NCBI GenBank assembly: GCA_041678665.1
Contig: JBAYNU010000001.1
Location: forward strand, 80,996-144,995
Direction of reading: 5' to 3'
Origin: Candidatus Magasanikiibacteriota bacterium
Lineage (GTDB): Bacteria > Patescibacteriota > Patescibacteriia > Magasanikbacterales > GWA2-37-8
Length of the DNA stretch: 64,000 nucleotides
Shown: positions 1 through 64,000 of the stretch, one piece after another
Position numbering within the stretch: position 1 is the first letter of the stretch
How the letters are laid out: every line of letters starts with the position of its first letter
Notes under the pieces: generated by a model
Seen by the model: only the letters and a program-made list of their open reading frames with translations
Told to the model about the DNA's origin: nothing
Databases searched by the model: none
Translations under genes and position numbers: made by a program

Positions 1-7153: not shown

Positions 7154-10105
7154 TTACTTACTAACAGCGAATTCACTCACCCACCCCAAAAACTTATCAA
7201 AATTTTTCTGGTCGCCTTGGAACTCAATGATTTTGTCGGTATTTTTTAGACCATTGGGATAAACTTCCAGCACATCATATTTATTTTCACCGGTTTTTAA
7301 ATCCGTATCCGACAGCCTACGCGCGCTGTAATTATAAAATTCGGTGGTGGTAATAGTTGCTTCCGGCACCGGATGACCCATTTTTTGTACAAACACCATA
7401 AAATATTCCTTACCATCGGCCGACGCGAATTTCACCCCATCTTCCCAATGGCTCACTTGCCAAGAGCGCGGATATTTTATAGCCATCTTTACAAAACTAT
7501 CTTCATTATAAGTGGTTTCGCCGGTTTGCACTTGCGCCAATTTCGCATCTAACTCCGCCCGGATTCTATCTTCGGCTGTTCCCAAATCACTCACCACTTT
7601 TGCCTTAAAATCATCAAGCATCGCCTGCTGATTAATCGCCTGACAAGTATAACCCGAAAGGCCAAGCACGAGCCCCAAGACGCCAAAAATTAAAAGTAAT
7701 TTGGAAGCCATAGCAACATTAAATTTAGAAGTAAATTTGGTACCAAGTTTCTTTTCCATATCAGCAATACGTTGTCTGGTTTTAAGAACGGTGTCGGGAT
7801 TGAGAGATATACTATCTATCCCCTCTTGCACCAAAAATTCGGCAAATTCGGGATAGTCGCTGGGCGCTTGTCCGCAAATTCCTACCTTGCGACCATGTTT
7901 GTGGGCGGTGCGGATAACATCGCGAATTAATTTTTTTACGGCCGCATTTTTTTCGTCATATACATGACTGACGAGCGCGCTATCGCGATCCACTCCAAGT
8001 GTAAGCTGGGTTAGATCGTTACTGCCAATACTAAACCCATCAAAAATTTCACTAAACTCATCGGCCAAAATCACATTGCTGGGAATTTCGCACATTACAT
8101 AAACCTGCAAACCATTTTTGCCCCGCTCCAAACCAAATTCTTTCATGGTCGCCAAAACTTTTTTACCTTCTTCTACGGTGCGACAAAACGGCACCATCAC
8201 AATGACATTTTTTAGTCCCCAATGCTCACGCACTTTTTTGATTGCCTCACACTCCAATTTAAACCCGGGCTTATAAGCCGGATCATAATAACGCGAAGCC
8301 CCCCGCCAGCCGATCATGGGGTTTTCTTCTTTGGGTTCATAATCATGCCCGCCAATTAAAGTGGCATATTCATTAGTTTTAAAATCCGACAAACGCACGA
8401 TCACATCACTCGGCGCAAAAGCCGTGGCGATAAAAGCAATACCTTCGGCCAACTTATCTACACAAAATTGTGATTTGTTATCGTAACCAATAGTCAACTC
8501 GTCAATTTTATTCCTTACTCCTTTATCCTTAATCCTTTCGTAGTTCACCAAAGCCATTGGATGGATCTTGATAAAATTGGTAAAAATAAATTCCTCGCGC
8601 GCCAGCCCCACCCCGCCATTGGGAATGGCAGCCAGTGAAAATGCGCTATCCGGATCGCCCACATTCATCATGATTTTGGTACGCGTGGATTTGATTTGTT
8701 TGATCTCGTGCTTTTCCACCTCAAACGGCAAAAGCCCTTTATACACATACCCCACTTCACCCTGCGCGCACGACACTGTTACCGGCTCGCCGGCATAAAC
8801 AAGCTTGCGCGCGCCTTTGGCGCCCACAATACATGGTATTCCCAGCTCGCGACTCACAATCGCCGCATGGCTGGTCTTGCCACCCTGCTCGGTAACAATG
8901 GCCGCGGCAATGCGCATAATGGGCTCCCAATCGGGGTCGGTAATGCGAGTAATCAAAACTTCGCCCGGCTTGAATTGTTTCATTTGTTTGGGCGAGTTAA
9001 TCACCCGCGCGCGACCATGACCAATTTTTTGCCCCACACTCGCGCCGGTCACTAATACTTTGCCTGCCTCCTTGGATTTGAGACGATAATTTTCAATTAC
9101 ATTAATTTTTGCTTGTGATTTTACGGTTTCTCCACGTGCTTGTACGATAAATAATTTTTTGGTTCTGCCATCGAGCGCCCATTCAATATCCATGGCATGG
9201 CCATAATGCTCTTCGATAATCATGCCCCACTTGGCCAGTTGAATAACTTGATCTTCGGTAAGGCAATATTGTTTTCGATCCGACACTGCCACCTTTTCTT
9301 GTTTGGTACCTACCTTACCATAAATTAACTTGACCTCTTTTGAGCCCAACCGTCGGCTAATAATTGATTTAAAACCTTTTTTCGCGCCTTCTTTATATAC
9401 ATAATACTGATCCGGCACTACCCGGCCCTTAACCACATATTCACCCAAACCATAGGCGGCGTTGATTAAAACCACGCCTTTAAAACCGGATTCGGTATCC
9501 AAAGTAAACATTACGCCCGAAGCGCCCATATCGGAACGTACCATCTCTTGCACGCAAACCGAAAGCGCTACCGCCGTATGCTCAAAACCCTTGGCCTCGC
9601 GATAAGAAATCGCACGGTCGGTAAATAGCGAAGCAACGCATTTTTTGCAGGCTTCGAGCAATTCTTTTTCGCCACGGACATTAAGATAGGTTTCTTGTTG
9701 TCCGGCAAAACTGGCATCAGGCAAATCTTCGGCGGTAGCCGAAGATCGCACCGCCACATCGATGGGCTTATTCTTACCAAGTTTTTTATAATTTTTAAAA
9801 ATCTCTTCTTCTATTTCTTTGGGGAATTCGGCGGACAAAACCATCTTACGCACCTTCTCACCGGCAACAGATAGCGCGCGTAAATTTTTCACATCCAATC
9901 CTTTGAGCGCTTCTTTGATTTTTTTATCCAATTTATTTTCTTTGATAAACACCCAATAGGCATCACTGGTCAACGCAAAACCATTGGGTACAGGGACACC
10001 CTTTTTAGCCAACTTAGCATACATCTCGCCGAGTGAAGCGTTTTTCCCGCCCACACTAGGAATATCTTTGATTGTCAGATCTTTAAACCAACGGACGAAG
10101 TTCAT
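7154..10105 (-). CDS. ppsA: Phosphoenolpyruvate synthase (pyruvate, water dikinase) with a ~185-aa C-terminal extension
   Basis: Collinear with PpsA over ~790 aa (VGGKNASLGEM, RSSATAEDLPDASFAGQQETYLNV, TDPDWEPIM, GGKTSHAAIVSRELGIPCIVG, IVRLSDFKTNEYA, GFSIGSNDLTQL, GICGQAPSD). It then continues in-frame through MASKLLLIFGVLGLVLGLSGYTCQA... (signal-peptide/TM-like) and ~170 further residues. Confidence 0.9.
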   Translation of the reverse strand: MNFVRWFKDLTIKDIPSVGGKNASLGEMYAKLAKKGVPVPNGFALTSDAYWVFIKENKLDKKIKEALKGLDVKNLRALSVAGEKVRKMVLSAEFPKEIEEEIFKNYKKLGKNKPIDVAVRSSATAEDLPDASFAGQQETYLNVRGEKELLEACKKCVASLFTDRAISYREAKGFEHTAVALSVCVQEMVRSDMGASGVMFTLDTESGFKGVVLINAAYGLGEYVVKGRVVPDQYYVYKEGAKKGFKSIISRRLGSKEVKLIYGKVGTKQEKVAVSDRKQYCLTEDQVIQLAKWGMIIEEHYGHAMDIEWALDGRTKKLFIVQARGETVKSQAKINVIENYRLKSKEAGKVLVTGASVGQKIGHGRARVINSPKQMKQFKPGEVLITRITDPDWEPIMRIAAAIVTEQGGKTSHAAIVSRELGIPCIVGAKGARKLVYAGEPVTVSCAQGEVGYVYKGLLPFEVEKHEIKQIKSTRTKIMMNVGDPDSAFSLAAIPNGGVGLAREEFIFTNFIKIHPMALVNYERIKDKGVRNKIDELTIGYDNKSQFCVDKLAEGIAFIATAFAPSDVIVRLSDFKTNEYATLIGGHDYEPKEENPMIGWRGASRYYDPAYKPGFKLECEAIKKVREHWGLKNVIVMVPFCRTVEEGKKVLATMKEFGLERGKNGLQVYVMCEIPSNVILADEFSEIFDGFSIGSNDLTQLTLGVDRDSALVSHVYDEKNAAVKKLIRDVIRTAHKHGRKVGICGQAPSDYPEFAEFLVQEGIDSISLNPDTVLKTRQRIADMEKKLGTKFTSKFNVAMASKLLLIFGVLGLVLGLSGYTCQAINQQAMLDDFKAKVVSDLGTAEDRIRAELDAKLAQVQTGETTYNEDSFVKMAIKYPRSWQVSHWEDGVKFASADGKEYFMVFVQKMGHPVPEATITTTEFYNYSARRLSDTDLKTGENKYDVLEVYPNGLKNTDKIIEFQGDQKNFDKFLGWVSEFAVSK
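8505..8540. repeat. Short AG-rich repeat (AAAGGAGTAAGGAATAAA family) inside ppsA, in-frame
   Basis: attttattccttactcctttatccttaatcc encodes KDKGVRNK on the coding strand. Near-identical copies are at 38581..38620 (cca) and 58990..59060 (intergenic). Confidence 0.6.
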
Positions 10106-10291
10106 AAAGTTTAAAGTTGAAAGTTATAAAGGCGCGAGTTTTTTCTGTCTCGCACTTTAAAACTTTATAACTTGATAACTTTCAACTATCACATTATATC
10201 ACATTTCCCTTTTTATTAAAAACCGGCTGTGGGTAAAGTGTGGACACAAAAATCGCCCCTTCCCTCCAAATCATTCTCCTTAATTCCACGC

Positions 10292-10543
10292 CTACTTTGT
10301 CACAGCTACATCTTTTTTCTTTCCGGCCGTAAGCAAATAAACAATCTCCAAAATTCCGAGCGTGTTGATTATCATAATAGCGATAAACCAACCTAATTGA
10401 TTATTACGCCCAGCACGCCACAAAGCAATGCCTTTCCAGATAACCGACCAAATCATAAGTATAGGCATAATCAGAAGTATAAACGCAATCCAACCAACCC
10501 CGGCCGATTGCGCCTGCCCACTCGCTAAATAATCTTGCCACAT
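10292..10543 (-). CDS. Small two-helix membrane protein, unknown function
   Basis: 83-aa hydrophobic ORF with a lysine-rich C-terminus. Confidence 0.4.
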   Translation of the reverse strand: MWQDYLASGQAQSAGVGWIAFILLIMPILMIWSVIWKGIALWRAGRNNQLGWFIAIMIINTLGILEIVYLLTAGKKKDVAVTK

Positions 10544-10677
10544 ATGTACAAAAATTAAAAATTAATACTTTCATTATACACCAATTACCTCTTTTTCCAA
10601 AATCTATCGCTTCTTTTAAGGTTCGCGATTTATCAAAAATTTTTCGTCCTAACGAACAATTCGATGATAAATCTTGC

Positions 10678-11706
10678 TCATGCTAATTTTTTGTTTACCA
10701 ACATCTCAACTATAAACACTAAAGCCACAAGTACCAAAAGCACAGTCACCTTGCCGATGCTTTGCAAAAACAAAGTGGTAACACCAAATAAAATCGCAAC
10801 TAAATAATAAAACAAAACCGCCCAACGCTGACTAAAACCGGAATCAACCAACCGAAAATGTAAATGCTGTCTATCCCCTTTTGAAATTGGTGTGCCGTGA
10901 CGAGCGCGGGTAAAAATCACCCAGGCCAAATCCAAAATCGGCACCGCCATAACGAGTAGCGCAGTGGCAAATTTCCCACCCGAAATTACCGATAAAACTC
11001 CGAGCATAAATCCGAGCCACAAACTTCCACCTTCGCCCAAAAATATTTTAGCCGGATAAAAATTAAATAGTAAAAATCCTAAAATTGCTCCAGCCAGCAC
11101 TAATCCCACCAAAGCCACATCACTTTGGTGCCACCGCTCGCCATTGGCAATAAAAAATATCATGAGCGCGGCTATCCCCGAAATGCCACTGGTTAATCCA
11201 TCCAGACCGTCCAAAATTTTGGTGGTATACATCATTCCCAAAATCCAAAGAAAAACGATTGTATCAGCAATAATCGCTATGGGTCCGATACGCACAAAAT
11301 CCAAATACCAAACACCTCCAAACGGATTGGTAACTTTGTCTATCCCCACTCCACCAATAATCACTAATAACACCACTAGAGCACTAATTGGCAAACGCCA
11401 TTTATAGGATAATTTATATTTATCATCTAAGGCGCCGATAATAATTAAAACCAGTCCACCGACAAATACCCACCATAATTTTTCCACCGCCAAATTTTTG
11501 CCGATCAAATTGGTAAAATAAACCAAGTAGGCCATTACCGTCCAAAAAGCCAAAAATATCGCCAGACCACCAAGCAAAGGCACACTACGACCGTGACGCT
11601 TACGCGCTTCATTCGGGGCATCAATTATCTTATATTTAAACGCAAAAAAACGGACAAGCAATGTCAGTAATATGGATAATACGAAGGCACTTATGAAATA
11701 CAGCAT
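10678..11706 (-). CDS. Glycosyltransferase family 4 polyprenyl-phosphate sugar-1-phosphate transferase (WecA/MraY family)
   Basis: 342 aa, ~10 TM helices, DD-containing loop (GALDDKYKL), 342-aa WecA-like size. ATG at 11704..11706. Confidence 0.7.
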   Translation of the reverse strand: MLYFISAFVLSILLTLLVRFFAFKYKIIDAPNEARKRHGRSVPLLGGLAIFLAFWTVMAYLVYFTNLIGKNLAVEKLWWVFVGGLVLIIIGALDDKYKLSYKWRLPISALVVLLVIIGGVGIDKVTNPFGGVWYLDFVRIGPIAIIADTIVFLWILGMMYTTKILDGLDGLTSGISGIAALMIFFIANGERWHQSDVALVGLVLAGAILGFLLFNFYPAKIFLGEGGSLWLGFMLGVLSVISGGKFATALLVMAVPILDLAWVIFTRARHGTPISKGDRQHLHFRLVDSGFSQRWAVLFYYLVAILFGVTTLFLQSIGKVTVLLVLVALVFIVEMLVNKKLA

Positions 11707-11713
11707 ATATCGT

Positions 11714-11843
11714 TGTCATTCCGAGCGGAACGAAGTGGAGTCGAGGAATCCCTTTCCGTCAAAGGCGGACCCGCCTATGGCGGGAAACTACTACATCAAA
11801 GGGATCCTTCGGCTTCGCCCTTCGGGCTCCGCTCAGGATGACA
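11714..11843. repeat. TGTCAT-type palindromic repeat, long variant, filling the GT4-tpiA spacer
   Basis: TGTCATTCCGAGCGGAACGAAG...GGAATCCC ... GGGATCCTTCGGCTTCGCC...GCTCAGGATGACA, with an internal CGGACCCGCC-tatg-GCGGG hairpin. Confidence 0.8.
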
Positions 11844-11851
11844 GACAAAGA

Positions 11852-12619
11852 CTAAACTTGCGCCGCAATTTTTACAATCTCCATCCACTCATCCAATTTC
11901 GCGCTGGCACCACCCACCAAAACACCATTGATATTTTCTTGTTTTAAATAATCTACGACATTACTGGGTCGCACACTACCGCCATACAACACCACCGGAA
12001 CAACACCCTTGATTAATTCCGTCGTAATCTTTTTTACAAACACATGCATTTTTTCCGCTTCCGCGCTTTCGCAAGCCTCACCAGTACCAATTGCCCATAC
12101 TGGCTCGTAGGCGATAATTAATTCCATTCCCTTGGACCATTTAATATCTTCCAGGGCTCCGCGCAACTGAATTTCAATCACTTCTTGGGTTTTACCTTCG
12201 GCGCGTTCTTTTAGGGTCTCGCCCACGCACAAAACCGGCGTTAAACCAGCCGCCAGCGCCGCTTCCATTTTTTGACGCGTTTCGTGATGAGTTTCATGAA
12301 ACAAATGCCGGCGCTCGCTATGACCAATGAGCGCATATTCACATCCGACCGCTTTATACATCTGAGCCGAAACTTCTCCGGTGTAGCCACCCTTGTCCAC
12401 CCAATACAAATTCTGCGGACCAATGCCAATCCCAACATCGCGTAGCACCTGGCTGACCGGATACAAACTTAGGGCGCTCGGAAAAACTGCCATCTTAATA
12501 TTTTTTTCAAACTTTTTTGCTTCCAGCGCAATCGCATTGGCCAAAATATTACTTTCGTTATAATCCAAATACATTTTCCAATTGGCAAAAAGATAATTTT
12601 TATTTTTATGTTTTGACAT
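11852..12619 (-). CDS. tpiA: Triosephosphate isomerase
   Basis: 255 aa. ANWKMY, GHSERR, AYEPVWAIGTG and YGGSV are canonical TIM motifs. Confidence 0.9.
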   Translation of the reverse strand: MSKHKNKNYLFANWKMYLDYNESNILANAIALEAKKFEKNIKMAVFPSALSLYPVSQVLRDVGIGIGPQNLYWVDKGGYTGEVSAQMYKAVGCEYALIGHSERRHLFHETHHETRQKMEAALAAGLTPVLCVGETLKERAEGKTQEVIEIQLRGALEDIKWSKGMELIIAYEPVWAIGTGEACESAEAEKMHVFVKKITTELIKGVVPVVLYGGSVRPSNVVDYLKQENINGVLVGGASAKLDEWMEIVKIAAQV

Positions 12620-12627
12620 ATTTTTGT

Positions 12628-12702
12628 TGTCATCCTGAGGCGTAGCCGAAGGATCCCTTGAATCGTGAACGGAAGGGATTCTTCGCTCCGCTCAGAATGA
12701 CA
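12628..12702. repeat. TGTCAT-type palindromic repeat (type I arms) between tpiA and the M16 peptidase
   Basis: TGTCATCCTGAGGCGTAGCCGAAGGATCCC ... GGAAGGGATTCTTCGCTCCGCTCAGAATGACA. Confidence 0.8.
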
Positions 12703-12706
12703 ATTG

Positions 12707-14038
12707 TTAATTGAGTAATTTAATGATCTCATTTTCTTTTGCGCTACCAATTACCGCCAGGCGCGCCTCATTCCAAACAAACAGTTTCTTGGCTAATTTC
12801 AAAACATCGCCAGTGGTAACTTTTTTAATTTTTTGGAGCACCTGTTCGTAGGTTTCAATTTTTTTACTAAACCAAAATTGTTTGGCAAACCAATCGGCCA
12901 CGGCATTGCTTTCTTCCATTCCCAAAACCATCCGACCGGAAAAATTGGATTTGGCTTCGTGTAACTCTTTATCCGAAACTGGCTTAGTGGCTATCTTGTT
13001 CAGCTCTTCTTTTATTACTGCCACCGCCTCATCAAGACGAGCCGGATCCAAACCAGCCTGAATCTGCGCTGTGCCTACATCGCGAAAACTATTGCCCCCA
13101 GTATGAATCATATAGCACAGACCCCGTTTATTGCGCACTTCTTCAAATAGACGCGAACTCATCGTCCCTCCCAAAATATTTAATAAAACCGATTGGGCAT
13201 AACGGTCGGGATGGTTGTGTGGTAGACCATGAAAACCCAAAATTAGATGGGTTTGATCGAGCGGCTTTTCTTTGTTTATTATTCTTTTTTTAAGCGCGCA
13301 ATTTTGTGGCCAAGAAAATTTAGCAAATTTCTTATAATCAAATCTTACTCTGTCATCCCCATGAAAGTGGGGATCTGCCCTGTTGAGTCGCTGATCCCGA
13401 TTTTCATCGGGATGACAACGCTCAAAATATTTCAAATTTTTTGGTAATTTCTTTTTATCCACATCGCCTGCTACCACCAACACCATATTACTCGGCTGAT
13501 AAGCCGCCTTGTAATAATTTACTAAATCTATGCGAGTTAGAGCACGAACACTACTTACGGTACCACCAACATCTATCCCCAAAGTATTACCGCCAAAAAC
13601 TACTTCATCAAACAACGAATCAATCTTCATGGTAGGATTATCATCGTACATACGCAGCTCCTCGACAATCACGCCTTTTTCTTTTTCAATTTCTGATTCA
13701 TTCATTAAAGAATTAAACAACATATCCGACAGCATATCAAAAGCCAACTCACTCTGTGCCCCATCAATTTTAATATAATAACCAGTGTGATCTTTGGAAG
13801 TGTAAGCATTATATTCCGCGCCGGCCGCGTCAAGCTCGCGCGAAATTGCCTGCGTATTAGGTCGACGCTTAGTGCCCTTGAACATCATATGCTCGATAAA
13901 ATGTGAGCCACCGGAAAGCGCCGGCATTTCATAACGCGAACCAACCGGAAACAAAGCCAGCACGGTAGTTGCTTTCGTGCCGGCCACAGGAACGGTAATT
14001 AGACTGATGCCATTTTTTAACTTACTTAACTGATACAT
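12707..14038 (-). CDS. M16 (pitrilysin/insulinase) family zinc peptidase
   Basis: 443 aa. N-terminal HFIEHMMFKGT (HxxEH zinc motif) and the two-domain M16 layout. Contains one in-frame repeat insertion (see 13351..13417). Confidence 0.8.
   Translation of the reverse strand: MYQLSKLKNGISLITVPVAGTKATTVLALFPVGSRYEMPALSGGSHFIEHMMFKGTKRRPNTQAISRELDAAGAEYNAYTSKDHTGYYIKIDGAQSELAFDMLSDMLFNSLMNESEIEKEKGVIVEELRMYDDNPTMKIDSLFDEVVFGGNTLGIDVGGTVSSVRALTRIDLVNYYKAAYQPSNMVLVVAGDVDKKKLPKNLKYFERCHPDENRDQRLNRADPHFHGDDRVRFDYKKFAKFSWPQNCALKKRIINKEKPLDQTHLILGFHGLPHNHPDRYAQSVLLNILGGTMSSRLFEEVRNKRGLCYMIHTGGNSFRDVGTAQIQAGLDPARLDEAVAVIKEELNKIATKPVSDKELHEAKSNFSGRMVLGMEESNAVADWFAKQFWFSKKIETYEQVLQKIKKVTTGDVLKLAKKLFVWNEARLAVIGSAKENEIIKLLN
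13351..13417. repeat. TGTCAT-type repeat, type II (GAAA-tetraloop hairpin arms), in-frame inside the M16 peptidase
   Basis: TGTCATCCCCATGAAAGTGGGGATC ... GATCCCGATTTTCATCGGGATGACA. Translated within the ORF as ...CHPDENRDQRLNRADPHFHGDDR... Confidence 0.75.
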
Positions 14039-14040
14039 AA

Positions 14041-14568
14041 TTATTGTTCTTGTGGATGTGCTTTGGCATAAGCAAAAAATCCCGCTTGTAATTGATCAAA
14101 CTTTAATTGATCTGATTCTGATAAAACAATCTTAAGCTCAATTCCTTGCGTTCTTTGATCAATAGTATATTTACCCTTACCGATTAATTCATCGGCTCTT
14201 GCCAGAAGCAATTTATATTCTTCATCAATCTCTGTTTCGTTTTTCGAATCTCTGGCTTCATCTTTTGATAATATATTGCCGTGCTCACGATAATACTCTT
14301 CTGTATATTCTGACGGAATCCTACCACCCTTGCCAATGAATCTCTTGAGTGAATTAATATATAATGATACCACATCTTTGTGTGGCTGAAATAATTTATC
14401 TCCACGATTAAAATCATTTTGTTTAAAAATAAATACACCATCTTCTTTTACATATAAAACGTCCACATTCCAATCATGCTCAATTTTTTCAATAGTATCC
14501 CTTATTTCTTGTGTGGCTTCTTCGACAGTGTGTTCGTATTCCCTCCTCGATGAAGATTTCTCTGACAT
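14041..14568 (-). CDS. Hypothetical acidic protein
   Basis: 175-aa ORF packed tightly between glyQS and the M16 peptidase. No recognisable motif. Confidence 0.45.
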   Translation of the reverse strand: MSEKSSSRREYEHTVEEATQEIRDTIEKIEHDWNVDVLYVKEDGVFIFKQNDFNRGDKLFQPHKDVVSLYINSLKRFIGKGGRIPSEYTEEYYREHGNILSKDEARDSKNETEIDEEYKLLLARADELIGKGKYTIDQRTQGIELKIVLSESDQLKFDQLQAGFFAYAKAHPQEQ

Positions 14569-14578
14569 ATAAATATAA

Positions 14579-15952
14579 TTAAAAATTAAACCGCTCCTTT
14601 AAATAATTATTCAATTCTTTAATCTCTACTCGCTCTTGTTTCATCGTGTCGCGATCGCGCACGGTAACTTTTTTGTCCTCCAAAGAATCAAAATCCACAG
14701 TCACACAAAACGGCGTGCCAATTTCGTCTTGCCGACGATAGCGCTTTCCAATGCTTTGAGTTTCGTCATAATCCACACTGTAAGCAGTGCGTAAACCCGC
14801 GGCCAAATCTTTGGCCACCGCAGATAATTGCTCTTTTTTGGATAAGGGTAAAACCGCCACTTGAATAGGCGCTAAATGTTTGGGAAATTTCATGACAATT
14901 CGCTTTTCGCTTTCGCCTTCTTCGGTGGTCGGCGCTTCTTCTTCGTGATATGCCTCAAATAGCGCCACTAGTAGCATGCGATCAATACCAAACGTTGGCT
15001 CAATCACATGAGGCAAAAACTTTTCTCCCGACACCGGATCGGTATAATGCAAATCTTGACCACTCACTTTTTCATGACGCGACAAATCAAAATCCGTGCG
15101 ATAAGCAATACCGTGGAGTTCGCCTAGGCCAAACGGATACTTATATTCAATGTCCACGGTGCGCTTGCTATAATGCGCGCGCTCGCCATCAGGAATCTCA
15201 TGCCAAACCAAATTATCCATATTCACCTGCATCGCATCTTTCCACCAACGTTTAATTTCGCCGAGCCACATCTCAAACACTTCTTCCCAATCTTTTGGAT
15301 TAATAAAATATTCTAATTCTCCAATCTCAAACTCGCGCGTGCGAAAAATAAAATTACCGGGAGTAATTTCATTACGAAAACATTTCCCAATCTGCGCAAT
15401 CCCAAACGGCAAACGACGACGCGTAACATTGAGAATATTTTTGAAATTCACGAACATACCGCCGGCAGTTTCGGGACGCAAATAAACGGTGGATAAATTA
15501 TCTTCGGTGATGCCAATAAAGGTTTTAAACATTAAATTGAAGTTCTTCGGGGCAGTAAGAGCGCCGTCACAATCAGGGCAATTTATTTCTTCGATAGTTT
15601 TTACCTCGTCTTTCTTGTGATCGGGCTCAATTCCGGTAGCGGACAACAAATGGTCAACTCGAAAACGATGGTGGCACGATTTGCATTCTACTAGTGCATC
15701 GGAAAAATTCTGCAGGTGTCCGCTCGCCTCCCACACACGCGGATTCATAATAATAGCGCTATCTAGTGGAACCATGTCTTCACGCTCTTGGACAAAAAAC
15801 TTCCACCAGAGTGACTTGATATTTTGTTTGAGCAAATGCCCCAGCGGGCCATAATCCCAACTATTCGCTAATCCTCCATAAATTTCCGACCCCGGGAAAA
15901 TAAACCCTCTCCTTTTACAAAGTGATACAATTGTTTCGATATCTACGGACAT
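14579..15952 (-). CDS. glyQS: Glycine--tRNA ligase (dimeric class II type)
   Basis: 457 aa. N-terminal FIFPGSEIYGGLANSWDYGPLG and the class II motifs match the alpha2 GlyRS found in Gram-positives and archaea. Confidence 0.9.
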   Translation of the reverse strand: MSVDIETIVSLCKRRGFIFPGSEIYGGLANSWDYGPLGHLLKQNIKSLWWKFFVQEREDMVPLDSAIIMNPRVWEASGHLQNFSDALVECKSCHHRFRVDHLLSATGIEPDHKKDEVKTIEEINCPDCDGALTAPKNFNLMFKTFIGITEDNLSTVYLRPETAGGMFVNFKNILNVTRRRLPFGIAQIGKCFRNEITPGNFIFRTREFEIGELEYFINPKDWEEVFEMWLGEIKRWWKDAMQVNMDNLVWHEIPDGERAHYSKRTVDIEYKYPFGLGELHGIAYRTDFDLSRHEKVSGQDLHYTDPVSGEKFLPHVIEPTFGIDRMLLVALFEAYHEEEAPTTEEGESEKRIVMKFPKHLAPIQVAVLPLSKKEQLSAVAKDLAAGLRTAYSVDYDETQSIGKRYRRQDEIGTPFCVTVDFDSLEDKKVTVRDRDTMKQERVEIKELNNYLKERFNF

Positions 15953-15961
15953 AAAATATTA

Positions 15962-16030
15962 GTTCATAGTTCTAAGCCAATAGCCAATAGATTTGCGACT
16001 ACTGGATGTGAACTATTGGCTACGAACTTT
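15962..16030. repeat. ~65-nt intergenic repeat (GCCAATAG family) in the glyQS-frr spacer
   Basis: GTTCATAGTTCTAAGCCAATAGCCAATAG...GTGAACTATTGGCTACGAAC. Its ends match the reverse complement of 33164..33216. It has internal AGCCAATAG/CTATTGGCT inverted repeats. Confidence 0.6.
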
Positions 16031-16032
16031 AA

Positions 16033-16581
16033 TTACACGGTATGAATTTCTTCTTCTTTCTGCTCTCCAATCTCTTTAATCTTATCGTTAAAATCTTTTA
16101 CCATTTTTTCCAAATCATCCAACAACTTAAATTTTTCATCTTCGCCGATTGATTTTTCTTTTTCTTCCATTATAGCCATCTCTTTAGCTTCTTCCCGCAC
16201 TTTACGAATAGAAACGCGCGCGGCTTCTAATTTTTGATGTAAAACCTTAATAAGTTCGACGCGCCGTTCCGAAGTAAGATCGGGCATGGTAAGACGAATT
16301 ATCCGACCATCATTTTGCGGATTAATACCCAAACCAGAATCGCGAATTCCTTTCTCCACTGCCGCAAGGATAGTTTTGTCCCATGGCTCCAAAATCAATG
16401 TTTTGGCATCTTGCACCACAATAGATGCCACTGCCTTAAGCGACTGATGAATGCCGTAAGCTTCCACCATAATGCTTTCTACCATCGCGGAAGATGCTCT
16501 GCCGGTACGGAGTCCGGCGATATCTTGCTTTAAAAAGTCTACCACCTTAACAAAATCTCCTTTAAAATCATTAATATTCAT
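16033..16581 (-). CDS. frr: Ribosome recycling factor
   Basis: 182 aa. The RRF fold signature and the C-terminal region (LTMPDLTSERRVELIKVLHQKLEAARVSIRKVREEA) match. Confidence 0.9.
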   Translation of the reverse strand: MNINDFKGDFVKVVDFLKQDIAGLRTGRASSAMVESIMVEAYGIHQSLKAVASIVVQDAKTLILEPWDKTILAAVEKGIRDSGLGINPQNDGRIIRLTMPDLTSERRVELIKVLHQKLEAARVSIRKVREEAKEMAIMEEKEKSIGEDEKFKLLDDLEKMVKDFNDKIKEIGEQKEEEIHTV

Positions 16582-16627
16582 ACAACTATTAATTTTAAAA
16601 CTTTATAACTTTTAACTTTATAACTAA

Positions 16628-17722
16628 TCAACTATCCAACAAAGTAAATCCCAAAAATAATTCACTGGTTTGATTTGGATGAACAAACATCATTGCCGGC
16701 ACCGTATTAGTGGGTAATTTCTTGGTTACCCAATTAACCCCGCCGTCCACTGACTTATAAAAAGTCGAACGAATGTGAGTATTTTTATCGCCCAAAAGTG
16801 TTCCGGTATAATACATTTCTTTTTGATTTTTTGGGTTCACCGCAAACGCGTAAATATTCACATTGCCTGGAGGAGTTAACAACTTTAATTCTGACCAAGT
16901 AACGCCGGCGTCATCAGATCGCAAAATACCGTATTTGGAAATCCAAAATAAACCATCCGATTGGGCTGGGTTAAGGATTAAGCGATAAAAAATCTTACTA
17001 TCGCTAAAAGCATTTAAATTTTTATTCAAATCAACCCAGGTAACACCACCATCGTCCGATCTAAACAATCCGTTGCGATAAGAAGCCACATAAAGACGCT
17101 TGGCCGCTTGCGGATCTACCGCTAAATGTTGCAATTCAAAACCAAAACTCTTTATAGTGCGCCAACTCTTGCCGGCATCACTGCTAATAATAATATCTCC
17201 GCCTAATTCGGCTCCATAAACAATGCTACTATTACCATAATCTATACCTAAAGCCACAAATCGTTGATTGGGGCGCTGTTCGGAATAAATCAAATTCCAA
17301 GTACGAGAACAATCGATTGATTTAAAAATGTACTGACCATCACTGGCATACATGGTGCATTTATCTTTAGGGTCAATGGCAAAACCATAAATAAATTTTC
17401 CAGCCAAAGATGGAATCGCCTGCCAGCTATCCCCACTATTATAAGTGTAATACATCCCTTGACCACGCGTAGCCATATAATAAGCATTGGGATCAGATGG
17501 GTCGTTATACAAACGAAAAACCTTAATTCCCGACATGTTCCCTACTCCTTTGGCGGTTGGTAAAGCATTGATTGCTTGCCAAGTCTCACCTTTATCAACT
17601 GATCGAAACATGCCCATTGATCCTTGAGCGGAAGATGAACCGCCGCCAATTGAAATACAAGAAGCGCCGGTAATAACGAATAACGCTAGCAAAGAAAATA
17701 AAATACCTATCTTTATCTTCAT
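16628..17722 (-). CDS. Secreted BNR/Asp-box repeat beta-propeller protein
   Basis: Signal peptide followed by seven S-x-D-x-G-x-T-W type Asp-box repeats (SVDKGETW, SIDCSRTW, SSDAGKSW, SDDGGVTW, SDDAGVTW, SVDGGVNW). Confidence 0.6.
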   Translation of the reverse strand: MKIKIGILFSLLALFVITGASCISIGGGSSSAQGSMGMFRSVDKGETWQAINALPTAKGVGNMSGIKVFRLYNDPSDPNAYYMATRGQGMYYTYNSGDSWQAIPSLAGKFIYGFAIDPKDKCTMYASDGQYIFKSIDCSRTWNLIYSEQRPNQRFVALGIDYGNSSIVYGAELGGDIIISSDAGKSWRTIKSFGFELQHLAVDPQAAKRLYVASYRNGLFRSDDGGVTWVDLNKNLNAFSDSKIFYRLILNPAQSDGLFWISKYGILRSDDAGVTWSELKLLTPPGNVNIYAFAVNPKNQKEMYYTGTLLGDKNTHIRSTFYKSVDGGVNWVTKKLPTNTVPAMMFVHPNQTSELFLGFTLLDS

Positions 17723-17775
17723 ATTATTATATATTTAAATATAAATTTAAAATATTCAACTTATAATATCTTCAT

Positions 17776-18798
17776 TTAAAATTCTAATATCGCTTCTTCA
17801 ATTAATAATCTGGGATTAATATTTTCACCCATTAATTTTTCCGCTTTACCTAATCGATCAATAATCATTAAAATTTTATCTTCAGAAAAATTAGTATATT
17901 TTATCAGATCACTTTCTCCGCTTACTCCCGCCCCAATTGTTAACTTATAAAGTAAAACATCACGCCAAACCACTTGCCAAATTTTCAAAATGTTTTGCCA
18001 CCGCCCGCGTTTCATTTGCGTATCATCGTCTTTTTTCCCAAATAGCTCTTCTACGGCCGCCAACTTAGCATAAAACGGAGAACCAATCATTGAATGTAGG
18101 CGTTGTAATTCGTTGTAATAATCTTGACGCATGGACGGATCTTGCCATAAATTAATAGCTCTGCCGGGCCGGCCCCAAGATAATTTAGCGATCGTGGCGG
18201 CTAATTCTTGCTCACAACCTAAATTTACCATGGCTTGACTAATCTCTTCTGTTGCGACCAAAGAAAAATAAATAATTTGCGCTCGTGAACGGATAGTTGA
18301 TAAAATCGCTTGTTCATCGGTGGTAAGTAAAAATATTATACATTGTTGTGGCGGTTCCTCCAAAACTTTCAGAAGAGCATTGGCTGCTTCATCATTAAGT
18401 AATTCTGCCTCGTCTATTAATACTATTTGGTAGCCACCCAACCAAGATCGACTACGCAAACGCTCACGCAATTCTCGTGCTTGCTTAACGGTAATATCTT
18501 TGTGTAATTTCTCGGTTTTTTCGTCTAATATACGCGCCAAATAAAGATAATCCGATTGACTGACTAACTTCTCTACTGGAACATGCAAAAGCTGACTGGC
18601 TAAATATTCGGCCACCGCACGCTTACCAACTGCTTGTGGCCCAACCAAACAATAAGTATGACTTAAATTTCCGGTTTGAATGGCGCTATTAAAAAACTGA
18701 ATAATTTTGTGGTGACCAATAATACAGTTCTTTTCATTCATATATTTGCTAGGTTCGCTCCAATAGACAGTCAAATTTGATTTTCGTCGACTGCTCAC
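17776..18798 (-). CDS. holB: DNA polymerase III delta-prime subunit (clamp-loader AAA+)
   Basis: Walker A-like YCLVGPQAVGKRAVAEY, LIDEAELLNDEAANALLKVLEEPP and SRAQ (sensor) motifs. The true start may be the internal Met (MNEKNC...). Confidence 0.75.
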   Translation of the reverse strand: MSSRRKSNLTVYWSEPSKYMNEKNCIIGHHKIIQFFNSAIQTGNLSHTYCLVGPQAVGKRAVAEYLASQLLHVPVEKLVSQSDYLYLARILDEKTEKLHKDITVKQARELRERLRSRSWLGGYQIVLIDEAELLNDEAANALLKVLEEPPQQCIIFLLTTDEQAILSTIRSRAQIIYFSLVATEEISQAMVNLGCEQELAATIAKLSWGRPGRAINLWQDPSMRQDYYNELQRLHSMIGSPFYAKLAAVEELFGKKDDDTQMKRGRWQNILKIWQVVWRDVLLYKLTIGAGVSGESDLIKYTNFSEDKILMIIDRLGKAEKLMGENINPRLLIEEAILEF

Positions 18799-18819
18799 AA
18801 ATCATAAAAATATTATAGC

Positions 18820-18912
18820 AGAAAGCCTTAATTTTGACAACAAAAAACCCGCTTTCGTTTACTAGCACTCGGCGGGCTCTATTGTCGATAAAAGCCGACT
18901 AACGGCTTGGCT
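18820..18912 (-). terminator. Two tandem hairpin plus T-run terminators downstream of mreB
   Basis: On the minus strand: GCCG-ttagt-CGGC followed by TTTT, then GCCCGC...GCGGGT followed by TTTTTT. Confidence 0.5.
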
Positions 18913-18916
18913 GATC

Positions 18917-19930
18917 TTACTTCGTCGCCATAATACTTCTTTTATAATTTTCTAAATTCTCCAGCGCAATTCCTGTACCTTTGGCTACACACAATTGTGG
19001 CTCTTCGGCTATGTAAGTAGGTACTCCAGTAGCTTGGGCAATCAATTCATTAATATTACGCAGTTGAGCAGAACCCCCAGTAACAATAATACCCTTATCC
19101 ATCACGTCCGCCGAAAGCTCCGGCGGAGTCTGATTCAGGACTTCCTTTACAGCATCAATAAGTAAACCCAAATCATGCTGTAAAGCTTCGGTAATGTCAT
19201 CAGAGTTAACAGTAATAATCCGCGGTAAACCGGTTACCATATCACGACCCTTAATCTCTACCGTTAATGGTTTATCCATATATAAGACGGAACCAACTTT
19301 AATCTTTATCTCTTCGGCGCTGCGCTCGCCCAAAGCCACATTGTATTTATGACGAACATAATCAACAATAGATTGATCAAACTTATTGCCACCAACTCGA
19401 ACTGATCCCCAAGCCACGATACCACCCAAAGAAATAACTGCTATTTCAGCCTTACCGCCACCGATATCTATCACCAAATGTCCAGCGGCAGCCCCAATCG
19501 GAATATCCGCCCCAATCGCGGCTACGATCGGTTGCTTAATAATATAAGCCGCACGCGCGCCAGCCGCCAAGGTAGCATCAATCACCGCTCTTCTTTCTGT
19601 GGAAGTAACTCCGGCGGGCACGGCAATCATCACTTCTGGCCTAAACAAGCGCATGCCGCCTAAGGCTTTATTAATAAAGTACCTAAGCATCGCTTCGGTA
19701 ATATGATAGTTAGCAATTACCCCCTCTTTTACCGGACGTTGAGCGATAATCGTATCGGGAGTGCGGCCAATCATATCCTTGGCTTCAAAACCAACCGCCA
19801 ATACCTTACCATCAGACTTAGACAAGGCTACCACGCTGGGTTCGTTGACTATGATTCCTTTCTTGGAAACATAAACTAAAACGTTATTTGATCCCAGATC
19901 AATTCCAATTTTTTTGACAAACATAAACAA
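18917..19930 (-). CDS. mreB: Rod-shape-determining actin homologue MreB
   Basis: IGIDLGSNNVLVYV, the actin-fold phosphate loops and IVTGGSAQL match MreB. The ORF-track start is a TTG; the likely true start is the ATG at 19922..19924 (MFVKKIGIDLG). Confidence 0.9.
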   Translation of the reverse strand: MFMFVKKIGIDLGSNNVLVYVSKKGIIVNEPSVVALSKSDGKVLAVGFEAKDMIGRTPDTIIAQRPVKEGVIANYHITEAMLRYFINKALGGMRLFRPEVMIAVPAGVTSTERRAVIDATLAAGARAAYIIKQPIVAAIGADIPIGAAAGHLVIDIGGGKAEIAVISLGGIVAWGSVRVGGNKFDQSIVDYVRHKYNVALGERSAEEIKIKVGSVLYMDKPLTVEIKGRDMVTGLPRIITVNSDDITEALQHDLGLLIDAVKEVLNQTPPELSADVMDKGIIVTGGSAQLRNINELIAQATGVPTYIAEEPQLCVAKGTGIALENLENYKRSIMATK

Positions 19931-19999
19931 TCGTTAAAACATAAAAACATTAAAACATAAAAACAAACCACCTATTTACTGCCCTTATGTTCTAGCGTT
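19931..19999. repeat. Leader repeat with tandem ATGTTTT(A/T)A units immediately upstream of mreB
   Basis: The minus-strand reading ends ...tgtttttatgttttaatgtttttatgttttaacgattgtttATG. It shares aatattaaaac and the (ATGTTTTNA)n block with 34453..34527. Confidence 0.55.
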
Positions 20000-21442
20000 T
20001 TAATATTTTAGCGATACACTAAACTCCCTATCAACAATCAAATCCTTTGTCAAATCATACCGATTGTCACCAAACTTAGCGGTTGGCTCGGCTGGACTGG
20101 CGACTATTACCTTTTTACCAAAATCTAAACCAAGTGTCAATTTTACCGCTAAGCTACCCAACTGTTTTTGTACCAACAAATTATACTTTCCGGTTTTAAA
20201 TTGTTCATTCAGTGGTTCGGGTAAATAATATTTGAAAGATAACTCCCCGGTTTTACCCGGCTCAATAGAAATAAACGCCCCAAACCACTGCCGACCATTT
20301 TCGATACCTTGATCAACCGGACCAACTTCCAAACTACGATCAGTTTTCATTGCCCCTTTGGCACTAATTAGCTTACTACCAAAAGGCACGTATAGTCTAG
20401 CATAGCTACGATAACGGCTAGTACGCCAATCAAACTTGCCATTGTGATCATAAGCCATCTTGGCTTCGGCCACCAAACCAGAAACAGTGGAAGAAATGCT
20501 ATAGAAAATTTGTTTATCTACTGCCAAATCGGTTTTCAAAGCTCCTAAATTGGCATCTACCCACAACAAATAATCGCCACTACTAGCGCGGGTTTCGCCC
20601 GACCATCCTTGCCGTGATAAAATTGTTTGAACCTCCGGTAAAGACGAATATACCATAACCTGTTTCTCGGCAATCATTTGCTCCCACAAAGCATAATATT
20701 TGCTCCAATTCAAAATAATATCAAACTTCATTTTGCTAATTAACGCCTGCGCCACACTGCCGAGCAAATCTTTGCGATTGCTGCGCTCAATACCTTTGTC
20801 TTTGTACCCATATTCAACTTCATACTCCAATTTTTCTACCAAGTTATCACTATTAAACTCTATGCCGTCAATTTTTATCGGGCCGGTCATTTGTAAAATT
20901 TTAGAAATTACGGTCGGAGTAAAACCAATCACTCCATAAATATCATCTGCCGCCACCCCTTTTTCTTTGCGGTAAAGATCCAAAGAAACAGCGCTTGATA
21001 AAGCAAAATCCGGCGACCAGTTGCTATCACGGAAATACCACTTTTCAGTCTTTAAATAACTAGCAATCGGCACTGGCGGTAAAGGCAAATCTACATTTGA
21101 TTGACTGTAATCCAATATCTCGGTGCCTTCCGTCTTAATAATTTCCGGCCTAGCTTTATCCACTTTTATCACCCCATATGATCCGATAAATCCGCCGCCC
21201 GGCCTTAATTCGGTATTATTTAAAAACAACAATAAATAATAACGAGGAGATTGAAATCCTAACAAATCTTGAAAAATGTTTTCCTGCTGAATCGTGCCGT
21301 TGATAGTAGTTGTTTGCGTTTGAAATAATTTACTTACCAATGTTTTCTGTAAATTACCGGCATAATACCAAAAATACCATCCCCCGGCCAAAAATAATAA
21401 AACTACTAAAAATATAATAACCAATATTTTAATTTTTTTCAT
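20000..21442 (-). CDS. DUF4012-family membrane-anchored protein (polysaccharide-associated)
   Basis: 480 aa, N-terminal TM helix, the NNTELRPGGGFIGSYG motif characteristic of DUF4012. Adjacent to a processive GT2. Confidence 0.5.
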   Translation of the reverse strand: MKKIKILVIIFLVVLLFLAGGWYFWYYAGNLQKTLVSKLFQTQTTTINGTIQQENIFQDLLGFQSPRYYLLLFLNNTELRPGGGFIGSYGVIKVDKARPEIIKTEGTEILDYSQSNVDLPLPPVPIASYLKTEKWYFRDSNWSPDFALSSAVSLDLYRKEKGVAADDIYGVIGFTPTVISKILQMTGPIKIDGIEFNSDNLVEKLEYEVEYGYKDKGIERSNRKDLLGSVAQALISKMKFDIILNWSKYYALWEQMIAEKQVMVYSSLPEVQTILSRQGWSGETRASSGDYLLWVDANLGALKTDLAVDKQIFYSISSTVSGLVAEAKMAYDHNGKFDWRTSRYRSYARLYVPFGSKLISAKGAMKTDRSLEVGPVDQGIENGRQWFGAFISIEPGKTGELSFKYYLPEPLNEQFKTGKYNLLVQKQLGSLAVKLTLGLDFGKKVIVASPAEPTAKFGDNRYDLTKDLIVDREFSVSLKY

Positions 21443-21450
21443 AAAAAATA

Positions 21451-22935
21451 CTATAATCTTTTTTTTGCCGATACGTTAAATCCTAAATACTTTCCAAACA
21501 TTAAATGAGTAACCGCGTCAAGGCACGGCAAAGCGGAGAAGAAAACCAAAGACACCGGAAGCAAAAGCCATTGAGCAATCATAAACAAGTATTTATGGGG
21601 CGAATGATGACCGGGACGAACGGGCATAATAAGCATGCTCATGACGGTAGATACGAACAAACCCAACATGGCTAAACGCATTAAATTTTCCAAAACAAAC
21701 GGCGTGTTAAAAAATAAAGCGCTTTGACGAATTTCGTCGGGAGCAATCCAAAGTGGCAACCGCCCTAAGATTGTAATGAGAATAGCCACCACCGCCCAAC
21801 TCCATTTTCCCTCCCATTCGTGAAATAAAACAACAAATTTCTTCCAAAGACCAATACGCGGATGTAGCCGATATTGCCATAATAAATAAGGAATATGCTC
21901 AGTCCCCCATGCCCAGCGCCGTTGTTGAAAATATAAATTTTTCAAACTGCCTATTAATTTATTATCACGCACCGTATCCATTGATACCGGAATGTATAGG
22001 GGAGTCACCTCATAGTCACCATTATAATGTAACCAACATTGAAAAAATATTCGTGAATCTTCGCTAACGATATTCTTGGCATGACCACCGCAATCTATCA
22101 ATGCCTTAAAGCTCATGCTATGAGAAGAAAAGGTTACCAAGTTATCTAAACGAGCCAGGCTAAAAAGCATCCAGAAACTGGTACTGAAAGCCATAATACG
22201 TAATACCGAAGGCGACTCCCATAAATTATTATTATAAAGAGTAACCGGCTGAAAAGAACTGCGAGTGGGGTTAGGATGAAGACAATAAGTGTAAGTTAGA
22301 TGAGCAAAATATTCTTTATGCACCACAGTGTCGATGTCAAATATTGACACAATAATATTGGCGTAATCCCATTTTTTTTGATCGGCATATTTTTTAAATT
22401 CCCATTCGGCAAAATGAATATTAGAACCCTTACCGGAAATTTCACCCGGCAAATCAGCGGGATGAGTATACAACAATAAATCAGCAAAACGTCCAGAAAA
22501 ATTTTGCTGAATTTTTTCTTTCACTGTCTGCCAATGATCCCCATTTCGCTGTTCACCTGAAATTATAATATAAAGACGCTCAACTGGATAAGAAGACGCC
22601 AAAAGACTAAGCAAGGTGGCCGCTACCACCTCATAAGATTCATTATAAATAGGTAAAAATATTACATTAATCCGCTTAGACCAATCCGGTATTTCTTTTT
22701 TTAATTTCTCCAACCAATTTATTCGAATTGACTTGCGAAAACGCCACCAAGACAAAATTAAATAGAATGAAAAATAAACTACTCGCAAAACCCAATAAAC
22801 ATCAAAAATTAAAATGGCATAAATCATCCAAAGCGGTTTAATAAAAGATAAAGCAACACACCCCAAAAGAGTAAACCAAATACTGGCTCCGGGAAGTATC
22901 TCGTATAAACGATAACGCTGATAATCGGAAAACAT
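21451..22935 (-). CDS. Processive family-2 glycosyltransferase (cellulose/chitin-synthase-like, membrane-embedded)
   Basis: 494 aa, multiple TM helices flanking a GT-A domain, with the QQRRWAWG (QxxRW) processive-GT2 motif. Confidence 0.7.
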   Translation of the reverse strand: MFSDYQRYRLYEILPGASIWFTLLGCVALSFIKPLWMIYAILIFDVYWVLRVVYFSFYLILSWWRFRKSIRINWLEKLKKEIPDWSKRINVIFLPIYNESYEVVAATLLSLLASSYPVERLYIIISGEQRNGDHWQTVKEKIQQNFSGRFADLLLYTHPADLPGEISGKGSNIHFAEWEFKKYADQKKWDYANIIVSIFDIDTVVHKEYFAHLTYTYCLHPNPTRSSFQPVTLYNNNLWESPSVLRIMAFSTSFWMLFSLARLDNLVTFSSHSMSFKALIDCGGHAKNIVSEDSRIFFQCWLHYNGDYEVTPLYIPVSMDTVRDNKLIGSLKNLYFQQRRWAWGTEHIPYLLWQYRLHPRIGLWKKFVVLFHEWEGKWSWAVVAILITILGRLPLWIAPDEIRQSALFFNTPFVLENLMRLAMLGLFVSTVMSMLIMPVRPGHHSPHKYLFMIAQWLLLPVSLVFFSALPCLDAVTHLMFGKYLGFNVSAKKRL

Positions 22936-22966
22936 CGTAAAAAATTAAAAATCAAACTGCAAACGA

Positions 22967-23344
22967 CTATACTAATTTATCTTTCTGTTTACCAATGCTC
23001 GGTTCGGCGCTGTACTGAGCGCTAATATATTTACCAACTGGCTGAATACTTAACTGGCCTAACCAATCTTCTTGAGGAGTTAGCACTCCCAACACTGGAA
23101 TTTGCAAGGTAAAAGACAAAATATTAGCCATCGTCACGGCAATACGCGTAGCGGTGAATTTACCCCGCCCAACTACTACCGCCAACCCAGATATTTGATA
23201 CGGTGTAATTTTTAATTTGGCCAATAACTTATCAAAACTAGCCAACAAGGTGACGTTTTTAAATACCCACTCCTTTCTAGTGCGACCAATTTGCGCTTGC
23301 CAAATAATCTTAGTATTCTCCGAATTATCAAATAACAAATACAT
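22967..23344 (-). CDS. tsaB: TsaB-like (YeaZ/Gcp-like, truncated) tRNA t6A pathway protein
   Basis: 125 aa. ISGLAVVVGRGKFTATRIAVTMANILSFTLQIPVLGV matches the TsaB dimerisation/ASKHA N-lobe. The C-lobe is missing. Confidence 0.5.
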   Translation of the reverse strand: MYLLFDNSENTKIIWQAQIGRTRKEWVFKNVTLLASFDKLLAKLKITPYQISGLAVVVGRGKFTATRIAVTMANILSFTLQIPVLGVLTPQEDWLGQLSIQPVGKYISAQYSAEPSIGKQKDKLV

Positions 23345-23349
23345 ACGGA

Positions 23350-23946
23350 TTATTTAAGACGATGATTGTCAACTACTACTATATGTTTTGCTTCTAAAAT
23401 GCCATACAAAAAACGATCACCAATTTCGCGTCTTTCTTCAAATTCCTTGTCAGTCATTACCGTATAACGAATAGAAGCGCTAACTACTTTCTCAAATTCT
23501 TTTACCGACTTAGCAAGTAAATTTTCCTTAATTTCTCCCACGATCAACATATCGGTGGGGCTATGTTCATCGTTGGAAAAAATTCCGGAAAGCAAAAAGA
23601 AATTTAGCTGACCAATCCTCTTCTTTAAAGAATTAATAAACTCCTGCTCTTCCAAAACTTGCGCTTTGAATAGCAGTGCCCTTAGCTCTGGAACTAATAA
23701 ATTTCCACCGTTAAGCTTGTAGTATTTGGAACGTTCGGTGCCGGTTTTCTGCTCATTATCAGCAGAGGTCTCGACAACCACTACGATGCCAACTGTCTCC
23801 AAATTAGAAAGCTCGCGCCTAATGGTATTTAATTGCAAATTGGCCATTCGCGCTAGTTCCCGCACATAAAACGATTTGTCTGAATTGCGGAAAAAAATTT
23901 GCATTAATTTTACTCTGGTCTTTGAACCAAAAATGTGTTCAAGCAT
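23350..23946 (-). CDS. Winged-helix transcriptional regulator with a C-terminal domain of unknown function
   Basis: N-terminal SFYVRELARMANLQLNTIRRELSNLETVGIV is an ArsR/MarR-like wHTH. Divergently arranged from the 24086 gene. Confidence 0.45.
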   Translation of the reverse strand: MLEHIFGSKTRVKLMQIFFRNSDKSFYVRELARMANLQLNTIRRELSNLETVGIVVVVETSADNEQKTGTERSKYYKLNGGNLLVPELRALLFKAQVLEEQEFINSLKKRIGQLNFFLLSGIFSNDEHSPTDMLIVGEIKENLLAKSVKEFEKVVSASIRYTVMTDKEFEERREIGDRFLYGILEAKHIVVVDNHRLK

Positions 23947-24085
23947 ATTTTAACAAATTAAAACTGATAATTAACGCCCTTAAGCCGCGCAATTATTTAA
24001 ACAAGCAACAGCTTGTCATGCCAGACTCCCTTTACGCTCTGCTTAGCATATAGTATAATAGTTATAGCTTAAAAAGTCAAAATAT

Positions 24086-26359
24086 ATGAATCATGTTTTG
24101 CGCCTCCACGAATTCTTCGTTGAAGGCAAAAATCAACAAAAATCACACGTGCTGTTACACATTACCGAGCCGGCCACCGAAACCGAAAAACAAAAAGGAT
24201 ACTTTTTTGCTGTCTGCGAAATTAATAATGGCGACATTAATAAAATTCTTAAACTGCAAGAGATTATTGACCAAATAGAAAATGAATATTATGAAATTTC
24301 TGCCGGTGATAATAATGACATTTTTGAAGCCACCTTGAACAAGGTTAATCCCGCCGGTTTCTCTTTGCTCAAAAATGATTTAGTACTCAATTGTTTGGTG
24401 GGAGTAATCAAACAGGCTGAAATTATATTTTCTTTCTACGGCCAACCGGTATTGGCGTTATTTTATAAAAATAAACAAGGTCTTTATCAAAAACTTGATT
24501 TAATTGAATCTAATCAGGAAGAAGAAAATACTACCCTATTTTCTCAGGTCATCCAAGGAAAAATAAGCCCGGAAGATCACCTTTTTGTTGGAACACCCCA
24601 TATTCTAGATTACTTTAATTTAGATAGAATTGAAAAAATTATCACTACCCGCCCCGCTCGACAAAGCGCCGAGCATTTAGAAAGAGTGCTAACAGAATTA
24701 AAAAATGGTTATTCTTTCGGCGGTTTAATCATTAATTTGCATCCCCAAGACGAAACCACTGGCAATCGCGCAAAAATTCTACCACCCCAAGAAGGATCAG
24801 CAAAATCTCTAAACAATTTTTTTGACACTGAAAAACAAACTGCCGACATTCTTTCCCCTTCGGTTATGCCTAAAATGGGAAGCAAACTAAAAAGCTTTTT
24901 TCATTCCGCCAAAAATTCTTCTACATCAAATACTAATATCAGCATTAAACAGCAACCTGCGGAAATTCAATCTACCCACCTACGTCCGCACCGCTCCAAC
25001 AGAAACAATACCGACACACAGAATACCATCGCCAATTTAAAAATATACACCAAAAAAAGTGCGGTTTTAATTGGGCAAGGGTTGATTTGGATAATTATGG
25101 CCGTCTGGACCATTGTTTGGCAATTCATCAATTTAATTGGTCTAATATTTTTGATTATTACCAATATTCAGAATCGCCGACAAATGATCCTGGAAAATTG
25201 GCGACGGGGGTGGAACGGATACAAAAATAATCTTAAACAACTGCCGCTAACTACTAAAATTCTTTTGGGGTCATCTGCAATTGTCGCCTTAATTTTTATT
25301 TCTAGTATAATCTACTTACGCCACCAACAATCTCAAAAAGCTAACCAACAAATGTTTAATTCCTATTTGGAACAAATCACAGCCAAAAAAGATGCCGCCG
25401 AAAGCGCGCTTATATACAATGATGAAAATGCAGCCTTAATTCAAATCCAAGCGGCCAATCAACTACTAAATGAATTGGATTGTAAAAATAAAGATAATCA
25501 GAATGATTGCGAAAAAATAAAAGATTCTTTAGAACAACTGGCAATAAAATTACGCAAGATAACTATTGTTAATCCCCAAATATTATTTGATTGGTCTAGC
25601 GAAATAGAAAAACAAAAATTAACTGCATTTTTGAAATTAGGAACAAAAATTATTGCTTACAGTCCAAACACTTCATCTTTGTTTATTTATGACGCCCTAA
25701 CAAAAAACAACAAAGTGTTACCGATAAACATTATTGGCACTGCCGGTTTGGAAGCAGCAGCTGTCCCCAAGGAAAATGATTACGCTTTATTTGTTTATAA
25801 CAAAACTTCTCTCATCCGTTATGATCCTACCGATAATTCAATCAAAAATATTGAAGTATCCTACCCTAATTCGAATGCTGAAATAAAAGGAATAGTAATC
25901 TACAATCGCCGTCTTTATTCTTTAGACGTATTTAATAACTCCATTTACCGCCATGATTCAATCAAAAATGGCTTCGCCCAAGGAGTGCCGTGGTTGAAAG
26001 ACAATAATACTGACCTGAAAAATGGCGTTGATATTACTATTGATGGCGACTTATTCGTACAAAAAAGCGACGGTAATATTGTCAAATTTAACGCCGGGGT
26101 CACTCAGCTATTTAATATCCAAGGACTGGATCCTGTTCTAACTTCCGCCAACGAAATCTGGACTTACACCGATTTAAACTATTTATATATTCTTGATACC
26201 GATAATAATCGCCTAATATTATTGAATAAAGATGGGCGAATAAAAAACCAAATTATGGCGGAACAATTTGTCCACCCCGATGACATGATAATTGACGAAC
26301 CGAATAACCGCGCTTATATTTTGGACGAAAACAAACTCTACCAAATTAATTTAAAATAA
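24086..26359 (+). CDS. Large membrane protein: N-terminal soluble domain, central TM helices, coiled coil, C-terminal beta-propeller-like repeats
   Basis: 757 aa. TM segments around residues 330-410, a Gln/Asn-rich coiled-coil, and repeated hydrophobic-N-x-I-Y/L blades at the C-terminus. No assignable family. Confidence 0.5.
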   Translation: MNHVLRLHEFFVEGKNQQKSHVLLHITEPATETEKQKGYFFAVCEINNGDINKILKLQEIIDQIENEYYEISAGDNNDIFEATLNKVNPAGFSLLKNDLVLNCLVGVIKQAEIIFSFYGQPVLALFYKNKQGLYQKLDLIESNQEEENTTLFSQVIQGKISPEDHLFVGTPHILDYFNLDRIEKIITTRPARQSAEHLERVLTELKNGYSFGGLIINLHPQDETTGNRAKILPPQEGSAKSLNNFFDTEKQTADILSPSVMPKMGSKLKSFFHSAKNSSTSNTNISIKQQPAEIQSTHLRPHRSNRNNTDTQNTIANLKIYTKKSAVLIGQGLIWIIMAVWTIVWQFINLIGLIFLIITNIQNRRQMILENWRRGWNGYKNNLKQLPLTTKILLGSSAIVALIFISSIIYLRHQQSQKANQQMFNSYLEQITAKKDAAESALIYNDENAALIQIQAANQLLNELDCKNKDNQNDCEKIKDSLEQLAIKLRKITIVNPQILFDWSSEIEKQKLTAFLKLGTKIIAYSPNTSSLFIYDALTKNNKVLPINIIGTAGLEAAAVPKENDYALFVYNKTSLIRYDPTDNSIKNIEVSYPNSNAEIKGIVIYNRRLYSLDVFNNSIYRHDSIKNGFAQGVPWLKDNNTDLKNGVDITIDGDLFVQKSDGNIVKFNAGVTQLFNIQGLDPVLTSANEIWTYTDLNYLYILDTDNNRLILLNKDGRIKNQIMAEQFVHPDDMIIDEPNNRAYILDENKLYQINLK

Positions 26360-26421
26360 TAAACAAACTAATTCTTGACCCAATGGTCGGGATATTGAAA
26401 CGTCCGGTTAATCCTAATTTT

Positions 26422-26450
26422 AAAATACCCAGCTTATAGCTGGGTATTTT
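26422..26450. terminator. Bidirectional rho-independent terminator between the 24086 gene and murG
   Basis: AAAATACCCAGC-ttata-GCTGGGTATTTT. Perfect stem, A-run and T-run on either side. Confidence 0.65.
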
Positions 26451-26471
26451 AAAAATAAAACCTAATGAAAT

Positions 26472-27569
26472 CTATTGCAAAATATCTTCCACAATTTTTA
26501 CGATTCTTCCGGGATCGGCAATCGGCAATAATTGGTGTAGTTGCCGACCCAAAATCCGCCGACGTTCCGCTAATAAAACCACCTCTTTTGTTTGCTGGGC
26601 CAATTTTAATCCGCTGTCTACTTTTTCGTTTATAATCAATGCGGCATTACGACTAGCAAAAAACTGAGCATTACTTTCCTGATGACCTTCTTTGGGTAAC
26701 AAAATCGCCGGTTTAGACAAAAGGGCCAACTCAGTAATAGTGTTAAAACCAGCTCTAGCCACAACCACATCAGCTGCCGCGTAGGCATATTTCATTTCTT
26801 TGGTAAAAAAATCAAAAACATGGTAATTGGGAAAAACCCCGGCAACACGCCTAGACAATTCTTGCGGGCGTTCTTTTCCCACCAAATGTATTACCTGCCA
26901 GTCCTTAGGCCAAGCCGGCAAAGCTTCGGTGAGTATTTGATTGAGACGAGCCGAGCCAGTACCTCCGCCTACTACAAATATCACCGGCGATGCTACCGGT
27001 AATCCAAAATACTTTTTACCTTCCGCCGAACTTATTCCCGCGAGAGAACGTGCAGGATTGCCTAGCCACTCGGTTTTACGAGAAGAAAAAAATTTAACGC
27101 AATCAGCTAACGCCACGGTAATTTTACGCGCCGCTGGAGCCATCAATCTATTGGCTAACCCCGGCGCAACATCTTGCTGATGGATCCATGACGGCACGCC
27201 TAATATCCAACCAGCCCAATGCAATGGCACACTGATAAAACCACCAGCGGAAATAAGTAAATCGGGTTTTTCTTGCCAAATCAATAATAACGACTGAAAA
27301 AAAGCGACAATAATTTTAAAAAAATCAAAAAAATTCGATAAAGAAAAATAACGCCGCCACTTGCCGGCGCTTATAATGAAATAAGGAATATCATATTGTT
27401 CTAACAAAGTTCTCTCTGGACCATCGCTACTGCCAACCCAGATAAACCGAGCATGGGGATATTTTTGAATAAACGCTTCTCGAATGGCTAGTAGCGGTGT
27501 TACCGGACCAAGTGTTCCCCCGCCTGAAAAAACAATTTTAACATCATCCAACTTATTATCCTCAATCAC
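26472..27569 (-). CDS. murG: Lipid II synthase MurG (GT28 UDP-GlcNAc transferase)
   Basis: 365 aa. N-terminal G-loop FSGGGTLGPVTPLLAI and the C-terminal GT-B domain match MurG. Confidence 0.85.
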   Translation of the reverse strand: MIEDNKLDDVKIVFSGGGTLGPVTPLLAIREAFIQKYPHARFIWVGSSDGPERTLLEQYDIPYFIISAGKWRRYFSLSNFFDFFKIIVAFFQSLLLIWQEKPDLLISAGGFISVPLHWAGWILGVPSWIHQQDVAPGLANRLMAPAARKITVALADCVKFFSSRKTEWLGNPARSLAGISSAEGKKYFGLPVASPVIFVVGGGTGSARLNQILTEALPAWPKDWQVIHLVGKERPQELSRRVAGVFPNYHVFDFFTKEMKYAYAAADVVVARAGFNTITELALLSKPAILLPKEGHQESNAQFFASRNAALIINEKVDSGLKLAQQTKEVVLLAERRRILGRQLHQLLPIADPGRIVKIVEDILQ

Positions 27570-27596
27570 ACAAATAGGATATTTATAAATTAAAAT

Positions 27597-28904
27597 TTAA
27601 TAATCTCTTAATTTTGCCATGATATCCGATTGCTGAATACGCTCCAAAGCTTTAGCCTCAATTTGCCGAATACGTTCACGAGTAACACCAAATTCCTGCC
27701 CTACTTCTTCTAAGGTGTGGGTCACGCCATCCGTTAAACCAAACCTCATTTCTAATATCTTTTGTTCACGCGGGGTAAGATTCTTGATGGCATCTTTTAC
27801 ATAATCGCGCAAAATTTGCAAAGCCGCGCTCCGATCGGGTGAAACATTTTTAATATCTTCAATAAAATCCTGAAGTGAAGTATCATCATCGTCGTCTCCC
27901 ACCGATACCTCCAAAGATACGGTATCTTGGGAAATTTTCATGATATGTTTAATCTTTTCCACTTCTTCGCCCATTTCTGCCGCCAATTCCTCTGGGGTAG
28001 GATCACGCCCCAAATCTTGAGTTAAACGACGAAATACTTGTTGGAAACGATTGATGGTTTCTACCATGTGCACCGGAATACGAATGGTGCGCGACTGGTC
28101 GGCTAAAGCCCGAGTAATCGCTTGACGAATCCACCAGGTAGCATAGGTAGAAAATTTATACCCCTTGCGATGATCAAACTTTTTTACCGCCCGAAATAAC
28201 CCAATGTTACCTTCCTGTATCAAATCCAAAAGTGACAAATTTTTACCAACAAATTTTTTGGCAATCGAAACCACCAAACGTAAATTGGCTTCAATCAGCT
28301 TTCTGTCTGCCGCCTTATCACCTCGTTCTTTGCGTTTGGCCAAAGACACCTCTTCTTCGCCCGACAAAAGAGGAATTTTGCCAATCTCGCGTAAATACAT
28401 TTGAATGGAGTCAGAAGAAATTTCGCCTAAATCAAATGGCACATCCATGTCGGGCTGAACCCCTTGAAACCCTTTGAGAGTTTCAACATTCTCGGCTTTT
28501 ACTCCCAATAAATTACTCTGCGTTTCCACTACCGCCATACCATTTTTTTCTACCACATCCAAAAAACCCTCAAATAAATCCAAATGATGTTCTGGCCGAG
28601 GGAAAAGCTGATTAAGTTCAATTTCAGTAATAAACCCTCGATTACGGCCTTTACGAATCAACGTCCAAATCTGTTCTGGTGTTGGTTCAACAATTACTTC
28701 GGGAGAAATAAGTTTATTTTTCTTAGTCTTGTCTTTATGGCCACGCTTCAAGACAAGCTGGCTACGCTTACCAACCACCTTGTTTTTTTTCTGCACCAAA
28801 ACTTGCCGAACCGGCTTAACTTTATTCTTGGAAACTTTTTTTATTTTAAAATGACGAATTTTTTTAACTAACTTTTTAGACTTAACCTTCCTTTTAATGG
28901 GCAT
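27597..28904 (-). CDS. rpoD: RNA polymerase primary sigma factor (sigma70)
   Basis: Regions 1.2 through 4 are present ([63 protein letters not shown]). Lys-rich N-terminal tail. Downstream of dnaG, the conserved operon. Confidence 0.9.
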
Positions 28905-28915
28905 AGTAGTATAAA

Positions 28916-30691
28916 TTATAAATTTTGTAATTCATTTAATAAGCCGTCTAATTGCTCTTTATCTGGCATCTTTTCCGCTTTTTCTAATTCTTTTTGTATT
29001 GTTTGCCGTCGTTTTTTCGTCCATTCAATTTTGGCCTGATTCACCAAATCCACCGCCTCTTTTCGAGCTTGTTCATCGGTAAAATCACAAAAATCCTTTT
29101 CCGCTTGAAGCAAAAGGATATCAAGCAAACCATCGGTGGAAATCTTTTGATATTGCTTTTCCAACTCCGACACGTCTATGACCTTAGTATTATACTGTTT
29201 AGATACCAAATCGTAAAGAGCTTGATGCTGAGGAGACAAATATTCCGACTTCAATTGTCCAACAAGCCAACCAAATACCGCTGGAAATTTGAGCATCAAA
29301 GCCATCAAGGCGTCACCTATCATGGTCATCTTATCTTTATTCTCTATCTTAGCTGCTGGTTTCTGCTCTGGTTTAAAACCAACATGCTTGATCTTATCGG
29401 CAATAATTTTTTTACTCTCCTCGCGTAAAACGGCGGTGTCTATGTCTAACTCGTTACTTAATTTTTTAAGCCAATCGTCACGTTCGACAACGTGCGGTAT
29501 GCGTAAAATCTCTGCGAGCAAAATCTCGGCGGCTTTTTGTTTTTGAATAGGATCATGCTTATTATATTTGGATAAAGTACCGGCAAAATACCATTCCATA
29601 ACCCCATCGGCATTTTTTACGGCGTCAAACCAAACTGAAGAATTAATTTTAATACACTCATCGGCATCTTTGCCAGCACCAGTGGGGATAGAAATAACTC
29701 GCACGTTTAATCCTTCTTCCAACGCCACTGCTATCCCCCGTTTGGCGGCTTCCTGTCCAGCGCTATCCGCATCAAAAGCTACCGCCACGTTATTGGTATA
29801 GCGTTTAATCAATTTTACTTGCTCGGCGGTCAAAGCGGTACCCGATGAAGCGATTACATTTTTCATACCCGCTTGATGACAAGCGATAACGTCCATTTGA
29901 CCTTCAACAATTACTGCTAAATCACTGGATTTAATTTCCATTTTAGCTTTATCCAAACCATAAATTACCCGCGACTTATCATAAGCCGAAGTTTGCGGAG
30001 TATTAACGTATTTACCGCCAGAATGATCAGTCTCTACTAAAACTCGACCCGTAAAACCAACCACATTGCCGTGGGCATCCCAAATTGGAAACATTATCCG
30101 TCCCCGAAAACGATCATAAAACCCCTTACCAGCGGGAGCGTTTTCTTTGCGAATAGTGAGCCCAGCGGCCACTAAATCATCCACACCAAAACCCTTTTTA
30201 ATTAAGTACTGAGTCAAAAGCTCCCATTGATCTGGAATAAATCCAATTTGCCATTGCGCAATTGTTTCTTTTTTTAAACCACGCCTATCCAAATAAGCCC
30301 GCGCCGAAAGCGCCGCATTCATCTCCAATAAAAAACGATGAAAAAAAATCACGGCCGCTTTGTTAACATCCAAAATTCTATTTTTTTGACTCTTGTCAAT
30401 TTCACTACGAAAATTATCCAGCTTTACCCCCGCACGTTCAGCCAAAAGTTTGAGTGCTTCCGGAAAATCTAACCCTTCAATTTCTTGAATAAAAGTAAAA
30501 ACATCCCCACCTTTGCCACAGCCAAAACAGTGCCAAATCTGTTTGTCGGGATGAATCATAAAAGACGGCGTCTTTTCGTTATGGAAAGGACACCGTGCTT
30601 TATAATTCGCGCCTGCTTTTTTAACCTGAATATACTCGCCAAGCAATTGCACAATATCAATCCGATCCTTAATTGTACTCACGTCGGTCAT
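28916..30691 (-). CDS. dnaG: DNA primase
   Basis: [29 protein letters not shown] zinc-ribbon, TOPRIM domain ([13 protein letters not shown]...DAD), 591 aa. Confidence 0.9.
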
Positions 30692-30706
30692 ACTAAATTA
30701 TCTACC

Positions 30707-31810
30707 TTAATCAACAAACTCGAATCCGGCTATCATTTTATCAAATGCAGCAATATAATCACCGGTGTCGTTGGTAACAAAAAACACATATACTCGATTA
30801 TTTTTCTCGGCAAAGATATAGCGCTCCGGCTTGTTACGTGTACCTTTATAAAAAGTAAGATAAACGCTCTTGTGGTCGGACAACAAGGTTAAGCTCTGAA
30901 AATATTTTAATTTACGTCCATTAAAAGCGCGCTCTGACTCTTGGGCAATGGTACTGCTAGTAATTCTTAATCCGACTGTTTTATCATCTGCGTCTTTTCC
31001 GCAAACAAACAACTCCACATCCACCGGTGGATATACCTGATCGGAATTATTTTTGAATAAACAATCATTGGGATAAATTAGTTTAAATTTAAAACGCTCG
31101 TTAATATATGTTTGTCCGGTCGGTTTAATAACCCCACCATTATTTGAATTACTATTAACCGTTTCATCACCTTGATCACTATCTACCGCCGGCAATTCAT
31201 TAGCAAAAAATTTCATTGATCCAATAATGCGATTAAATAAATTTAGCGACGTGTCGGTCAAATCATTGCGCCCAATAGAAATATAAATGTAATAATCCTG
31301 ATCTTGGTTGATAAAATAAGCCGGCCCAGGCACAGCTCCGGCCCAATCTGATTTTTCCACTTTGATTGCACTTCGTCCGCCAATATTTACCGACGTACGT
31401 TTGCCGTTGGGCAGCAGTCCTGTTTTATTATTACTATCAATTTTGCTGTCAATCCAGGCGATAAAGTTAGTCGTGGTATTTTTCTTTATGCCGGCACGAA
31501 TTTCTATCCCCAAAAAATCAGGTGGACATTGCACCCCGATACAATCCGCGTTGCCTAATTTTACACTTAAAAAATCATCGGAAACACTCTCGTTTTTGAA
31601 CCAATTTGAAGGATAGTCAAAACTAACGCCATATTTTTTGTTCTCATAAGTTCGCCAACCGCTCACCGTAGAAGGACTGTCTGTGCCACCAGTATCTAAT
31701 GATGTGGAATTTTGCACATAAAGCGAAGTGCCTTCGTTGGAACATGATGCTCCCATAAATAACAAAACACCTAACGCCAAAAATAGCAGGCTTAATTTTT
31801 TACCCATCAT
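30707..31810 (-). CDS. Secreted/lipoprotein-like protein of unknown function with two similar domains
   Basis: Signal peptide with Cys (LFMGASCSNEG). Two segments of similar character (YGVSFDYPSNWFKNES... and KFKLIYPNDCLFKNNS...). Confidence 0.5.
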   Translation of the reverse strand: MMGKKLSLLFLALGVLLFMGASCSNEGTSLYVQNSTSLDTGGTDSPSTVSGWRTYENKKYGVSFDYPSNWFKNESVSDDFLSVKLGNADCIGVQCPPDFLGIEIRAGIKKNTTTNFIAWIDSKIDSNNKTGLLPNGKRTSVNIGGRSAIKVEKSDWAGAVPGPAYFINQDQDYYIYISIGRNDLTDTSLNLFNRIIGSMKFFANELPAVDSDQGDETVNSNSNNGGVIKPTGQTYINERFKFKLIYPNDCLFKNNSDQVYPPVDVELFVCGKDADDKTVGLRITSSTIAQESERAFNGRKLKYFQSLTLLSDHKSVYLTFYKGTRNKPERYIFAEKNNRVYVFFVTNDTGDYIAAFDKMIAGFEFVD

Positions 31811-31912
31811 ATAATTTATTTAGAAGTTACAGTGTCATTTTACCTTAAAACCCAACCCTTGACAAGACCGGCAAAATGTGCTTAATAAAAATGCTTTTAG
31901 CTAAAACCAGCT

Positions 31913-33163
31913 TTATTCACGCCTTAATGCGTCAATCGGATTTAAAGCTGAGGCCTTGCGGGCGGGATACAACCCAAATATTAAGCCAATCACACCCGAA
32001 AATCCAACTGCGAGAATTATAGAAGAAATTGGTATAGAATAAACCCAGACAAAATTATAATAAATTGCGATGAAATAAATAAGTAGCGCCAACAGAGCGC
32101 CTAGAATAATTCCCACTACTCCCCCGCTAATAGTAAGTAAAACCGCCTCGGATAAAAATTGCCACATAATATCACGCGAACGCGCGCCTAAACTTTTACG
32201 CAAACCAATCTCAAATGTCCGCTCGGTTACCGACACATACATAATATTCATAATCCCTACCCCGCCGACTAATAATGACACGCAAACCAAAGCAACTAAT
32301 AAAAATGTCAGTCCATTTACCACAGTGGATAACATCTTGACCGCTTCTTCCATAGTATTCACGGCAAAATCATCTTTGTTGGGATCAGTAATATCGTGAT
32401 TTTCACGCACCGCTTCCTCTAATTCAATCACCGTTTGTTTAATTTGCGAACGATCTTTTGCTTTACCTACAATTTCTAAAAAATAATCCACCCCCAAAAT
32501 TCGTTTTTGCATAGTTTTGGTGGGTAAATAAGCCACGGTATCAAAATCCATGCCCATAACGGCGCCACGTTTTTTAGCCACGCCCACCACTCGAAATGGC
32601 TTGCCTTTGATATAAACCGTTTTTCCTACGGCCTCATCATCGCCAAACAAATTATCTTTCAACGACGACCCTAAAACCGTCACTTGCGAAAGCGATTCTT
32701 CTTCGGATTGCGTATAAAGCCGCCCGGCCGACAATTCAAACTTTTCCACCTCTTGCAAATTATAACCTTCACCAAAAAGCATGGCAGTTTTGGTTTGATC
32801 TTGATATTTAATTACCGCCTGACCCATGACAATACCGTAAGCCGCCATAATGTTAGAATTTTTCCGCGTCGATTCCAAATCCTTCTCCTTTAAGGTGGTA
32901 ATAGTAATACCTGTAGCCATACCCATGGCATTATCCGAGCTAGCTTTTTTAGTGGACGGCACTTTTACTTCTATCGTGATGGTATTGGGAGAGAATGTTT
33001 CCAGCTGACTCATCACCATTTTATCTAAACCTCGCCCAGCCGCCATAATTGCGATTACCAAAGCAATACCAATGCTCACCCCGATAATCGTCAAAATCGC
33101 ACGAGTTTTCTGCGCGCGTAGGGATTTATAGGCGAGTTGTAAAGGTATTAAGTTCATAGCCAA
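31913..33163 (-). CDS. ABC transporter permease, MacB/FtsX family (second permease)
   Basis: 416 aa. N-terminal TM, large periplasmic MacB-PCD-like domain, C-terminal FtsX four-helix module. The ORF-track start is TTG; the ATG is at 33155..33157. Confidence 0.8.
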   Translation of the reverse strand: MAMNLIPLQLAYKSLRAQKTRAILTIIGVSIGIALVIAIMAAGRGLDKMVMSQLETFSPNTITIEVKVPSTKKASSDNAMGMATGITITTLKEKDLESTRKNSNIMAAYGIVMGQAVIKYQDQTKTAMLFGEGYNLQEVEKFELSAGRLYTQSEEESLSQVTVLGSSLKDNLFGDDEAVGKTVYIKGKPFRVVGVAKKRGAVMGMDFDTVAYLPTKTMQKRILGVDYFLEIVGKAKDRSQIKQTVIELEEAVRENHDITDPNKDDFAVNTMEEAVKMLSTVVNGLTFLLVALVCVSLLVGGVGIMNIMYVSVTERTFEIGLRKSLGARSRDIMWQFLSEAVLLTISGGVVGIILGALLALLIYFIAIYYNFVWVYSIPISSIILAVGFSGVIGLIFGLYPARKASALNPIDALRRE

Positions 33164-33216
33164 TAGTTCACAGCCAATAGGTTGGCGACTATGAACTTTT
33201 GGCTATTGGCTAAGAA
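33164..33216. repeat. Intergenic repeat (GCCAATAG family) between the two permease genes
   Basis: AGCCAATAGTTCACAGCCAATAGG...GGCTATTGGCTAAGAACTAC. Reverse-complement similarity to 15962..16030. Confidence 0.6.
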
Positions 33217-34452
33217 CTACTCGTATCTTAGCGCCTCAATCGGATCAAGCTTGGCGGCGCGTTTGGCCGGGGAAATTCCAAAAATCAAACCTACACCGAC
33301 CGACACTAACACCCCCATCACAATTGAAGAAAATGAAACAGAAAAATCCCAGCTATAACCCATGCCCTGCGCCACTTTGGCCACGGTGTAAGAAATTAAA
33401 ATGCCCAAAATAATTCCAATCACCCCACCGATAGAGGTAATCATGATTGACTCTACCAAAAATTGCGAAGTAATATTTTTATTCTTCGCCCCCACTGCTT
33501 TGCGTAATCCTATTTCACGCGTGCGTTCCTGCACAGCCGCAAGCATAATATTCATAATGCCAATTCCGCCCACAATAAGAGCGATCGCCGCTACCGCCGC
33601 CAGAAACATCTTGAGGGCATTGGTTATAGAAGTTATGGCATCCAAACTCTGTGCCATTGAACGCACCGAAAAATCATCATCTTTGGCATTTTCAATCTTA
33701 TGTCTTTCGCGTAAAATAACCTTGGCATCTTCCATGGCCGAATTAACATTGTCGCCAGTGTCAACTTTAAGCCGCGCAAAACTAATATGGTTTATTCCAA
33801 GTAATAACTTTTGTGCCGTATTAAGTGGCACAAAAATTTGGTCATCCTGATTTTGCATACCACTACTACCACGCGCCTTCATCACTCCGACAATATTAAA
33901 AACGGTTTTTTTAATTTTAATATCCTGTCCCAGGGGATTCTGATCGCTAAATAAGTTTTTAGCTACCGTACTACCAATTACCGCTACTCGCGCTACACTC
34001 CTATCCTCATCCTCGGTAAAAAATCTTCCTACTCCAATAGACGCGTCTTCCACATCCGGATATTGACCGGATACACCAGTAAAATTGGTATCGGTTTTTT
34101 GATCGCCCCAGGTGATGGTATCAGTCCCTTTTACATAACCGGTCGCCGCCAAAATATGCGGGTTATTTTTTGTCACCGCCACTATATCGCTTTCTTTAAG
34201 AGTGGTAATTACAATCCCCATAACCGAAGCTGGGGGGCCTTTTTCATCCGAAGCACCGGGTAAAATACCAATAAGATTGGAACCCATGCTTTTCACTTGA
34301 TTAATAATCAAACTCTGCGCCCCTGCTCCCACTGACATCACAATAATCACAGCCATTACGCCAATAATAATTCCGAGCATCGTTAAAAATGATCGAACCT
34401 TATTGCGCCCGATTACATGCCAGACACTGTGAATTTCTTGAAGTAAGTTCAT
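33217..34452 (-). CDS. ABC transporter permease, MacB/FtsX family (first permease)
   Basis: 411 aa, same architecture as the downstream paralogue. Confidence 0.8.
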   Translation of the reverse strand: MNLLQEIHSVWHVIGRNKVRSFLTMLGIIIGVMAVIIVMSVGAGAQSLIINQVKSMGSNLIGILPGASDEKGPPASVMGIVITTLKESDIVAVTKNNPHILAATGYVKGTDTITWGDQKTDTNFTGVSGQYPDVEDASIGVGRFFTEDEDRSVARVAVIGSTVAKNLFSDQNPLGQDIKIKKTVFNIVGVMKARGSSGMQNQDDQIFVPLNTAQKLLLGINHISFARLKVDTGDNVNSAMEDAKVILRERHKIENAKDDDFSVRSMAQSLDAITSITNALKMFLAAVAAIALIVGGIGIMNIMLAAVQERTREIGLRKAVGAKNKNITSQFLVESIMITSIGGVIGIILGILISYTVAKVAQGMGYSWDFSVSFSSIVMGVLVSVGVGLIFGISPAKRAAKLDPIEALRYE

Positions 34453-34527
34453 GAAAACATTAAAACATCAAAACATTAAAACAATTTCTATTTGTTTTAA
34501 TATTCTTGTGTTCTCGTGCTTTAACGA
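34453..34527. repeat. Leader repeat with tandem ATGTTTTNA units immediately upstream of the first permease
   Basis: The minus-strand reading ends ...aatattaaaacaaatagaaattgttttaatgttttgatgttttaatgttttcATG. Same family as 19931..19999. Confidence 0.55.
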
Positions 34528-35247
34528 TTATTTCACCAGCTCACTCGCTCCTTTTGCGATTTGTCGATTAATCACCTGCTCATCACTTTCAATCACACCA
34601 TCACGAATACGTAATATTCTTTTGGCATGCTCGGCGGTATAGCGTTCGTGAGTAACCAAAATTATCGTGTGTCCACTTTCATTCAAATCTTGCAAAATTT
34701 TCATCACCGCGAGACCGGATTTGGAATCCAAATTGCCAGTCGGCTCATCGGCAAAAATTACTTTGGGATCGTTCACTAATGCCCGGGCGATCGCCACGCG
34801 CTGTTTTTCACCACCCGAAAGCTGACTAGTGTAATAATTCAACCGATGCTCAAGTCCAACAGAAATTAATGCTCGTTTCGCTTTAAAATTACGCGCAGTT
34901 TCACTGTCACCTGTATAGACTAAAGGTAAAGCCACGTTTTCCATCACCGTGGTCCGTGGCAAAAGATTAAACGCTTGAAACACAAACCCGACTGCCTTGC
35001 TACGCATCTCCGCTAGCTCATCATCAGTGAGTTCGTTTACTTTCTTATCATCAAATAAATACTCGCCACAACTAGGCTTATCCATAAAACTCAAAATATG
35101 CATGAGAGTTGACTTACCTGAACCAGATGGCCCCATAATCGCCACAAATTCACCCTTTTCAATCTTAAAATTCAAATCATGAAGCACGGGTGTTTCCACC
35201 TCTCCGCTCACATAGGTTTTACAGAGATCTTTAATACTAATTAACAT
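34528..35247 (-). CDS. ABC transporter ATP-binding protein (MacB/LolD-like)
   Basis: Walker [11 protein letters not shown]-loop, signature [15 protein letters not shown], Walker [13 protein letters not shown]-loop. Confidence 0.9.
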
Positions 35248-35295
35248 ATTTGGTAAATTGCTAAATTTCTATTTTAAACAATTTAATAATTTATT

Positions 35296-37020
35296 TTATT
35301 TAGTCCCCACAATCACTATGTCCCCTTCACTTAACCCTTCCAAAATTTCCACCTTACCGTCGTCAGCTTTGAGGCCAATCTGCACCGGCATATCTTTGGC
35401 TTCTTTGCCAATCAAAATTTTTACATACTTACCGTCGTTAGTGCGGACGGCGCGGGAGGGAACATACAATACTCCTTCGCGTTTTTCCGTCGCGATTGTC
35501 ACATTAGTGGTCATCCCAGTCTTGATTGGTTTATCGGTTTCGTCCAAAGATACTTTAATTTTATAATATACCACATCTTGAATTTCGGTGGAGGCTGGCT
35601 CAATGGAAATTACTTTACCGCCAAATTTTACATCGTCCCCAAAAGCATCCAAAGTAATAGCCACCGCATCACTCAAATTTAATTTAGACACATCCGTCTC
35701 TGGAATGTCTACCTCCACTTCAAAATGTGGAGTAATCATTTCAATGGCAATATCGTTGGCCGAAAGTAATTCACCAACTTTCTTATTTACTTTGGCTATC
35801 ACGCCATCAATCGGAGCACGCAAAACCGCCTTACCATAATTAGCTTGAGCTTGCGCCAAAGCCGCCCGCAAAGGAGCTAGATCCACTTCACGCATAGGCT
35901 CAGTTTTATTGTTGTAATTAGCCACAGCTTGATCGTATACCGCCTGTTTAATGGCAATTACACTACTAGCGGTTGCTTTAATATTTTCCAAATCACGCAC
36001 CGCTTTATCATAAGCAATCTGATAAGTAGTATAACTATTTTTAGCATCCGTTAAATCCTGCTTCTTGCCAATCAAAGTAGTATACTGGGTAGAAATAGCC
36101 GCCCGACTGGCTTCGATAACGGTTTTTTTAGCATCCAATGCTGTCTGAGTCAATGATCCTACCGGGGGTGTAGCGGCGAGCACATCAGAAACCTTAAATA
36201 ACAAAGCGCTCATTTGTTCTAAGCTGGAAATAGTTAAATCAATAGCTAAATCCACTGAGGCGTGATTACTGCTGGCAGTCAAAATTATCACTGCACTACG
36301 CGCTTCGGTACGAGCGTTCTTAGCTACCGAATATTGAGTACGCGCGCTATTCAAATAATTACTATTTAAGATGGATAAATAACCTTCAAAATCATCATTA
36401 CCCAAAATATTGTCAACTCCCAAAATATTATCCGCTTGAGTAAGTCCATCATCGAGCTTGGATAAAGTGGACTGCAAGGCAGCAACAATATTCTCATAGG
36501 CCTGACTTACAATTTGACTATTTTCTCCACCTTCCGCTAATTTTAAATTATTTTTAGCTGTTTCTACCGCGGATTCATATGAAGTGATGGAGTTGGCAGT
36601 GTCAGCCTTGGTTTTATTCAAATCAGCCAATGCCTGTTCGGCCAATGCTTTATAATAAGCCCTTTCTTGATCATTAGCGCCGGCAATTTTTTGATTCAAA
36701 TTAGCTTGAGCTTGTGCCACGGCAGCAGCAAGTTCGCTGGCACGCAAAGATGCTAAAAGCTGACCAATTTTAACAGCCTCACCTTCTTTTACTTTCACTT
36801 CACCCAAAGTACCGGCAGTCTCAAACCGTAAGGATAGGTCATTAGAAGATTGAATTTTGCCGGTAGCCTCCACTGTTTGTGCGATATCTCCACGCGCTAC
36901 AGTAAAGGTGTCGTAGTTGGGAGGAGTATTAGCTTTTTTATATTGACCATAACCAACCCAAACCGCGATCAAAACCACTATAGTAATAATCCAAAACTTT
37001 TTAGTTTTATAAAACAACAT
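35296..37020 (-). CDS. Periplasmic adaptor / membrane fusion protein (HlyD/MacA family) with long coiled-coil
   Basis: 574 aa. N-terminal TM, lipoyl/beta-barrel hallmarks (GKIQSSNDLSLRFETAGTLGEV..., IDGVIAKVN) and an unusually long Ala/Gln-rich alpha-hairpin. Confidence 0.8.
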   Translation of the reverse strand: MLFYKTKKFWIITIVVLIAVWVGYGQYKKANTPPNYDTFTVARGDIAQTVEATGKIQSSNDLSLRFETAGTLGEVKVKEGEAVKIGQLLASLRASELAAAVAQAQANLNQKIAGANDQERAYYKALAEQALADLNKTKADTANSITSYESAVETAKNNLKLAEGGENSQIVSQAYENIVAALQSTLSKLDDGLTQADNILGVDNILGNDDFEGYLSILNSNYLNSARTQYSVAKNARTEARSAVIILTASSNHASVDLAIDLTISSLEQMSALLFKVSDVLAATPPVGSLTQTALDAKKTVIEASRAAISTQYTTLIGKKQDLTDAKNSYTTYQIAYDKAVRDLENIKATASSVIAIKQAVYDQAVANYNNKTEPMREVDLAPLRAALAQAQANYGKAVLRAPIDGVIAKVNKKVGELLSANDIAIEMITPHFEVEVDIPETDVSKLNLSDAVAITLDAFGDDVKFGGKVISIEPASTEIQDVVYYKIKVSLDETDKPIKTGMTTNVTIATEKREGVLYVPSRAVRTNDGKYVKILIGKEAKDMPVQIGLKADDGKVEILEGLSEGDIVIVGTK

Positions 37021-37053
37021 ATAAATTTAATTTATAAGTAATATTAATAATGT

Positions 37054-37278
37054 TTATTTCTTAAGAGCCTTGGTAATTGACGCCATCATAATCGACATCA
37101 TTTTATCAGGTACTAAAACCAAAAAACCGTCATGCTCAAAAATGACAAAACGATCACCGGTTTTTATTTTTAAACTAGTACGCGCTTCTTTGGGTACAAC
37201 TATTTGCCCGCGCTCGCCCATGGTAGCCGACCCACATACGGCGCTAAATAGATGGCTGGATTTATGACAATTTTTCAT
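37054..37278 (-). CDS. AbrB/MazE/SpoVT-family DNA-binding protein (swapped-hairpin barrel)
   Basis: GQIVVPKEARTSLKIKTGDRFVIFEHDGFLVLVP is the AbrB-N fold signature. The probable true start is the internal ATG at 37219..37221 (56-aa product). Confidence 0.55.
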   Translation of the reverse strand: MKNCHKSSHLFSAVCGSATMGERGQIVVPKEARTSLKIKTGDRFVIFEHDGFLVLVPDKMMSIMMASITKALKK

Positions 37279-37280
37279 AG

Positions 37281-37311
37281 TAAGTATGATAAATATGAAT
37301 TATCATACTTA
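37281..37311. promoter_or_regulatory. Perfect 12-bp inverted repeat (candidate operator) upstream of the AbrB-like gene
   Basis: TAAGTATGATAA-atatgaa-TTATCATACTTA, ~60 nt upstream of the likely start of the regulator gene. Confidence 0.35.
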
Positions 37312-37383
37312 TCATACCATAATCAATCTATTTTTATAAGCCGCTTATCCACAGGATCATCCGACCTTGGAAATAGAAGATTT

Positions 37384-38856
37384 TTAAATACGTTCCCGCT
37401 CGCTCGCCTTAGCCAAATATTCGTCCTTAATTTTTTCAAAATACCCTTTGGCCGCTTCAAATTCATTAGGAATAACCCCTTCCAAAATCGCCTCTTCAAT
37501 CGCCTCTTTGATAGCGCCCACCGTTGGCCCGGGCTTGAGTCCGGATGCCGCCATTATATCTTCTCCGCGAAATGGTGACTGAAAGGCGCGTAATTTATCT
37601 TTTTCGATCACTTCGTCGATGCGACTGCGTAATTTTTTGTAATTATTTTGTCGTTTTTCCAATTTATTTGGATTGCCAGTGGTAATATCCGATACACCCA
37701 AAATCAACAGGTCTTCGAGTTCGTCGCCTAAATTTACGATGAGTCTCCGCACGGCGCTATCGGTAATGCCTTCGTCCATAAGAGCAATCGGCTGCTGATG
37801 ATAACGCACTAACTTGGATAAATATTTATAATCGTCTTTGGAAAATTTAAGCCGCCGACAAATATCACCAACTAATTTTTTACCTAAATGTTCATGCGCG
37901 TGAAAAGTCCAGCCAATTTTGGGAAAAAACTTTTTTGTTTGTGGTTTGCCAATATCGTGCAAAAGTCCGGCCAAGCGCAAAATCGACTTGGCGCTGCGCA
38001 GGGCAATGTTATCCACCACTTTAAAAGTGTGAATCAAATTATTTTTATGTTGATGTCCCCAAATTTCTTCCACCCCATCAAGCGCCGACACTTCGGGTAA
38101 TATCAAATCCATGAGATGCGTCTGAAACATCAACACTAATCCGGTCGCCGGCAAGTTGGTTGCCATTAATTTCATTAATTCTTCCTGAACGCGTTCGGCC
38201 GAAACGATTTTGATGCGTTCACGATTGCGATAAATGGCCTCCAAAGTCTTGGGTTCGATCGAAAAATTTAATTGCGCCGCGAACCGAATGGCGCGCAACA
38301 TACGCAAGGGGTCATCCGAAAATGTAACGTCGGGATCAAGCGGGGTGCGCAAAATTTTATCTTGCAAATCCTGCTGACCGTTGAATTCATCAATAATAAA
38401 TTTCTTCCAAGTTTTCTTGCTTACCGCTTCGACCGGTAGCGCCATGGCATTCACTGTAAAATCTCGACGACTTAAATCATCTTTTAATGTTGCCGCCCTC
38501 ACCTTGGGCTTGCGCGATTTTTCATGATAACTCTCGGACCGCGCCCCCGCGAATTCCAAAACAACATGGTCATCGTCGCCATCTTTATTCCTTACTCCTT
38601 TGTCCTTATTCTTTATCACATACCGCGCCGTGTCAAAATCCGAAAATTCAACCAAAGAACCCACTTCTTTTAATTTTTTGTCCAGCGCCTGGGCAAACGC
38701 CAATCCACTACCCTCCACAACAAAATCAATATCCTTATTCTGTTCCATGCCCAAAAGCATATCACGCACAAAGCCACCCACGGCATAAACCGGAGTTTTT
38801 TCTTTTTTGGCCAAAACCGCAATATCTTTGAAAATCTTAGCTAATTTTACTGCCAT
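37384..38856 (-). CDS. cca: CCA-adding tRNA nucleotidyltransferase with C-terminal HD domain
   Basis: Pol-beta NTase head (VYAVGGFVRDMLLG...DIDFVV), PolyA_pol RNA-binding region and HD motif (LLHDIGKP). Carries the same in-frame KDKGVRNK-coding mini-repeat found in ppsA. Confidence 0.85.
   Translation of the reverse strand: MAVKLAKIFKDIAVLAKKEKTPVYAVGGFVRDMLLGMEQNKDIDFVVEGSGLAFAQALDKKLKEVGSLVEFSDFDTARYVIKNKDKGVRNKDGDDDHVVLEFAGARSESYHEKSRKPKVRAATLKDDLSRRDFTVNAMALPVEAVSKKTWKKFIIDEFNGQQDLQDKILRTPLDPDVTFSDDPLRMLRAIRFAAQLNFSIEPKTLEAIYRNRERIKIVSAERVQEELMKLMATNLPATGLVLMFQTHLMDLILPEVSALDGVEEIWGHQHKNNLIHTFKVVDNIALRSAKSILRLAGLLHDIGKPQTKKFFPKIGWTFHAHEHLGKKLVGDICRRLKFSKDDYKYLSKLVRYHQQPIALMDEGITDSAVRRLIVNLGDELEDLLILGVSDITTGNPNKLEKRQNNYKKLRSRIDEVIEKDKLRAFQSPFRGEDIMAASGLKPGPTVGAIKEAIEEAILEGVIPNEFEAAKGYFEKIKDEYLAKASERERI
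38581..38620. repeat. AG-rich mini-repeat (AAAGGAGTAAGGAATAAA family) inside cca, in-frame
   Basis: atctttattccttactcctttgtccttattctttatc encodes ...IKNKDKGVRNKDGDD... on the coding strand. Confidence 0.6.
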
Positions 38857-38863
38857 ATTGGCT

Positions 38864-40057
38864 CTATTCTACAGTATTTAGAGCTAATTGTCCACACGCC
38901 GCCGCGATGTCTTGGCCCTGGGAGCGGCGAATGGTGGTGGTAAACCCACATTTCATTAGGCGCTTATGCCAGTGGTCGATGGTGGTTTCGCCCACAATGT
39001 CATTCCCGCGCAAGCGGGAATCTGCCATGTCGTTGCGCGGATCCCCGCTTTCGCGGGGATGACAAGTCGCCGGAGTGTTGAGTGGTATCAAATTTATCCT
39101 CACCTTGCCCAACTTACTCGCGAGCTTGATGAGAGCTTTCAAATGTTTCTCGCTATCATTTTCGCCCGGCACAATCGTATACTCCATTCCAATAAACTGC
39201 GTGCGACTGCTAAACCGCTCGTGATATTTTTTACTCCACTCAATCAAAAATTTAAGAAAATCCTTTTGATGCGATGGAATTAATTTTTTGCGTTCTTCTT
39301 CAATTGGATTATGAAGCGAAAGCGCAAACCGCACCGGCGGCCAATCTTTATCCACTACCATTTTTTCCATAACCGTTGGCACACCCACAGTGGACACGGT
39401 AATCTGGCGCGGGCCCATTTCGGTGTATTTTAAAATTATATTCAATGCCGCTTTGACATTTTCATAATTTAAAAGTGGCTCACCCTGACCCATCAGAACG
39501 ATGTTGGAAATTCGCTTGTCATTCTGAGCGGAGCGAGCGAAAGCGAGCGCAGTCGAAGAATCTAAATTGCGTTGCTTATCAGATCCTTCGACTCCATTCG
39601 CCTTCGGCTCATTTCGCTCAGGATGACAGTTTGACAAATATTGTTGCCAAAACCTCACCTGGTCCACAATTTCTTGCATCGTCAAATTACGTTTGAACCC
39701 CATCTTGCCGGTAGCGCAAAACGTGCAACCCATCGGACAACCAACTTGGGTAGAAATACAAATGGTATAGCGTTCGTCTGCTTCTCTGGTTAACTTTTTA
39801 TTTTCACGCCCCATTAGCACTGTTTCAATACAAGCGCCATCACTCAATTCCAACAACACCTTTTTTGTCCCGTCAATCTTACTTATCTGCATAGTTTTTT
39901 CTTTCGCTACCATCCACGGCTCGCCTTTTAATTTTTCCCGCAAATCTTTGGGCAAAGTGGTAATTTCAAAATACGAAGAAACGCCCGGAGTAAACCAAGC
40001 GCGATAAATTTGATCAAGCCGATATTTGGGTTGATTGTCTAAAAGCTGAGATAACAT
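38864..40057 (-). CDS. rlmN: Radical-SAM 23S rRNA/tRNA adenine C2-methyltransferase RlmN, carrying two in-frame repeat insertions
   Basis: GCPMGCTFCATG (CxxxCxxC), LMGQGEPLLNYENV and the C-terminal Cys region match RlmN/Cfr. Two TGTCAT-type repeats (38998..39064, 39517..39628) are translated in-frame. Confidence 0.8.
   Translation of the reverse strand: MLSQLLDNQPKYRLDQIYRAWFTPGVSSYFEITTLPKDLREKLKGEPWMVAKEKTMQISKIDGTKKVLLELSDGACIETVLMGRENKKLTREADERYTICISTQVGCPMGCTFCATGKMGFKRNLTMQEIVDQVRFWQQYLSNCHPERNEPKANGVEGSDKQRNLDSSTALAFARSAQNDKRISNIVLMGQGEPLLNYENVKAALNIILKYTEMGPRQITVSTVGVPTVMEKMVVDKDWPPVRFALSLHNPIEEERKKLIPSHQKDFLKFLIEWSKKYHERFSSRTQFIGMEYTIVPGENDSEKHLKALIKLASKLGKVRINLIPLNTPATCHPRESGDPRNDMADSRLRGNDIVGETTIDHWHKRLMKCGFTTTIRRSQGQDIAAACGQLALNTVE
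38998..39064. repeat. TGTCAT-type repeat, type II arms, in-frame in rlmN
   Basis: TGTCATTCCCGCGCAAGCGGGAATC ... GGATCCCCGCTTTCGCGGGGATGACA, translated as ...CHPRESGDPRNDMADSRLRGND... Confidence 0.8.
39517..39628. repeat. TGTCAT-type repeat, long type I variant, in-frame in rlmN
   Basis: TGTCATTCTGAGCGGAGCGAGCGAAAGCGAGCGCAGTCGAAGAATC ... GATCCTTCGACTCCATTCGCCTTCGGCTCATTTCGCTCAGGATGACA. 112 nt. Translated as ...CHPERNEPKANGVEGSDKQRNLDSSTALAFARSAQNDK... Confidence 0.8.
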
Positions 40058-40059
40058 AA

Positions 40060-42561
40060 TTATTTTTTCTTCGCTACCACTAAACTCACTGTGGCCATTA
40101 CAAAAATCGGAATCAACACTAGCTCCAAATATACATAGGAAGGTATGGCAACAAAATGGAACACACTGCGAATCGGGGCAACTACCAAGGCCAGAACCAA
40201 GAGCACTGCCAGAAGCCCGACAATATACAACATCAAACGATTACTTTTTATTTGCGACCATTCACGACTAAAAAATGTAAGGAGTATTTGCGACCACACC
40301 AGTGCCGCAAACGCCACTGTGCGCCCAAGATCTAAGTTGCTAACACGCCAGCCAAAATAATAATAAAACCCTAAGCTCACTGCCAGTATCCCCGCTCCTT
40401 GCCAAAGTATCTGCCACCACAAACGCGGATTGACAATCGGCTCGCTTACCGGACGCGGCGGTTCACTCATTAAATTGTGACGCGCTTTTTCCTTTTCAAA
40501 ACCCAACACCGATACCGGATCACAAATAAGTTCCAGAAAAATAATGTGAATCGGCATAAATATTAATGGCTGTCCCAGAAATAACGGTACCACCGCAAGT
40601 CCAATAATCGGCAAATGAAACGAAAATAAAAACATAAAAGCATGGCGCAAATTGTCATAAATTCTACGACCTTCTTTTACTGCCGAAACAATAGTGGTTA
40701 AATTATCATCCAAAAGCACGATGCCCGACGCCGATCGGGCCACTTCGGTACCACGTTGACCCATGGCTACGCCAATGTCTGCTTTTTTCAACGCCGGCGC
40801 ATCGTTCACTCCGTCACCAGTCATCGCCACCACCTCGCCATTCTTTTGTAACGCTTCCACAATACGATACTTATGTTCCGGACGCACGCGCGCAAAAATA
40901 CTATGATCTTTTACCAAAGCACGCAAATCGCCCTCGCTCATATTCTCAATTTTAGCGCCACTGATGATTTCTTCGTTATGTTTTAAACCAATATGTTCGG
41001 CAATACTGTGAGCCGTCAATTTATTGTCGCCGGTAATCATAATAATGCGAATACCGGCATTCTGACAAATATCAATAGCTTCTTTTACACCGGCACGCGC
41101 CGGATCACTCATCACTAAAAATCCTACAAAATCCAAGCCGGTTAATTCCAATTGTTTTTTAGGTTCACATTTTTTTCTAGCCACACCAATTACTCGCAGG
41201 CCTTCGCTGGCTACCTGTTCATTTACGGTCGTCAAATGCCTTTTCTCTTTTTCTGATAATCCGCAACTACCTATTACCGATTCGGGCGCGCCGGCAGTAT
41301 ATTGAAAACAACTACCATTCTGATCTTGCCACACATGGTGTACCATTTTGGTTTCGGCGTTAAAAGAAAAATCTGCAATGAGCGAATGGGTATTAAAAAA
41401 ATTATTAAGATCCACTCCTTGTTGTTTGGCAAAATTATGCATTTCAATTTCGATTGGATCAATCGGCACGCGCTCCAAAGATAAAAGCGATGCCGTGATT
41501 AAAGATAGCAAATCTTGGCGAGTTTTCTTTCCATCCAAATTAATAAATTTATCATTAAAAAAAACTTTAACCAGAGACATGCGTCCCTCGGTTAAAGTGC
41601 CAGTTTTATCAGTAGCAATTACCGTGGCGCTGCCCAGTGTCTCCACCATCTCCATTTCGCGCACCAAAGCATTTTGTTTACTCATTCGCCATACACCCAC
41701 AATTAAAAATACCGAAAATACCACCGGAAATTCTTCGGGGATTAAAGACATGGCCATAGTCAGACCACCTAGAACTCCTTCTTCCCAACCATGAAATATA
41801 GTTAAAATACCAGCCACCAATACCGCCGCTAGTCCTGCCCCGATAGCAATACCGCGCACTAAATGATGAATTTTCTTTTGTAAAGGAGTTTGCTTGGATT
41901 CAATATTGGCAAGCAAGCTTCCCAAATGACCATAGGCTGTCGCAATACCGGTTTTTTCTACAAGCAAATAACCTTCCCCTGAAGTAGCGAGCGTTCCCTG
42001 AAACAAATAATGCTCTTCGGCGCTTGAATTGGTAGAAACGACCTCGGCTTTGACTACCGAAACCGATTCCCCGGTAAGCATACTCTCATCTACCTGAAGA
42101 CCCGGAGAATTTAACAGATATCCATCAGCTGGAACTTTATCGCCCGCCGTAAGATACACTAAATCGCCCGGCACCAAATAACGCACTTCCACTTCTTCTA
42201 ATTTACCATCGCGATAAACTCGGCAATGATTGACAATTAATTTGTCCAAAGCAGTAATAGCGGTATCAGTGCGCTGCTCTTGTAAATACTCAAAAAATAA
42301 AATCGGGATAATGGAACACATCAAAATAATGGCGTCAACCTTTTCCCCAATAAAAAAATATATGATAGCAGCAATAAAAATAAGAGCTATCATAGGCTCA
42401 GAAACTATTCCCCACAATCGATGCAACCAAGTTTTTTTCTTAGAATGCGGACGCTCGTTGTAACCGTATTTCGCCAAAGCAGCCTGCGCCTGCACACTAG
42501 TAAAACCATGGTAAGTGGAACGGATAGGCAAAACACTATCTAAAATATTGTTCTGGTTCAT
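40060..42561 (-). CDS. P-type cation-transporting ATPase (P2-type, Ca2+/Mg2+-like)
   Basis: 833 aa. DKTGTLT phosphorylation motif, TGES-like actuator, MITGDN, GDGVNDAPALKKADIGVAMG, 10 TM helices. Confidence 0.85.
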   Translation of the reverse strand: MNQNNILDSVLPIRSTYHGFTSVQAQAALAKYGYNERPHSKKKTWLHRLWGIVSEPMIALIFIAAIIYFFIGEKVDAIILMCSIIPILFFEYLQEQRTDTAITALDKLIVNHCRVYRDGKLEEVEVRYLVPGDLVYLTAGDKVPADGYLLNSPGLQVDESMLTGESVSVVKAEVVSTNSSAEEHYLFQGTLATSGEGYLLVEKTGIATAYGHLGSLLANIESKQTPLQKKIHHLVRGIAIGAGLAAVLVAGILTIFHGWEEGVLGGLTMAMSLIPEEFPVVFSVFLIVGVWRMSKQNALVREMEMVETLGSATVIATDKTGTLTEGRMSLVKVFFNDKFINLDGKKTRQDLLSLITASLLSLERVPIDPIEIEMHNFAKQQGVDLNNFFNTHSLIADFSFNAETKMVHHVWQDQNGSCFQYTAGAPESVIGSCGLSEKEKRHLTTVNEQVASEGLRVIGVARKKCEPKKQLELTGLDFVGFLVMSDPARAGVKEAIDICQNAGIRIIMITGDNKLTAHSIAEHIGLKHNEEIISGAKIENMSEGDLRALVKDHSIFARVRPEHKYRIVEALQKNGEVVAMTGDGVNDAPALKKADIGVAMGQRGTEVARSASGIVLLDDNLTTIVSAVKEGRRIYDNLRHAFMFLFSFHLPIIGLAVVPLFLGQPLIFMPIHIIFLELICDPVSVLGFEKEKARHNLMSEPPRPVSEPIVNPRLWWQILWQGAGILAVSLGFYYYFGWRVSNLDLGRTVAFAALVWSQILLTFFSREWSQIKSNRLMLYIVGLLAVLLVLALVVAPIRSVFHFVAIPSYVYLELVLIPIFVMATVSLVVAKKK

Positions 42562-42591
42562 AAACCTAATACCTAAAAGCTAAAAGCCAAT

Positions 42592-43626
42592 TTATACCTT
42601 TTTCTGTCTCCCTGCCCTCTTCTCGGCTGTGGCTTCATCTATCCACCCTTCTTTAAATAATTCCTTAACTGAATTTTCCATAGTAATCATTCCTTCTTTA
42701 GCCCCCGTTTGAATCACTGTTTTGAGTTGATCAATTTTATTTTCTCGAATCAAATTGGCGGTCGCCGGAGTATTTACCAAAATCTCGCGCGCTGGCACTC
42801 GCCCGCCATCTTTAGATGGAAGTAATTGTTGTGCCACCACCATACGTAAAACCGAAGCTAGCTGAATCAAAATTTGTTTTTGCTTTGTTCCGTCAAACAC
42901 ATCCACAATACGCTCCACAGCTTCAGCCGCGCTCGGCGTATGCAAGGTAGACAAAACCAAGTGACCAGTTTCGGCAGCGGTAAGCGCAGTGGCAATCGTT
43001 TCGGAATCACGCATTTCACCTACATAAATAATATTTGGATCTTGACGTAGCACGTATTTAAGCGCCTGAGCGAATGACTTGGTATCAATTCCGACTTCAC
43101 GCTGTTCAATTAGGCTTTTCTTGTCCTCAAACATAAATTCAATTGGATCTTCAATAGTTACAATATGCGCTTTGCGACTTTTGTTAATCTCTTCAATAAT
43201 CGAAGCGATCGTTGTGGACTTACCAGAACCAGTCGGACCAGTTACTAATATCAAACCATCTAAAAAATTCGGAATTTCCAAAAGCGGGGCTTCAAAATGC
43301 AAATCTTTAGGATTAGGAATCTCGGCTGGAATCAAACGCGCTGCCAGACCAATCTTTTCAGCCTGCTGATGCAAATTCACACGAAAGCGCGCCCCATCAA
43401 TTTCATAGCCAAAATCAAACTCTAAGCTCTCACGATATTTGGCCAGCTGTTCTTTATTTAATAATTCCATGATGGCTATCTCTAGATCTTTATTGTCCAA
43501 TTTTTTTTCTGCCAATTCTTTAAGTTCTCCTTCGATCCTAAGCATCGGCAACTCCCCGCCCACTAAATGCAAATCCGACGCCTCGGCCTTAATGGCCTCT
43601 TTAAAATAATTTTGGATGTTTAACAT
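42592..43626 (-). CDS. pilT: Type IV pilus retraction ATPase PilT
   Basis: 344 aa. Walker A GPTGSGKSTT, Asp/His boxes, PilT-size secretion ATPase. Confidence 0.85.
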   Translation of the reverse strand: MLNIQNYFKEAIKAEASDLHLVGGELPMLRIEGELKELAEKKLDNKDLEIAIMELLNKEQLAKYRESLEFDFGYEIDGARFRVNLHQQAEKIGLAARLIPAEIPNPKDLHFEAPLLEIPNFLDGLILVTGPTGSGKSTTIASIIEEINKSRKAHIVTIEDPIEFMFEDKKSLIEQREVGIDTKSFAQALKYVLRQDPNIIYVGEMRDSETIATALTAAETGHLVLSTLHTPSAAEAVERIVDVFDGTKQKQILIQLASVLRMVVAQQLLPSKDGGRVPAREILVNTPATANLIRENKIDQLKTVIQTGAKEGMITMENSVKELFKEGWIDEATAEKRAGRQKKV

Positions 43627-43710
43627 AAATTATACATTAAAATATAAAAACACCAGAATATCAAAACAGCCGACTAACTCTTCGATTAATAACTATATTG
43701 CTTGAATGAA

Positions 43711-44360
43711 CTAAAATCCTTTATGTTCCAAAAGTACTGTAAAAGTACGAAAAATAATTTTAATGTCTTGCCACAAAATTTGCCACGAATTATGTGTGCG
43801 ACAAAAATTAATATACTGCTCGTCCAAATTCCAAGGGTCTTTCACTTCGTTAAAATGTCCTTTATAAGATTGAAACAAACCGGTTAATCCTCCGCGCATC
43901 GCTTTTTTAACAAAAATTCCTTCGGCTAGTTGTATTTTATAATCTTTTTGGTTAGGCGGCCGCGGTCCTACAATACTCATTTCGCCCTTAAGCACATTCC
44001 AAAGCTGGGGCAATTCGTCCAAATAAACTTTTTTAAACAATCGTCCGACCCGGGTCAAATTTTGCGGTTTAGATTCTATCCGAGCTGTTTTAATAAACCC
44101 TTCCTGTTTCATTTCATCTTCGTAAACTTTGGGCCAACAAGTGCGAATTTTACAAAATTTAAAAGCTTTGCCACCTGACACCCGCTCTTCACAATAAAAC
44201 CACTGGCCACGCGCTTGGGAATTGAAAACGCGCTCCATGGTAAGTAATAAGAAAAAAACAATAACAACGGAGATAATAATACTAAACTAGCTAGTGCCAC
44301 CACAATATCTAAAATACGCTTGGACAACGGGATGGGAACAAAATCATTAACAGTCAACAT
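43711..44360 (-). pseudogene. Polyprenyl-phosphate sugar phosphotransferase (PglC/WbaP-C-like) interrupted by a frameshift
   Basis: N-terminal re-entrant helix (KRILDIVVALASLVLLSPLLLFF...) is in ORF 44109..44360. The catalytic part (GQWFYCEERVSGGKAFKF...DELPQLWNVLKGEMSIVGPRPP) is in ORF 43711..44238, in a different frame. The two overlap across 44109..44238. A T7 homopolymer sits at 44253..44259. Confidence 0.5.
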
Positions 44361-44411
44361 AATGATAATATTCTATCATATTACACCTAAAACTCCAATA
44401 GATAAGACGAT

Positions 44412-45089
44412 TTGCCCCTAACCGCAAAAAGTGCTAAAATCTATTCAACTATGACTACCAATTTTCGTAAGCTAAAATCCCAAGAAGAAATTTTCAACAA
44501 ATTTATCCGTCGCTTATCACCTCAGGCACAAACAACTCTAAAAGCGGCCTTTAAATTATCCAAACACGCCCACACTGGTCAAAAACGCGACGAGGGTGAC
44601 CCATATTTTATCCACCCCCTACGCGTGGCAAATTTTTTAATCAAAGATTTGAAAGTATTCAATCCTGATATTATTTCTTCAGCTCTGCTTCACGATGTGG
44701 TGGAAGATACCGACGTGCCGTTGTCAATTATAAAAAAACAATTTGGAACGCGCATTGGCAACTTAGTAAAAAACCTCACCCGACCCCGACCCAAACACGA
44801 AACCGAAGATCATAAAAGAAAAGGTAAACTAAAAAAATATTACGCACTTTTAAAAGCCGACGAAGATACCCGACTCATTAAATGTGCCGACATGCTCGAT
44901 AATTTACGCTCCATGCATTTTGTCCCCAAACACCACCCCACTCGCCGCAAATTTCCGCGCTGGCTTGAAGAAGTTAAAAAATATAATTTGCCTTTAGCAC
45001 GCATCACCAACAAAACCGTTGTTATTAAAATGCAAAAAACTTTTAACCAAACCAAAAAATACTTATCAACAAAGACTACTCACACTTGA
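44412..45089 (+). CDS. HD-domain (p)ppGpp hydrolase-like protein (SpoT/Mesh1-type small alarmone hydrolase)
   Basis: HAHTGQKRDEGDPYFIHPLRVA...SALLHDVVEDTDV reproduces the RelA/SpoT HD hydrolase motifs. No synthetase domain. Confidence 0.7.
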   Translation: MPLTAKSAKIYSTMTTNFRKLKSQEEIFNKFIRRLSPQAQTTLKAAFKLSKHAHTGQKRDEGDPYFIHPLRVANFLIKDLKVFNPDIISSALLHDVVEDTDVPLSIIKKQFGTRIGNLVKNLTRPRPKHETEDHKRKGKLKKYYALLKADEDTRLIKCADMLDNLRSMHFVPKHHPTRRKFPRWLEEVKKYNLPLARITNKTVVIKMQKTFNQTKKYLSTKTTHT

Positions 45090-45126
45090 TTTTTTCTATA
45101 AACATGATATAATCCTAAAAGTTTAA

Positions 45127-45200
45127 CGGGGTGTGGCCCAATTGGCTAAGGCGCGTGATTCGGGTTCACGAGATTCCGGGTTCAAGTCCCGGCACCCCGA
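45127..45200 (+). tRNA. tRNA-Pro (anticodon CGG)
   Basis: CGGGGTG acceptor pairs with CACCCCG. Anticodon stem CGTGA/TCACG with loop TTCGGGT. T-arm CCGGG-TTCAAGT-CCCGG. Discriminator A. 74 nt. Confidence 0.85.
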
Positions 45201-45210
45201 CTAAACTAAA

Positions 45211-45243
45211 ACAACGCTTGTTAATCAGCGTTGTTTTGTATAT
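45211..45243 (+). terminator. Rho-independent terminator after tRNA-Pro
   Basis: AACAACGCT-tgttaatc-AGCGTTGTT followed by TTGTAT. Flanked by the direct repeat CTAAACTAAAACA on both sides. Confidence 0.5.
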
Positions 45244-45265
45244 AATACCAACACTAAACTAAAAC

Positions 45266-46360
45266 ATGAATAAAAAAATCATCATTCTTCACGACTATTT
45301 TCTCTACAAAGGCGGCGGCGAGCGGCTGGTAATTAGCATGGCCAAAAACCTTGGCGCCGATATTGCCACGGCCTTTATTGCGAAAGACGCCTTTGATCCA
45401 CGCGGACAAATTCCAGGCCGAGTGTTTGAATTATATCGCGAAAAAACATGGTCGCGCATGCCGGGCTTTCGCTATCTACAGACACAACTATCTTTTTTAT
45501 TCAAAACCAAATTCCTAAAAAATTACGACACTGTCATCTACAGCGGCGATTGCCTAATCGCGGCTCTGCGCGCCACCAACGCAAAAAATATTGCCTACAT
45601 GCACACTCCCCCGCGCCATTTGTTTGATTGCTACCAAGAAAAATTAAGCGCTTACAGTTGGTGGAAAAAAATATTATTTATCCCCTTTGCCGCCTTCAAC
45701 CGCTGGCGTTTTCGCGCACTGTCACGCAAAATGGATAAAATCATTACCAATTCCCAAAATACCCAAGCGCGCATCAAAAAATATTTAGGGCTTGATTCAA
45801 CGGTGGTCTACCCCCCTTGCACCACTTTGCCCTTTAAAAATCTGGGTCAAGGAGATTACTTTTTTTCCTGGGCACGGCTTTATTCCATCAAACGCATTGA
45901 TTTAATCGTGCGGGCTTTCACTCAAATGCCCGATAAGAAATTAATCTTGGCCTCGGGCGGACCGGAATTAGAAAATATTAAAAAATTGGCCCAGGGACAC
46001 GACAATATTACAATCGTCGGCTGGATTAACGACGACCAGCTTTTGGATTATTTGGGGCATTGTCTCGCCACTGTTTATATTCCGGTGCGCGAGGATTTCG
46101 GCATGAGCCCAGTAGAAAGTATGGCGGGCGGCAAACCGGTAATCGCCAGCGCCGAGGGCGGGCTACTGGAAATTATTGAGCATCAAAAAAACGGCCTGAT
46201 GATTCCGGCCGATCCTCTAATTGACGACTTGATTAAGGCGGTGAAAAAAATGACACCTGAAAAAGCCAGATCAATGGAACAAAACTGTTACGCTACCGCG
46301 CGTCAGTTTACCGAAGCGCAATTTGCGGATAAAATACGGCAGGCAATCATTACCGCCTAA
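45266..46360 (+). CDS. Glycosyltransferase family 4 (GT-B, RfaB-like)
   Basis: 364 aa. C-terminal EDFGMSPVESMAGGKPVIASAEGGLLEII is the GT4 EX7E region. Confidence 0.8.
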   Translation: MNKKIIILHDYFLYKGGGERLVISMAKNLGADIATAFIAKDAFDPRGQIPGRVFELYREKTWSRMPGFRYLQTQLSFLFKTKFLKNYDTVIYSGDCLIAALRATNAKNIAYMHTPPRHLFDCYQEKLSAYSWWKKILFIPFAAFNRWRFRALSRKMDKIITNSQNTQARIKKYLGLDSTVVYPPCTTLPFKNLGQGDYFFSWARLYSIKRIDLIVRAFTQMPDKKLILASGGPELENIKKLAQGHDNITIVGWINDDQLLDYLGHCLATVYIPVREDFGMSPVESMAGGKPVIASAEGGLLEIIEHQKNGLMIPADPLIDDLIKAVKKMTPEKARSMEQNCYATARQFTEAQFADKIRQAIITA

Positions 46361-46378
46361 AATTAATCTTAAATCTCA

Positions 46379-47464
46379 CTATAACTCTTTACCAAGCGCT
46401 TTAATTTGCGCTTCTTTTTGACGTTTAATCCTAGTGGGAGAGTGATTGATTTTGTAAGCATCTTCATGTTTGCCCCATAGTTTTTCTACCCAATCTTGGT
46501 GTGTTAAATACCAATTAATTGTCTCCGACATCCCCACTTCAAACTGCGCGCGGTCGTACTCCGGTTTCCAACCCAATGACGTAATTTTTTGAGCGTCAAT
46601 AGCATAACGCAAGTCATTGCCAGGACGATCTTCCACAAATTCAATCATATCGGCGGGCTTATTCATAAGCGACAATATCATCTGGGCGATTTCCATATTA
46701 TTGCGTTCGTTATCCACGCCCACATTATAGACTTCGCCCGCCACACCATTACGCAACATCAAATCCAAAGCACTACAATGATCGCGCACATAAATCCAAT
46801 CGCGCACATTTTTGCCATTGCCGTGCAAAAGAATCGACTTGTCTTTGAGCAAACGAAAGATTGAAGATGGAATCAATTTTTCCGGATATTGAAACGGCCC
46901 GTAGTTGTTGGAACAATGTGTCACCACTACCGGAATTTTGTGAGTGACAAAATACGCATGACATAACATATCACCGCCCGCTTTGGCGGCGGCATAGGGC
47001 ATATTGGGGCAAATGGGCGTGCTTTCGGTAAATCGACCGGGATCGTCAAACGCCAATGATCCATATACTTCGTCGGTGGAAACATTCACAAATTTTTCTA
47101 TGCCAAAATTTCGACAAATATTGAGAAGCATCAAAACCCCAAAAGTATTGGTCATGACAAATTCGGAGCAATCGCCAAAAATCGAACGGTCCACATGAGT
47201 CTCGGCCGCGAAATTGATAATATGGTCAATTTTATATTTGGCCACCACTTCGGATAGAAGCTGATAATCGCAAATATCACCTTTGATAAAAGTATAACGG
47301 GTGGAATACTGTAAATTTTCTTTGATATCGCGCAAATTATCTTCATTACCGGCGTAGGTCAACTTATCAAAATTCACCACCTCGTCATAAGAGTTGGTCT
47401 TTAATACATAATGAATGTAATTGGAACCGATAAATCCGGCGCCGCCGCAAACTAATATTTTCAT
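46379..47464 (-). CDS. rfbB: dTDP-glucose 4,6-dehydratase
   Basis: MKILVCGGAGFIGSNYIHYVL, catalytic YAAAKAGGD (YxxxK), 361 aa, strong RmlB collinearity. Confidence 0.9.
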   Translation of the reverse strand: MKILVCGGAGFIGSNYIHYVLKTNSYDEVVNFDKLTYAGNEDNLRDIKENLQYSTRYTFIKGDICDYQLLSEVVAKYKIDHIINFAAETHVDRSIFGDCSEFVMTNTFGVLMLLNICRNFGIEKFVNVSTDEVYGSLAFDDPGRFTESTPICPNMPYAAAKAGGDMLCHAYFVTHKIPVVVTHCSNNYGPFQYPEKLIPSSIFRLLKDKSILLHGNGKNVRDWIYVRDHCSALDLMLRNGVAGEVYNVGVDNERNNMEIAQMILSLMNKPADMIEFVEDRPGNDLRYAIDAQKITSLGWKPEYDRAQFEVGMSETINWYLTHQDWVEKLWGKHEDAYKINHSPTRIKRQKEAQIKALGKEL

Positions 47465-47477
47465 AAACAGATAATTT

Positions 47478-48563
47478 TTACCACCACAGAAGCATTCTAA
47501 CTAAAAAATAATAAACTGTAAATATTACATTGGCAACTAACACTATTAAGCGAGACGCGACCAATCCCCCGCTGGATATTATCATGGCGGTATGACACAT
47601 AAACTCACGATCGCTAACTTGCCGCACAGCTTGAATATTATGACGGTGAGCCAACCAGATCTTCCAATTGGCACGCGTAAACCAGTATGTCCAAGCCGCA
47701 AGGTATTCTTTTAGCCACCCATTCCGCCAAGATAAAAACAACAAGCCCAAATCGTATACCAACTCCAACGGTAAAAGCAAAATCAATGTCGGCCATTTGT
47801 AAAAAACAATATTCAAAGCGTAGCGATTTCTTTCCAACCAATAATACTTGGTAACGCTTTTTAAAAATTCATATTCATGATAAAAAATCGCCTCGCTACT
47901 TAAAATAATTTTATATCCAAACATTCGTAGGCGCAACGAATATTCGGTGTCCTCATGATACATGAAAAAATCTTCATTCCAATAACCATGTTTTTTCAAA
48001 AGATCACAGCGCATGAGCGCGGCCGCCCCCGAAGCGTAGCCAATTTCTTCGGTCGGTAAAAATTCATGCTGAGCCAATGGCTCTCTAAAAAATCTACAAA
48101 ATCCCACTCCCAAATAATGCCAACTATTACCAGCACTATTAATCAAATTTGTTTCTGGATACAAAAGCGTTAACGCCTGCACTTCGCCAATTTTGTCATC
48201 ATTTTGCATCACGCTCGCCAGCTTCTCTATAGCCTGCGGATGCAAATAACCGTCGGCATTATGTAAAAAAGCGTAATCAAATTCATGCTCCACCGCCCAA
48301 CGCATGCCCGCGTTGTTAGCGCCAGAAAAACCCAAATTTTTTTCTTGCTCCAACACGGTAGCGGGTGGCAAATTTCCCGTGGCAACCAAACGCTCGCGGA
48401 TAAACGGCACCGCCGAAGGTATGCCTTCTTTGGGATTATAAACCACGAGCAAATGTAAATTATCCCTACTGTAAGTTTGCGCGATGATACCAACCAAAGC
48501 ACGGTCCAAATAACGCTGAGGCTCGTCACCCCAAAGCAAATAAATTATGGCGATTTTTTTCAT
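47478..48563 (-). CDS. Glycosyltransferase family 2 (rhamnosyltransferase/WbbL-like)
   Basis: GT-A fold with NLGFSGANN and DxD region. First of four consecutive GT2 genes with 1-4 nt spacers. Confidence 0.75.
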   Translation of the reverse strand: MKKIAIIYLLWGDEPQRYLDRALVGIIAQTYSRDNLHLLVVYNPKEGIPSAVPFIRERLVATGNLPPATVLEQEKNLGFSGANNAGMRWAVEHEFDYAFLHNADGYLHPQAIEKLASVMQNDDKIGEVQALTLLYPETNLINSAGNSWHYLGVGFCRFFREPLAQHEFLPTEEIGYASGAAALMRCDLLKKHGYWNEDFFMYHEDTEYSLRLRMFGYKIILSSEAIFYHEYEFLKSVTKYYWLERNRYALNIVFYKWPTLILLLPLELVYDLGLLFLSWRNGWLKEYLAAWTYWFTRANWKIWLAHRHNIQAVRQVSDREFMCHTAMIISSGGLVASRLIVLVANVIFTVYYFLVRMLLWW

Positions 48564-48564
48564 G

Positions 48565-49386
48565 CTAACGATAATATTTATGATTACCTCTCCATTTCCA
48601 GAAATATTTCAGCCAGCTAATTAAATGGTGACGTGCATAACGATTCTTGATAAGGGCGCTTATCACCCCATGAACCCTAGCCGAAGCCCGCCCGTGCGTA
48701 TGTTTTAAGTAAACATCGCTTACATAATATACCGCCCAACCTTTTTCCCACATCCGTCGACACCAATCGCTATCTTCGGCATACATAAAAAACCAATCAT
48801 CAAAACCGCCTACTTCATCTACTGCTTGGCCGCGCGCCATCATCGCCGAACCCATCACCCAATCCACTGGCATAGTTTCTTTATGATCAAAATCTTTCAT
48901 TAAAAATCGATCGCTCATTTCTTTGCCGCGCCCACGACGACCCCACTGAGTGCGCGAAAATATTGGCTGCCAAAAAGAGGGAAAACGATAGCAAGAATAC
49001 TGCAAATTACCGTCAGGGTAAATAATTTTAGGGCCGACCATCCCAATCTTGGGGTGAGCCTCCATAAAATCATATAATTTCCGCAAAAAATTTTGACCAA
49101 TCGGAAATTCAGTATCGGGATTTAGCACAAAATAATATTTCGCCTTCACTTCGGTGAAAGTTCGATTATGAGATCGGCCAAATCCAAAATTTTCTTCTTG
49201 TTTAATTATTTTTAAATTAGAAAAAGCCCTAGCCAACGATTCCACTTCATCGTTAGACGCATTATCCACAATCACAAAACCCAAATTCAAACCGTTATTT
49301 TGAGAATCGGCCAGCAAAGTTCGAATCGCATTTTCAATTTCTTTCTTTTCTCCGGTATTAACCAAAGAAACACAAACATCCAACAT
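48565..49386 (-). CDS. Glycosyltransferase family 2
   Basis: VIVDNASNDE, NFGFGRSHN, GT-A fold. Confidence 0.75.
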   Translation of the reverse strand: MLDVCVSLVNTGEKKEIENAIRTLLADSQNNGLNLGFVIVDNASNDEVESLARAFSNLKIIKQEENFGFGRSHNRTFTEVKAKYYFVLNPDTEFPIGQNFLRKLYDFMEAHPKIGMVGPKIIYPDGNLQYSCYRFPSFWQPIFSRTQWGRRGRGKEMSDRFLMKDFDHKETMPVDWVMGSAMMARGQAVDEVGGFDDWFFMYAEDSDWCRRMWEKGWAVYYVSDVYLKHTHGRASARVHGVISALIKNRYARHHLISWLKYFWKWRGNHKYYR

Positions 49387-49390
49387 ATCT

Positions 49391-50485
49391 TTACTTTAAA
49401 AACCAACGCCTAATCCCCTTCCAATACATTCGCCGCGAAGCCAAAATACTCCGGCGCGCGCTTCTTAAATCAGACCAATGCGTGATAATCTCTAGCCAAC
49501 CCCACAATACAACGCGAGGGTTAGTTAAAAGCAAATAACCACACTTTTTTAGCTCGTACCAAAATATCAACGGCCAATCCCAAAAAATATTTTGCCAATA
49601 CTCATTTTTAAAAAGCGTGCGCAAATGATTTTTATAAGAATGATAACGCACAAAATCGGATTGTTTAACTTTGTTTTTTAAAGCCGCCCAATCGCCCATT
49701 TCTTTGGGTCCGGCGCCGGTGCGATTATGATAAGCCACGGCGTCCAAAATCACATATGACATATAACCGGCATTACGCAAGCGATATGCCAAATCCAAAT
49801 CTTCTTTATAAGAATGGTAGGTCGGATCAAACAAATTATCACCCGACAATAAAATTTTATCGGTAATGGTCTTGCGATACATGGGTAAAGCGCCGGATAC
49901 ACCAAACACTTCACAGACGCGCTTATCGTATAATTCGCGCACATTGGAATTGACGCTGTCTTTGGTCCATTCTTCGCGCGTCAACCATTCCACTGCGCGG
50001 CGATTACGAAATAATCGAATTCCAATAGCGTCAATTTGGGAAGTAAATCCAATTTGAGTCACTTTGGCCATCTCCGAACCGGCTTGAATAGCGGTCGCGA
50101 CTTTTCCAAAATCCCAGCGCATCAAACGCGGAGCTACGGCGGCAGTATCAATATGTTTGTCCAAAAAATTTATCATTTTTTCCAAAACATCCGGCATTAA
50201 ATACATGTCCGCGTTTTGTAATAAAAATAAAGGAGTCTTCGTCTGTAAATATGCCTGATTATGCCCCAAAGAAAAACCGACATTTTCTTTATTTTGAATA
50301 ATACGATACTCAAAACCACTGCCGGCCAGTTCACGCTTGATAATCTCTACCGAATTGTCAACCGAAGCATTATCCACCACGATCATTTCCCAATCCTTAA
50401 AAGTTTGATTCTTAAGCGACGACAACAAAAATGGCAGATACTGACTGCTGTTATTTATAACTAAATTAATTGATAATTTTGCCAT
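49391..50485 (-). CDS. Glycosyltransferase family 2
   Basis: IVVDNASVDNS, NVGFSLGHN, GT-A fold. Confidence 0.75.
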   Translation of the reverse strand: MAKLSINLVINNSSQYLPFLLSSLKNQTFKDWEMIVVDNASVDNSVEIIKRELAGSGFEYRIIQNKENVGFSLGHNQAYLQTKTPLFLLQNADMYLMPDVLEKMINFLDKHIDTAAVAPRLMRWDFGKVATAIQAGSEMAKVTQIGFTSQIDAIGIRLFRNRRAVEWLTREEWTKDSVNSNVRELYDKRVCEVFGVSGALPMYRKTITDKILLSGDNLFDPTYHSYKEDLDLAYRLRNAGYMSYVILDAVAYHNRTGAGPKEMGDWAALKNKVKQSDFVRYHSYKNHLRTLFKNEYWQNIFWDWPLIFWYELKKCGYLLLTNPRVVLWGWLEIITHWSDLRSARRSILASRRMYWKGIRRWFLK

Positions 50486-50486
50486 A

Positions 50487-51338
50487 TTATTTGAAAAAAA
50501 ACTCGCTAATATCGGTCAAAAGCACGCCTACCGGCCGAAACAAACTAATCCACATCCACTTATACCATGGCTCCCATTTCTTAAAATACTTTACCATACT
50601 AGCAGTAAACCAGCGCTGTTTCAAGCCCGAGGGGAGACGCTTAAAATTTTGTCCAACATAATCTACGCAACTCGCTGTCGGAGTATACCAAACTTCGTAA
50701 CCATGCCGATACGCCTCACGGCACAGATCCACATCTTCAAACCAAATAAAATACCTAGGGTCAAATCCAAAACCCAATTTTTGTATAAGTTCCTGGCGCA
50801 CCAACATAAATGACCCTCTTACCGAGTCCACTTTTTGCTCGCACTGAGGATCGAAATCCACAAATAAATAACGCTTAATCAATCCTGGAAAAAAATGCGG
50901 TAATTTTAATAAAATAATAATTTGATCAATAATTCCCGGCCAATGCCGCGGACTAGCAGATGCCTTAAAATTATTCTGCTCATCAGTTAGCTTACAACTT
51001 AAAATACCTACCTGTGACCGAACACGTAACCAATCAATTAAAATTTTTAACGAATCCGGACGTAAACGCATGTCTGGATTCAAAAACAAAACAAAATCCC
51101 CCTGCGCCAACTGAACGGCGCTATTATTGGCCGCGGCAAAACCAATATTTTTACCATTTTCCACCATTTTTACTGCTGGAAAAAGCATCTTAATCTCCGC
51201 TACTGACCCGTCAACAGAACCATTATCGGAAATTATTTGTTCGTAATTTAAACCAGTACAGCCATTTTCCATGGTAGCTAATTGACCCAAAATTTGTTCA
51301 CGATCATTGGTGTTAACTGTAATGACACTCAAATCCAT
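50487..51338 (-). CDS. Glycosyltransferase family 2
   Basis: IISDNGSVDGS, NIGFAAANN, GT-A fold. Confidence 0.75.
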   Translation of the reverse strand: MDLSVITVNTNDREQILGQLATMENGCTGLNYEQIISDNGSVDGSVAEIKMLFPAVKMVENGKNIGFAAANNSAVQLAQGDFVLFLNPDMRLRPDSLKILIDWLRVRSQVGILSCKLTDEQNNFKASASPRHWPGIIDQIIILLKLPHFFPGLIKRYLFVDFDPQCEQKVDSVRGSFMLVRQELIQKLGFGFDPRYFIWFEDVDLCREAYRHGYEVWYTPTASCVDYVGQNFKRLPSGLKQRWFTASMVKYFKKWEPWYKWMWISLFRPVGVLLTDISEFFFK

Positions 51339-51342
51339 AATT

Positions 51343-52416
51343 TTATCCTTTTAGCTGCTCTTTAAAATAATCCACGTATGGAATAGTGGTAGGGTCAATT
51401 CCTTCAAGCATAGCCGAATAAAAACTCAAATAACTGGAAAGCGTTAATAATTCACAGACTTGTGACAATTTACTTTGGCTCTCGCACTGATAAGAAAAAA
51501 ATTTAATATCATTTTTCTTTAAAATTTCTTTGGTCACGACAAAACGTTTCTGAACACGCGTGTCATACAATTTGGATTCCAAAAACACAAAGGCTAAATC
51601 ATTCTTATTACTCTTAGGATACATCATGCCTTCCAAAAGATGGTGATTGAGTTCGGGAATGGCAAAATATCCGGCGAATCGTTTGGCAGTCTCATTCATC
51701 TGATTGGCAGCTACGTGGGCGCTGTGTAATAAATGTTCCGAAGACACAAACCAAACAGTTTTGTCATATAAATCATTAGCTAATTTCTTGGCAAAATTAG
51801 CCTCTCCAATCACCGTGGTGCCAAATTCAAAACTAAATTTTTTAATAACTTCGACCGCTCTGCCCAGCTCCGGCTCGCTAATTTTGATCAAACCGGCTTT
51901 GGATAATAAAATCAAACTGCCAAAAACAGAATAGCCCAATCCCATCCGCGGCGAACGACAGGGATTGTTGTTGGTGGTATAAATAAAAGCCGGAAAGCTA
52001 TTTTTCAACGCCCAATCAGTCAAGGCGCCACCGCTGGAAATAGTGACAATCTTTGCTTGCCGCTTTTTGGCTTCCTCTACAGCGCTTAACACTTCTTCGG
52101 TGTTGCCAGAATAACTGGAGGCAATTACCAGCGTATTTTTAGTAACTAAATCGCCTACATGATAATTATTAACTATTTCCAAAGGCACCGGTAATTCACG
52201 GTCAAACGCGGACTTAACCAACAACATGCCCAGGGTTGAACCACCCATACCCAACAAAACTACATTGCTAATTTTTTTATACCCCGCCGGCAATTTAAAT
52301 TTCTCTCCCAGCCCCCACACTTCTTTTACCTGCTCACCCAAAAGTTGAATGCTTCCCAGCATGTTTTTGCTGTCTAATTTTTTGATTTGTTGGATGTCGT
52401 CTAAAATACTTGGCAT
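51343..52416 (-). CDS. SIS-domain bifunctional phosphoglucose/phosphomannose isomerase-like protein
   Basis: Two SIS-like halves (LLGMGGSTLG, IASSYSGNTEE). Size and layout resemble archaeal-type PGI/PMI. Confidence 0.6.
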   Translation of the reverse strand: MPSILDDIQQIKKLDSKNMLGSIQLLGEQVKEVWGLGEKFKLPAGYKKISNVVLLGMGGSTLGMLLVKSAFDRELPVPLEIVNNYHVGDLVTKNTLVIASSYSGNTEEVLSAVEEAKKRQAKIVTISSGGALTDWALKNSFPAFIYTTNNNPCRSPRMGLGYSVFGSLILLSKAGLIKISEPELGRAVEVIKKFSFEFGTTVIGEANFAKKLANDLYDKTVWFVSSEHLLHSAHVAANQMNETAKRFAGYFAIPELNHHLLEGMMYPKSNKNDLAFVFLESKLYDTRVQKRFVVTKEILKKNDIKFFSYQCESQSKLSQVCELLTLSSYLSFYSAMLEGIDPTTIPYVDYFKEQLKG

Positions 52417-52426
52417 AATTTTAATA

Positions 52427-52495
52427 TGTCATTCCCGCGAAAGCGGGAATCTAAAGATTATCTTAAAGGGATTCTCCGCTTCACTCAGAATGACA
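52427..52495. repeat. TGTCAT-type repeat, hybrid (type II left arm, type I right arm), overlapping the 3' end of the rfbD-like gene
   Basis: TGTCATTCCCGCGAAAGCGGGAATC ... GGGATTCTCCGCTTCACTCAGAATGACA. The right arm encodes the C-terminal ...RCHSE-stop of ORF 52481..53320. Confidence 0.8.
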
Positions 52496-53320
52496 ACGCG
52501 TCGCATAATTTTTCATTGCCTCTTCCACTGCCTCCTCAACCGGACGCATCGCTATTCCCAACTTTGGCAGATTAACCGAAGTCATTACATTATTTGATCG
52601 CTTTTTGGCGGCGATGCCTAATTTCACCAAATCCTCTTCTTTTATCCATTCACACTGATGCTGGGAGTCAATATATTTTTCATAAAGCGCGATAATTTGT
52701 TTATGCGTGATTGATCCAGGATTGGTGCAATGAAAAATACCTTCGGCTTTTTTTTCTAATAACGCGCGGAATATCTTAATCATATCCGGCACGACGGTAA
52801 CGCTATTTTCTACGTCTACCACCCGAGAAAATTTGGATAACTTATCTATCAGGTTGCCGGGGAATAATCGATCATCAATCGGCAATCGAATGCGCGCGAC
52901 GGCGACATTGGACAACGTGGACAAAACTAAATCAGCCGCATATTTGGAACGCGTATAAACCGCCGTCGGATTGGCAAAATCATTTTCATCCCACGGACCG
53001 CCATGAGGCGAAGCACCATAAAAAATACAACCTGTACCCATGTGCAATAGGTACACTCCCCGTTTTTGACAAGCGCACGCGATGGTAATCGGCAGTACGG
53101 TGTTACCCTCAATAGTTTCCACCTGATGTGTTTCGCACCAATCGACATTGGGTTTGCCCACCACTCCGGCGGCATTCAACACCACATCGGGTCGATATTC
53201 ATCCAAAAGGGCCAAAACATCCGCCTCAGTTTGAATCTTTTTATCCGCGATAACCGAATCCGGCCACTCCTCATGACATCTTCCGCCCAGCCAACCTTTG
53301 CCGATAATTAAAATTTTCAT
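52481..53320 (-). CDS. rfbD: dTDP-4-dehydrorhamnose reductase-like NAD(P)-dependent sugar reductase/epimerase
   Basis: 279 aa. Short Rossmann N-terminus MKILIIGKGWLGG, catalytic YTRSK (YxxxK), RmlD-like size. Confidence 0.6.
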   Translation of the reverse strand: MKILIIGKGWLGGRCHEEWPDSVIADKKIQTEADVLALLDEYRPDVVLNAAGVVGKPNVDWCETHQVETIEGNTVLPITIACACQKRGVYLLHMGTGCIFYGASPHGGPWDENDFANPTAVYTRSKYAADLVLSTLSNVAVARIRLPIDDRLFPGNLIDKLSKFSRVVDVENSVTVVPDMIKIFRALLEKKAEGIFHCTNPGSITHKQIIALYEKYIDSQHQCEWIKEEDLVKLGIAAKKRSNNVMTSVNLPKLGIAMRPVEEAVEEAMKNYATRCHSE

Positions 53321-53373
53321 ATTTTTATAAATTAATAATTTTGAATATTACCAACGTGTTCGCGATGTTAGTA

Positions 53374-54738
53374 TTAAATCTTGACGCTCAAATTTTTATC
53401 TACCACCGTAGTCTTGATACCTAATTCAGCAATCAACCTCTTTTGCAAAGATTCAGACGCGGCCGGTTCGCCGTGATTGAGATAAACTTTTTTTGGCAAA
53501 GATTTTCCGCCGCCAATCCAATCCATCAATTTTTCTTGATCGCCATGGGCTGAAAATGCGCCTACTGCTCGCACGTGACACTTAACTTGCACTCTCTCCT
53601 TCATGACTTCTACCGGCGATTGTTTGTCTAAAATTTTTCGACCTAAAGTGCCATGGGCCTGGTAGCCAATAATAAGTAAAGTACTACTAACGTCGGATAA
53701 ATATCGAATAGCGTGATGCAAAATTCGCCCACCATTCATCATGCCGGCGCCAGCAATAATTATTTTTGGTCCCACCACTTGATTAATTCTTTTGGATTCT
53801 TCTGAGCCCAAAGTAGTTGTTAAACCGGGAAAATGAAACAAGTCGTCACCGGATTTTAATAATTTTTCAGCCTCTTCATCGTAATAACGAGTATACTTAC
53901 GATAAACGGCGGTAGCGTGGATAGCTAGAGGACTATCCAGAAAAATAGGCACCCGTGGCAATCTTTTTTGACGATCAATTAACTCGTTGAGGTCATACAA
54001 TAATTCTTGGGTTCGTTCAAGCGAAAACGATGGAATCATCAAAGTACCACCGCGCTTCATGGCATCAATAATTTCATTCTCCAAAATTTGTCGACGTTCC
54101 AAATCGCTTTCGTGTAATCTGTCTCCGTAAGTGCTTTCACATACCAAGGCATCAACATCAGAAGGCAAATAATCCGTATCGCGTAAAATTGGAACATCCA
54201 CATTGCCGATATCGCCAGAAAAAATAACCCTCTTCCCGACGGCATTAATTTCCACAAACGCCGACCCAAAAATATGTCCAGCGTCGTAAAATTTGATTTT
54301 AACTTTTGACCCACCACTTGATAATTCAAATTCCTCATGATATTCTATTGGTTTAAATGCCTGTATTACCCCGGCGATGTCGGCGGTATCATACAGAATC
54401 GGCGAACCGAATTTTCGATGATTATATTCCATGATTGAGAGCGCATCTTCCAAAATCAATTGGGTAAGTTCGATGGTAGCCGGCGTAGCATAAAAATAAC
54501 CGGCAAATCCACCTTTTACCAATAAAGGCAACCGACCGGTGTGATCAAGGTGAGCGTGAGTAACAATCACCGCTGATAAGGCTTGAGTGTCAAAAGGCAA
54601 AGGATCACTATTCTTGCCTTCGTTAAAATCACTGCCCTGAAACATTCCACAGTCGATCAAAATTTTGAATTCATTGGTTTCAAGCAAACTACACGACCCG
54701 GTAACTTCCCGCGCCGCGCCGAAAAAGGTTATATTCAT
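53374..54738 (-). CDS. Beta-CASP family metallo-beta-lactamase-fold ribonuclease (CPSF/Ysh1-like)
   Basis: GAAREVTGSCSLLE...ILIDCGMFQG, HxHxDH (VTHAHLDHTG), beta-CASP and C-terminal motifs. 454 aa. Confidence 0.75.
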   Translation of the reverse strand: MNITFFGAAREVTGSCSLLETNEFKILIDCGMFQGSDFNEGKNSDPLPFDTQALSAVIVTHAHLDHTGRLPLLVKGGFAGYFYATPATIELTQLILEDALSIMEYNHRKFGSPILYDTADIAGVIQAFKPIEYHEEFELSSGGSKVKIKFYDAGHIFGSAFVEINAVGKRVIFSGDIGNVDVPILRDTDYLPSDVDALVCESTYGDRLHESDLERRQILENEIIDAMKRGGTLMIPSFSLERTQELLYDLNELIDRQKRLPRVPIFLDSPLAIHATAVYRKYTRYYDEEAEKLLKSGDDLFHFPGLTTTLGSEESKRINQVVGPKIIIAGAGMMNGGRILHHAIRYLSDVSSTLLIIGYQAHGTLGRKILDKQSPVEVMKERVQVKCHVRAVGAFSAHGDQEKLMDWIGGGKSLPKKVYLNHGEPAASESLQKRLIAELGIKTTVVDKNLSVKI

Positions 54739-54849
54739 ATAAAGTCATTATATCATAATTTATACTCTATACAAATCACCCTAAATCTGATATTATACAG
54801 ACACTAATTAATAATTAACAAATCGACCAATTGACTTGTTAATTGCTAA

Positions 54850-55557
54850 TTGTTAATTGCTAATTTTGTTATGCGCAAAACCATTGAAAATATCGAAATT
54901 GTTGAACCCCCAATTCAAGAACTTACCAAAAAACGCAATGGTTTTTTCCGCGCCTGCCTACTTAGTTTCTTTCTGATGATTTTAATTATCATCGGTATTA
55001 TTGCCGGCTTAAGAATCTCAATGGGTCCCGGCCCCAAAAATATTCGCTCGTTACCCGTCAATTTTCCGGTTGACATTCCAATATACGATAAAGACAATAT
55101 TGAAGGTATCACATTTATTTCCGGTAAATACAAAAGTCGTGGAATGGAAATCGCCGCTTTTTTTCCTAAATTAATTCTTACTCCCCTACTGATAAAATTG
55201 GATCCGGAACAAAACCAATCCACTTCTACCAACAAAAAATCATTTAGGGATTTTTGGAAAATACTCACCATGCCAGTCGGCGATAGCCGTGATACTGTCC
55301 AAATTGAATGGCGCGACGTTGATACTTCTCCCGGCTTCCTGATTTCTTATTATAAAAATGAACTAAAGAAAAAAGACTTTATTATTGATTCGGAAAGCGA
55401 CGCTAAAAATTATAAACAAATTACTTTTTCTCGCCCCGATGAACTATCCGGCACCTTATATGTCGGCTGGCTACTGGATAATAAATACCGCGTTTCTTAT
55501 ATGGCGCTTACCTTAAATGTTAAAACCGACTATACCGCCACCACAACCAAATTATGA
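54850..55557 (+). CDS. Hypothetical membrane-anchored protein
   Basis: 235 aa, single N-terminal TM helix, no recognised domain. The stop overlaps the murJ start (ATGA). Confidence 0.45.
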   Translation: MLIANFVMRKTIENIEIVEPPIQELTKKRNGFFRACLLSFFLMILIIIGIIAGLRISMGPGPKNIRSLPVNFPVDIPIYDKDNIEGITFISGKYKSRGMEIAAFFPKLILTPLLIKLDPEQNQSTSTNKKSFRDFWKILTMPVGDSRDTVQIEWRDVDTSPGFLISYYKNELKKKDFIIDSESDAKNYKQITFSRPDELSGTLYVGWLLDNKYRVSYMALTLNVKTDYTATTTKL

Positions 55558-57173
55558 TAAACCGGGTATTTAATTTTACTTCTAACTCCGTTACCGGAGC
55601 GGCGATTATCATATCGGCCGCTTCGTTGTTAAACAAATTTATCGGAATTGCGCGCGATCGTACTTTAGCACATGCTTTTGGCGCCGGACCAATCATGGAC
55701 GCTTACTACGCCGCCTTTAAAATTCCAGATCTTATTTATAATTTGCTGGTAGTAGGCGCTCTTACCGCCGGATTTATTCCGATTTTTACTAAACTTTTTC
55801 AAAAAGACGGCAATAAACAACCCGCTTGGAATTTGGCTAATAACGTCTTAAATATTATCGGAACAAGCCTAATCTTATTATCTTTGATTGGAATAATTTT
55901 TGCAATACCACTTAGTAAAGTTATCGCGCTCGGCATGCCAACAGAAAATCAAAATTTGGTAGCAATGTTTATTCGAGTAATGTTTATCTCTCCGGTGCTA
56001 CTAGGAATCTCGATGGTGGTAGGCGGCATACTACAATCTCTGCGAAAATTTGTACTTTATTCATTGGCACCGATATTTTACAATCTGGGTATTATAATCG
56101 GGGTATGGTTTTTGGTTCCGACCGTTGGGTTGATTGGTTTGCCGATAGGGGTGGCTTTGGGTGCTTTTATGCATTGCGCTTTACAAATTTATGGAGCATA
56201 CAATGCCGGCTGGCGGTGGCACTGGCGATTTAATTTAAAAGATCGCGACACCCTCACTATCGGAAAATTAATGATCCCACGTACTATAGGATTAGCAATT
56301 TCCAATCTTAACAATATCATCACTACCATCCTAGCTTCAATTTTGCCAATTGGGGCAATTGCCACTTATAACTACGCTGATAACTTGCAATGGGTACCAA
56401 TCGGCATCATTGGCATACCATTTGCGCTGGCGGTATTTCCGGTATTGTCAGAAAAAGCATCGGCCAATGATAACGCGGGATTTGTAAATAATTTAATGAA
56501 TACGGTACGCCAGATTTTGTTTTTAATTATTCCGCTATCGGTAATCTTTATGCTTTTACGAGCACAAATTGTCCGCGTAATTTTGGGCTCTGGAAATTTT
56601 GATTGGACCGCCACTATCAATACCGCCGATGCGTTAGCTTTTTTTTCTCTCGGACTTTTTGCACAAGCACTTGTCCCTGTCCTCACACGTGCTTTTTACG
56701 CTTTAGAAAACACTAAAACGCCTTTTATTATTGGAATGATTTCTGTATTAGTAAATATTAGCGCCTCACTTTTATTAATGAATAAATTGGGCATTTCTGG
56801 GTTAGCGCTAGCGGCTTCGATTGGAGCAATTATCAATATGATTCTATTATTTATTACTTTACGCAACAAAACCAAGGGATTAGATGAATTACGCTTACTT
56901 AATTCATTATGGAAAATATCCCTAGCCGGGCTAATAATGGCAGTGGTGGTACAGGCGCTTAAGTATCCGTTGGCCGATTGGTTTAACTTAGATTATTTTT
57001 GGGGAATCTTTGGTCAAGGGGCAGTGGCTGGAACAACTGGACTGATTGTATATTTTTTGGTATGCTGGGGCCTGAAATCCGAAGAATTTTTGGCATTAAA
57101 AAATTCGTTTAAAAAACGCTGGCTGAAAACTGAGAACGTTCCAGTAGAAATAGAAACGGAGACCAGAAATTAA
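55554..57173 (+). CDS. murJ: Lipid II flippase MurJ (MviN)
   Basis: 539 aa, 14 TM helices. The N-terminal DAYYAAFKIPDLIYNLLVVGALTAGFIPIF is the MurJ signature. Confidence 0.85.
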   Translation: MINRVFNFTSNSVTGAAIIISAASLLNKFIGIARDRTLAHAFGAGPIMDAYYAAFKIPDLIYNLLVVGALTAGFIPIFTKLFQKDGNKQPAWNLANNVLNIIGTSLILLSLIGIIFAIPLSKVIALGMPTENQNLVAMFIRVMFISPVLLGISMVVGGILQSLRKFVLYSLAPIFYNLGIIIGVWFLVPTVGLIGLPIGVALGAFMHCALQIYGAYNAGWRWHWRFNLKDRDTLTIGKLMIPRTIGLAISNLNNIITTILASILPIGAIATYNYADNLQWVPIGIIGIPFALAVFPVLSEKASANDNAGFVNNLMNTVRQILFLIIPLSVIFMLLRAQIVRVILGSGNFDWTATINTADALAFFSLGLFAQALVPVLTRAFYALENTKTPFIIGMISVLVNISASLLLMNKLGISGLALAASIGAIINMILLFITLRNKTKGLDELRLLNSLWKISLAGLIMAVVVQALKYPLADWFNLDYFWGIFGQGAVAGTTGLIVYFLVCWGLKSEEFLALKNSFKKRWLKTENVPVEIETETRN

Positions 57174-57182
57174 ATTATTAAA

Positions 57183-58994
57183 ATGAACGATCAAATTCGA
57201 AACTTCTGTATTATTGCGCATATTGATCACGGGAAAAGCACTCTCGCGGATCGCTTCTTGGAATTAACCAAAACTGTGAGTAAGCGTGATATGAAATCGC
57301 AAATTTTAGATAGCATGGACTTAGAACGCGAACGTGGGATTACTATAAAATTAACACCGGTAAGAATGAACTACTCCCTACTCTCTAAATCCTATACTCT
57401 CAACCTCATCGATACTCCTGGGCATGTAGATTTTAATTATGAAGTATCCCGTTCCTTGGCCGCTGTAGAGGGTGCAATTATTTTGGTTGACGCTACTCAA
57501 GGCGTGCAAGCCCAAACTATTGGTAACTTATATTTAGCTTTGGAACAGAATCTAAAAATTATCCCGGTGATAAATAAAATTGACCTACCTATTGCCAATG
57601 TAGAAAAAACTAAAGCAGAAATTATTCACCTTATCGGCTGTAAAGAAGAAGAAATAATTTTGTGTTCAGCTAAAACCGGACAGGGAGTAGAAGAAATATT
57701 ACAAACAGTTATCAAGTGTGTTCCTCCACCCCAAGATAATTCTGTTAATCAGACCCGCGCGCTAATTTTTGACTCTCTTTATGATGAGTATCGCGGAGTG
57801 GTGGCAGCGGTAAGAATTGTGGACGGTGAAATTAAAAAAGGTGATAAAATTTATTTGATGTCCACTTTCGCTCCGGCCGAAGTATTGGAAATCGGTTATT
57901 ATTCTCCCAAATTCTCTCCTCAGCCAAAACTTAGCAACGGTGAAATCGGCTACATCGTTACCGGATTAAAACAAGTTACCGACTGCCGAGTGGGCGACAC
58001 TATTACTTTATATAATAAAGAAAAAAGTACCGGCTTCGCCGCTACCGCCCTACCGGGATACAAAGAAGTCAAAGCCATGGTATTTGCTGGTATTTTCCCC
58101 AAAGAAGGAGATGCTTATGGAGAATTACGCGATGCCATTGAAAAGTTAAAATTAAGTGATTCTTCTTTATTCTTTGAACCCGAACATTCACATGCATTGG
58201 GATTCGGATTCCGTTGCGGTTTTCTCGGCATGCTACATTTGGATATTTTTCAAGAACGTTTAAAACGCGAGTTTGATATTGATATCATTATTACCGTACC
58301 TAGTGTTGCTTACCACATTATAAAAACCAACGGCGAAAAACTTACTGTCAAAAGTCCTCAAGCCATGCCTGATCCGGTACAACTCCAGGAAGTGTCGGAA
58401 CCTTGGATGACTTTAGATATTATCACCCCCAAAGATTACGTGGGTGCCATTATGGGATTGGTTTCCGAACGTAAGGGTCGATATATCAATACTGAATATT
58501 TAAGCACCGGTGCCGATCAGAGAGCCCTACTTCATTATGAAATTCCTCTAGCATCACTAATCACGGACTTCTACGACAAACTCAAAACCGTTACTTCTGG
58601 TTACGCAAGTATGAACTACGAATATACAAACTATGAATCAACTGACGTGGTAAAACTAGATATTGCGGTAGCCGATGAGCCAGTGGAAGAATTATCCACT
58701 TTGGTATGGCGTGATGAGGCCTATAAAACCGGTAAAAAAATTGTGGAATCACTCAAAGACAGTTTGCCCAAACAACAATTTGTGATAAAATTACAAGCAA
58801 CCATTGGCGGCAAAGTGATTGCGGCCGAACGCTTATCCGCTCTTCGTAAAGATGTTTTGGCAAAAATGAGTGGTGGAGACTACACTCGCAAAATGAAATT
58901 ACTGCAAAAACAAAAAAAAGGTAAAAAACGTATGTTATCGCATGGCAAAGTGGATATTCCAACGGAAACTTACCTGGCGGTGTTGAAACGGTAA
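57183..58994 (+). CDS. lepA: Elongation factor 4 (LepA)
   Basis: IRNFCIIAHIDHGKSTLADR G1 motif, DTPGHVDF, NKIDLP. The LepA-specific C-terminal domain and 603-aa length fit. Confidence 0.95.
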   Translation: MNDQIRNFCIIAHIDHGKSTLADRFLELTKTVSKRDMKSQILDSMDLERERGITIKLTPVRMNYSLLSKSYTLNLIDTPGHVDFNYEVSRSLAAVEGAIILVDATQGVQAQTIGNLYLALEQNLKIIPVINKIDLPIANVEKTKAEIIHLIGCKEEEIILCSAKTGQGVEEILQTVIKCVPPPQDNSVNQTRALIFDSLYDEYRGVVAAVRIVDGEIKKGDKIYLMSTFAPAEVLEIGYYSPKFSPQPKLSNGEIGYIVTGLKQVTDCRVGDTITLYNKEKSTGFAATALPGYKEVKAMVFAGIFPKEGDAYGELRDAIEKLKLSDSSLFFEPEHSHALGFGFRCGFLGMLHLDIFQERLKREFDIDIIITVPSVAYHIIKTNGEKLTVKSPQAMPDPVQLQEVSEPWMTLDIITPKDYVGAIMGLVSERKGRYINTEYLSTGADQRALLHYEIPLASLITDFYDKLKTVTSGYASMNYEYTNYESTDVVKLDIAVADEPVEELSTLVWRDEAYKTGKKIVESLKDSLPKQQFVIKLQATIGGKVIAAERLSALRKDVLAKMSGGDYTRKMKLLQKQKKGKKRMLSHGKVDIPTETYLAVLKR

Positions 58995-59060
58995 TCCTAA
59001 GGAGTAAAAAATACTCCACAAATTACTCCTTATTCTTTATTCTTTACTCCTTTTATATGC
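58990..59060. repeat. AG-rich mini-repeat family copy (intergenic) with GGAGTA-aaaaa-TACTCC hairpin
   Basis: taaggagtaaaaaatactccacaaattactccttattctttattctttactcctttta. It shares TTCTTTACTCCTTT with the intragenic copies in ppsA and cca. Confidence 0.55.
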
Positions 59061-59153
59061 GTCACAAAACCATCAAATCTCTCTGGGTATTGGTAGCAGT
59101 TATCGGAATAATTGCGATGATCTTCTTTACCATCATGCCGGCATTTTATTAAT

Positions 59154-59546
59154 ATGCAAATTTTACGTAAGTACCAACTAGACATTATCTTTCTTTTTTT
59201 TGCTCTCCTACTTATCGGCTGGACAATGTTTTATTTCCTCCAATCATTGGGGGTTGACCCACACAACTATGAGTGGCATATTATTGCTCCACTTTTGACT
59301 GTTTATACTATCAACTTAATACGCGTACGCTCGACCATCGCCATTGCCGACCGCCGTTATCTCACCGGTAAATCTCTCGCCTATTGGATTACCTTAGGAA
59401 TAATATTTTTTGCCTCTTACGAAACTCCCATCCCAGCTTCGGACTACTGGTCAATCAACACACTTTTTTTGGTCTTCACTCTCTTTCTCGCAGATAGCTA
59501 CTGGGATTTTAAAAGATTAACAATAAAAAATTTATTCAAAAAATAA
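59154..59546 (+). CDS. Small multi-pass membrane protein, unknown function
   Basis: 130 aa, ~4 predicted TM helices. Confidence 0.45.
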   Translation: MQILRKYQLDIIFLFFALLLIGWTMFYFLQSLGVDPHNYEWHIIAPLLTVYTINLIRVRSTIAIADRRYLTGKSLAYWITLGIIFFASYETPIPASDYWSINTLFLVFTLFLADSYWDFKRLTIKNLFKK

Positions 59547-59554
59547 AATATACT

Positions 59555-61366
59555 GTGAAAAAATGGATTACACAACCACTGCCACCAAAAGAATTTACCT
59601 CCGCACATCCAGAATTACCCGCCATCGCTACGCGGCTTCTTTGGAATAGAAATTTGCGCACCCCCGAACAAATTGATGAATTTTTAAATCCGGATTATAC
59701 ATCCGATATTCATGATCCGTTTTTATTCCGCGACATGGAAAAAGCTGTGACGATTATTTTTGACGCCATTAAAAATAAACAAAATATCACTGTACATGGC
59801 GATTATGACGCCGATGGTGTATGCGCTAGTGTTATTTTAATTCAAACGCTTTTAAAACTTGGCGCCAAGCCATTTACTGAAAAAGAAAATACCGAGGGCA
59901 CGCGCGTATTTCTCCCCCACCGCGAGATTGATGGCTATGGACTAAACACCAACACCGTTAAGCATCTACACAAAAAACACAAAACAAATTTAATTATCAC
60001 CTGCGATTGCGGGGTAAGTAATTTGGAAGAAATAAAACTAACTAAAGAATTAGGAATGAAGATTATTATTACCGATCATCATGCTGTACCGGCAGAAATT
60101 CCACTCGCCGATGCCATCATTCACCCCAAATTACCAAACGAACCATATCCGGACAAGGGGCTATGCGGCGCGGGGGTGGCGTTTAAACTGGCCCAAGCGC
60201 TACTTAAAAAATATTGTTCACAAACCAATGGCAAACTTTCGAGTGAAGAATCGTGCGAAGGGTTTGAAAAATGGCTCTTGGATTTGGTAGCAATAGCTAC
60301 GATTGGAGATATGGTGCCTTTAATTGGTGAAAGCCGCACTCTCACTCGCTATGGTCTCACAGTATTAAATAAAACCAAAAATCTTGGATTAAAAGAACTG
60401 TATGCTGTGGCCGGCATAGTTGACGAAAATGGTAAATTTAAACACGCCTGCGATCCACACACCGTTGGCTTTCAAATTGTGCCCCGCCTCAATGCCGCCG
60501 GCCGCATGGAACATGCCACTGTGGCTTTTGAACTACTTATGGCTCCCGATCAAAAATCCGCCCAAAAATTAGCCGAACAATTAAACAAAAACAATTCTGA
60601 TCGACAAAAGCTGACCGAACAAATTGTTAAATCTGCCCACGAACAGATAGAATCAACCAATCAAAAAAGTAATCCCATTTTATTTGTTTTTGACGAAAAG
60701 TGGACAACGGGTATTTTAGGGCTAGTGGCCGGTAAACTAAAGGATGAATTTTATAAACCGGTTTTCGTACTTGGCAAAAACGCCGAAGGGAATATTGTTG
60801 GATCAAGTCGTGGTATTTCGGAATTCAATATAATCGTCGCTTTGCAATCCATGCCGGAATATTTTATAAAATTTGGCGGACATCCACAGGCGGCCGGACT
60901 CTCAATAAAAGACAACGCCACTTTGGAAAACTTTAAGGCCGCAATTATCGCCCGCGCCCAAAAAGAACTCTCCGGAGTGGAGCTGGTTCCACAAATCGAA
61001 ATTGATGCCGAGGTTGACTTGGAAAATGTAAACTGGAAACTTTATAATCTACTACAAAAATTTGAACCATTCGGCATGAATAACCCCGAGCCAACCTATG
61101 GTGCTTGCGGTCTCACGCTCGTTTCCGCCGATCCGGTGGGACAAGACGGAAAACATCTACGCCTCATGGTAAAACACAATTCTCACACGGTACATAAAAC
61201 CATCGCTTTTGGCTTTGGCGACACCAACCGTCATCCCGCCGATTGGAAAAAAACCCTTAAACCAGGTGATAAAATTGACTTAGCTTTTACTATCGATGTA
61301 AACGAGTGGAATGGCAATCGCGAATTGGAATTAAAAATAGAAGACATAAAAAAAGCACAAAATTAA
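59555..61366 (+). CDS. recJ: Single-stranded-DNA-specific exonuclease RecJ
   Basis: DHH motifs (HGDYDADGVCAS, ITDHH), DHHA1 (GGHPQAAG) and C-terminal OB-fold region. 603 aa. Confidence 0.85.
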   Translation: MKKWITQPLPPKEFTSAHPELPAIATRLLWNRNLRTPEQIDEFLNPDYTSDIHDPFLFRDMEKAVTIIFDAIKNKQNITVHGDYDADGVCASVILIQTLLKLGAKPFTEKENTEGTRVFLPHREIDGYGLNTNTVKHLHKKHKTNLIITCDCGVSNLEEIKLTKELGMKIIITDHHAVPAEIPLADAIIHPKLPNEPYPDKGLCGAGVAFKLAQALLKKYCSQTNGKLSSEESCEGFEKWLLDLVAIATIGDMVPLIGESRTLTRYGLTVLNKTKNLGLKELYAVAGIVDENGKFKHACDPHTVGFQIVPRLNAAGRMEHATVAFELLMAPDQKSAQKLAEQLNKNNSDRQKLTEQIVKSAHEQIESTNQKSNPILFVFDEKWTTGILGLVAGKLKDEFYKPVFVLGKNAEGNIVGSSRGISEFNIIVALQSMPEYFIKFGGHPQAAGLSIKDNATLENFKAAIIARAQKELSGVELVPQIEIDAEVDLENVNWKLYNLLQKFEPFGMNNPEPTYGACGLTLVSADPVGQDGKHLRLMVKHNSHTVHKTIAFGFGDTNRHPADWKKTLKPGDKIDLAFTIDVNEWNGNRELELKIEDIKKAQN

Positions 61367-61368
61367 AA

Positions 61369-61396
61369 ATCGTAGATAAATATCTACGATTTTATC
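61369..61396 (+). terminator. Rho-independent terminator after recJ
   Basis: ATCGTAGATA-aa-TATCTACGAT perfect 10-bp stem followed by TTTAT. Confidence 0.6.
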
Positions 61397-61410
61397 GCTA
61401 ATTATTATAT

Positions 61411-61662
61411 TTACAACACCGTTGGTGTTGTTTTTTGTTTGGCCTTATTCATTATCACCACATGCAATATAAAAGCTAAAAGGAAGAAACAAGCGCCATA
61501 AAAACAAGGCGTCAGAAATGGATTGACTACCCCGATTGCGCAACCGGTAGTACAAGCACGCTTGTTAAGCCAATCGTTTAATTCTATGCCAAAATTACTC
61601 CAGGCAAAGATTGTTCCGCTAAGCAAAATTACAAATTGAACCCAAAATAATTTTTTTAACAT
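61411..61662 (-). CDS. Small Cys-rich membrane protein (possible VKOR/DsbB-like thiol oxidoreductase fragment)
   Basis: 83 aa, two TM helices flanking RACTTGCAIG...TPCFYGAC (four Cys). Confidence 0.3.
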   Translation of the reverse strand: MLKKLFWVQFVILLSGTIFAWSNFGIELNDWLNKRACTTGCAIGVVNPFLTPCFYGACFFLLAFILHVVIMNKAKQKTTPTVL

Positions 61663-61716
61663 AAAAATTATAAGATACTAAAATAAAAACGCCAATGATG
61701 ACGTTTTTATTTAAAA

Positions 61717-62028
61717 TTATTTTTTCTTGATATCTTTTTCTAGCTCACGCCATTTCTTCCGCAATTGACGAATCAACTGATCTTTCATATCTTCAGCTAA
61801 TTCTTTTTTAGTACTATATTCAGCTACCGCCCGCTCTACCAAAGCATCCCACATTTCTTGGGTTGGTCCTTCTAATTTTTTTATACTCTCTTTAAGTTCA
61901 TTATAAAGCGGATTCAAGTGCTCCATTAATTTGGCGCGCATTTCTTTGCCTTTAGGAGTCGCATTAAGCCACATCAATCCGGCGCCCAAAAGTCCACCAA
62001 ATAATAAGCCTCTTTTAAAATTACCCAT
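61717..62028 (-). CDS. YtxH-like protein
   Basis: N-terminal Gly-rich helix GLLFGGLLGAGLMWL, then a charged helical region. Resembles the YtxH/DUF948 stress-protein family. Confidence 0.45.
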   Translation of the reverse strand: MGNFKRGLLFGGLLGAGLMWLNATPKGKEMRAKLMEHLNPLYNELKESIKKLEGPTQEMWDALVERAVAEYSTKKELAEDMKDQLIRQLRKKWRELEKDIKKK

Positions 62029-62050
62029 ACATTTAACTTAAATATATTAA

Positions 62051-62887
62051 CTAACTGCCGCATTCGGCACTAGCATTTCCCGATCCAACGCCGGCGCCAA
62101 ATCCGGCTGAAGCCGAGGTAGAATTTAACACCTGAGAACATTCGGAAGGGGCGCCGTTAAACGCGGCGCACACTACTTGCTTTATTGCCTCTGGTGATCG
62201 GCCTGAATCAACCTGGTTGCCATTTATCACCAAAGTCGGAGACCCCTGCACTCCATATTTATTATTCAAATCTTGATGAATCGGATACACCGGATAAAGT
62301 CCGGATAACCAAGTGCTTTTGTCATTATATTTATCTAATATACCAAACTTTTTATTGGTGCTGTCCACGCAGGCATTCAGCTTGCTCACACTAACTCCAA
62401 CTGATGATAAACACGACTGATAATCTCCACTTACAGTAAAACAGTCCGCATAAGCCAAATACTTGTTGGCTTGCTCGGTTTCAATACAATACTGGCGAGT
62501 ATTTTCTTCTACCTCTGGTAAATCATGCATTGCGTAAGAAACAAACTTAATACTAAAATCCGCTTTACCTTGGAGTAAATTCCATACCGGAGTAAACGCT
62601 TTTTGCATCTGAAGCCCATAAGGACAATAAGACATAATGAATAACTCCACTTGCGGCTTATCAGATTTAGTGACAACCGGAATAGTTTCCGACTGCTGTT
62701 GGTTTAACTGAGCGTTATTATTCGCGCCACCAGTAACTGCACTGTTCGCATTCTTGTAACCAAAATTTATGAATAACATTATAATAAAACCGATCGTGCC
62801 GATAATTAAAAGCCCGGCCACTGCTCCTACCACTAATGCACTTTTTGGTTCCAAGGAAGCAAAAAAAGTTTTCTTTTCTTCTGACAT
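62051..62887 (-). CDS. Membrane-anchored thioredoxin-fold protein (DsbA-like), atypical CPYG active-site region
   Basis: N-terminal TM helix. QVELFIMSYCPYG at the position of the Trx-fold CxxC (second Cys replaced by Gly). Several additional Cys. Confidence 0.4.
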   Translation of the reverse strand: MSEEKKTFFASLEPKSALVVGAVAGLLIIGTIGFIIMLFINFGYKNANSAVTGGANNNAQLNQQQSETIPVVTKSDKPQVELFIMSYCPYGLQMQKAFTPVWNLLQGKADFSIKFVSYAMHDLPEVEENTRQYCIETEQANKYLAYADCFTVSGDYQSCLSSVGVSVSKLNACVDSTNKKFGILDKYNDKSTWLSGLYPVYPIHQDLNNKYGVQGSPTLVINGNQVDSGRSPEAIKQVVCAAFNGAPSECSQVLNSTSASAGFGAGVGSGNASAECGS

Positions 62888-63024
62888 AATCTAATAATAT
62901 TAAAATTAAATTTTAATTAATAAATTTTGGCTAAAATTTGGTAAAAATTTATATTAGCCTACTATTTAATACTGTAATTCTATCACATCATCACAATGCG
63001 TCAAGTGGATAAATAAAAAAATTT

Positions 63025-63366
63025 CTAATCTCTGACTTCTGATTTTTTATTTTCTAAGGCCATACCCCTAATAATCTTGGTTATTTTTTTATCCATTCTT
63101 TCCACTTTAACCATTAATTTAAAAAATAAGAAAAACAATAACGCCAAAGCTAAATATACTACCGCATCGGCACCGCGACCCACACCTAGTAGATGCGCAA
63201 AATACATGGTCGAATCCGGTTCAAACGCCACTACCCCTACCAGCATCCAAAATATCAACCAAAAAATTAACCAGCTTAAGGTGATGTCACCGCCACGATA
63301 ACGAGAAACTACTTTGATCACTGCCAGAAGACAAAACAAAATTAGAATAATTTGAATAAGAAACAT
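63025..63366 (-). CDS. DUF2304-like small membrane protein
   Basis: 113 aa, 3 TM helices and a basic C-terminus. Located directly downstream of a GT2 gene, the usual DUF2304 context. Confidence 0.45.
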   Translation of the reverse strand: MFLIQIILILFCLLAVIKVVSRYRGGDITLSWLIFWLIFWMLVGVVAFEPDSTMYFAHLLGVGRGADAVVYLALALLFFLFFKLMVKVERMDKKITKIIRGMALENKKSEVRD

Positions 63367-63390
63367 ATTCTGAATTTATAATATTTATTT

Positions 63391-63999
63391 TTATTTAATA
63401 AACCAATCAACTACCAGATCTTTTACTATATTTACCCCTTCTCCAATCCCCTGCCCGAATTCATGATAACGCACTTCCACCGGAAATTCTACAAATTTTA
63501 GATGATATTTTTTAATCTGACGAACAATTTCACTATTATGCGCCATACCAGCTTGGGTAATTCTAATTTTTTCCAAAGCAGGGCGCGACAAGACCCGAAA
63601 ACCATTATGCGCATCGGTGAGTAATACGCCGGTAAACATAAAATTTATCCACCTGCTGACCGGTAAAATAATATAACGTTTAACCCAAGGCACTTGCGAA
63701 CGATTGTCCAAAAAACGCGAACCCAACACTACGTCAGCTTGATTACTTTTAATGATATCAATCGCCCCGCTAATATCCGCTGGATTAAACTGATCATCGG
63801 CATCAAAATGTACCACCGCCTGAGCGCCGTGATGACAAGCGAAATCGTCACCGGTTTGAAGCGCTGACCCTTGCCCACAATTTGCACTATGACAAACAAC
63901 CTGCGCTCCAGCACGCCTAGCAATATCAGCAGTATTATCAGTCGACCCATCATCCACCACTAAAACATTGCGCCATCCTTGTTCAAAAAGGCCGCGCAC
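63391..63999 (-). CDS. Glycosyltransferase family 2 (dolichyl/polyprenyl-phosphate sugar transferase-like), 5' end beyond the window
   Basis: VVDDGSTDNTADIARRAG...VVHFDADDQ (DxD) and GSRFL GT-A motifs. The ORF is open to the window edge. Confidence 0.7.
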   Translation of the reverse strand: MRGLFEQGWRNVLVVDDGSTDNTADIARRAGAQVVCHSANCGQGSALQTGDDFACHHGAQAVVHFDADDQFNPADISGAIDIIKSNQADVVLGSRFLDNRSQVPWVKRYIILPVSRWINFMFTGVLLTDAHNGFRVLSRPALEKIRITQAGMAHNSEIVRQIKKYHLKFVEFPVEVRYHEFGQGIGEGVNIVKDLVVDWFIK

Positions 64000-64000
64000 C

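What the first reader, a model, noticed from the sequence alone, without database searches (positions are those of the whole stretch)
7154..7770. PEP synthase fused in-frame to a signal-peptide-like segment and a ~170-aa extra domain
After the normal PpsA C-terminus (...SLNPDTVLKTRQRIADMEKKL) the frame continues with no stop. It reads through MASKLLLIFGVLGLVLGLSGYTCQA, which looks like a secretion signal or TM anchor, and then a further ~170-residue domain with no obvious homology, ending at 7154. The internal Met at 7709..7711 could be the start of an independent secreted protein whose separating stop is missing. A cytoplasmic central-metabolism enzyme tethered to or followed by an extracytoplasmic domain is unusual in either case.
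Basis: partly seen in the sequence, partly recalled or inferred. Interest (0 to 1): 0.55.

Follow-up and report, generated by a model that had tools for sequence, protein, structure and literature searches.

The report
Membrane-anchored PEP synthase with outside domain
A central-metabolism enzyme (PEP synthase) in this tiny uncultured bacterium really is fused to a membrane-spanning helix and a small domain predicted to sit outside the cell, and the same design recurs in about a hundred related sequence clusters, so it is a conserved, apparently undescribed architecture and not a sequencing error.

Summary
ORF 7154..10105(-) encodes 983 aa. It has a complete, catalytically intact PpsA (aa 1-789), a Lys-rich linker and an 18-residue uncharged segment ending in Cys821. 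A long helix and a ~120-aa beta-rich domain follow. The "lost stop" reading is refuted. The identical protein is in NCBI as a Candidatus Magasanikbacteria PEP synthase. About 99 of the best 120 homologue clusters, and all 12 GTDB species genomes carrying the tail, have the same in-frame fusion. The tail evolves under strong purifying selection (dN/dS about 0.08), and the internal Met is not conserved. AlphaFold (pLDDT 88.9) plus Foldseek give a PsbP/Mog1-like fold, with no Pfam family. Charge distribution predicts N-in/C-out topology. Sister lineages keep only core plus TM helix, which points to membrane tethering of PpsA as the core feature. The TM-Cys junction looks like a lipoprotein signal. 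Rare split or stand-alone versions start with a textbook lipoprotein signal peptide, so lipidation or signal-peptidase-II cleavage is possible but untested. Many distant fused relatives have lost PpsA catalytic motifs. I found no literature on this. Verdict: a real new variant of a known enzyme with unknown function, moderately high interest.

The parts
7154..10105 (-). Whole fused ORF, 983 aa (stop TAA at 7154..7156)
   Evidence: The identical protein P0070 is in NCBI as 'MAG: phosphoenolpyruvate synthase [Candidatus Magasanikbacteria bacterium]'.
7739..10105 (-). PpsA core, aa 1-789: PPDK_N aa 16-334, mobile phospho-His domain aa 378-449, PEP-utilizers_C aa 472-783
   Evidence: Pfam and NCBIfam matches. 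The motifs RSSATAEDLPDASFAGQ, GGKTSHAAI and VGICGQAPSD are intact.
7700..7738 (-). Lys-rich linker, aa 790-802 (KFTSKFNVAMASK), cytoplasmic side. It contains the non-conserved Met799 (7709..7711).
   Evidence: In 92 fused relatives the 15 residues before the hydrophobic segment carry a net charge of +3.7, against -0.4 after the Cys. A Met is present in only 29 of 92.
7646..7699 (-). Uncharged TM / h-region segment, aa 803-820 (LLLIFGVLGLVLGLSGYT), Gly-rich
   Evidence: Kyte-Doolittle hydropathy 2.2. The uncharged run is exactly 18 residues in 90 of 92 relatives. Two Gly positions are at least 90% conserved. AlphaFold models a helix over aa 798-816.
7643..7645 (-). Cys821, the near-invariant Cys at the outer end of the TM segment (lipobox-like G-Y-T-C)
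   Evidence: The motif G[YFASG][TGSA]C was found in the 93 close relatives that carry an ectodomain tail plus one TM-only relative (P0153), and Cys is present in about 35 of 38 distant representatives. Column C25 of the alignment is at least 90% conserved.
7523..7630 (-). Long single helix ('stalk'), aa 826-861, variable in sequence
   Evidence: AlphaFold helix over tail residues 30-65, pLDDT 85-93.
7157..7519 (-). Beta-rich PsbP/Mog1-like domain, aa 863-983, predicted to lie outside the cytoplasm. Conserved motifs are YPxxWxVxHWEDGV and VFVQKMGHPV.
   Evidence: AlphaFold pLDDT 90-98. Foldseek matches PsbP 4rth/4rti, CyanoP 2lnj and Tsi3 3wa5 with prob 0.99-1.00. Weak PsbP and PsbP_2 sequence hits in relatives. 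dN/dS 0.076.
7056..7082 (-). Terminator-like hairpin (12-bp stem followed by UUUUGAAU), about 70 nt after the stop codon
   Evidence: strand folding gives -22.7 kcal/mol, z = -6.3. The consensus scan reported no promoter-like or terminator-like site at the core-tail junction.
10292..10543 (-). DUF5652 small membrane protein immediately upstream. The same neighbour sits upstream of ppsA in L022.
   Evidence: Pfam PF18893, E = 4e-25. The same DUF5652-ppsA order is seen in L022.

Best explanation
This is a genuine, conserved gene fusion. It encodes a catalytically intact PEP synthase held at the cytoplasmic membrane by a single C-terminal transmembrane helix, with the enzyme inside and the C-terminus outside. 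Beyond the membrane the chain continues as a long helical stalk and a PsbP/Mog1-like beta domain displayed on the cell surface. Shown here: the fusion itself, its conservation, the intact catalytic motifs, the selection on the tail, the predicted fold and the charge asymmetry. Inferred: the topology, and that the conserved function of the extension is first of all to tether PpsA to the membrane. That inference rests on sister lineages that keep only the helix. I further infer that the ectodomain is a binding module for a protein or ligand, as PsbP-like domains usually are, and that it couples the enzyme to something outside the cell. The conserved Cys at the outer end of the helix may be lipid-modified or may form an inter-subunit disulfide. 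I consider an uncleaved bitopic protein somewhat more likely than a cleaved one.
For: The ORF is continuous and the PpsA match is full length. The identical 983-aa protein is in NCBI. All 12 GTDB species genomes with the tail have it in frame with PpsA, in open frames of 957-1006 aa where complete. Of the best 120 clusters, about 99 are core + TM + ~160-aa tail, about 16 are core + TM only and 4 have no TM. All 118 that could be scored (two lacked the anchoring motif) keep the His and Cys catalytic motifs. L022 is a true tail-anchored PpsA with no ectodomain gene downstream and the same DUF5652 neighbour as the window. In L023 the ectodomain is lost and the TM kept. The profile search finds 59 clusters at 50% identity, about 25 of them 840-1043 aa long with the tail at the C-terminus. 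Positive-inside asymmetry is +3.7 before the segment against -0.4 after the Cys, and the uncharged run is a fixed 18 residues. dN/dS is 0.076. The AlphaFold model has pLDDT 88.9, and the Foldseek hits include PsbP, CyanoP and Tsi3, which by general knowledge are extracytoplasmic proteins. A related subtype adds a C-terminal module with four conserved Cys, typical of extracytoplasmic domains. A terminator-like hairpin follows the fused ORF, and no such site lies at the junction.
Against: There is no experimental localisation, and the topology rests on sequence rules only. The PDB matches are remote (TM-score 0.37-0.50, 11-12% identity), so the fold says little about the ligand. The junction resembles a lipoprotein signal peptide, and split or stand-alone forms exist, so the mature products could be two proteins. 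This organism has almost no Shine-Dalgarno sequences, so internal initiation at Met799 cannot be excluded from sequence alone. Exporting a C-terminal domain after an ~800-aa folded cytoplasmic enzyme is unusual.
Confidence: 0.7

Rival explanations
1. Polyprotein processed at an internal lipoprotein signal. The hydrophobic segment plus Cys821 acts as an internal signal-peptidase-II signal. After Sec/YidC insertion, Lgt would lipidate the Cys and LspA would cut before it. That would release a surface lipoprotein (stalk plus PsbP-like domain) and leave PpsA tail-anchored by the retained signal peptide.
For: The Cys sits at a fixed distance after an uncharged 18-residue run that follows a Lys-rich n-region. 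About 40% of close relatives (GYGC, GYSC, GYAC, GAGC, GFSC) and the 'LGAGC' subtype fit the PROSITE lipobox pattern, which I recall from memory. The stand-alone L019/P0042 starts MAHEDKYKKTNKKYLSLVAMVGIMGAALIGLGAGC, preceded by in-frame stops and an AGGA. L018 has a TGA at the junction and a GTG two codons later, which would give MKTNKK...GVGAGC. The window has two N-terminal lipoprotein-like ORFs with G-A-S|C, so Gly at -3 is local usage, and one of them carries a PsbP_2 domain. The TM-only PpsA variants look like the predicted N-terminal cleavage product.
Against: The window's own lipobox has Thr at -1 (GYT|C), as do about 60% of close relatives, which is non-canonical. Three distant fused members lack the Cys but keep the TM. 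I know of no bacterial precedent for lipobox processing about 820 residues into a protein (own knowledge). Lgt and LspA were not found among the window ORFs I annotated, and the rest of the genome was not searched. The conserved Gly pattern in the helix suggests a specific helix-packing role, which a disposable signal would not need.
Confidence: 0.18
2. Two independent proteins from one ORF. Besides any read-through product, translation starts internally at Met799 (7709..7711) and makes a separate secreted or lipid-anchored 185-aa protein.
For: Starting at Met799 gives a plausible N-terminal signal, MASKLLLIFGVLGLVLGLSGYT|C. The 25 nt upstream are AT-rich, like real start contexts in this Shine-Dalgarno-poor genome. 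Split relatives exist.
Against: A Met is present in the linker of only 29 of 92 fused relatives, and orthologues read ANATK, ALAAK, SSATK or ASATK at that point. The consensus scan found no promoter-like site at the junction. This would not remove the full-length product in any case.
Confidence: 0.07
3. Artefact: a stop codon or frameshift between ppsA and a downstream secreted-protein gene was lost through sequencing or assembly error.
For: Metagenome-assembled genomes do contain such errors. One relative (L024) carries a 1-nt deletion at exactly this junction, and one contig (L003) is chimeric.
Against: The same in-frame junction is found in 12 species-level genomes and in about 99 clusters from independent NCBI, JGI, ENA and Logan assemblies. 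The exact protein appears in three sources. The tail is under strong purifying selection.
Confidence: 0.02

Closest known systems
Bacterial PEP synthase PpsA (pyruvate, water dikinase; TIGR01418 / NF005057)
   Same: Full-length three-domain enzyme with the ATP-grasp, phospho-His and Cys motifs intact. It scores far above the equivalog cutoffs.
   Different: Canonical PpsA is about 790-800 aa, soluble, and ends where this core ends. This protein carries about 195 extra residues: a linker, a TM helix, a stalk and a PsbP-like domain.
PsbP / CyanoP / Mog1-like fold proteins, including the T6SS immunity protein Tsi3 and PsbP_2-type bacterial lipoproteins
   Same: The predicted fold of aa 863-983 matches PsbP (4rth, 4rti), CyanoP (2lnj) and Tsi3 (3wa5) with Foldseek prob 0.99-1.00. 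From general knowledge these are extracytoplasmic proteins, and some members of the fold class are lipoproteins.
   Different: No Pfam membership, 11-12% identity and TM-score 0.37-0.50. Here the domain is attached to a cytoplasmic enzyme rather than to an N-terminal signal peptide.
Bacterial lipoprotein signal peptides (SPase II / lipobox, PROSITE PS51257)
   Same: Positively charged n-region, uncharged h-region, small residues and then an invariant Cys. Split or stand-alone homologues carry this element at a true N-terminus.
   Different: The element lies about 820 residues inside the protein. The window has Thr at -1, and processing is untested.
N-in/C-out bitopic receptor-type enzymes such as PknB-like Ser/Thr kinases (cytoplasmic catalytic domain, TM helix, extracellular PASTA domains); comparison from own knowledge
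   Same: The same overall layout: a cytoplasmic enzyme, a single TM helix and an extracellular binding domain. This suggests outside-in control or localisation.
   Different: The catalytic module here is a central-carbon enzyme and not a signalling kinase. No evidence of regulation was obtained.
Archaeal multimeric PEP-synthase homologue (MAPS, Staphylothermus marinus) with a C-terminal coiled-coil extension; from own knowledge, not tested here
   Same: A PpsA homologue whose function is modified by a C-terminal helical extension.
   Different: The MAPS extension is a short soluble oligomerisation helix, with no TM segment or ectodomain.

Membership tests
PEP synthase PpsA (TIGR01418 / NF005057) | Whole-protein score above the curated equivalog cutoff, with an end-to-end model match | tested here: met
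   NF005057 scores 1200 bits (cutoff 598), aa 2-789 against model positions 5-794 of 798. TIGR01418 scores 1159.9 bits (cutoff 739.75).
PEP synthase PpsA (TIGR01418 / NF005057) | Three-domain layout PPDK_N + PEP-utilizers mobile domain + PEP-utilizers_C | tested here: met
   PF01326 E = 7e-124, PF00391 E = 4e-25, PF02896 E = 5e-66.
PEP synthase PpsA (TIGR01418 / NF005057) | Catalytic phospho-His (GGxTSHAA) and active-site Cys (GICGQ) motifs | tested here: met
   GGKTSHAAI and VGICGQAPSD are present in the window protein and in 118 of 118 scored close relatives.
PEP synthase PpsA (TIGR01418 / NF005057) | Pyruvate, water dikinase activity | not testable with these tools
   Needs an enzyme assay.
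Bacterial lipoprotein signal peptide (SPase II; PROSITE PS51257) | Located at the N-terminus, with the Cys within about the first 40 residues | tested here: not met
   The Cys is residue 821 of 983. It would be residue 23 only if translation started at the non-conserved Met799.
Bacterial lipoprotein signal peptide (SPase II; PROSITE PS51257) | Positively charged n-region followed by an uncharged h-region | tested here: met
   Five Lys in aa 785-802. The uncharged run is 18 residues. The family mean is +3.7 net charge before the segment.
Bacterial lipoprotein signal peptide (SPase II; PROSITE PS51257) | Lipobox with [AGS] at -1 before an invariant Cys (pattern recalled from PROSITE) | tested here: not met
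   The window reads S-G-Y-T-C, with Thr at -1. Among close relatives, 38 of 93 have G, S or A at -1 and 55 of 93 have T. The Cys itself is conserved.
Bacterial lipoprotein signal peptide (SPase II; PROSITE PS51257) | Lgt and LspA encoded by the organism | tested here: inconclusive
   Neither was found among the roughly 30 window ORFs I annotated. Two N-terminal G-A-S|C lipoprotein-like ORFs in the window suggest the pathway exists. The rest of the genome was not available.
PsbP / Mog1-like domain (Pfam PsbP PF01789, PsbP_2 PF18933) | PsbP-like alpha/beta sandwich fold | tested here: met
   AlphaFold pLDDT 88.9. Foldseek PDB: 4rth E = 9e-4, prob 1.00; also 2lnj and 3wa5. Similarity is modest (TM-score 0.37-0.50).
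PsbP / Mog1-like domain (Pfam PsbP PF01789, PsbP_2 PF18933) | Sequence match above the Pfam gathering score | tested here: not met
   The window tail has no hit. Only 2 of 24 relatives hit PsbP (best E = 0.012) and 2 hit PsbP_2 (best E = 0.055).
Bitopic N-in/C-out (signal-anchor) membrane protein | A single hydrophobic segment of TM length with positive-inside charge bias | tested here: met
   Kyte-Doolittle hydropathy 2.2, 18 uncharged residues, net charge +3.7 against -0.4, modelled as a helix.
Bitopic N-in/C-out (signal-anchor) membrane protein | Demonstrated membrane localisation and topology | not testable with these tools
   Needs fractionation or reporter fusions.

The most novel reading that the evidence does not exclude
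The fused ORF is a bacterial 'polyprotein' split at an internal lipoprotein signal. Lgt and LspA would act on a lipobox about 820 residues into the chain. One translation product would then yield both a tail-anchored PEP synthase on the inner face of the membrane and a PsbP-like lipoprotein on the outer face. The two could stay associated as a trans-membrane pair that links central carbon flux to the cell surface in host-dependent CPR bacteria. The pseudoenzyme relatives would be a purely structural or signalling offshoot of the same design.
Probability: 0.15. Interest if true: 0.85.

Novelty: new variant of a known kind. Interest (0 to 1): 0.6.

Why it matters
PEP synthase is textbook soluble central metabolism. 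This work shows that in a large branch of the Candidate Phyla Radiation (Magasanikbacteria and other Patescibacteria) the enzyme is almost always membrane-tethered. It usually also carries a conserved surface domain. A further set of paralogue-like relatives has lost the catalytic residues but kept the anchor and the ectodomain. This points to an unrecognised link between the PEP/pyruvate node and the cell envelope or exterior in organisms that live attached to hosts and have minimal metabolism. It defines a new PsbP-like domain family and raises a testable question about internal lipoprotein-type processing. It also matters for annotation and metabolic modelling, because databases label all of these proteins simply 'phosphoenolpyruvate synthase', including ones that are probably not enzymes.

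Tried and rejected
1. P0004/L003 first seemed to show the domain behind a type IV pilin-like N-terminus. I rejected this as a chimeric 1-kb scaffold, because GC jumps from about 22% to 42% exactly where the homology begins.

2. P0001 and P0002 looked like stand-alone tails, but both start at contig edges. P0020 and P0025 start at 'MEKK' only because the gene caller forced a start, and their frames are open to the contig edge.

3. I considered an alternative genetic code (UGA = Gly) for the TGA at the L018 junction. I rejected it because the other genes on the contig have no in-frame TGA and end in TAG, TAG and TAA.

4. The Shine-Dalgarno test for Met799 is uninformative, because this genome has almost no SD sequences.

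5. The first AlphaFold run, with 5 sequences, failed (pLDDT 43). The 24-sequence alignment succeeded.

7. hhalign of the tail profile against the window's PsbP_2 lipoprotein aligned only the signal and Cys region, with probability 6%.

8. The word-index protein search with the tail found only 4-10 hits although many fused proteins exist. The exhaustive profile search and the full-length search were needed.

9. Cluster look-up gave no taxonomy for the distant subtype.

10. Five literature searches found no description.
Full report
**The observation**

The window contains one uninterrupted ORF on the minus strand, 7154..10105, 983 aa. Pfam finds the three PpsA domains: PPDK_N at aa 16-334, the mobile phospho-His domain at aa 378-449 and PEP-utilizers_C at aa 472-783. 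The two NCBIfam PEP synthase equivalog models match from end to end, aa 2-789, at 1200 and 1160 bits, far above their cutoffs. A normal PpsA therefore ends at about residue 790.

The frame then continues for about 195 residues with no Pfam or NCBIfam match. Met799 is at 7709..7711, the hydrophobic run is aa 803-820, and Cys821 follows.

**Is it an error?**

It is not. A search with the tail alone first found only four relatives. One of them (P0003, from a Magasanikbacteria MAG) showed the same junction.

A scan of one genome per GTDB species found 12 loci. In every one the tail is in frame with PpsA, with open frames of 957-1006 aa where the contig allows.

A full-length search shows the identical 983-aa protein in NCBI, JGI and ENA as 'MAG: phosphoenolpyruvate synthase [Candidatus Magasanikbacteria bacterium]'. 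Among the best 120 clusters (63-100% identity):
- about 99 have core + TM + a ~160-aa tail
- about 16 have core + TM only
- 4 have no TM

All 118 clusters that could be scored retain the catalytic His and Cys motifs.

An exhaustive profile search of 1.84 billion cluster representatives found 59 clusters carrying the tail. About 25 of them are 840-1043 aa proteins with the tail at the C-terminus.

Against the 81%-identical relative, the tail has dN/dS of about 0.08, with synonymous sites near saturation. The internal Met is not conserved: it is present in the linker of only 29 of 92 fused relatives, and orthologues read ANATK, ALAAK or SSATK there. A strong terminator-like hairpin (7056..7082, z = -6.3) follows the fused ORF, and the consensus scan reported no promoter-like or terminator-like site at the junction.

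**Anatomy of the extension**

The linker is Lys-rich. The uncharged run before the Cys is exactly 18 residues in 90 of 92 relatives. Net charge is +3.7 on the N-terminal side and -0.4 after the Cys. By the positive-inside rule, this places the enzyme in the cytoplasm and the tail outside.

Two Gly positions in the helix and the Cys are at least 90% conserved, even among sequences only 20-25% identical elsewhere.

With a 24-sequence alignment, AlphaFold gives a confident model (pLDDT 88.9). It has a TM helix, a 36-residue helix and a compact beta-rich domain. An earlier 5-sequence attempt failed.

Foldseek against the PDB returns plant PsbP, cyanobacterial CyanoP and the T6SS immunity protein Tsi3 at prob 0.99-1.00, with TM-scores of only 0.37-0.50. 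A few relatives give weak PsbP or PsbP_2 sequence hits. The domain is thus a remote PsbP/Mog1-like fold outside any Pfam family. By general knowledge, these structural neighbours are extracytoplasmic proteins.

**What the relatives say about function**

Three lines of evidence are informative.

1. TM-only forms are real. L022 encodes an 823-aa PpsA that ends exactly at the helix. The next gene is on the opposite strand, and the same DUF5652 gene lies upstream as in the window. L023 ends 'GGYTCQIFGR' and is followed by an unrelated gene. The anchor is therefore retained when the ectodomain is lost. This argues that membrane tethering of PpsA is the primary selected feature.

2. Split or stand-alone forms exist.
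   - L018 has a TGA exactly at the junction and a GTG two codons later, which would start MKTNKKYLSLVLAIGVMAATFMGVGAGC. The other genes on that contig contain no in-frame TGA, so the standard code applies.
   - L019/P0042 has its own ATG, preceded by in-frame stops and an AGGA. It begins with a textbook lipoprotein signal peptide ending LGAGC.
   - L024 has a 1-nt deletion inside the Cys codon, which separates core + TM from a still-intact ectodomain ORF. The same product is found on five contigs.

3. Many distant fused representatives have lost the ATP-grasp, phospho-His and Cys motifs but keep the anchor and ectodomain. The architecture evidently has a role beyond catalysis.

A distant subtype adds a C-terminal module with four conserved Cys, which again suggests an extracytoplasmic location.

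**Mechanism**

I commit to the following. The product is a membrane-tethered PEP synthase with N-in/C-out topology and a surface-exposed PsbP-like binding domain on a helical stalk.

The open question is what happens at the junction.
- The lipoprotein-like features are a conserved Cys after a fixed-length h-region, a Lys-rich n-region and the split homologues with N-terminal lipoprotein signals. The window also has its own N-terminal lipoprotein-like ORFs with G-A-S|C, one of which carries a PsbP_2 domain. These features make lipidation, and even LspA cleavage at an internal site, conceivable.
- Against this, the window has Thr at -1, as do about 60% of close relatives. Three distant members lack the Cys. 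The conserved Gly pattern suggests specific helix packing. I know of no bacterial precedent for such internal processing.

I put the uncleaved bitopic form ahead of the cleaved form. Either way, PpsA ends up membrane-anchored. Internal initiation at Met799 cannot be excluded, because the genome lacks Shine-Dalgarno sequences and the upstream region is AT-rich like true starts. Lack of conservation makes it unlikely to be the point of the design.

**Comparison with known systems**

The protein is a bona fide member of the PpsA family on every feature I could test. The extension is not part of any described PpsA. Its ectodomain works like a PsbP-family domain but fails Pfam membership. Its junction works like a lipoprotein signal but fails the positional criterion and, in the window, the -1 criterion.

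The overall layout resembles receptor-type enzymes such as PknB-like kinases. The archaeal MAPS protein is another PpsA homologue with a C-terminal helical extension. Both comparisons come from my own knowledge and were not tested here.

The five literature searches found no description of a membrane-anchored or PsbP-fused PEP synthase. Databases label all these proteins plain PEP synthase.

**Verdict**

The feature is real, conserved and unremarked: a new variant of a known enzyme family. It is common in Magasanikbacteria and other Patescibacteria, its function is unknown, and it raises a testable processing question. Interest 0.6.

Noticed in passing
L003 1..1044 (protein P0004): This ENA scaffold joins a dnaN 3' end and a pilin-like N-terminus (GC about 22%) to a Magasanikbacteria-type ectodomain (GC about 42%). 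The switch falls exactly where the homology begins, so this is almost certainly a chimeric assembly and not a pilin fusion.
   Followed up: yes
L018 1..905: A split variant. ppsA ends with TGA exactly at the junction (...AAVVKSLG*), and a GTG two codons later would start a lipoprotein-type signal, MKTNKKYLSLVLAIGVMAATFMGVGAGC. Other genes on the contig show no in-frame TGA, so the standard code applies.
   Followed up: partly
L024 5440..5963 (protein P0127): A single-base deletion inside the conserved Cys codon (ACA TCC AAA where ACA TGC CAA is expected) separates PpsA + TM from a still-intact 150-aa ectodomain ORF. The same 839-aa product occurs on 5 contigs. This could be recent pseudogenisation or frameshifting.
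   Followed up: partly
L019 14..766 (protein P0042): A stand-alone homologue of the tail with its own ATG, in-frame stops and an AGGA upstream, and an N-terminal lipoprotein signal ending LGAGC. Only 13 nt of upstream sequence are available, so its neighbour is unknown.
   Followed up: partly
Proteins P0024, P0030, P0033, P0036, P0053, P0055, P0056, P0058, P0060 and others (distant subtype): A second subtype has the junction 'EKTVGRTGKKTH', then the TM, then 'LGAGC'. It also carries an extra C-terminal module with four conserved Cys (THWDVRExRxC..ITYAR..C..F.TPCDVPxGWxVCD) that has no family assignment.
   Followed up: no
Proteins P0010, P0012, P0017, P0021, P0024, P0026, P0027, P0030-P0036, P0043, P0049, P0054, P0055, P0060: Most distant fused representatives have lost the ATP-grasp, phospho-His and active-site Cys motifs of PpsA but retain the TM and ectodomain. 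This is a probable pseudoenzyme branch, some members of which sources annotate as pyruvate, water dikinase.
   Followed up: partly
window 30707..31810 (-), with 31913..33163 and 33217..34452 (-): An ORF with an N-terminal lipoprotein-like signal (MMGKKLSLLFLALGVLLFMGAS|C) and a PsbP_2 domain (PF18933, 28.8 bits) lies next to two MacB/FtsX-type permease genes.
   Followed up: partly
window 16628..17722 (-): A second lipoprotein-like ORF (MKIKIGILFSLLALFVITGAS|C) carries Sortilin/BNR repeats and a Ycf48-like match (PSII_BNR). PsbP-like and Ycf48-like surface proteins are odd in a non-photosynthetic CPR bacterium.
   Followed up: no
window 10292..10543 (-) and L022 2656..2925: A DUF5652 small membrane protein sits directly upstream of ppsA, both in the window and in a lineage whose PpsA is only tail-anchored. 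This is conserved synteny of unknown meaning.
   Followed up: no
window, start regions of about 29 ORFs: Start codons are preceded by AT-rich sequence with almost no Shine-Dalgarno motif, so RBS-based start calling is unreliable in this genome.
   Followed up: partly
L007, L010, L013, L015, L016; protein P0092: Public records that carry this Magasanikbacteria-type fused gene are titled 'uncultured Gammaproteobacteria bacterium' (TPA assemblies) or 'Candidatus Udaeobacter sp.'. These are probably mislabelled taxonomy.
   Followed up: no
window 1941..2343 (+), 5639..5712 (-), 45127..45200 (+): A tmRNA gene (119 bits) and two tRNA genes. There are no rRNA genes in the window.
   Followed up: no
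window 21451..22935 (-), 24086..26359 (+), 14041..14568 (-), 6655..6993 (-): Several sizeable ORFs (494, 757, 175 and 112 aa) have no Pfam match at all.
   Followed up: no

Follow-up and report, generated by a model that had tools for sequence, protein, structure and literature searches.

The locus and its features

The gene at the center of this analysis encodes an M16 peptidase (Pfam Peptidase_M16, E 8e-33; Peptidase_M16_C, E 4e-40) and lies in a window of 64 kb from a Candidatus Magasanikbacteria genome, by which we mean the whole stretch of DNA analyzed. Its open reading frame (12707-14038, minus strand) reads straight through a palindromic element, giving the translation ...FERCHPDENRDQRLNRADPHFHGDDRVRFD...; one example of a peptide spanning the insert is LNRADPHFHGDDR. 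The features are as follows.

12707-14038, minus strand: host gene, M16 (pitrilysin-family) zinc peptidase of 443 aa, assigned by Pfam
13351-13417: palindromic element of 67 nt, a doublet in which the two hairpin arms are inverted relative to each other; its minus-strand translation gives M16 residues 208-229, CHPDENRDQRLNRADPHFHGDD
13351-13375, plus strand: arm 1, with head TGTCA and, closed by a GAAA loop, an 8-bp stem ATCCCCAT/GTGGGGAT (one T.G pair); a C follows the palindrome
13376-13392: spacer of 17 nt between the arms
13393-13417, minus strand: arm 2, minus-strand reading TGTCATCCCGATGAAAATCGGGATC

On the plus strand the element consists of two 25-nt hairpin arms, TGTCATCCCCATGAAAGTGGGGATC and GATCCCGATTTTCATCGGGATGACA, on either side of the spacer; the sequence-only reading had quoted this segment, arms included, and its quotation is exact. 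Apart from 3 mismatches, each arm is the reverse complement of the other, and in shuffled sequence the number of matches expected by chance for these arms is 0.00. The whole 67 nt folds into one long hairpin (RNA dG -39.6/-40.2 kcal/mol, z -5.7/-7.7; DNA dG -19 to -20), and each arm also forms a DNA hairpin of its own, with a dG of -6.3 for arm 1 and -7.6 for arm 2. Arm 1 has the geometry of the 66 distinct, covarying arms of our alignment A3, and the 8-bp stem of arm 2 differs from that of arm 1 by a compensated flip from C:G to G:C. By inspection, each strand carries one wobble and one mismatch, with no asymmetry of the kind in which G.U wobbles fall on one RNA strand only. A known RNA family was rejected as the identity of the element because Rfam returned nothing at the gathering score anywhere in the window; at E<=1 it returned snoR116 at the element region and STnc240 at 3700-4150, both of which we judged to be chance matches.

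The host gene is intact. Its HxxEH motif is intact and invariant among orthologues, and a dN/dS of 0.09 (against the relative L001) shows that it is under purifying selection. Within the Pfam M16_C match there are about 20 extra residues (199 residues vs 179 profile positions). AlphaFold2 models the peptidase with a mean pLDDT of 88.4, only residues 212-230 falling below 50; these follow a helix at 198-206, and the closest solved fold is 3HDI. The site of insertion is a loop whose length varies within the M16 family. The model thus places the insert in a loop or surface position that should be compatible with the peptidase fold, and the 22 inserted residues are predicted to form a disordered loop.

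The arms resemble the NTS/SRM hairpins

Judged by their sequence, the arms are members of a family already in the literature, the Neisseria NTS/dRS3 repeats or "Ssn-related motifs" (SRMs) (Chenal et al., 2025; PMC11893778). The published NTS is CGTCATTCCCGCGMAVGCGGGAATCYRG, and the SRM consensus is HGTCWYN(0-2)YYVSBRHN(0-5)WNVSBRGN(0-2)RNCYNB; SRMs flank small GIY-YIG single-strand nucleases (Ssn, the cd10448 GIY-YIG group), for which the C directly after the palindrome is a critical binding base (Chenal et al., 2025). Both M16 arms start with TGTCAT followed by the 8-bp stem, in agreement with the oriented SRM head (H)GTC(A/T)Y, and this head is invariant in the 66 distinct arms. Their stems, ATCCCCAT/GTGGGGAT and ATCCCGAT/ATCGGGAT, are each followed by a C, as in the SRM semi-palindrome. 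The likeness to NTS and SRMs extends over the GTCAT head, an 8-bp stem of the ATTCCC-N-GGGAAT type, a loop of the GNRA type and the C after the stem. Across the alignment the stems covary: 94.7% of cells are paired, and there are 61 double-change cells vs 18 in shuffles.

Compared with a canonical SRM arm, TGTCATCCCCGCGCAGGCGGGGATCCAG, neither M16 arm satisfies the strict consensus, having A/T in place of S/B/R at inner stem positions. The only matches are the two arms of a copy in the rlmN gene (38998, plus; 39064, minus), with 0.03 expected by chance. The M16 copy thus looks like a divergent variant of the family rather than a canonical SRM. The doublet architecture itself is widespread: a genome scan gave no fewer than 120 loci, which come from most bacterial phyla. 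In-frame coding insertions, doublets and hosts from the Candidate Phyla Radiation (CPR) set our material apart from that discussed by Chenal et al. (PMC11893778), and only 2% of Neisseria NTS lie inside genes (Chenal et al., 2025).

Other family members in the window

We count about 11 units of the family in the window, all with fold z-scores of -4.5 to -8. In addition to the M16 copy these include the following, listed with the second host gene.

38864-40057, minus strand: gene for RlmN, a 23S rRNA methyltransferase (radical SAM) of 397 aa, assigned by Pfam; orthologues without inserts have about 345 aa
38998-39064: another doublet of 67 nt, lying in frame within RlmN (CHPRESGDPRNDMADSRLRGND); each of its arms is an exact match to the SRM consensus
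39517-39628: member of 112 nt whose arms are expanded, also in frame within RlmN (CHPERNEPKANGVEGSDKQRNLDSSTALAFARSAQND), dG -63.7
12628-12702: 75-nt member that fills the M16-TIM spacer (M16 stop to TIM start), which is 7 nt long in the sister genome
11714-11843: 130-nt member located between the TIM stop and the start of a glycosyltransferase-4 gene
3068-3142: 75-nt member between infC and rpmI
3761-4059, plus strand: three solo arms in one orientation downstream of rplT, with heads at 3761, 3811 and 4019
7079-7152: member lying 1 nt past the PPDK stop, with a nested palindrome, GCCATGCCTACCGGCAGGCAGGC, in one arm
52427-52495: 69-nt member, a hybrid of a hairpin arm and an arm of the GAGCG type, overlapping the 3′ end of an RmlD-like ORF

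It had been proposed from the sequence that one repeat family has entered proteins in frame three times within 64 kb, and that is what we find: once in M16 (13351-13417) and twice in rlmN (38998-39064 and 39517-39628), the latter a gene with a dN/dS of 0.13. Over its full length, the M16 element shares 74% identity with a copy that lies in a different gene. Coding sequence makes up 93% of the window, and these 3 of the 11 units are the ones held by real genes, the rest lying in the 7% that is non-coding. The hybrid unit supplies the RmlD-like ORF with its last four codons (..CHSE) and its stop. There is no target-site duplication around the seven complete copies in the window, and 256 flanks from other genomes gave no clear target motif, with a weak preference for T at -1.

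The segment is an insertion at a recurrently occupied site

The proposal that the segment sits in frame in an otherwise collinear peptidase came with an orthologue alignment as its check, and that alignment bears it out. The two close orthologues P0003 and P0004 (74% and 70% identical) lack the segment, as do more than 100 further M16 orthologues, and members of the same repeat family also occur between genes in the window; the segment is an insertion, its frame is preserved and its hairpins covary. That it could instead be a lineage-specific ancestral loop that merely resembles the repeat would fit the variable loop length in the family, but a near-perfect 67-nt palindrome with the family's exact termini, its full-length match to a copy in another gene and the number of orthologues without it make this extremely improbable.

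A related element is present at the same nucleotide, in the same phase and in the same orientation in L001 and L002, two independent assemblies whose protein is 77% identical to that of the window. The L001 copy is 88 nt long, differing from the window copy by an in-frame 21-nt indel, and it shares the nested palindrome GCCATGCCTACCGGCAGGCAGGC with the member at 7079-7152. A scan of metagenomes for further orthologous copies (K-Y-F-E-x plus TGTCATYCC) recovered the L001 contig alone, the other 21 matches being chance. The net gain is about 17 residues in the M16 protein, relative to L003, and 18/19 in RlmN, in both cases less than the length of the element, which implies that target residues were lost or that the loops shrank afterwards. 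L003 also holds a possible element remnant, ..CCCGCGGTGACAAA.., that is too short to call.

Across CPR lineages, insertions have recurred in the M16 loop and in two loops of RlmN, which were hit independently in related lineages by different element types and in different phases and positions. In other CPR orthologues of the peptidase, the same loop carries unrelated palindromes (dG -83 and -88 kcal/mol). Family members occupy the two RlmN loops in many CPR lineages, as counted by loop extraction (a strict regular expression for the peptide signature under-counts them); in the relative L129 the subtype, phase and position all differ from those in the window, and at RlmN site 2 the window and relative lineages carry independent insertions within a few nucleotides of each other.

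Reading frame and selection against disruptive copies

All four intragenic copies (67, 67, 112 and 88 nt) are read in one and the same phase, and they agree in their length modulo 3. Two explanations for such in-frame copies had been put forward: frequent insertion with selection against copies that break the frame, or a repeat whose length and phase are adapted to be tolerated. The first fits best. Despite 93% coding density only 3 of 11 units are genic, the same loops have been hit repeatedly, and, across the 120 loci listed from other genomes, 13% of doublets lie in read-through frames vs 68% of random segments; the family is depleted from coding DNA. The second explanation is not needed. 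Two of the three frames per strand are open because of the G+C-rich composition of the hairpins, the sole obligatory stop being the TGA in ATGACA, and all three head phases (CH.., VIP.. and SFP..) are found in other genomes.

Origin and maintenance of the M16 copy

Our preferred reading, which we consider quite likely, is that the segment represents a palindromic element, mobile but non-autonomous, made of two inverted SRM hairpins and a short spacer, that has survived in frame in a permissive loop. Its entry into the M16 gene would date to the common ancestor of the window genome and one relative, or to an earlier time, and its survival would have depended on landing in a loop tolerant of extra residues, on offering a stop-free reading phase (TGT CAT ...) and on a net change that preserved the frame downstream. 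The inserted peptide probably has no function of its own.

The single entry could be doubted, as the window and L001 copies may not be orthologous: the same subfamily may have inserted twice at one nucleotide through a mechanism that prefers this target. Compared directly over 21 nt, flanking arm bases included, the window spacer is nearly as similar to the paralogous rlmN spacer (15/21) as to that of L001 (17/21), the arms differ at many stem positions in addition to the nested 21-nt insertion, and the neighboring insertions at RlmN site 2 arose independently in these very lineages. Against this, the M16 copies are identical in nucleotide position, phase and orientation, the 256 flanks hold no target motif, and one gain on the branch leading to the window and L001 is most parsimonious (dN 0.166 between these two, vs 0.177 and 0.202 to L003). 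We regard two insertions as doubtful.

A somewhat less probable alternative to a simple mobile element is that the segment is kept by selection. It might be bound or cleaved by Ssn and modulate the recombination of incoming DNA in the way of an NTS; it might, as a structure in the mRNA, slow translation or stabilize the transcript; or its peptide might form a useful loop. Several observations speak for it. Both arms retain perfect local hairpins through compensated differences, seen between the two arms and again between the stems of the window and L001 copies. Synonymous sites are better conserved in the insert than in the gene (pS 0.39 vs 0.68; 74% nucleotide identity for the insert). Intergenic copies sit exactly between cistrons, as REP/BIME elements do, and a role of the NTS in transformation has been demonstrated in Neisseria (Chenal et al., 2025). 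As the pS of the insert lies below that of the gene's neutral sites and the stem changes are compensated, the insert is not simply decaying junk, and its low divergence requires that it be under continuing constraint or have undergone gene conversion or re-insertion. An equal pattern would result, however, from conversion among copies or from a recent re-insertion, and the comparison involves two orthologous copies only. Moreover, the insert peptide is conserved at only 12 of 22 residues (vs 77% for the protein) and predicted to be disordered, close relatives do without the element, and the same loop has accepted unrelated palindromes. We therefore consider maintenance by selection unlikely and continue with the mobile element as our preferred reading.

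Finally, repeats do break and mis-join metagenome assemblies, and many Ssn homologues lie on contigs of 0.5-1 kb, but a mis-joined repeat or a pseudogene is hardly credible when NCBI, JGI and ENA sources all contain the identical protein, the orthologous insertion was assembled independently in L001 and L002, and the gene has a frame open throughout, a dN/dS of 0.09 and an intact fold model.

A possible autonomous relative

A doublet of this kind resembles the two ends of a hairpin-nuclease-hairpin unit from which the nuclease gene is missing, and would be analogous in this respect to a MITE or a REPIN. Such a unit is present in a sister Magasanikbacteria genome (L130:14446-14822), where an SRM is followed by a gene for a 100-aa GIY-YIG protein (PF01541, E 1e-14; an assignment at the Pfam level) and an identical inverted SRM. 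This is the published SRM-ssn-SRM architecture; the window's own orthologous spacer is empty. Searches of the 64-kb window and 9.6 kb beyond it, 74 kb in total, by Pfam on called genes and by tblastn gave no Ssn/GIY-YIG gene, and there is no Y1 transposase among the called genes. A GIY-YIG ORF in L058 was considered as an ssn gene and dropped, as it lies amid tRNA-like sequence and is without flanking hairpins.

We infer movement in the form of single-stranded DNA hairpins, aided by an Ssn-type GIY-YIG nuclease that would be encoded elsewhere in the genome. Cleavage of ssDNA and an effect on transformation have been shown by Chenal et al., who only suggest an IS-like nature for the SRM units (PMC11893778).

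Relationship to other palindromic repeats

Both the NTS/dRS3/SRM family and the in-frame phenomenon, the latter from Rickettsia, have already been described, and the element is a new example of the in-frame "selfish DNA inside protein genes" first recognized there. Rickettsia palindromic elements (RPEs), 105-146 bp long, fold as long stem-loops and are found both between genes and in frame in housekeeping genes (Ogata et al., 2000), and protein-coding palindromic repeats are also known from Wolbachia (Ogata, 2005). Our element shares with RPEs the long, repeated stem-loop (about 11 units), the placement both between genes and in frame in intact, conserved housekeeping genes (dN/dS 0.09 for M16 and 0.13 for rlmN), the reduced genome of the host, the several genes hit in a small region and an insert that forms a disordered loop in a model otherwise confident. 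It differs in its length of 67 nt, its CPR host and its composition from two pan-bacterial SRM hairpins; the likeness is one of form and placement. A paper of 2002 by Ogata and colleagues is said to deal with Rickettsia palindromic elements as well. An RPE-containing guanylate kinase is translated and active, and the inserted peptides are proposed to lie at positions that the protein fold can accommodate.

REPINs and BIMEs offer a second parallel, being inverted doublets of short hairpin repeats that are mostly extragenic, with a small flanked gene as the presumed mobilizer of ssDNA hairpins. Unlike in the REPIN/RAYT system, the flanked gene here encodes a GIY-YIG nuclease (that of L130) and not a Y1 HUH transposase of the IS200/IS605 type, and the head is TGTCAT rather than GTAG. 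We know of no in-frame coding insertions of REPINs. Open frames fused in frame to host ORFs are known from MITEs, namely the 107-bp form of Correia/NEMIS and ERIC/IRU, which have terminal inverted repeats, TA target duplications and DDE-transposase parents. Our element is likewise a small, non-autonomous palindromic repeat with an open frame fused to a host ORF and has inverted termini, but its seven complete copies lack a target-site duplication.

SRM doublets also occur in frame in a pheT-like gene of Rickettsiales (L012). Tentatively, SRM doublets might represent a pan-bacterial mobile unit (hairpin, GIY-YIG ssDNA nuclease, hairpin) in a MITE-like form that has lost its gene. In the gene-dense, reduced genomes of CPR bacteria and Rickettsiales, these doublets and other palindromes would be regular colonizers of permissive loops in essential proteins. 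The protein-coding palindromes of Rickettsia would then exemplify a general process by which CPR proteins are shaped, and intragenic copies would be under a double constraint, to keep a frame open and to keep a DNA hairpin through compensatory change or gene conversion.

These findings extend protein-coding palindromes from Rickettsiales to the CPR and connect the RPE literature with that on NTS/SRM and Ssn, between which we found no cross-citation. Most of the length variation of CPR housekeeping proteins, and most of their odd peptides (CHSERSEES, VIPAKAGI...RLRGND), derive from repeats, and both call for masking before sequences are aligned, trees built or structures predicted. The loops that are hit again and again in RlmN and M16 provide a natural map of insertion-tolerant positions, and the in-frame copies with complementary stems a route to testing selection vs gene conversion vs re-insertion.

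Insertion in the M16 peptidase

The segment at 13351-13417 reads, in order, TGTCATCCCCATGAAAGTGGGGATC, TGCCCTGTTGAGTCGCT and GATCCCGATTTTCATCGGGATGACA. Its 25-nt arms are reverse complements of each other save for three mismatches, and no such arm-to-arm match was found in shuffled sequence. It lies within ORF 12707..14038 (-), where it encodes FERCHPDENRDQRLNRADPHFHGDDRVRFD; the ORF matches Pfam Peptidase_M16 and Peptidase_M16_C, and databases list an identical pitrilysin-family protein from a Candidatus Magasanikbacteria MAG. An alignment of 17 orthologues places the segment in a loop of variable length: two 426-aa relatives (P0003 and P0004, 74% and 70% identical) have just nine residues there, and most of the best 120 homologues are 427-431 aa long versus 443 in the window. 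The sequence-only reading had proposed that a repeat copy was inserted here in frame and had named comparison with orthologues as the check; the open ORF, the short loop of P0003 and P0004 and the alignment bear this out.

In a 77%-identical relative (P0002), recovered in two independently assembled samples, an 88-nt family element occupies the identical nucleotide position with matching phase and orientation. Many stem substitutions separate it from the window copy, as does one 21-nt, seven-codon nested palindrome, which is also present in the window unit at 7079-7152. A metagenome scan found no further carriers of the exact junction. We consider both the identity of the element and its status as an insertion well supported.

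The host gene is intact. Its HxxEH zinc motif does not vary in the orthologue alignment, and dN/dS between the window and P0002 is 0.09. The AlphaFold model (mean pLDDT 88.4) superposes on the Bacillus halodurans M16B peptidase 3HDI with TM 0.86/0.92, and pLDDT falls below 50 only at residues 212-230, which correspond to the insert (208-229), after helix 198-206.

The repeat family in the window

We defined family units as those bounded by TGTCATYC...GRATGACA.

Members of the repeat family in the window
3068-3142: unit between infC and rpmI
3761, 3811 and 4019: three solo arms downstream of rplT
7079-7152: unit 1 nt past the PPDK stop
11714-11843: unit between TIM and a glycosyltransferase-4 gene
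12628-12702: unit between the M16 stop and the TIM start
13351-13417: unit within M16
38998-39064: unit within RlmN
39517-39628: unit within RlmN
52427-52495: unit over the 3' end of an RmlD-like ORF

All units are predicted to fold as long hairpins (dG -29 to -66 kcal/mol, z -4.5 to -8). Although called genes make up 93% of the window, just three units lie within real genes, and the non-genic ones occupy few-nucleotide spacers between cistrons; the M16-TIM spacer, for example, holds a 75-nt unit versus 7 nt in a sister Magasanikbacteria genome. The three in-frame insertions within 64 kb that had been reported earlier were thus recovered, one in M16 and two in RlmN. The proposed check for a bias of intragenic copies toward one phase and toward lengths divisible by 3 gave a single phase, TGT CAT (Cys-His), in 3/3, and lengths that all equal 1 modulo 3: 67, 67 and 112 nt, and 88 nt for the copy of the P0002 locus (L001). 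Complete intergenic copies measure 75, 130, 75, 69 and 74 nt. On each strand, two of the three frames of family elements are open by composition, and the third is closed by the TGA in ATGACA.

ORF 52481..53320 (-) (RmlD-like) takes its last four codons and stop (..TRCHSE*) from repeat 52427-52495, so that the repeat was captured at the C-terminus and not inserted within the protein. The public ribosomal protein L35 call at 3127-3351 (+) begins within repeat 3068-3142, placing MPQDDKIIY ahead of MSKLKTHK...; the true start is probably the downstream Met and the extension an annotation artefact. A public 91-aa call at 3749-4024 (-) covers the three solo arms, has no Pfam match and is probably spurious.

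Relation to Ssn-related motifs and palindromic elements

Literature comparison identifies the arm as the Neisseria Transformation Sequence (NTS) CGTCATTCCCGCGMAVGCGGGAATCYRG, which includes dRS3, and more generally as an Ssn-related motif (SRM); SRMs lie on both sides of genes for Ssn, a small GIY-YIG nuclease that cuts single-stranded DNA adjoining the hairpin, the NTS-ssnA-NTS arrangement has been remarked to be IS-like, and just 2% of NTSs are intragenic (Chenal et al. 2025, PMC11893778). The published SRM consensus fits both arms of the rlmN copy; those of the M16 copy retain the head, the geometry and the critical C that follows the stem, yet deviate from the consensus at inner stem positions. 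A genome-collection scan found the doublet architecture, two inverted arms with a short spacer, at at least 120 loci, the matches listed including Bacteroidota, Acidobacteriota, Proteobacteria, Rickettsiales, Chloroflexota, Nitrospirota, Actinomycetota and many CPR groups, among others. Across 66 distinct 25-nt arms, the TGTCAT head and ATC tail are invariant, and there is strong covariation in the 8-bp stem (94.7% of cells paired; 61 double changes vs 18 in shuffles).

In the sister genome, L130:14446-14822 (377 nt) consists of TGTCATCCCCGCGCAGGCGGGGATCCAG, a 100-aa GIY-YIG ORF (PF01541, E 1e-14; annotated 'GIY-YIG nuclease family protein') and the identical hairpin inverted, between RND-like and ABC transporter genes. 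Given this structure, the 67-nt doublet looks like the two ends of a hairpin-nuclease-hairpin unit minus the gene. The sister genome has no M16 insert, the orthologous window spacer (35248-35295, 48 nt) is empty, and neither the window nor the 9.6 kb before its start contains an ssn homologue. We infer the mechanism by which the element is mobilised. The Magasanikbacteria GIY-YIG protein has extremely many close homologues (P0241-P0360, among at least 8000 candidates), many of them on 0.5-1 kb contigs, as would be expected of assembly-breaking repeats.

The window's elements thus belong to the NTS/dRS3/SRM family and represent the same phenomenon as Rickettsia palindromic elements (RPEs). Not described in the sources on either are the CPR host, the doublet form without a gene, and this family's in-frame coding insertions and hot-spot loops. 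The Ssn paper mentions no RPE, MITE or in-frame insertion (Chenal et al. 2025, PMC11893778), and we found nothing relevant in the literature on in-frame palindromes or MITEs in CPR/Patescibacteria.

Recurrent insertion loops

The length of RlmN orthologues varies between 335 and 397 aa, which traces to two loops; family peptides (CHSERSEES..., VIPAQAGI...RLRGND) are recognisable there in at least a dozen of the best 120 CPR homologues. At the DNA level, the contents of both sites differ between genomes.

Contents of the RlmN loops
Site 1, window: 112-nt family member
Site 1, L129 (76% identical; RlmN L129:1174-2289): small unrelated palindrome CCCCTCCTTACGGAGGAGGGG
Site 1, L130: no evident element
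Site 2, window: 67-nt hairpin doublet, phase 0
Site 2, L129 2072-2155: 84-nt GAGCG-type member, a few nucleotides upstream, other phase
Site 2, L130: decayed insert

The M16 loop is likewise a general palindrome hot spot: two CPR orthologues (L132:501-1883 and L133:14-1363) carry unrelated multi-hairpin palindromes in frame in the same loop (dG -83.5 and -87.8 kcal/mol).

Genuine in-frame doublets at other loci
L012:4082-4143: pheT-like gene, Rickettsiales MAG
L015: tgt-like gene, Parcubacteria
L043: Daviesbacteria protein
L126: membrane protein

The first of these, NVIPNAQAEGSKDSSPMARNDN, lies in an ORF of >840 codons that resembles phenylalanyl-tRNA synthetase beta, and it hints at an SRM basis for some coding palindromes of Rickettsiales.

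Insertion, filtering and constraint

Among the matches listed, 13% of 128 doublets have read-through frames vs 68% of random segments. The data fit frequent insertion plus a strong filter: palindromic elements would insert often and most would then be removed, the survivors in a 93%-coding genome being copies in tiny spacers and copies in permissive loops with an open phase and a frame-preserving net length. Of the two alternatives raised initially, this corresponds to frequent insertion with selection against frame-breaking copies, and a specially adapted element length or phase is unnecessary.

Between the two lineages, the M16 insert has 74% nucleotide identity and a pS of 0.39 vs 0.68 for the gene, its peptide is less conserved than the host protein (12/22 residues), and the stem differences are compensated changes. 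The insert is better kept at synonymous sites than the gene, a feature that goes beyond passive junk. With two sequences, three explanations are inseparable: selection acting on the hairpin as DNA, conversion of the insert from other family copies, and renewed insertion at this site.

Other repeats and calls in the window

An unrelated, very stable long hairpin lies amid the solo arms downstream of rplT (3913-3996; RNA dG -50.6 kcal/mol, z -9.4) and has no Rfam match. An ARAGORN tRNA-Asn(att) call at 34263-34339 (-), within an FtsX-like ORF (33217..34452), is likely a false positive, as it lacks Rfam support. AT-rich direct and inverted repeats of the TTAAATTCCAAATTCAAAATAACAAATA type (329-415, 1266-1372, 1854-1937) flank smpB and the tmRNA gene (1941-2341), and AAAACATAAAAACATTAAAACA-type repeats, in part inverted pairs, occupy two intergenic regions (19926-19973 and 34436-34533).

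Follow-up and report, generated by a model that had tools for sequence, protein, structure and literature searches.

An rlmN gene whose reading frame runs unbroken through two dispersed palindromic repeats raises two questions: whether the repeats belong to a working enzyme, and what kind of element they are. The gene lies in a 64-kb stretch of DNA, called the window here and meaning the whole of the stretch analysed, from Candidatus Magasanikbacteria, an uncultured groundwater member of the Candidate Phyla Radiation (CPR/Patescibacteria). We consider it probable that both repeats are tolerated in-frame REP dimers within a functional RlmN. The phenomenon is already described; what is new is the phylum of the host, the gene that is hit and the fact that two of its loops have been colonised repeatedly.

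The rlmN gene and its two repeat elements

The rlmN open reading frame (38864..40057, minus strand) is intact and encodes 397 amino acids. A profile search places the product in the RlmN/Cfr family (TIGR00048, E = 1.5e-73), and PDB chains of RlmN and Cfr match it with E values of about 1e-41. RlmN is an essential-type rRNA/tRNA methyltransferase. The radical-SAM CX3CX2C cluster is present at C107/C111/C114, and C100 and C388 are the equivalents of E. coli C118 and C355, the two mechanistic cysteines; all five positions are invariant columns in an alignment of 120 orthologues. Comparison with the relative L001 gives a dN/dS of about 0.13. The AlphaFold model has a pLDDT of 88.3, with values below 70 confined to the inserts, and aligns to RlmN structures with TM scores of 0.74–0.82 in Foldseek. 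These catalytic cysteines, the dN/dS value and the predicted core make the insert-bearing gene look functional.

Two elements interrupt this conserved frame. They are numbered in protein order, and neither is assigned a strand:

Site 1, 39517..39628 (112 nt): long type I element, an inverted dimer (D4, D15, I22)
Site 2, 38998..39064 (67 nt): type II element, in which two TGTC-tagged hairpins form an inverted dimer

Both elements begin with TGTCAT and finish with ATGACA. The arms of the site-1 element read TGTCATYCTGAGCG... and are accompanied by additional internal hairpins, while those of the site-2 element occupy 38998-39025 and 39037-39064. Each element folds as a single long hairpin, with a free energy of -62.7 kcal/mol at site 1 and -42.9 kcal/mol at site 2 (z = -8.2 in both cases). 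On the gene strand, the site-1 element reads in frame as CHPERNEPKANGVEGSDKQRNLDSSTALAFARSAQND(K) and corresponds to residues ~143-180, between a helix (127-143) and a strand (183-188). The site-2 element reads in frame as CHPRESGDPRNDMADSRLRGND, corresponding to residues ~331-352 in the loop that follows the strand 'RINLIPLN'. The resulting loops have net lengths of 45 and 35 amino acids at sites 1 and 2, compared with modal lengths of 11 and 16-17 in the 120 orthologues, most of which are 344-348 amino acids long and have neither insert. Both inserts are presumably translated within RlmN.

The coordinates and frame of both repeats agree with those given in an earlier sequence-only reading of this locus, as does the position of the site-1 insert between the cysteine cluster and the GQGEP motif, a region that is normally short. 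That reading had further proposed modelling the structure to see whether the inserts fall in surface loops, and in the AlphaFold model they appear as low-confidence loops on a confident core (pLDDT 56-68 at site 1 and ~48-67 at site 2). Residues 167-178 of the site-1 insert are predicted to be helical. The site-1 insert divides every RlmN/Cfr profile match in two, including that of TIGR00048, whose score of 247.8 bits falls below the curated equivalog cut-off of 290.

Dispersed copies and occupancy of the two loops

Both elements belong to a family with copies scattered along the window. Its terminus, TGTCATYCYS, is found 18 times in the 64 kb, compared with 0.64 expected, and none of 100 shuffles reaches 18. 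Seven full dimers are present, and arms of the rlmN elements are 74-96% identical to other copies in the window (families D4, D7, D11 and D15). Other copies, again without assigned strand, are as follows:

3068..3142: intergenic type I dimer directly downstream of infC (D5, I1)
3761..4058: three solo type I arms, at 3761, 3811 and 4019, downstream of rplT (D4, D5)
7079..7152: solo type I arm of the long kind, directly adjacent to the stop codon of the minus-strand ORF 7154..10105 (D15, I22)
11714..11843: 130-nt type I dimer that fills the gap between a glycosyltransferase gene and a TIM gene
12628..12702: 75-nt type I dimer that fills the gap between the TIM gene and an M16 peptidase gene (I1, I4)
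13351..13417: in-frame type II variant inside the minus-strand M16 peptidase ORF 12707..14038 (D7)
52427..52495: hybrid dimer with a type II left arm and a type I right arm (D11, I9, I10)

The solo arm at 7079..7152 and the right arm of the element at rlmN site 1 share 88% identity, the left arm of the site-2 element is 96% identical to 52426-52452 (D11), and the 12628..12702 dimer matches the 3068-3142 copy in reverse complement at 89% identity. Genes with an extragenic dimer at their 3' end include infC and the M16 and TIM genes.

Besides rlmN, two window genes hold in-frame repeat copies. The 13351..13417 copy reads CHPDENRDQRLNRADPHFHGDD and separates the two M16 domains of the peptidase, and a syntenic M16 orthologue in the relative L002 has no such copy. 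The right arm of the 52427..52495 hybrid supplies the last four codons and stop (..CHSE*) of an RmlD-like ORF (52481..53320, minus strand). Copies lie in frame inside genes at 3 of about 10 loci in the 64 kb.

The lengths of all three in-frame copies in the window equal 1 modulo 3, a pattern that suggested a 2-nt target duplication. Data from orthologues and from a larger set of dimers led us to reject this idea. Orthologue elements measure 74, 70, 84 and 68 nt, and length modulo 3 is uniform among 93 dimers (31/28/34). Flank matches in these dimers stay at chance level (none in 69, 1 nt in 19 and at least 2 nt in 5). Given the uniform lengths and the lack of target duplication in the 93 dimers, in-frame copies are a selected subset.

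Occupancy of the two RlmN loops differs between lineages. One or both loops are expanded in 36 of the 120 closest orthologues, and short loops are found in P0005-P0008 and P0010. Some expansions contain no recognisable repeat, as in P0003, P0025 and P0037. A count of repeat-derived loops by peptide regular expression was set aside for its background, with 34 of the 120 proteins hit outside the loops; element content was instead judged from the DNA of six orthologues. Five of the six contain recognisable elements or remnants of differing types and reading frames, in full, solo, decayed or nested states, and the sixth (L004/P0014) is empty at both sites.

Individual relatives illustrate this diversity. 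L001 has a full type I element at site 2, where the window has a type II element, and the two share their site-2 junctions. L002 retains a decayed arm at site 1 with the same junctions as the window. L005 carries a type II element at site 1 in another reading frame, and L006 a short type I element there; both have solo arms at site 2. L007 contains a nested insertion. Element decay is seen in L002 and L003, and relatives that share junctions through decayed copies have ~70-82% protein identity. The sequence-only reading had expected lineage-specific indels coincident with the repeat boundaries. Insert-free orthologues agree with this expectation, but the inserts are more than simple indels of this kind: in related lineages the same loops hold other element types, decayed relics and a nested insertion.

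On the sequences compared, one old insertion followed by neutral decay does not explain intact elements that share junctions with decayed or different-type ones. Renewal by conversion, or repeated insertion at the same nucleotide, is an unproven source of these shared junctions.

Relation to known repeat families

The sequence-only reading could not connect the repeat to any described system, a statement that no longer holds for the type II arms. Di Nocera, De Gregorio and Rocco (2013, PMC3733652) define CGTC-1 by a CGTC tag (TGTC or CCTC allowed), an 8-bp stem whose first and second positions are a complementary A and T, a 4-nt loop and a short tail that is mostly CCA, and they equate it with Neisseria dRS3 and R. 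conorii RPE-6. Both arms of the 38998-39064 element carry an unpaired TGTC tag, followed by 8-bp stems with 4-nt loops (ATTCCCGC-GCAA-GCGGGAAT and ATCCCCGC-GAAA-GCGGGGAT) and short tails, CTG and CCG, that depart from the CCA consensus. Dimers of arms in opposite orientation, including hybrids and lying chiefly directly downstream of ORFs, are another feature common to CGTC-1 and the window. The words CHSRESGDP, VIPAKAGI and DSRFRGND are listed for peptides from CGTC-1 copies lying in frame in R. conorii genes (supplementary table); such intragenic copies add 20-30 amino acids, and their peptides are nearly identical to those described here. The main texts of the literature yielded none of the repeat-encoded peptide words (VIPAKAGI, DSRFRGND and others). 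CGTC repeats in PMC3733652 come from five phyla, mostly Alphaproteobacteria, whereas the present host is a CPR/Patescibacteria lineage and the target gene is rlmN.

A second published definition gives the same result. The search string for Ssn-related motifs (SRM; PMC11893778), HGTCWYN(0-2)YYVSBRHN(0-5)WNVSBRGN(0-2)RNCYNB, has only two hits in the window, which are the two arms of the 38998-39064 element; shuffles give 0.08. The Neisseria NTS consensus, CGTCATTCCCGCGMAVGCGGGAATCYRG with at most one mismatch, is matched by none of three arms compared: the 38998 and 52427 arms each differ at 2 positions and the 39064 arm at 4, so that the site-2 arms depart from it at 2 and 4 of 28 positions. 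Genome stretches with the exact type II 25-mer number at least 120 and span many phyla; a Rickettsia endosymbiont and CPR groups are among them. Judged by its sequence, the 67-nt element pairs two CGTC/TGTC-tagged REPs of the CGTC-1 family, which corresponds to dRS3/NTS, RPE-6 and the Ssn-related motif.

The commoner type I arms (TGTCATYCTGAGCG..GRATC) do not fit the four CGTC stem/loop classes. They have TGTC followed by an ATYCT..AGRAT foot of 5 bp and a long, often nested interior of at least 11 nt, compared with the 8-9-bp stem and 4-5-nt loop prescribed for CGTC families 1-4; what they have in common with these families is limited to the tag, an initial AT and a C tail. Type I arms, including both arms of 39517-39628, also lack a match to the SRM string. 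Their membership in the superfamily is instead suggested by the common TGTCAT..GRATC tag and foot, the hybrid dimer at 52427-52495 and co-occurrence in other phyla. An Rfam search of the whole window returned a tmRNA and two tRNAs only, with no family for the repeats.

Other systems resemble the rlmN elements in part. The Rickettsia palindromic elements (RPEs; Ogata et al. 2000, 2002), as described in PMC2229807 and PMC10969869, are likewise in-frame palindromes tolerated in conserved housekeeping genes, with insert-free orthologues and several genes hit per genome. The sequence-only reading called the rlmN inserts RPE-like, and the comparison is apt: dispersed palindromes lie in frame in a conserved enzyme, with empty orthologues in L004 for both rlmN sites and in L002 for the M16 peptidase. 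Classical RPE-1, by the same accounts, measures 105-146 bp and was considered Rickettsia-specific, whereas the present elements are 67-130-nt REP dimers in an unrelated phylum, Candidatus Magasanikbacteria.

REPINs and BIMEs are also short tagged hairpins whose inverted doublets form one long hairpin without target duplication, and they have a single-copy cognate gene flanked by repeats. They differ in their GTAG tag and in their use of a RAYT (Y1) HUH tyrosine transposase rather than a GIY-YIG protein; no RAYT is seen here. MITEs (Correia, ERIC, RUP and QMITE1) are small non-autonomous inverted-repeat elements that sometimes form in-frame ORF fusions. Typical MITEs derive from DDE insertion sequences and have TA or other target-site duplications, while the repeats described here have inverted termini and no target-site duplication beyond chance in the 93 dimers. 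Coxiella QMITE1/QMITE2 were considered and rejected as relatives, being 150-400 bp with direct repeats, or GTAG REPs, and thus of different structure.

The NTS/SRM system connects such motifs with a nuclease. Its Ssn, which cuts the motif in single-stranded DNA, is encoded by a small single-domain GIY-YIG (cd10448) gene that is typically flanked by the motif (PMC11893778). The relative L003 contains this motif-ssn-motif layout at 14446-14822, where a TGTC hairpin, a GIY-YIG gene (PF01541, 9.6e-15) and a hairpin-GACA form a unit 3.3 kb from the L003 rlmN gene. The GIY-YIG protein is encoded at 14494-14763 of L003, and the unit ends in arms of the type found at rlmN site 2. Regular-expression and tblastn searches found no GIY-YIG gene, and hence no ssn gene, within the 64-kb window, and PMC11893778 does not mention CPR. 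A 114-amino-acid ORF amid the repeats (3402..3746) was considered as an Ssn nuclease and rejected, as it encodes ribosomal protein L20. An empty-site junction of the L003 unit could not be defined against the window genome, whose intergenic DNA is too diverged. NTS copies are rarely found inside genes (2% in N. meningitidis; PMC11893778), which differs from the 3 of about 10 loci in frame here.

Origin, tolerance and meaning of the inserts

We propose that two non-autonomous hairpin repeats became part of the rlmN coding sequence. They would belong to a CGTC/TGTC-tagged REP superfamily that includes Neisseria dRS3/NTS, Rickettsia RPE-6/RPE-4 and the Ssn-related motifs, and they would be read through as additional surface loops of a still functional RlmN. 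The usual location of the elements is in short gaps downstream of genes. Survival inside a gene would require that the length keeps the frame, that the frame used has no stop and that the protein tolerates the peptide. In RlmN, the helix-to-strand connection before GQGEP and the loop after the strand 'NLIPxN' would satisfy all three, which would account for the presence of different elements in the same two loops of related lineages.

Spread, replacement or renewal of the repeats may involve Ssn, the small single-strand nuclease of the GIY-YIG class that is cognate to the family. Cuts made by Ssn at the tag would lead to copying from other copies, so that occupied sites would be hit again. Mobility driven by Ssn is possible but doubtful: Ssn has been shown only to cut DNA, not to move it, and its role in repeat spread is a hypothesis in PMC11893778 as well. 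The sequence-only reading went further and took the inserts as direct evidence that the repeats are or were mobile and reshape proteins. Translation and mobility are both deduced, and the searches made found no target-site duplication or transposase for the repeats.

A more far-reaching form of this proposal holds that TGTC-tagged hairpin dimers in CPR are continually renewed at occupied sites through Ssn cutting of the tag and copying, making loops of essential proteins self-renewing hot spots and providing a general driver of loop expansions in CPR. It draws on the intact, different-type elements that share exact junctions with decayed ones and on the nested insertion in L007, and we regard it as rather unlikely.

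Among the alternatives to tolerated REP dimers, exaptation survives best, though it is quite improbable. Here the repeat peptides, or the RNA or DNA hairpins, would be functional and kept by selection, for example as an RNA- or partner-binding loop, as a site where translation pauses, or as an internal signal for recombination or Ssn cleavage. The window copies are near-perfect hairpins (z ~-8) although their junctions coincide with those of decayed copies in relatives, occupancy of these two loops recurs across many lineages, and the helix predicted at residues 167-178 would also be consistent with a function. Against this, the inserts vary in type, frame, length and sequence by lineage and are missing from many orthologues, they decay in L002 and L003, and their pLDDT is low. 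The same elements occur in unrelated proteins and mostly between genes, and an RPE in guanylate kinase is reported to be neutral or slightly harmful (PMC2229807).

It is very improbable that rlmN is a decaying pseudogene, or that the repeats reflect an assembly artefact. Two insertions, an NCBIfam score under the equivalog cut-off and the reduced genomes of CPR bacteria could point that way, yet all 397 codons stay open through both elements, the invariant catalytic residues are present, the predicted fold is confident and dN/dS is 0.13. The identical 397-amino-acid protein is encoded in an independent assembly (Logan SRR6484787), which makes an artefact unlikely, and the gene order ATPase-rlmN-CCA enzyme is conserved. 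The pseudogene reading, evidence for which the sequence-only reading had named as grounds for abandoning its view, is already largely refuted.

Equally slight is the chance that RNA splicing, ribosomal bypass or protein splicing takes the elements out, so that they never reach the mature protein and leave its shape unaltered. Very stable mRNA hairpins could in principle promote bypass, but no Rfam intron or ribozyme match was found in the window, and 67 and 112 nt are far too small for group I/II introns or inteins. The frame is also open in three in-gene copies and in orthologues, which removal would make unnecessary, and a guanylate kinase gene containing an RPE is translated according to a review (PMC2229807).

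The notion that these are ordinary lineage-specific variable loops of RlmN with a coincidental likeness to the repeat can be considered already refuted: both sites do vary in length and some expansions lack a repeat, but both elements have the conserved termini and 74-96% identity to other window copies, and a 28-nt motif match was expected only 0.08 times alongside a fold z of ~-8.

With tolerated REP dimers in a functional RlmN, the Candidate Phyla Radiation would join the groups in which hairpin repeats colonise conserved genes in frame. For a long time this was regarded as peculiar to Rickettsia, and only later was it reported for tagged REPs in a small number of phyla. A consequence for annotation is that odd low-complexity loops in CPR proteins and spurious small ORFs (VIPAQAGI.., SFPRKRES.. 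and ..FAGMT) become recognisable as repeat-derived. Real orthologues fall under curated HMM cut-offs through such inserts, as this RlmN does for TIGR00048. The hairpin-GIY-YIG-hairpin unit of L003, which lies beside short dimers with the same ends, would be a convenient system for studying whether Ssn spreads the repeats. Finally, the repeated use of two RlmN loops amounts to a natural map of where the enzyme tolerates insertions.

The rlmN gene and its two inserts

The open reading frame at 38864..40057 encodes an RlmN/Cfr-family radical-SAM methyltransferase (Pfam Radical_SAM, 9.2e-14). It carries two in-frame TGTCAT...ATGACA repeats exactly where the sequence-only reading had placed them, and all 397 codons are open.

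38864..40057, minus strand: rlmN, open reading frame of 397 codons
39517-39628: site 1 element, 112 nt, ends TGTCAT...ATGACA, inside rlmN
38998-39064: site 2 element, 67 nt, ends TGTCAT...ATGACA, inside rlmN
13351-13417: third hairpin dimer read in frame, located between the two domains of an M16 (insulinase-family) peptidase (ORF 12707..14038, minus strand)
52427-52495: hybrid dimer, left arm type II, right arm type I

NCBIfam TIGR00048 (RlmN) matches the protein at 1.5e-73, in two stretches and with 247.8 bits, below the curated cut-off of 290; Cfr models are weaker, at about 1e-54. E. coli RlmN and one Cfr structure match at about 1e-41, likewise in two stretches. A Candidatus Magasanikbacteria MAG has an identical protein recorded as RlmN, and an independent Logan assembly also encodes it.

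Several features argue against a pseudogene in this lineage, a possibility that the sequence-only reading had raised. The cluster cysteines C107/C111/C114 are invariant across 120 orthologues, as are C100 and C388, the counterparts of E. coli C118 and C355. Comparison with L001, the locus of the closest relative, gives a dN/dS of 0.13 over 366 codons, at a dS of about 1.0 that is near saturation. The AlphaFold model has a mean pLDDT of 88.3, and superposition of its core on RlmN structures gives TM scores of 0.74-0.82 (normalised to target). Its only low-confidence parts, residues about 141-180 and 331-356, are the two inserts. The site 1 insert falls between helix 127-143 and strand 183-188, which bears GQGEP, and the site 2 insert follows strand 319-325. 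Going by the usual geometry of radical-SAM barrels, site 1 would mark the N-terminal end of one barrel strand, on the side opposite the cofactor.

Anatomy and distribution of the repeats

The repeats are dispersed, as had been proposed: the window contains 18 occurrences of the terminus TGTCATYCYS where 0.64 would be expected, and the rlmN copies are 74-96% identical to other copies there. Elements are built from short tagged hairpins ('arms') set as an inverted pair around a short spacer, and each rlmN element is predicted to fold into one long hairpin (-42.9 kcal/mol for 38998-39064 and -62.7 kcal/mol for 39517-39628; z about -8.2 each). Solo arms lie at 3761, 3811, 4019 and 7143. Type II arms read TGTC-ATTCCCGC-GAAA-GCGGGAAT-C, and type I arms (TGTCATYCTGAGCG...GRATC) combine a 5-bp foot with a longer interior, which often holds further small hairpins. 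The hybrid dimer at 52427-52495 indicates that types I and II belong to one system.

Most copies in the window fill short gaps just 3' of genes (infC, rplT, a 983-aa ORF, a TIM gene and the M16 gene). The copy inside the M16 peptidase reads as CHPDENRDQRLNRADPHFHGDD and is missing from the syntenic M16 orthologue in L002, another of the compared loci. The hybrid dimer contributes the final four codons and stop (..CHSE*) of an RmlD-like reductase/epimerase ORF (52481..53320, minus strand), whose C-terminus is thus repeat-derived.

Two spurious antisense ORFs, 38966..39283 and 38907..39062 (both plus strand), run over the site 2 element and contain VIPAQAGI...PAFAGMT and SFPRKRES, words that arise from the repeats translated in other frames. 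Words of this kind are found in hypothetical proteins across many genomes. Elsewhere in the window, the tmRNA gene (1941-2343) is flanked at 326-415, 1266-1372 and 1854-1937 by AT-rich repeats, both direct and inverted, with units like AAATTCCAAATTCAAAATAACAAATA; these repeats are unrelated to the TGTC hairpins. An 8-nt unit (AAAACATT/AAAACATA) forms short arrays at 19926-19973 and 34436-34533, with an inverted partner at 34491-34533.

Occupation of the two RlmN loops in orthologues

The 120 closest RlmN proteins all come from CPR; their modal loop lengths are 11 residues at site 1 and 16-17 at site 2. The window protein, the longest of the set, has loops of 45 and 35 residues. Site 1 is expanded in 22 proteins and site 2 in 22 (either in 36, both in 8).

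Occupation of the two sites, read from the rlmN DNA of orthologue loci L001-L007
L001 (82% identity over aligned positions): site 1, no element; site 2, full type I element
L002: site 1, truncated type I element; site 2, expansion with no recognisable element
L003: site 1, no recognisable element; site 2, decayed type II-like remnant
L004: site 1, empty; site 2, empty
L005: site 1, full type II element, read in a different frame (VIPAQAGIH..DSCLRRND); site 2, solo arm
L006: site 1, short type I element; site 2, solo arm
L007: site 1, no element; site 2, type II element nested in another element

This comparison shows that the inserts are repeat-derived and missing from many orthologues. The simple lineage-specific indel per site that had been expected is not borne out, since other types, decayed copies and a nested element occupy the same loops. 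At site 1, the L002 element shares both its left and right junctions with the window copy, from which it departs by three in-frame deletions (39, 9 and 9 nt). At site 2, L001 has type I in place of the window's type II, with the right junction common to both. In L007 (10888-11024, protein P0021), a full type II dimer lies within an element of a third arm type (TGTCATTGCGAGGAGCGAAGCGACGCGGCAATCC ... GAATGACA), wholly in frame, giving a 59-aa loop. The two RlmN loops have seen repeated occupation or in-place renewal.

In the L001 gene (protein P0002), a small unrelated GC hairpin (CCCCTCCTTACGGAGGAGGGG) at about 1590-1640 occupies, in frame, the position of the window's 112-nt element and may be a remnant of an older element's interior. 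The insert-free RlmN of L004 (P0014, 355-1365) is near-identical to the window clade across the C-terminal two thirds of the protein; the N-terminal domain diverges, this RlmN is among the few with a PF21016 match, and it may represent a recombinant or a chimeric contig.

Relation to described repeats and a cognate GIY-YIG gene

The likeness to Rickettsia palindromic elements (RPEs) drawn by the sequence-only reading proved apt, and the family, which that reading knew from no described system, is already published, as is the phenomenon. CGTC-tagged REPs are defined by the tag CGTC, often TGTC, and a short tail; family 1 has an 8-bp stem starting AT and a 4-nt loop (Di Nocera et al., PMC3733652). 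They are mainly inverted dimers, mainly 3' of ORFs, with some copies intragenic, and CGTC-1 is equated with Neisseria dRS3 and R. conorii RPE-6, CGTC-4 with RPE-4 (PMC3733652). In-frame inserts include CHSRESGDP, VIPAKAGI and DSRFRGND in R. conorii and SIPAKAGIQTGPSMDSRLRGNA in Micavibrio DNA polymerase I (PMC3733652, supplementary table); the rlmN site 2 peptide is CHPRESGDPRNDMADSRLRGND. The same hairpin was redefined as NTS or 'Ssn-related motif' (SRM) in 2025, and SsnA, a small GIY-YIG protein whose gene is typically motif-flanked, cuts the motif as single-stranded DNA (PMC11893778).

Both arms of 38998-39064 match the SRM search string (PMC11893778), the sole two matches in the window against 0.08 expected, and differ from the Neisseria consensus at 2 and 4 of 28 positions. 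Following the published assignment, the 67-nt element belongs to the same family as RPE-6. Type I arms matched neither the CGTC REP nor the SRM definition, and loci from Dehalococcoidia and Terriglobia carry them too. At least 120 stretches of representative genomes contain the exact 25-mer TGTCATTCCCGCGNAAGCGGGAATC. They span many phyla, among them several CPR groups, a Coxiellaceae MAG and a Rickettsia endosymbiont, where the 25-mer delimits elements of 119-134 nt.

No GIY-YIG ORF was found in the 64-kb window. L003 carries such an ORF, 3.3 kb away from its rlmN:

L003 14446-14822: TGTC hairpin TGTCATCCCCGCGCAGGCGGGGATCCAG, 90-aa Ssn-like GIY-YIG ORF (PF01541, 9.6e-15), hairpin-GACA CTGGATCCCCGCCTGCGCGGGGATGACA

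The ends of this unit match the rlmN site 2 arms in type. Its ORF, uncalled in the source annotation, lies between YknX-like and ABC-transporter genes, and the window counterpart of this gap (about 35247-35296) is empty at 48 nt. Comparable hairpin-flanked GIY-YIG ORFs occur in two further loci, L029 and L030, and the short dimers therefore look like gene-less derivatives of the hairpin-GIY-YIG-hairpin unit. As a side observation, a 74-aa MazE-antitoxin-like ORF immediately follows the CCA-adding enzyme gene in the window (about 37054-37278; 12780-13004 in locus L128) and is missing from the corresponding L003 position.

No target duplication was found in 93 dimers from all fetched loci, which makes mobility through a conventional DDE transposase unlikely. 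An Ssn nuclease may spread or renew the repeats. The same 93 dimers have no length bias modulo 3, so the in-frame copies represent a selected subset. In-gene copies are denser here, at 3 of roughly 10 loci over 64 kb, than in Neisseria NTS, for which 2% is reported. A limited literature search, which leaves absence unproven, found no description of these repeats in CPR. What is new is the CPR host and rlmN as target gene, how densely copies lie within genes, the variant type I arm, and two RlmN loops occupied repeatedly with junctions in common.
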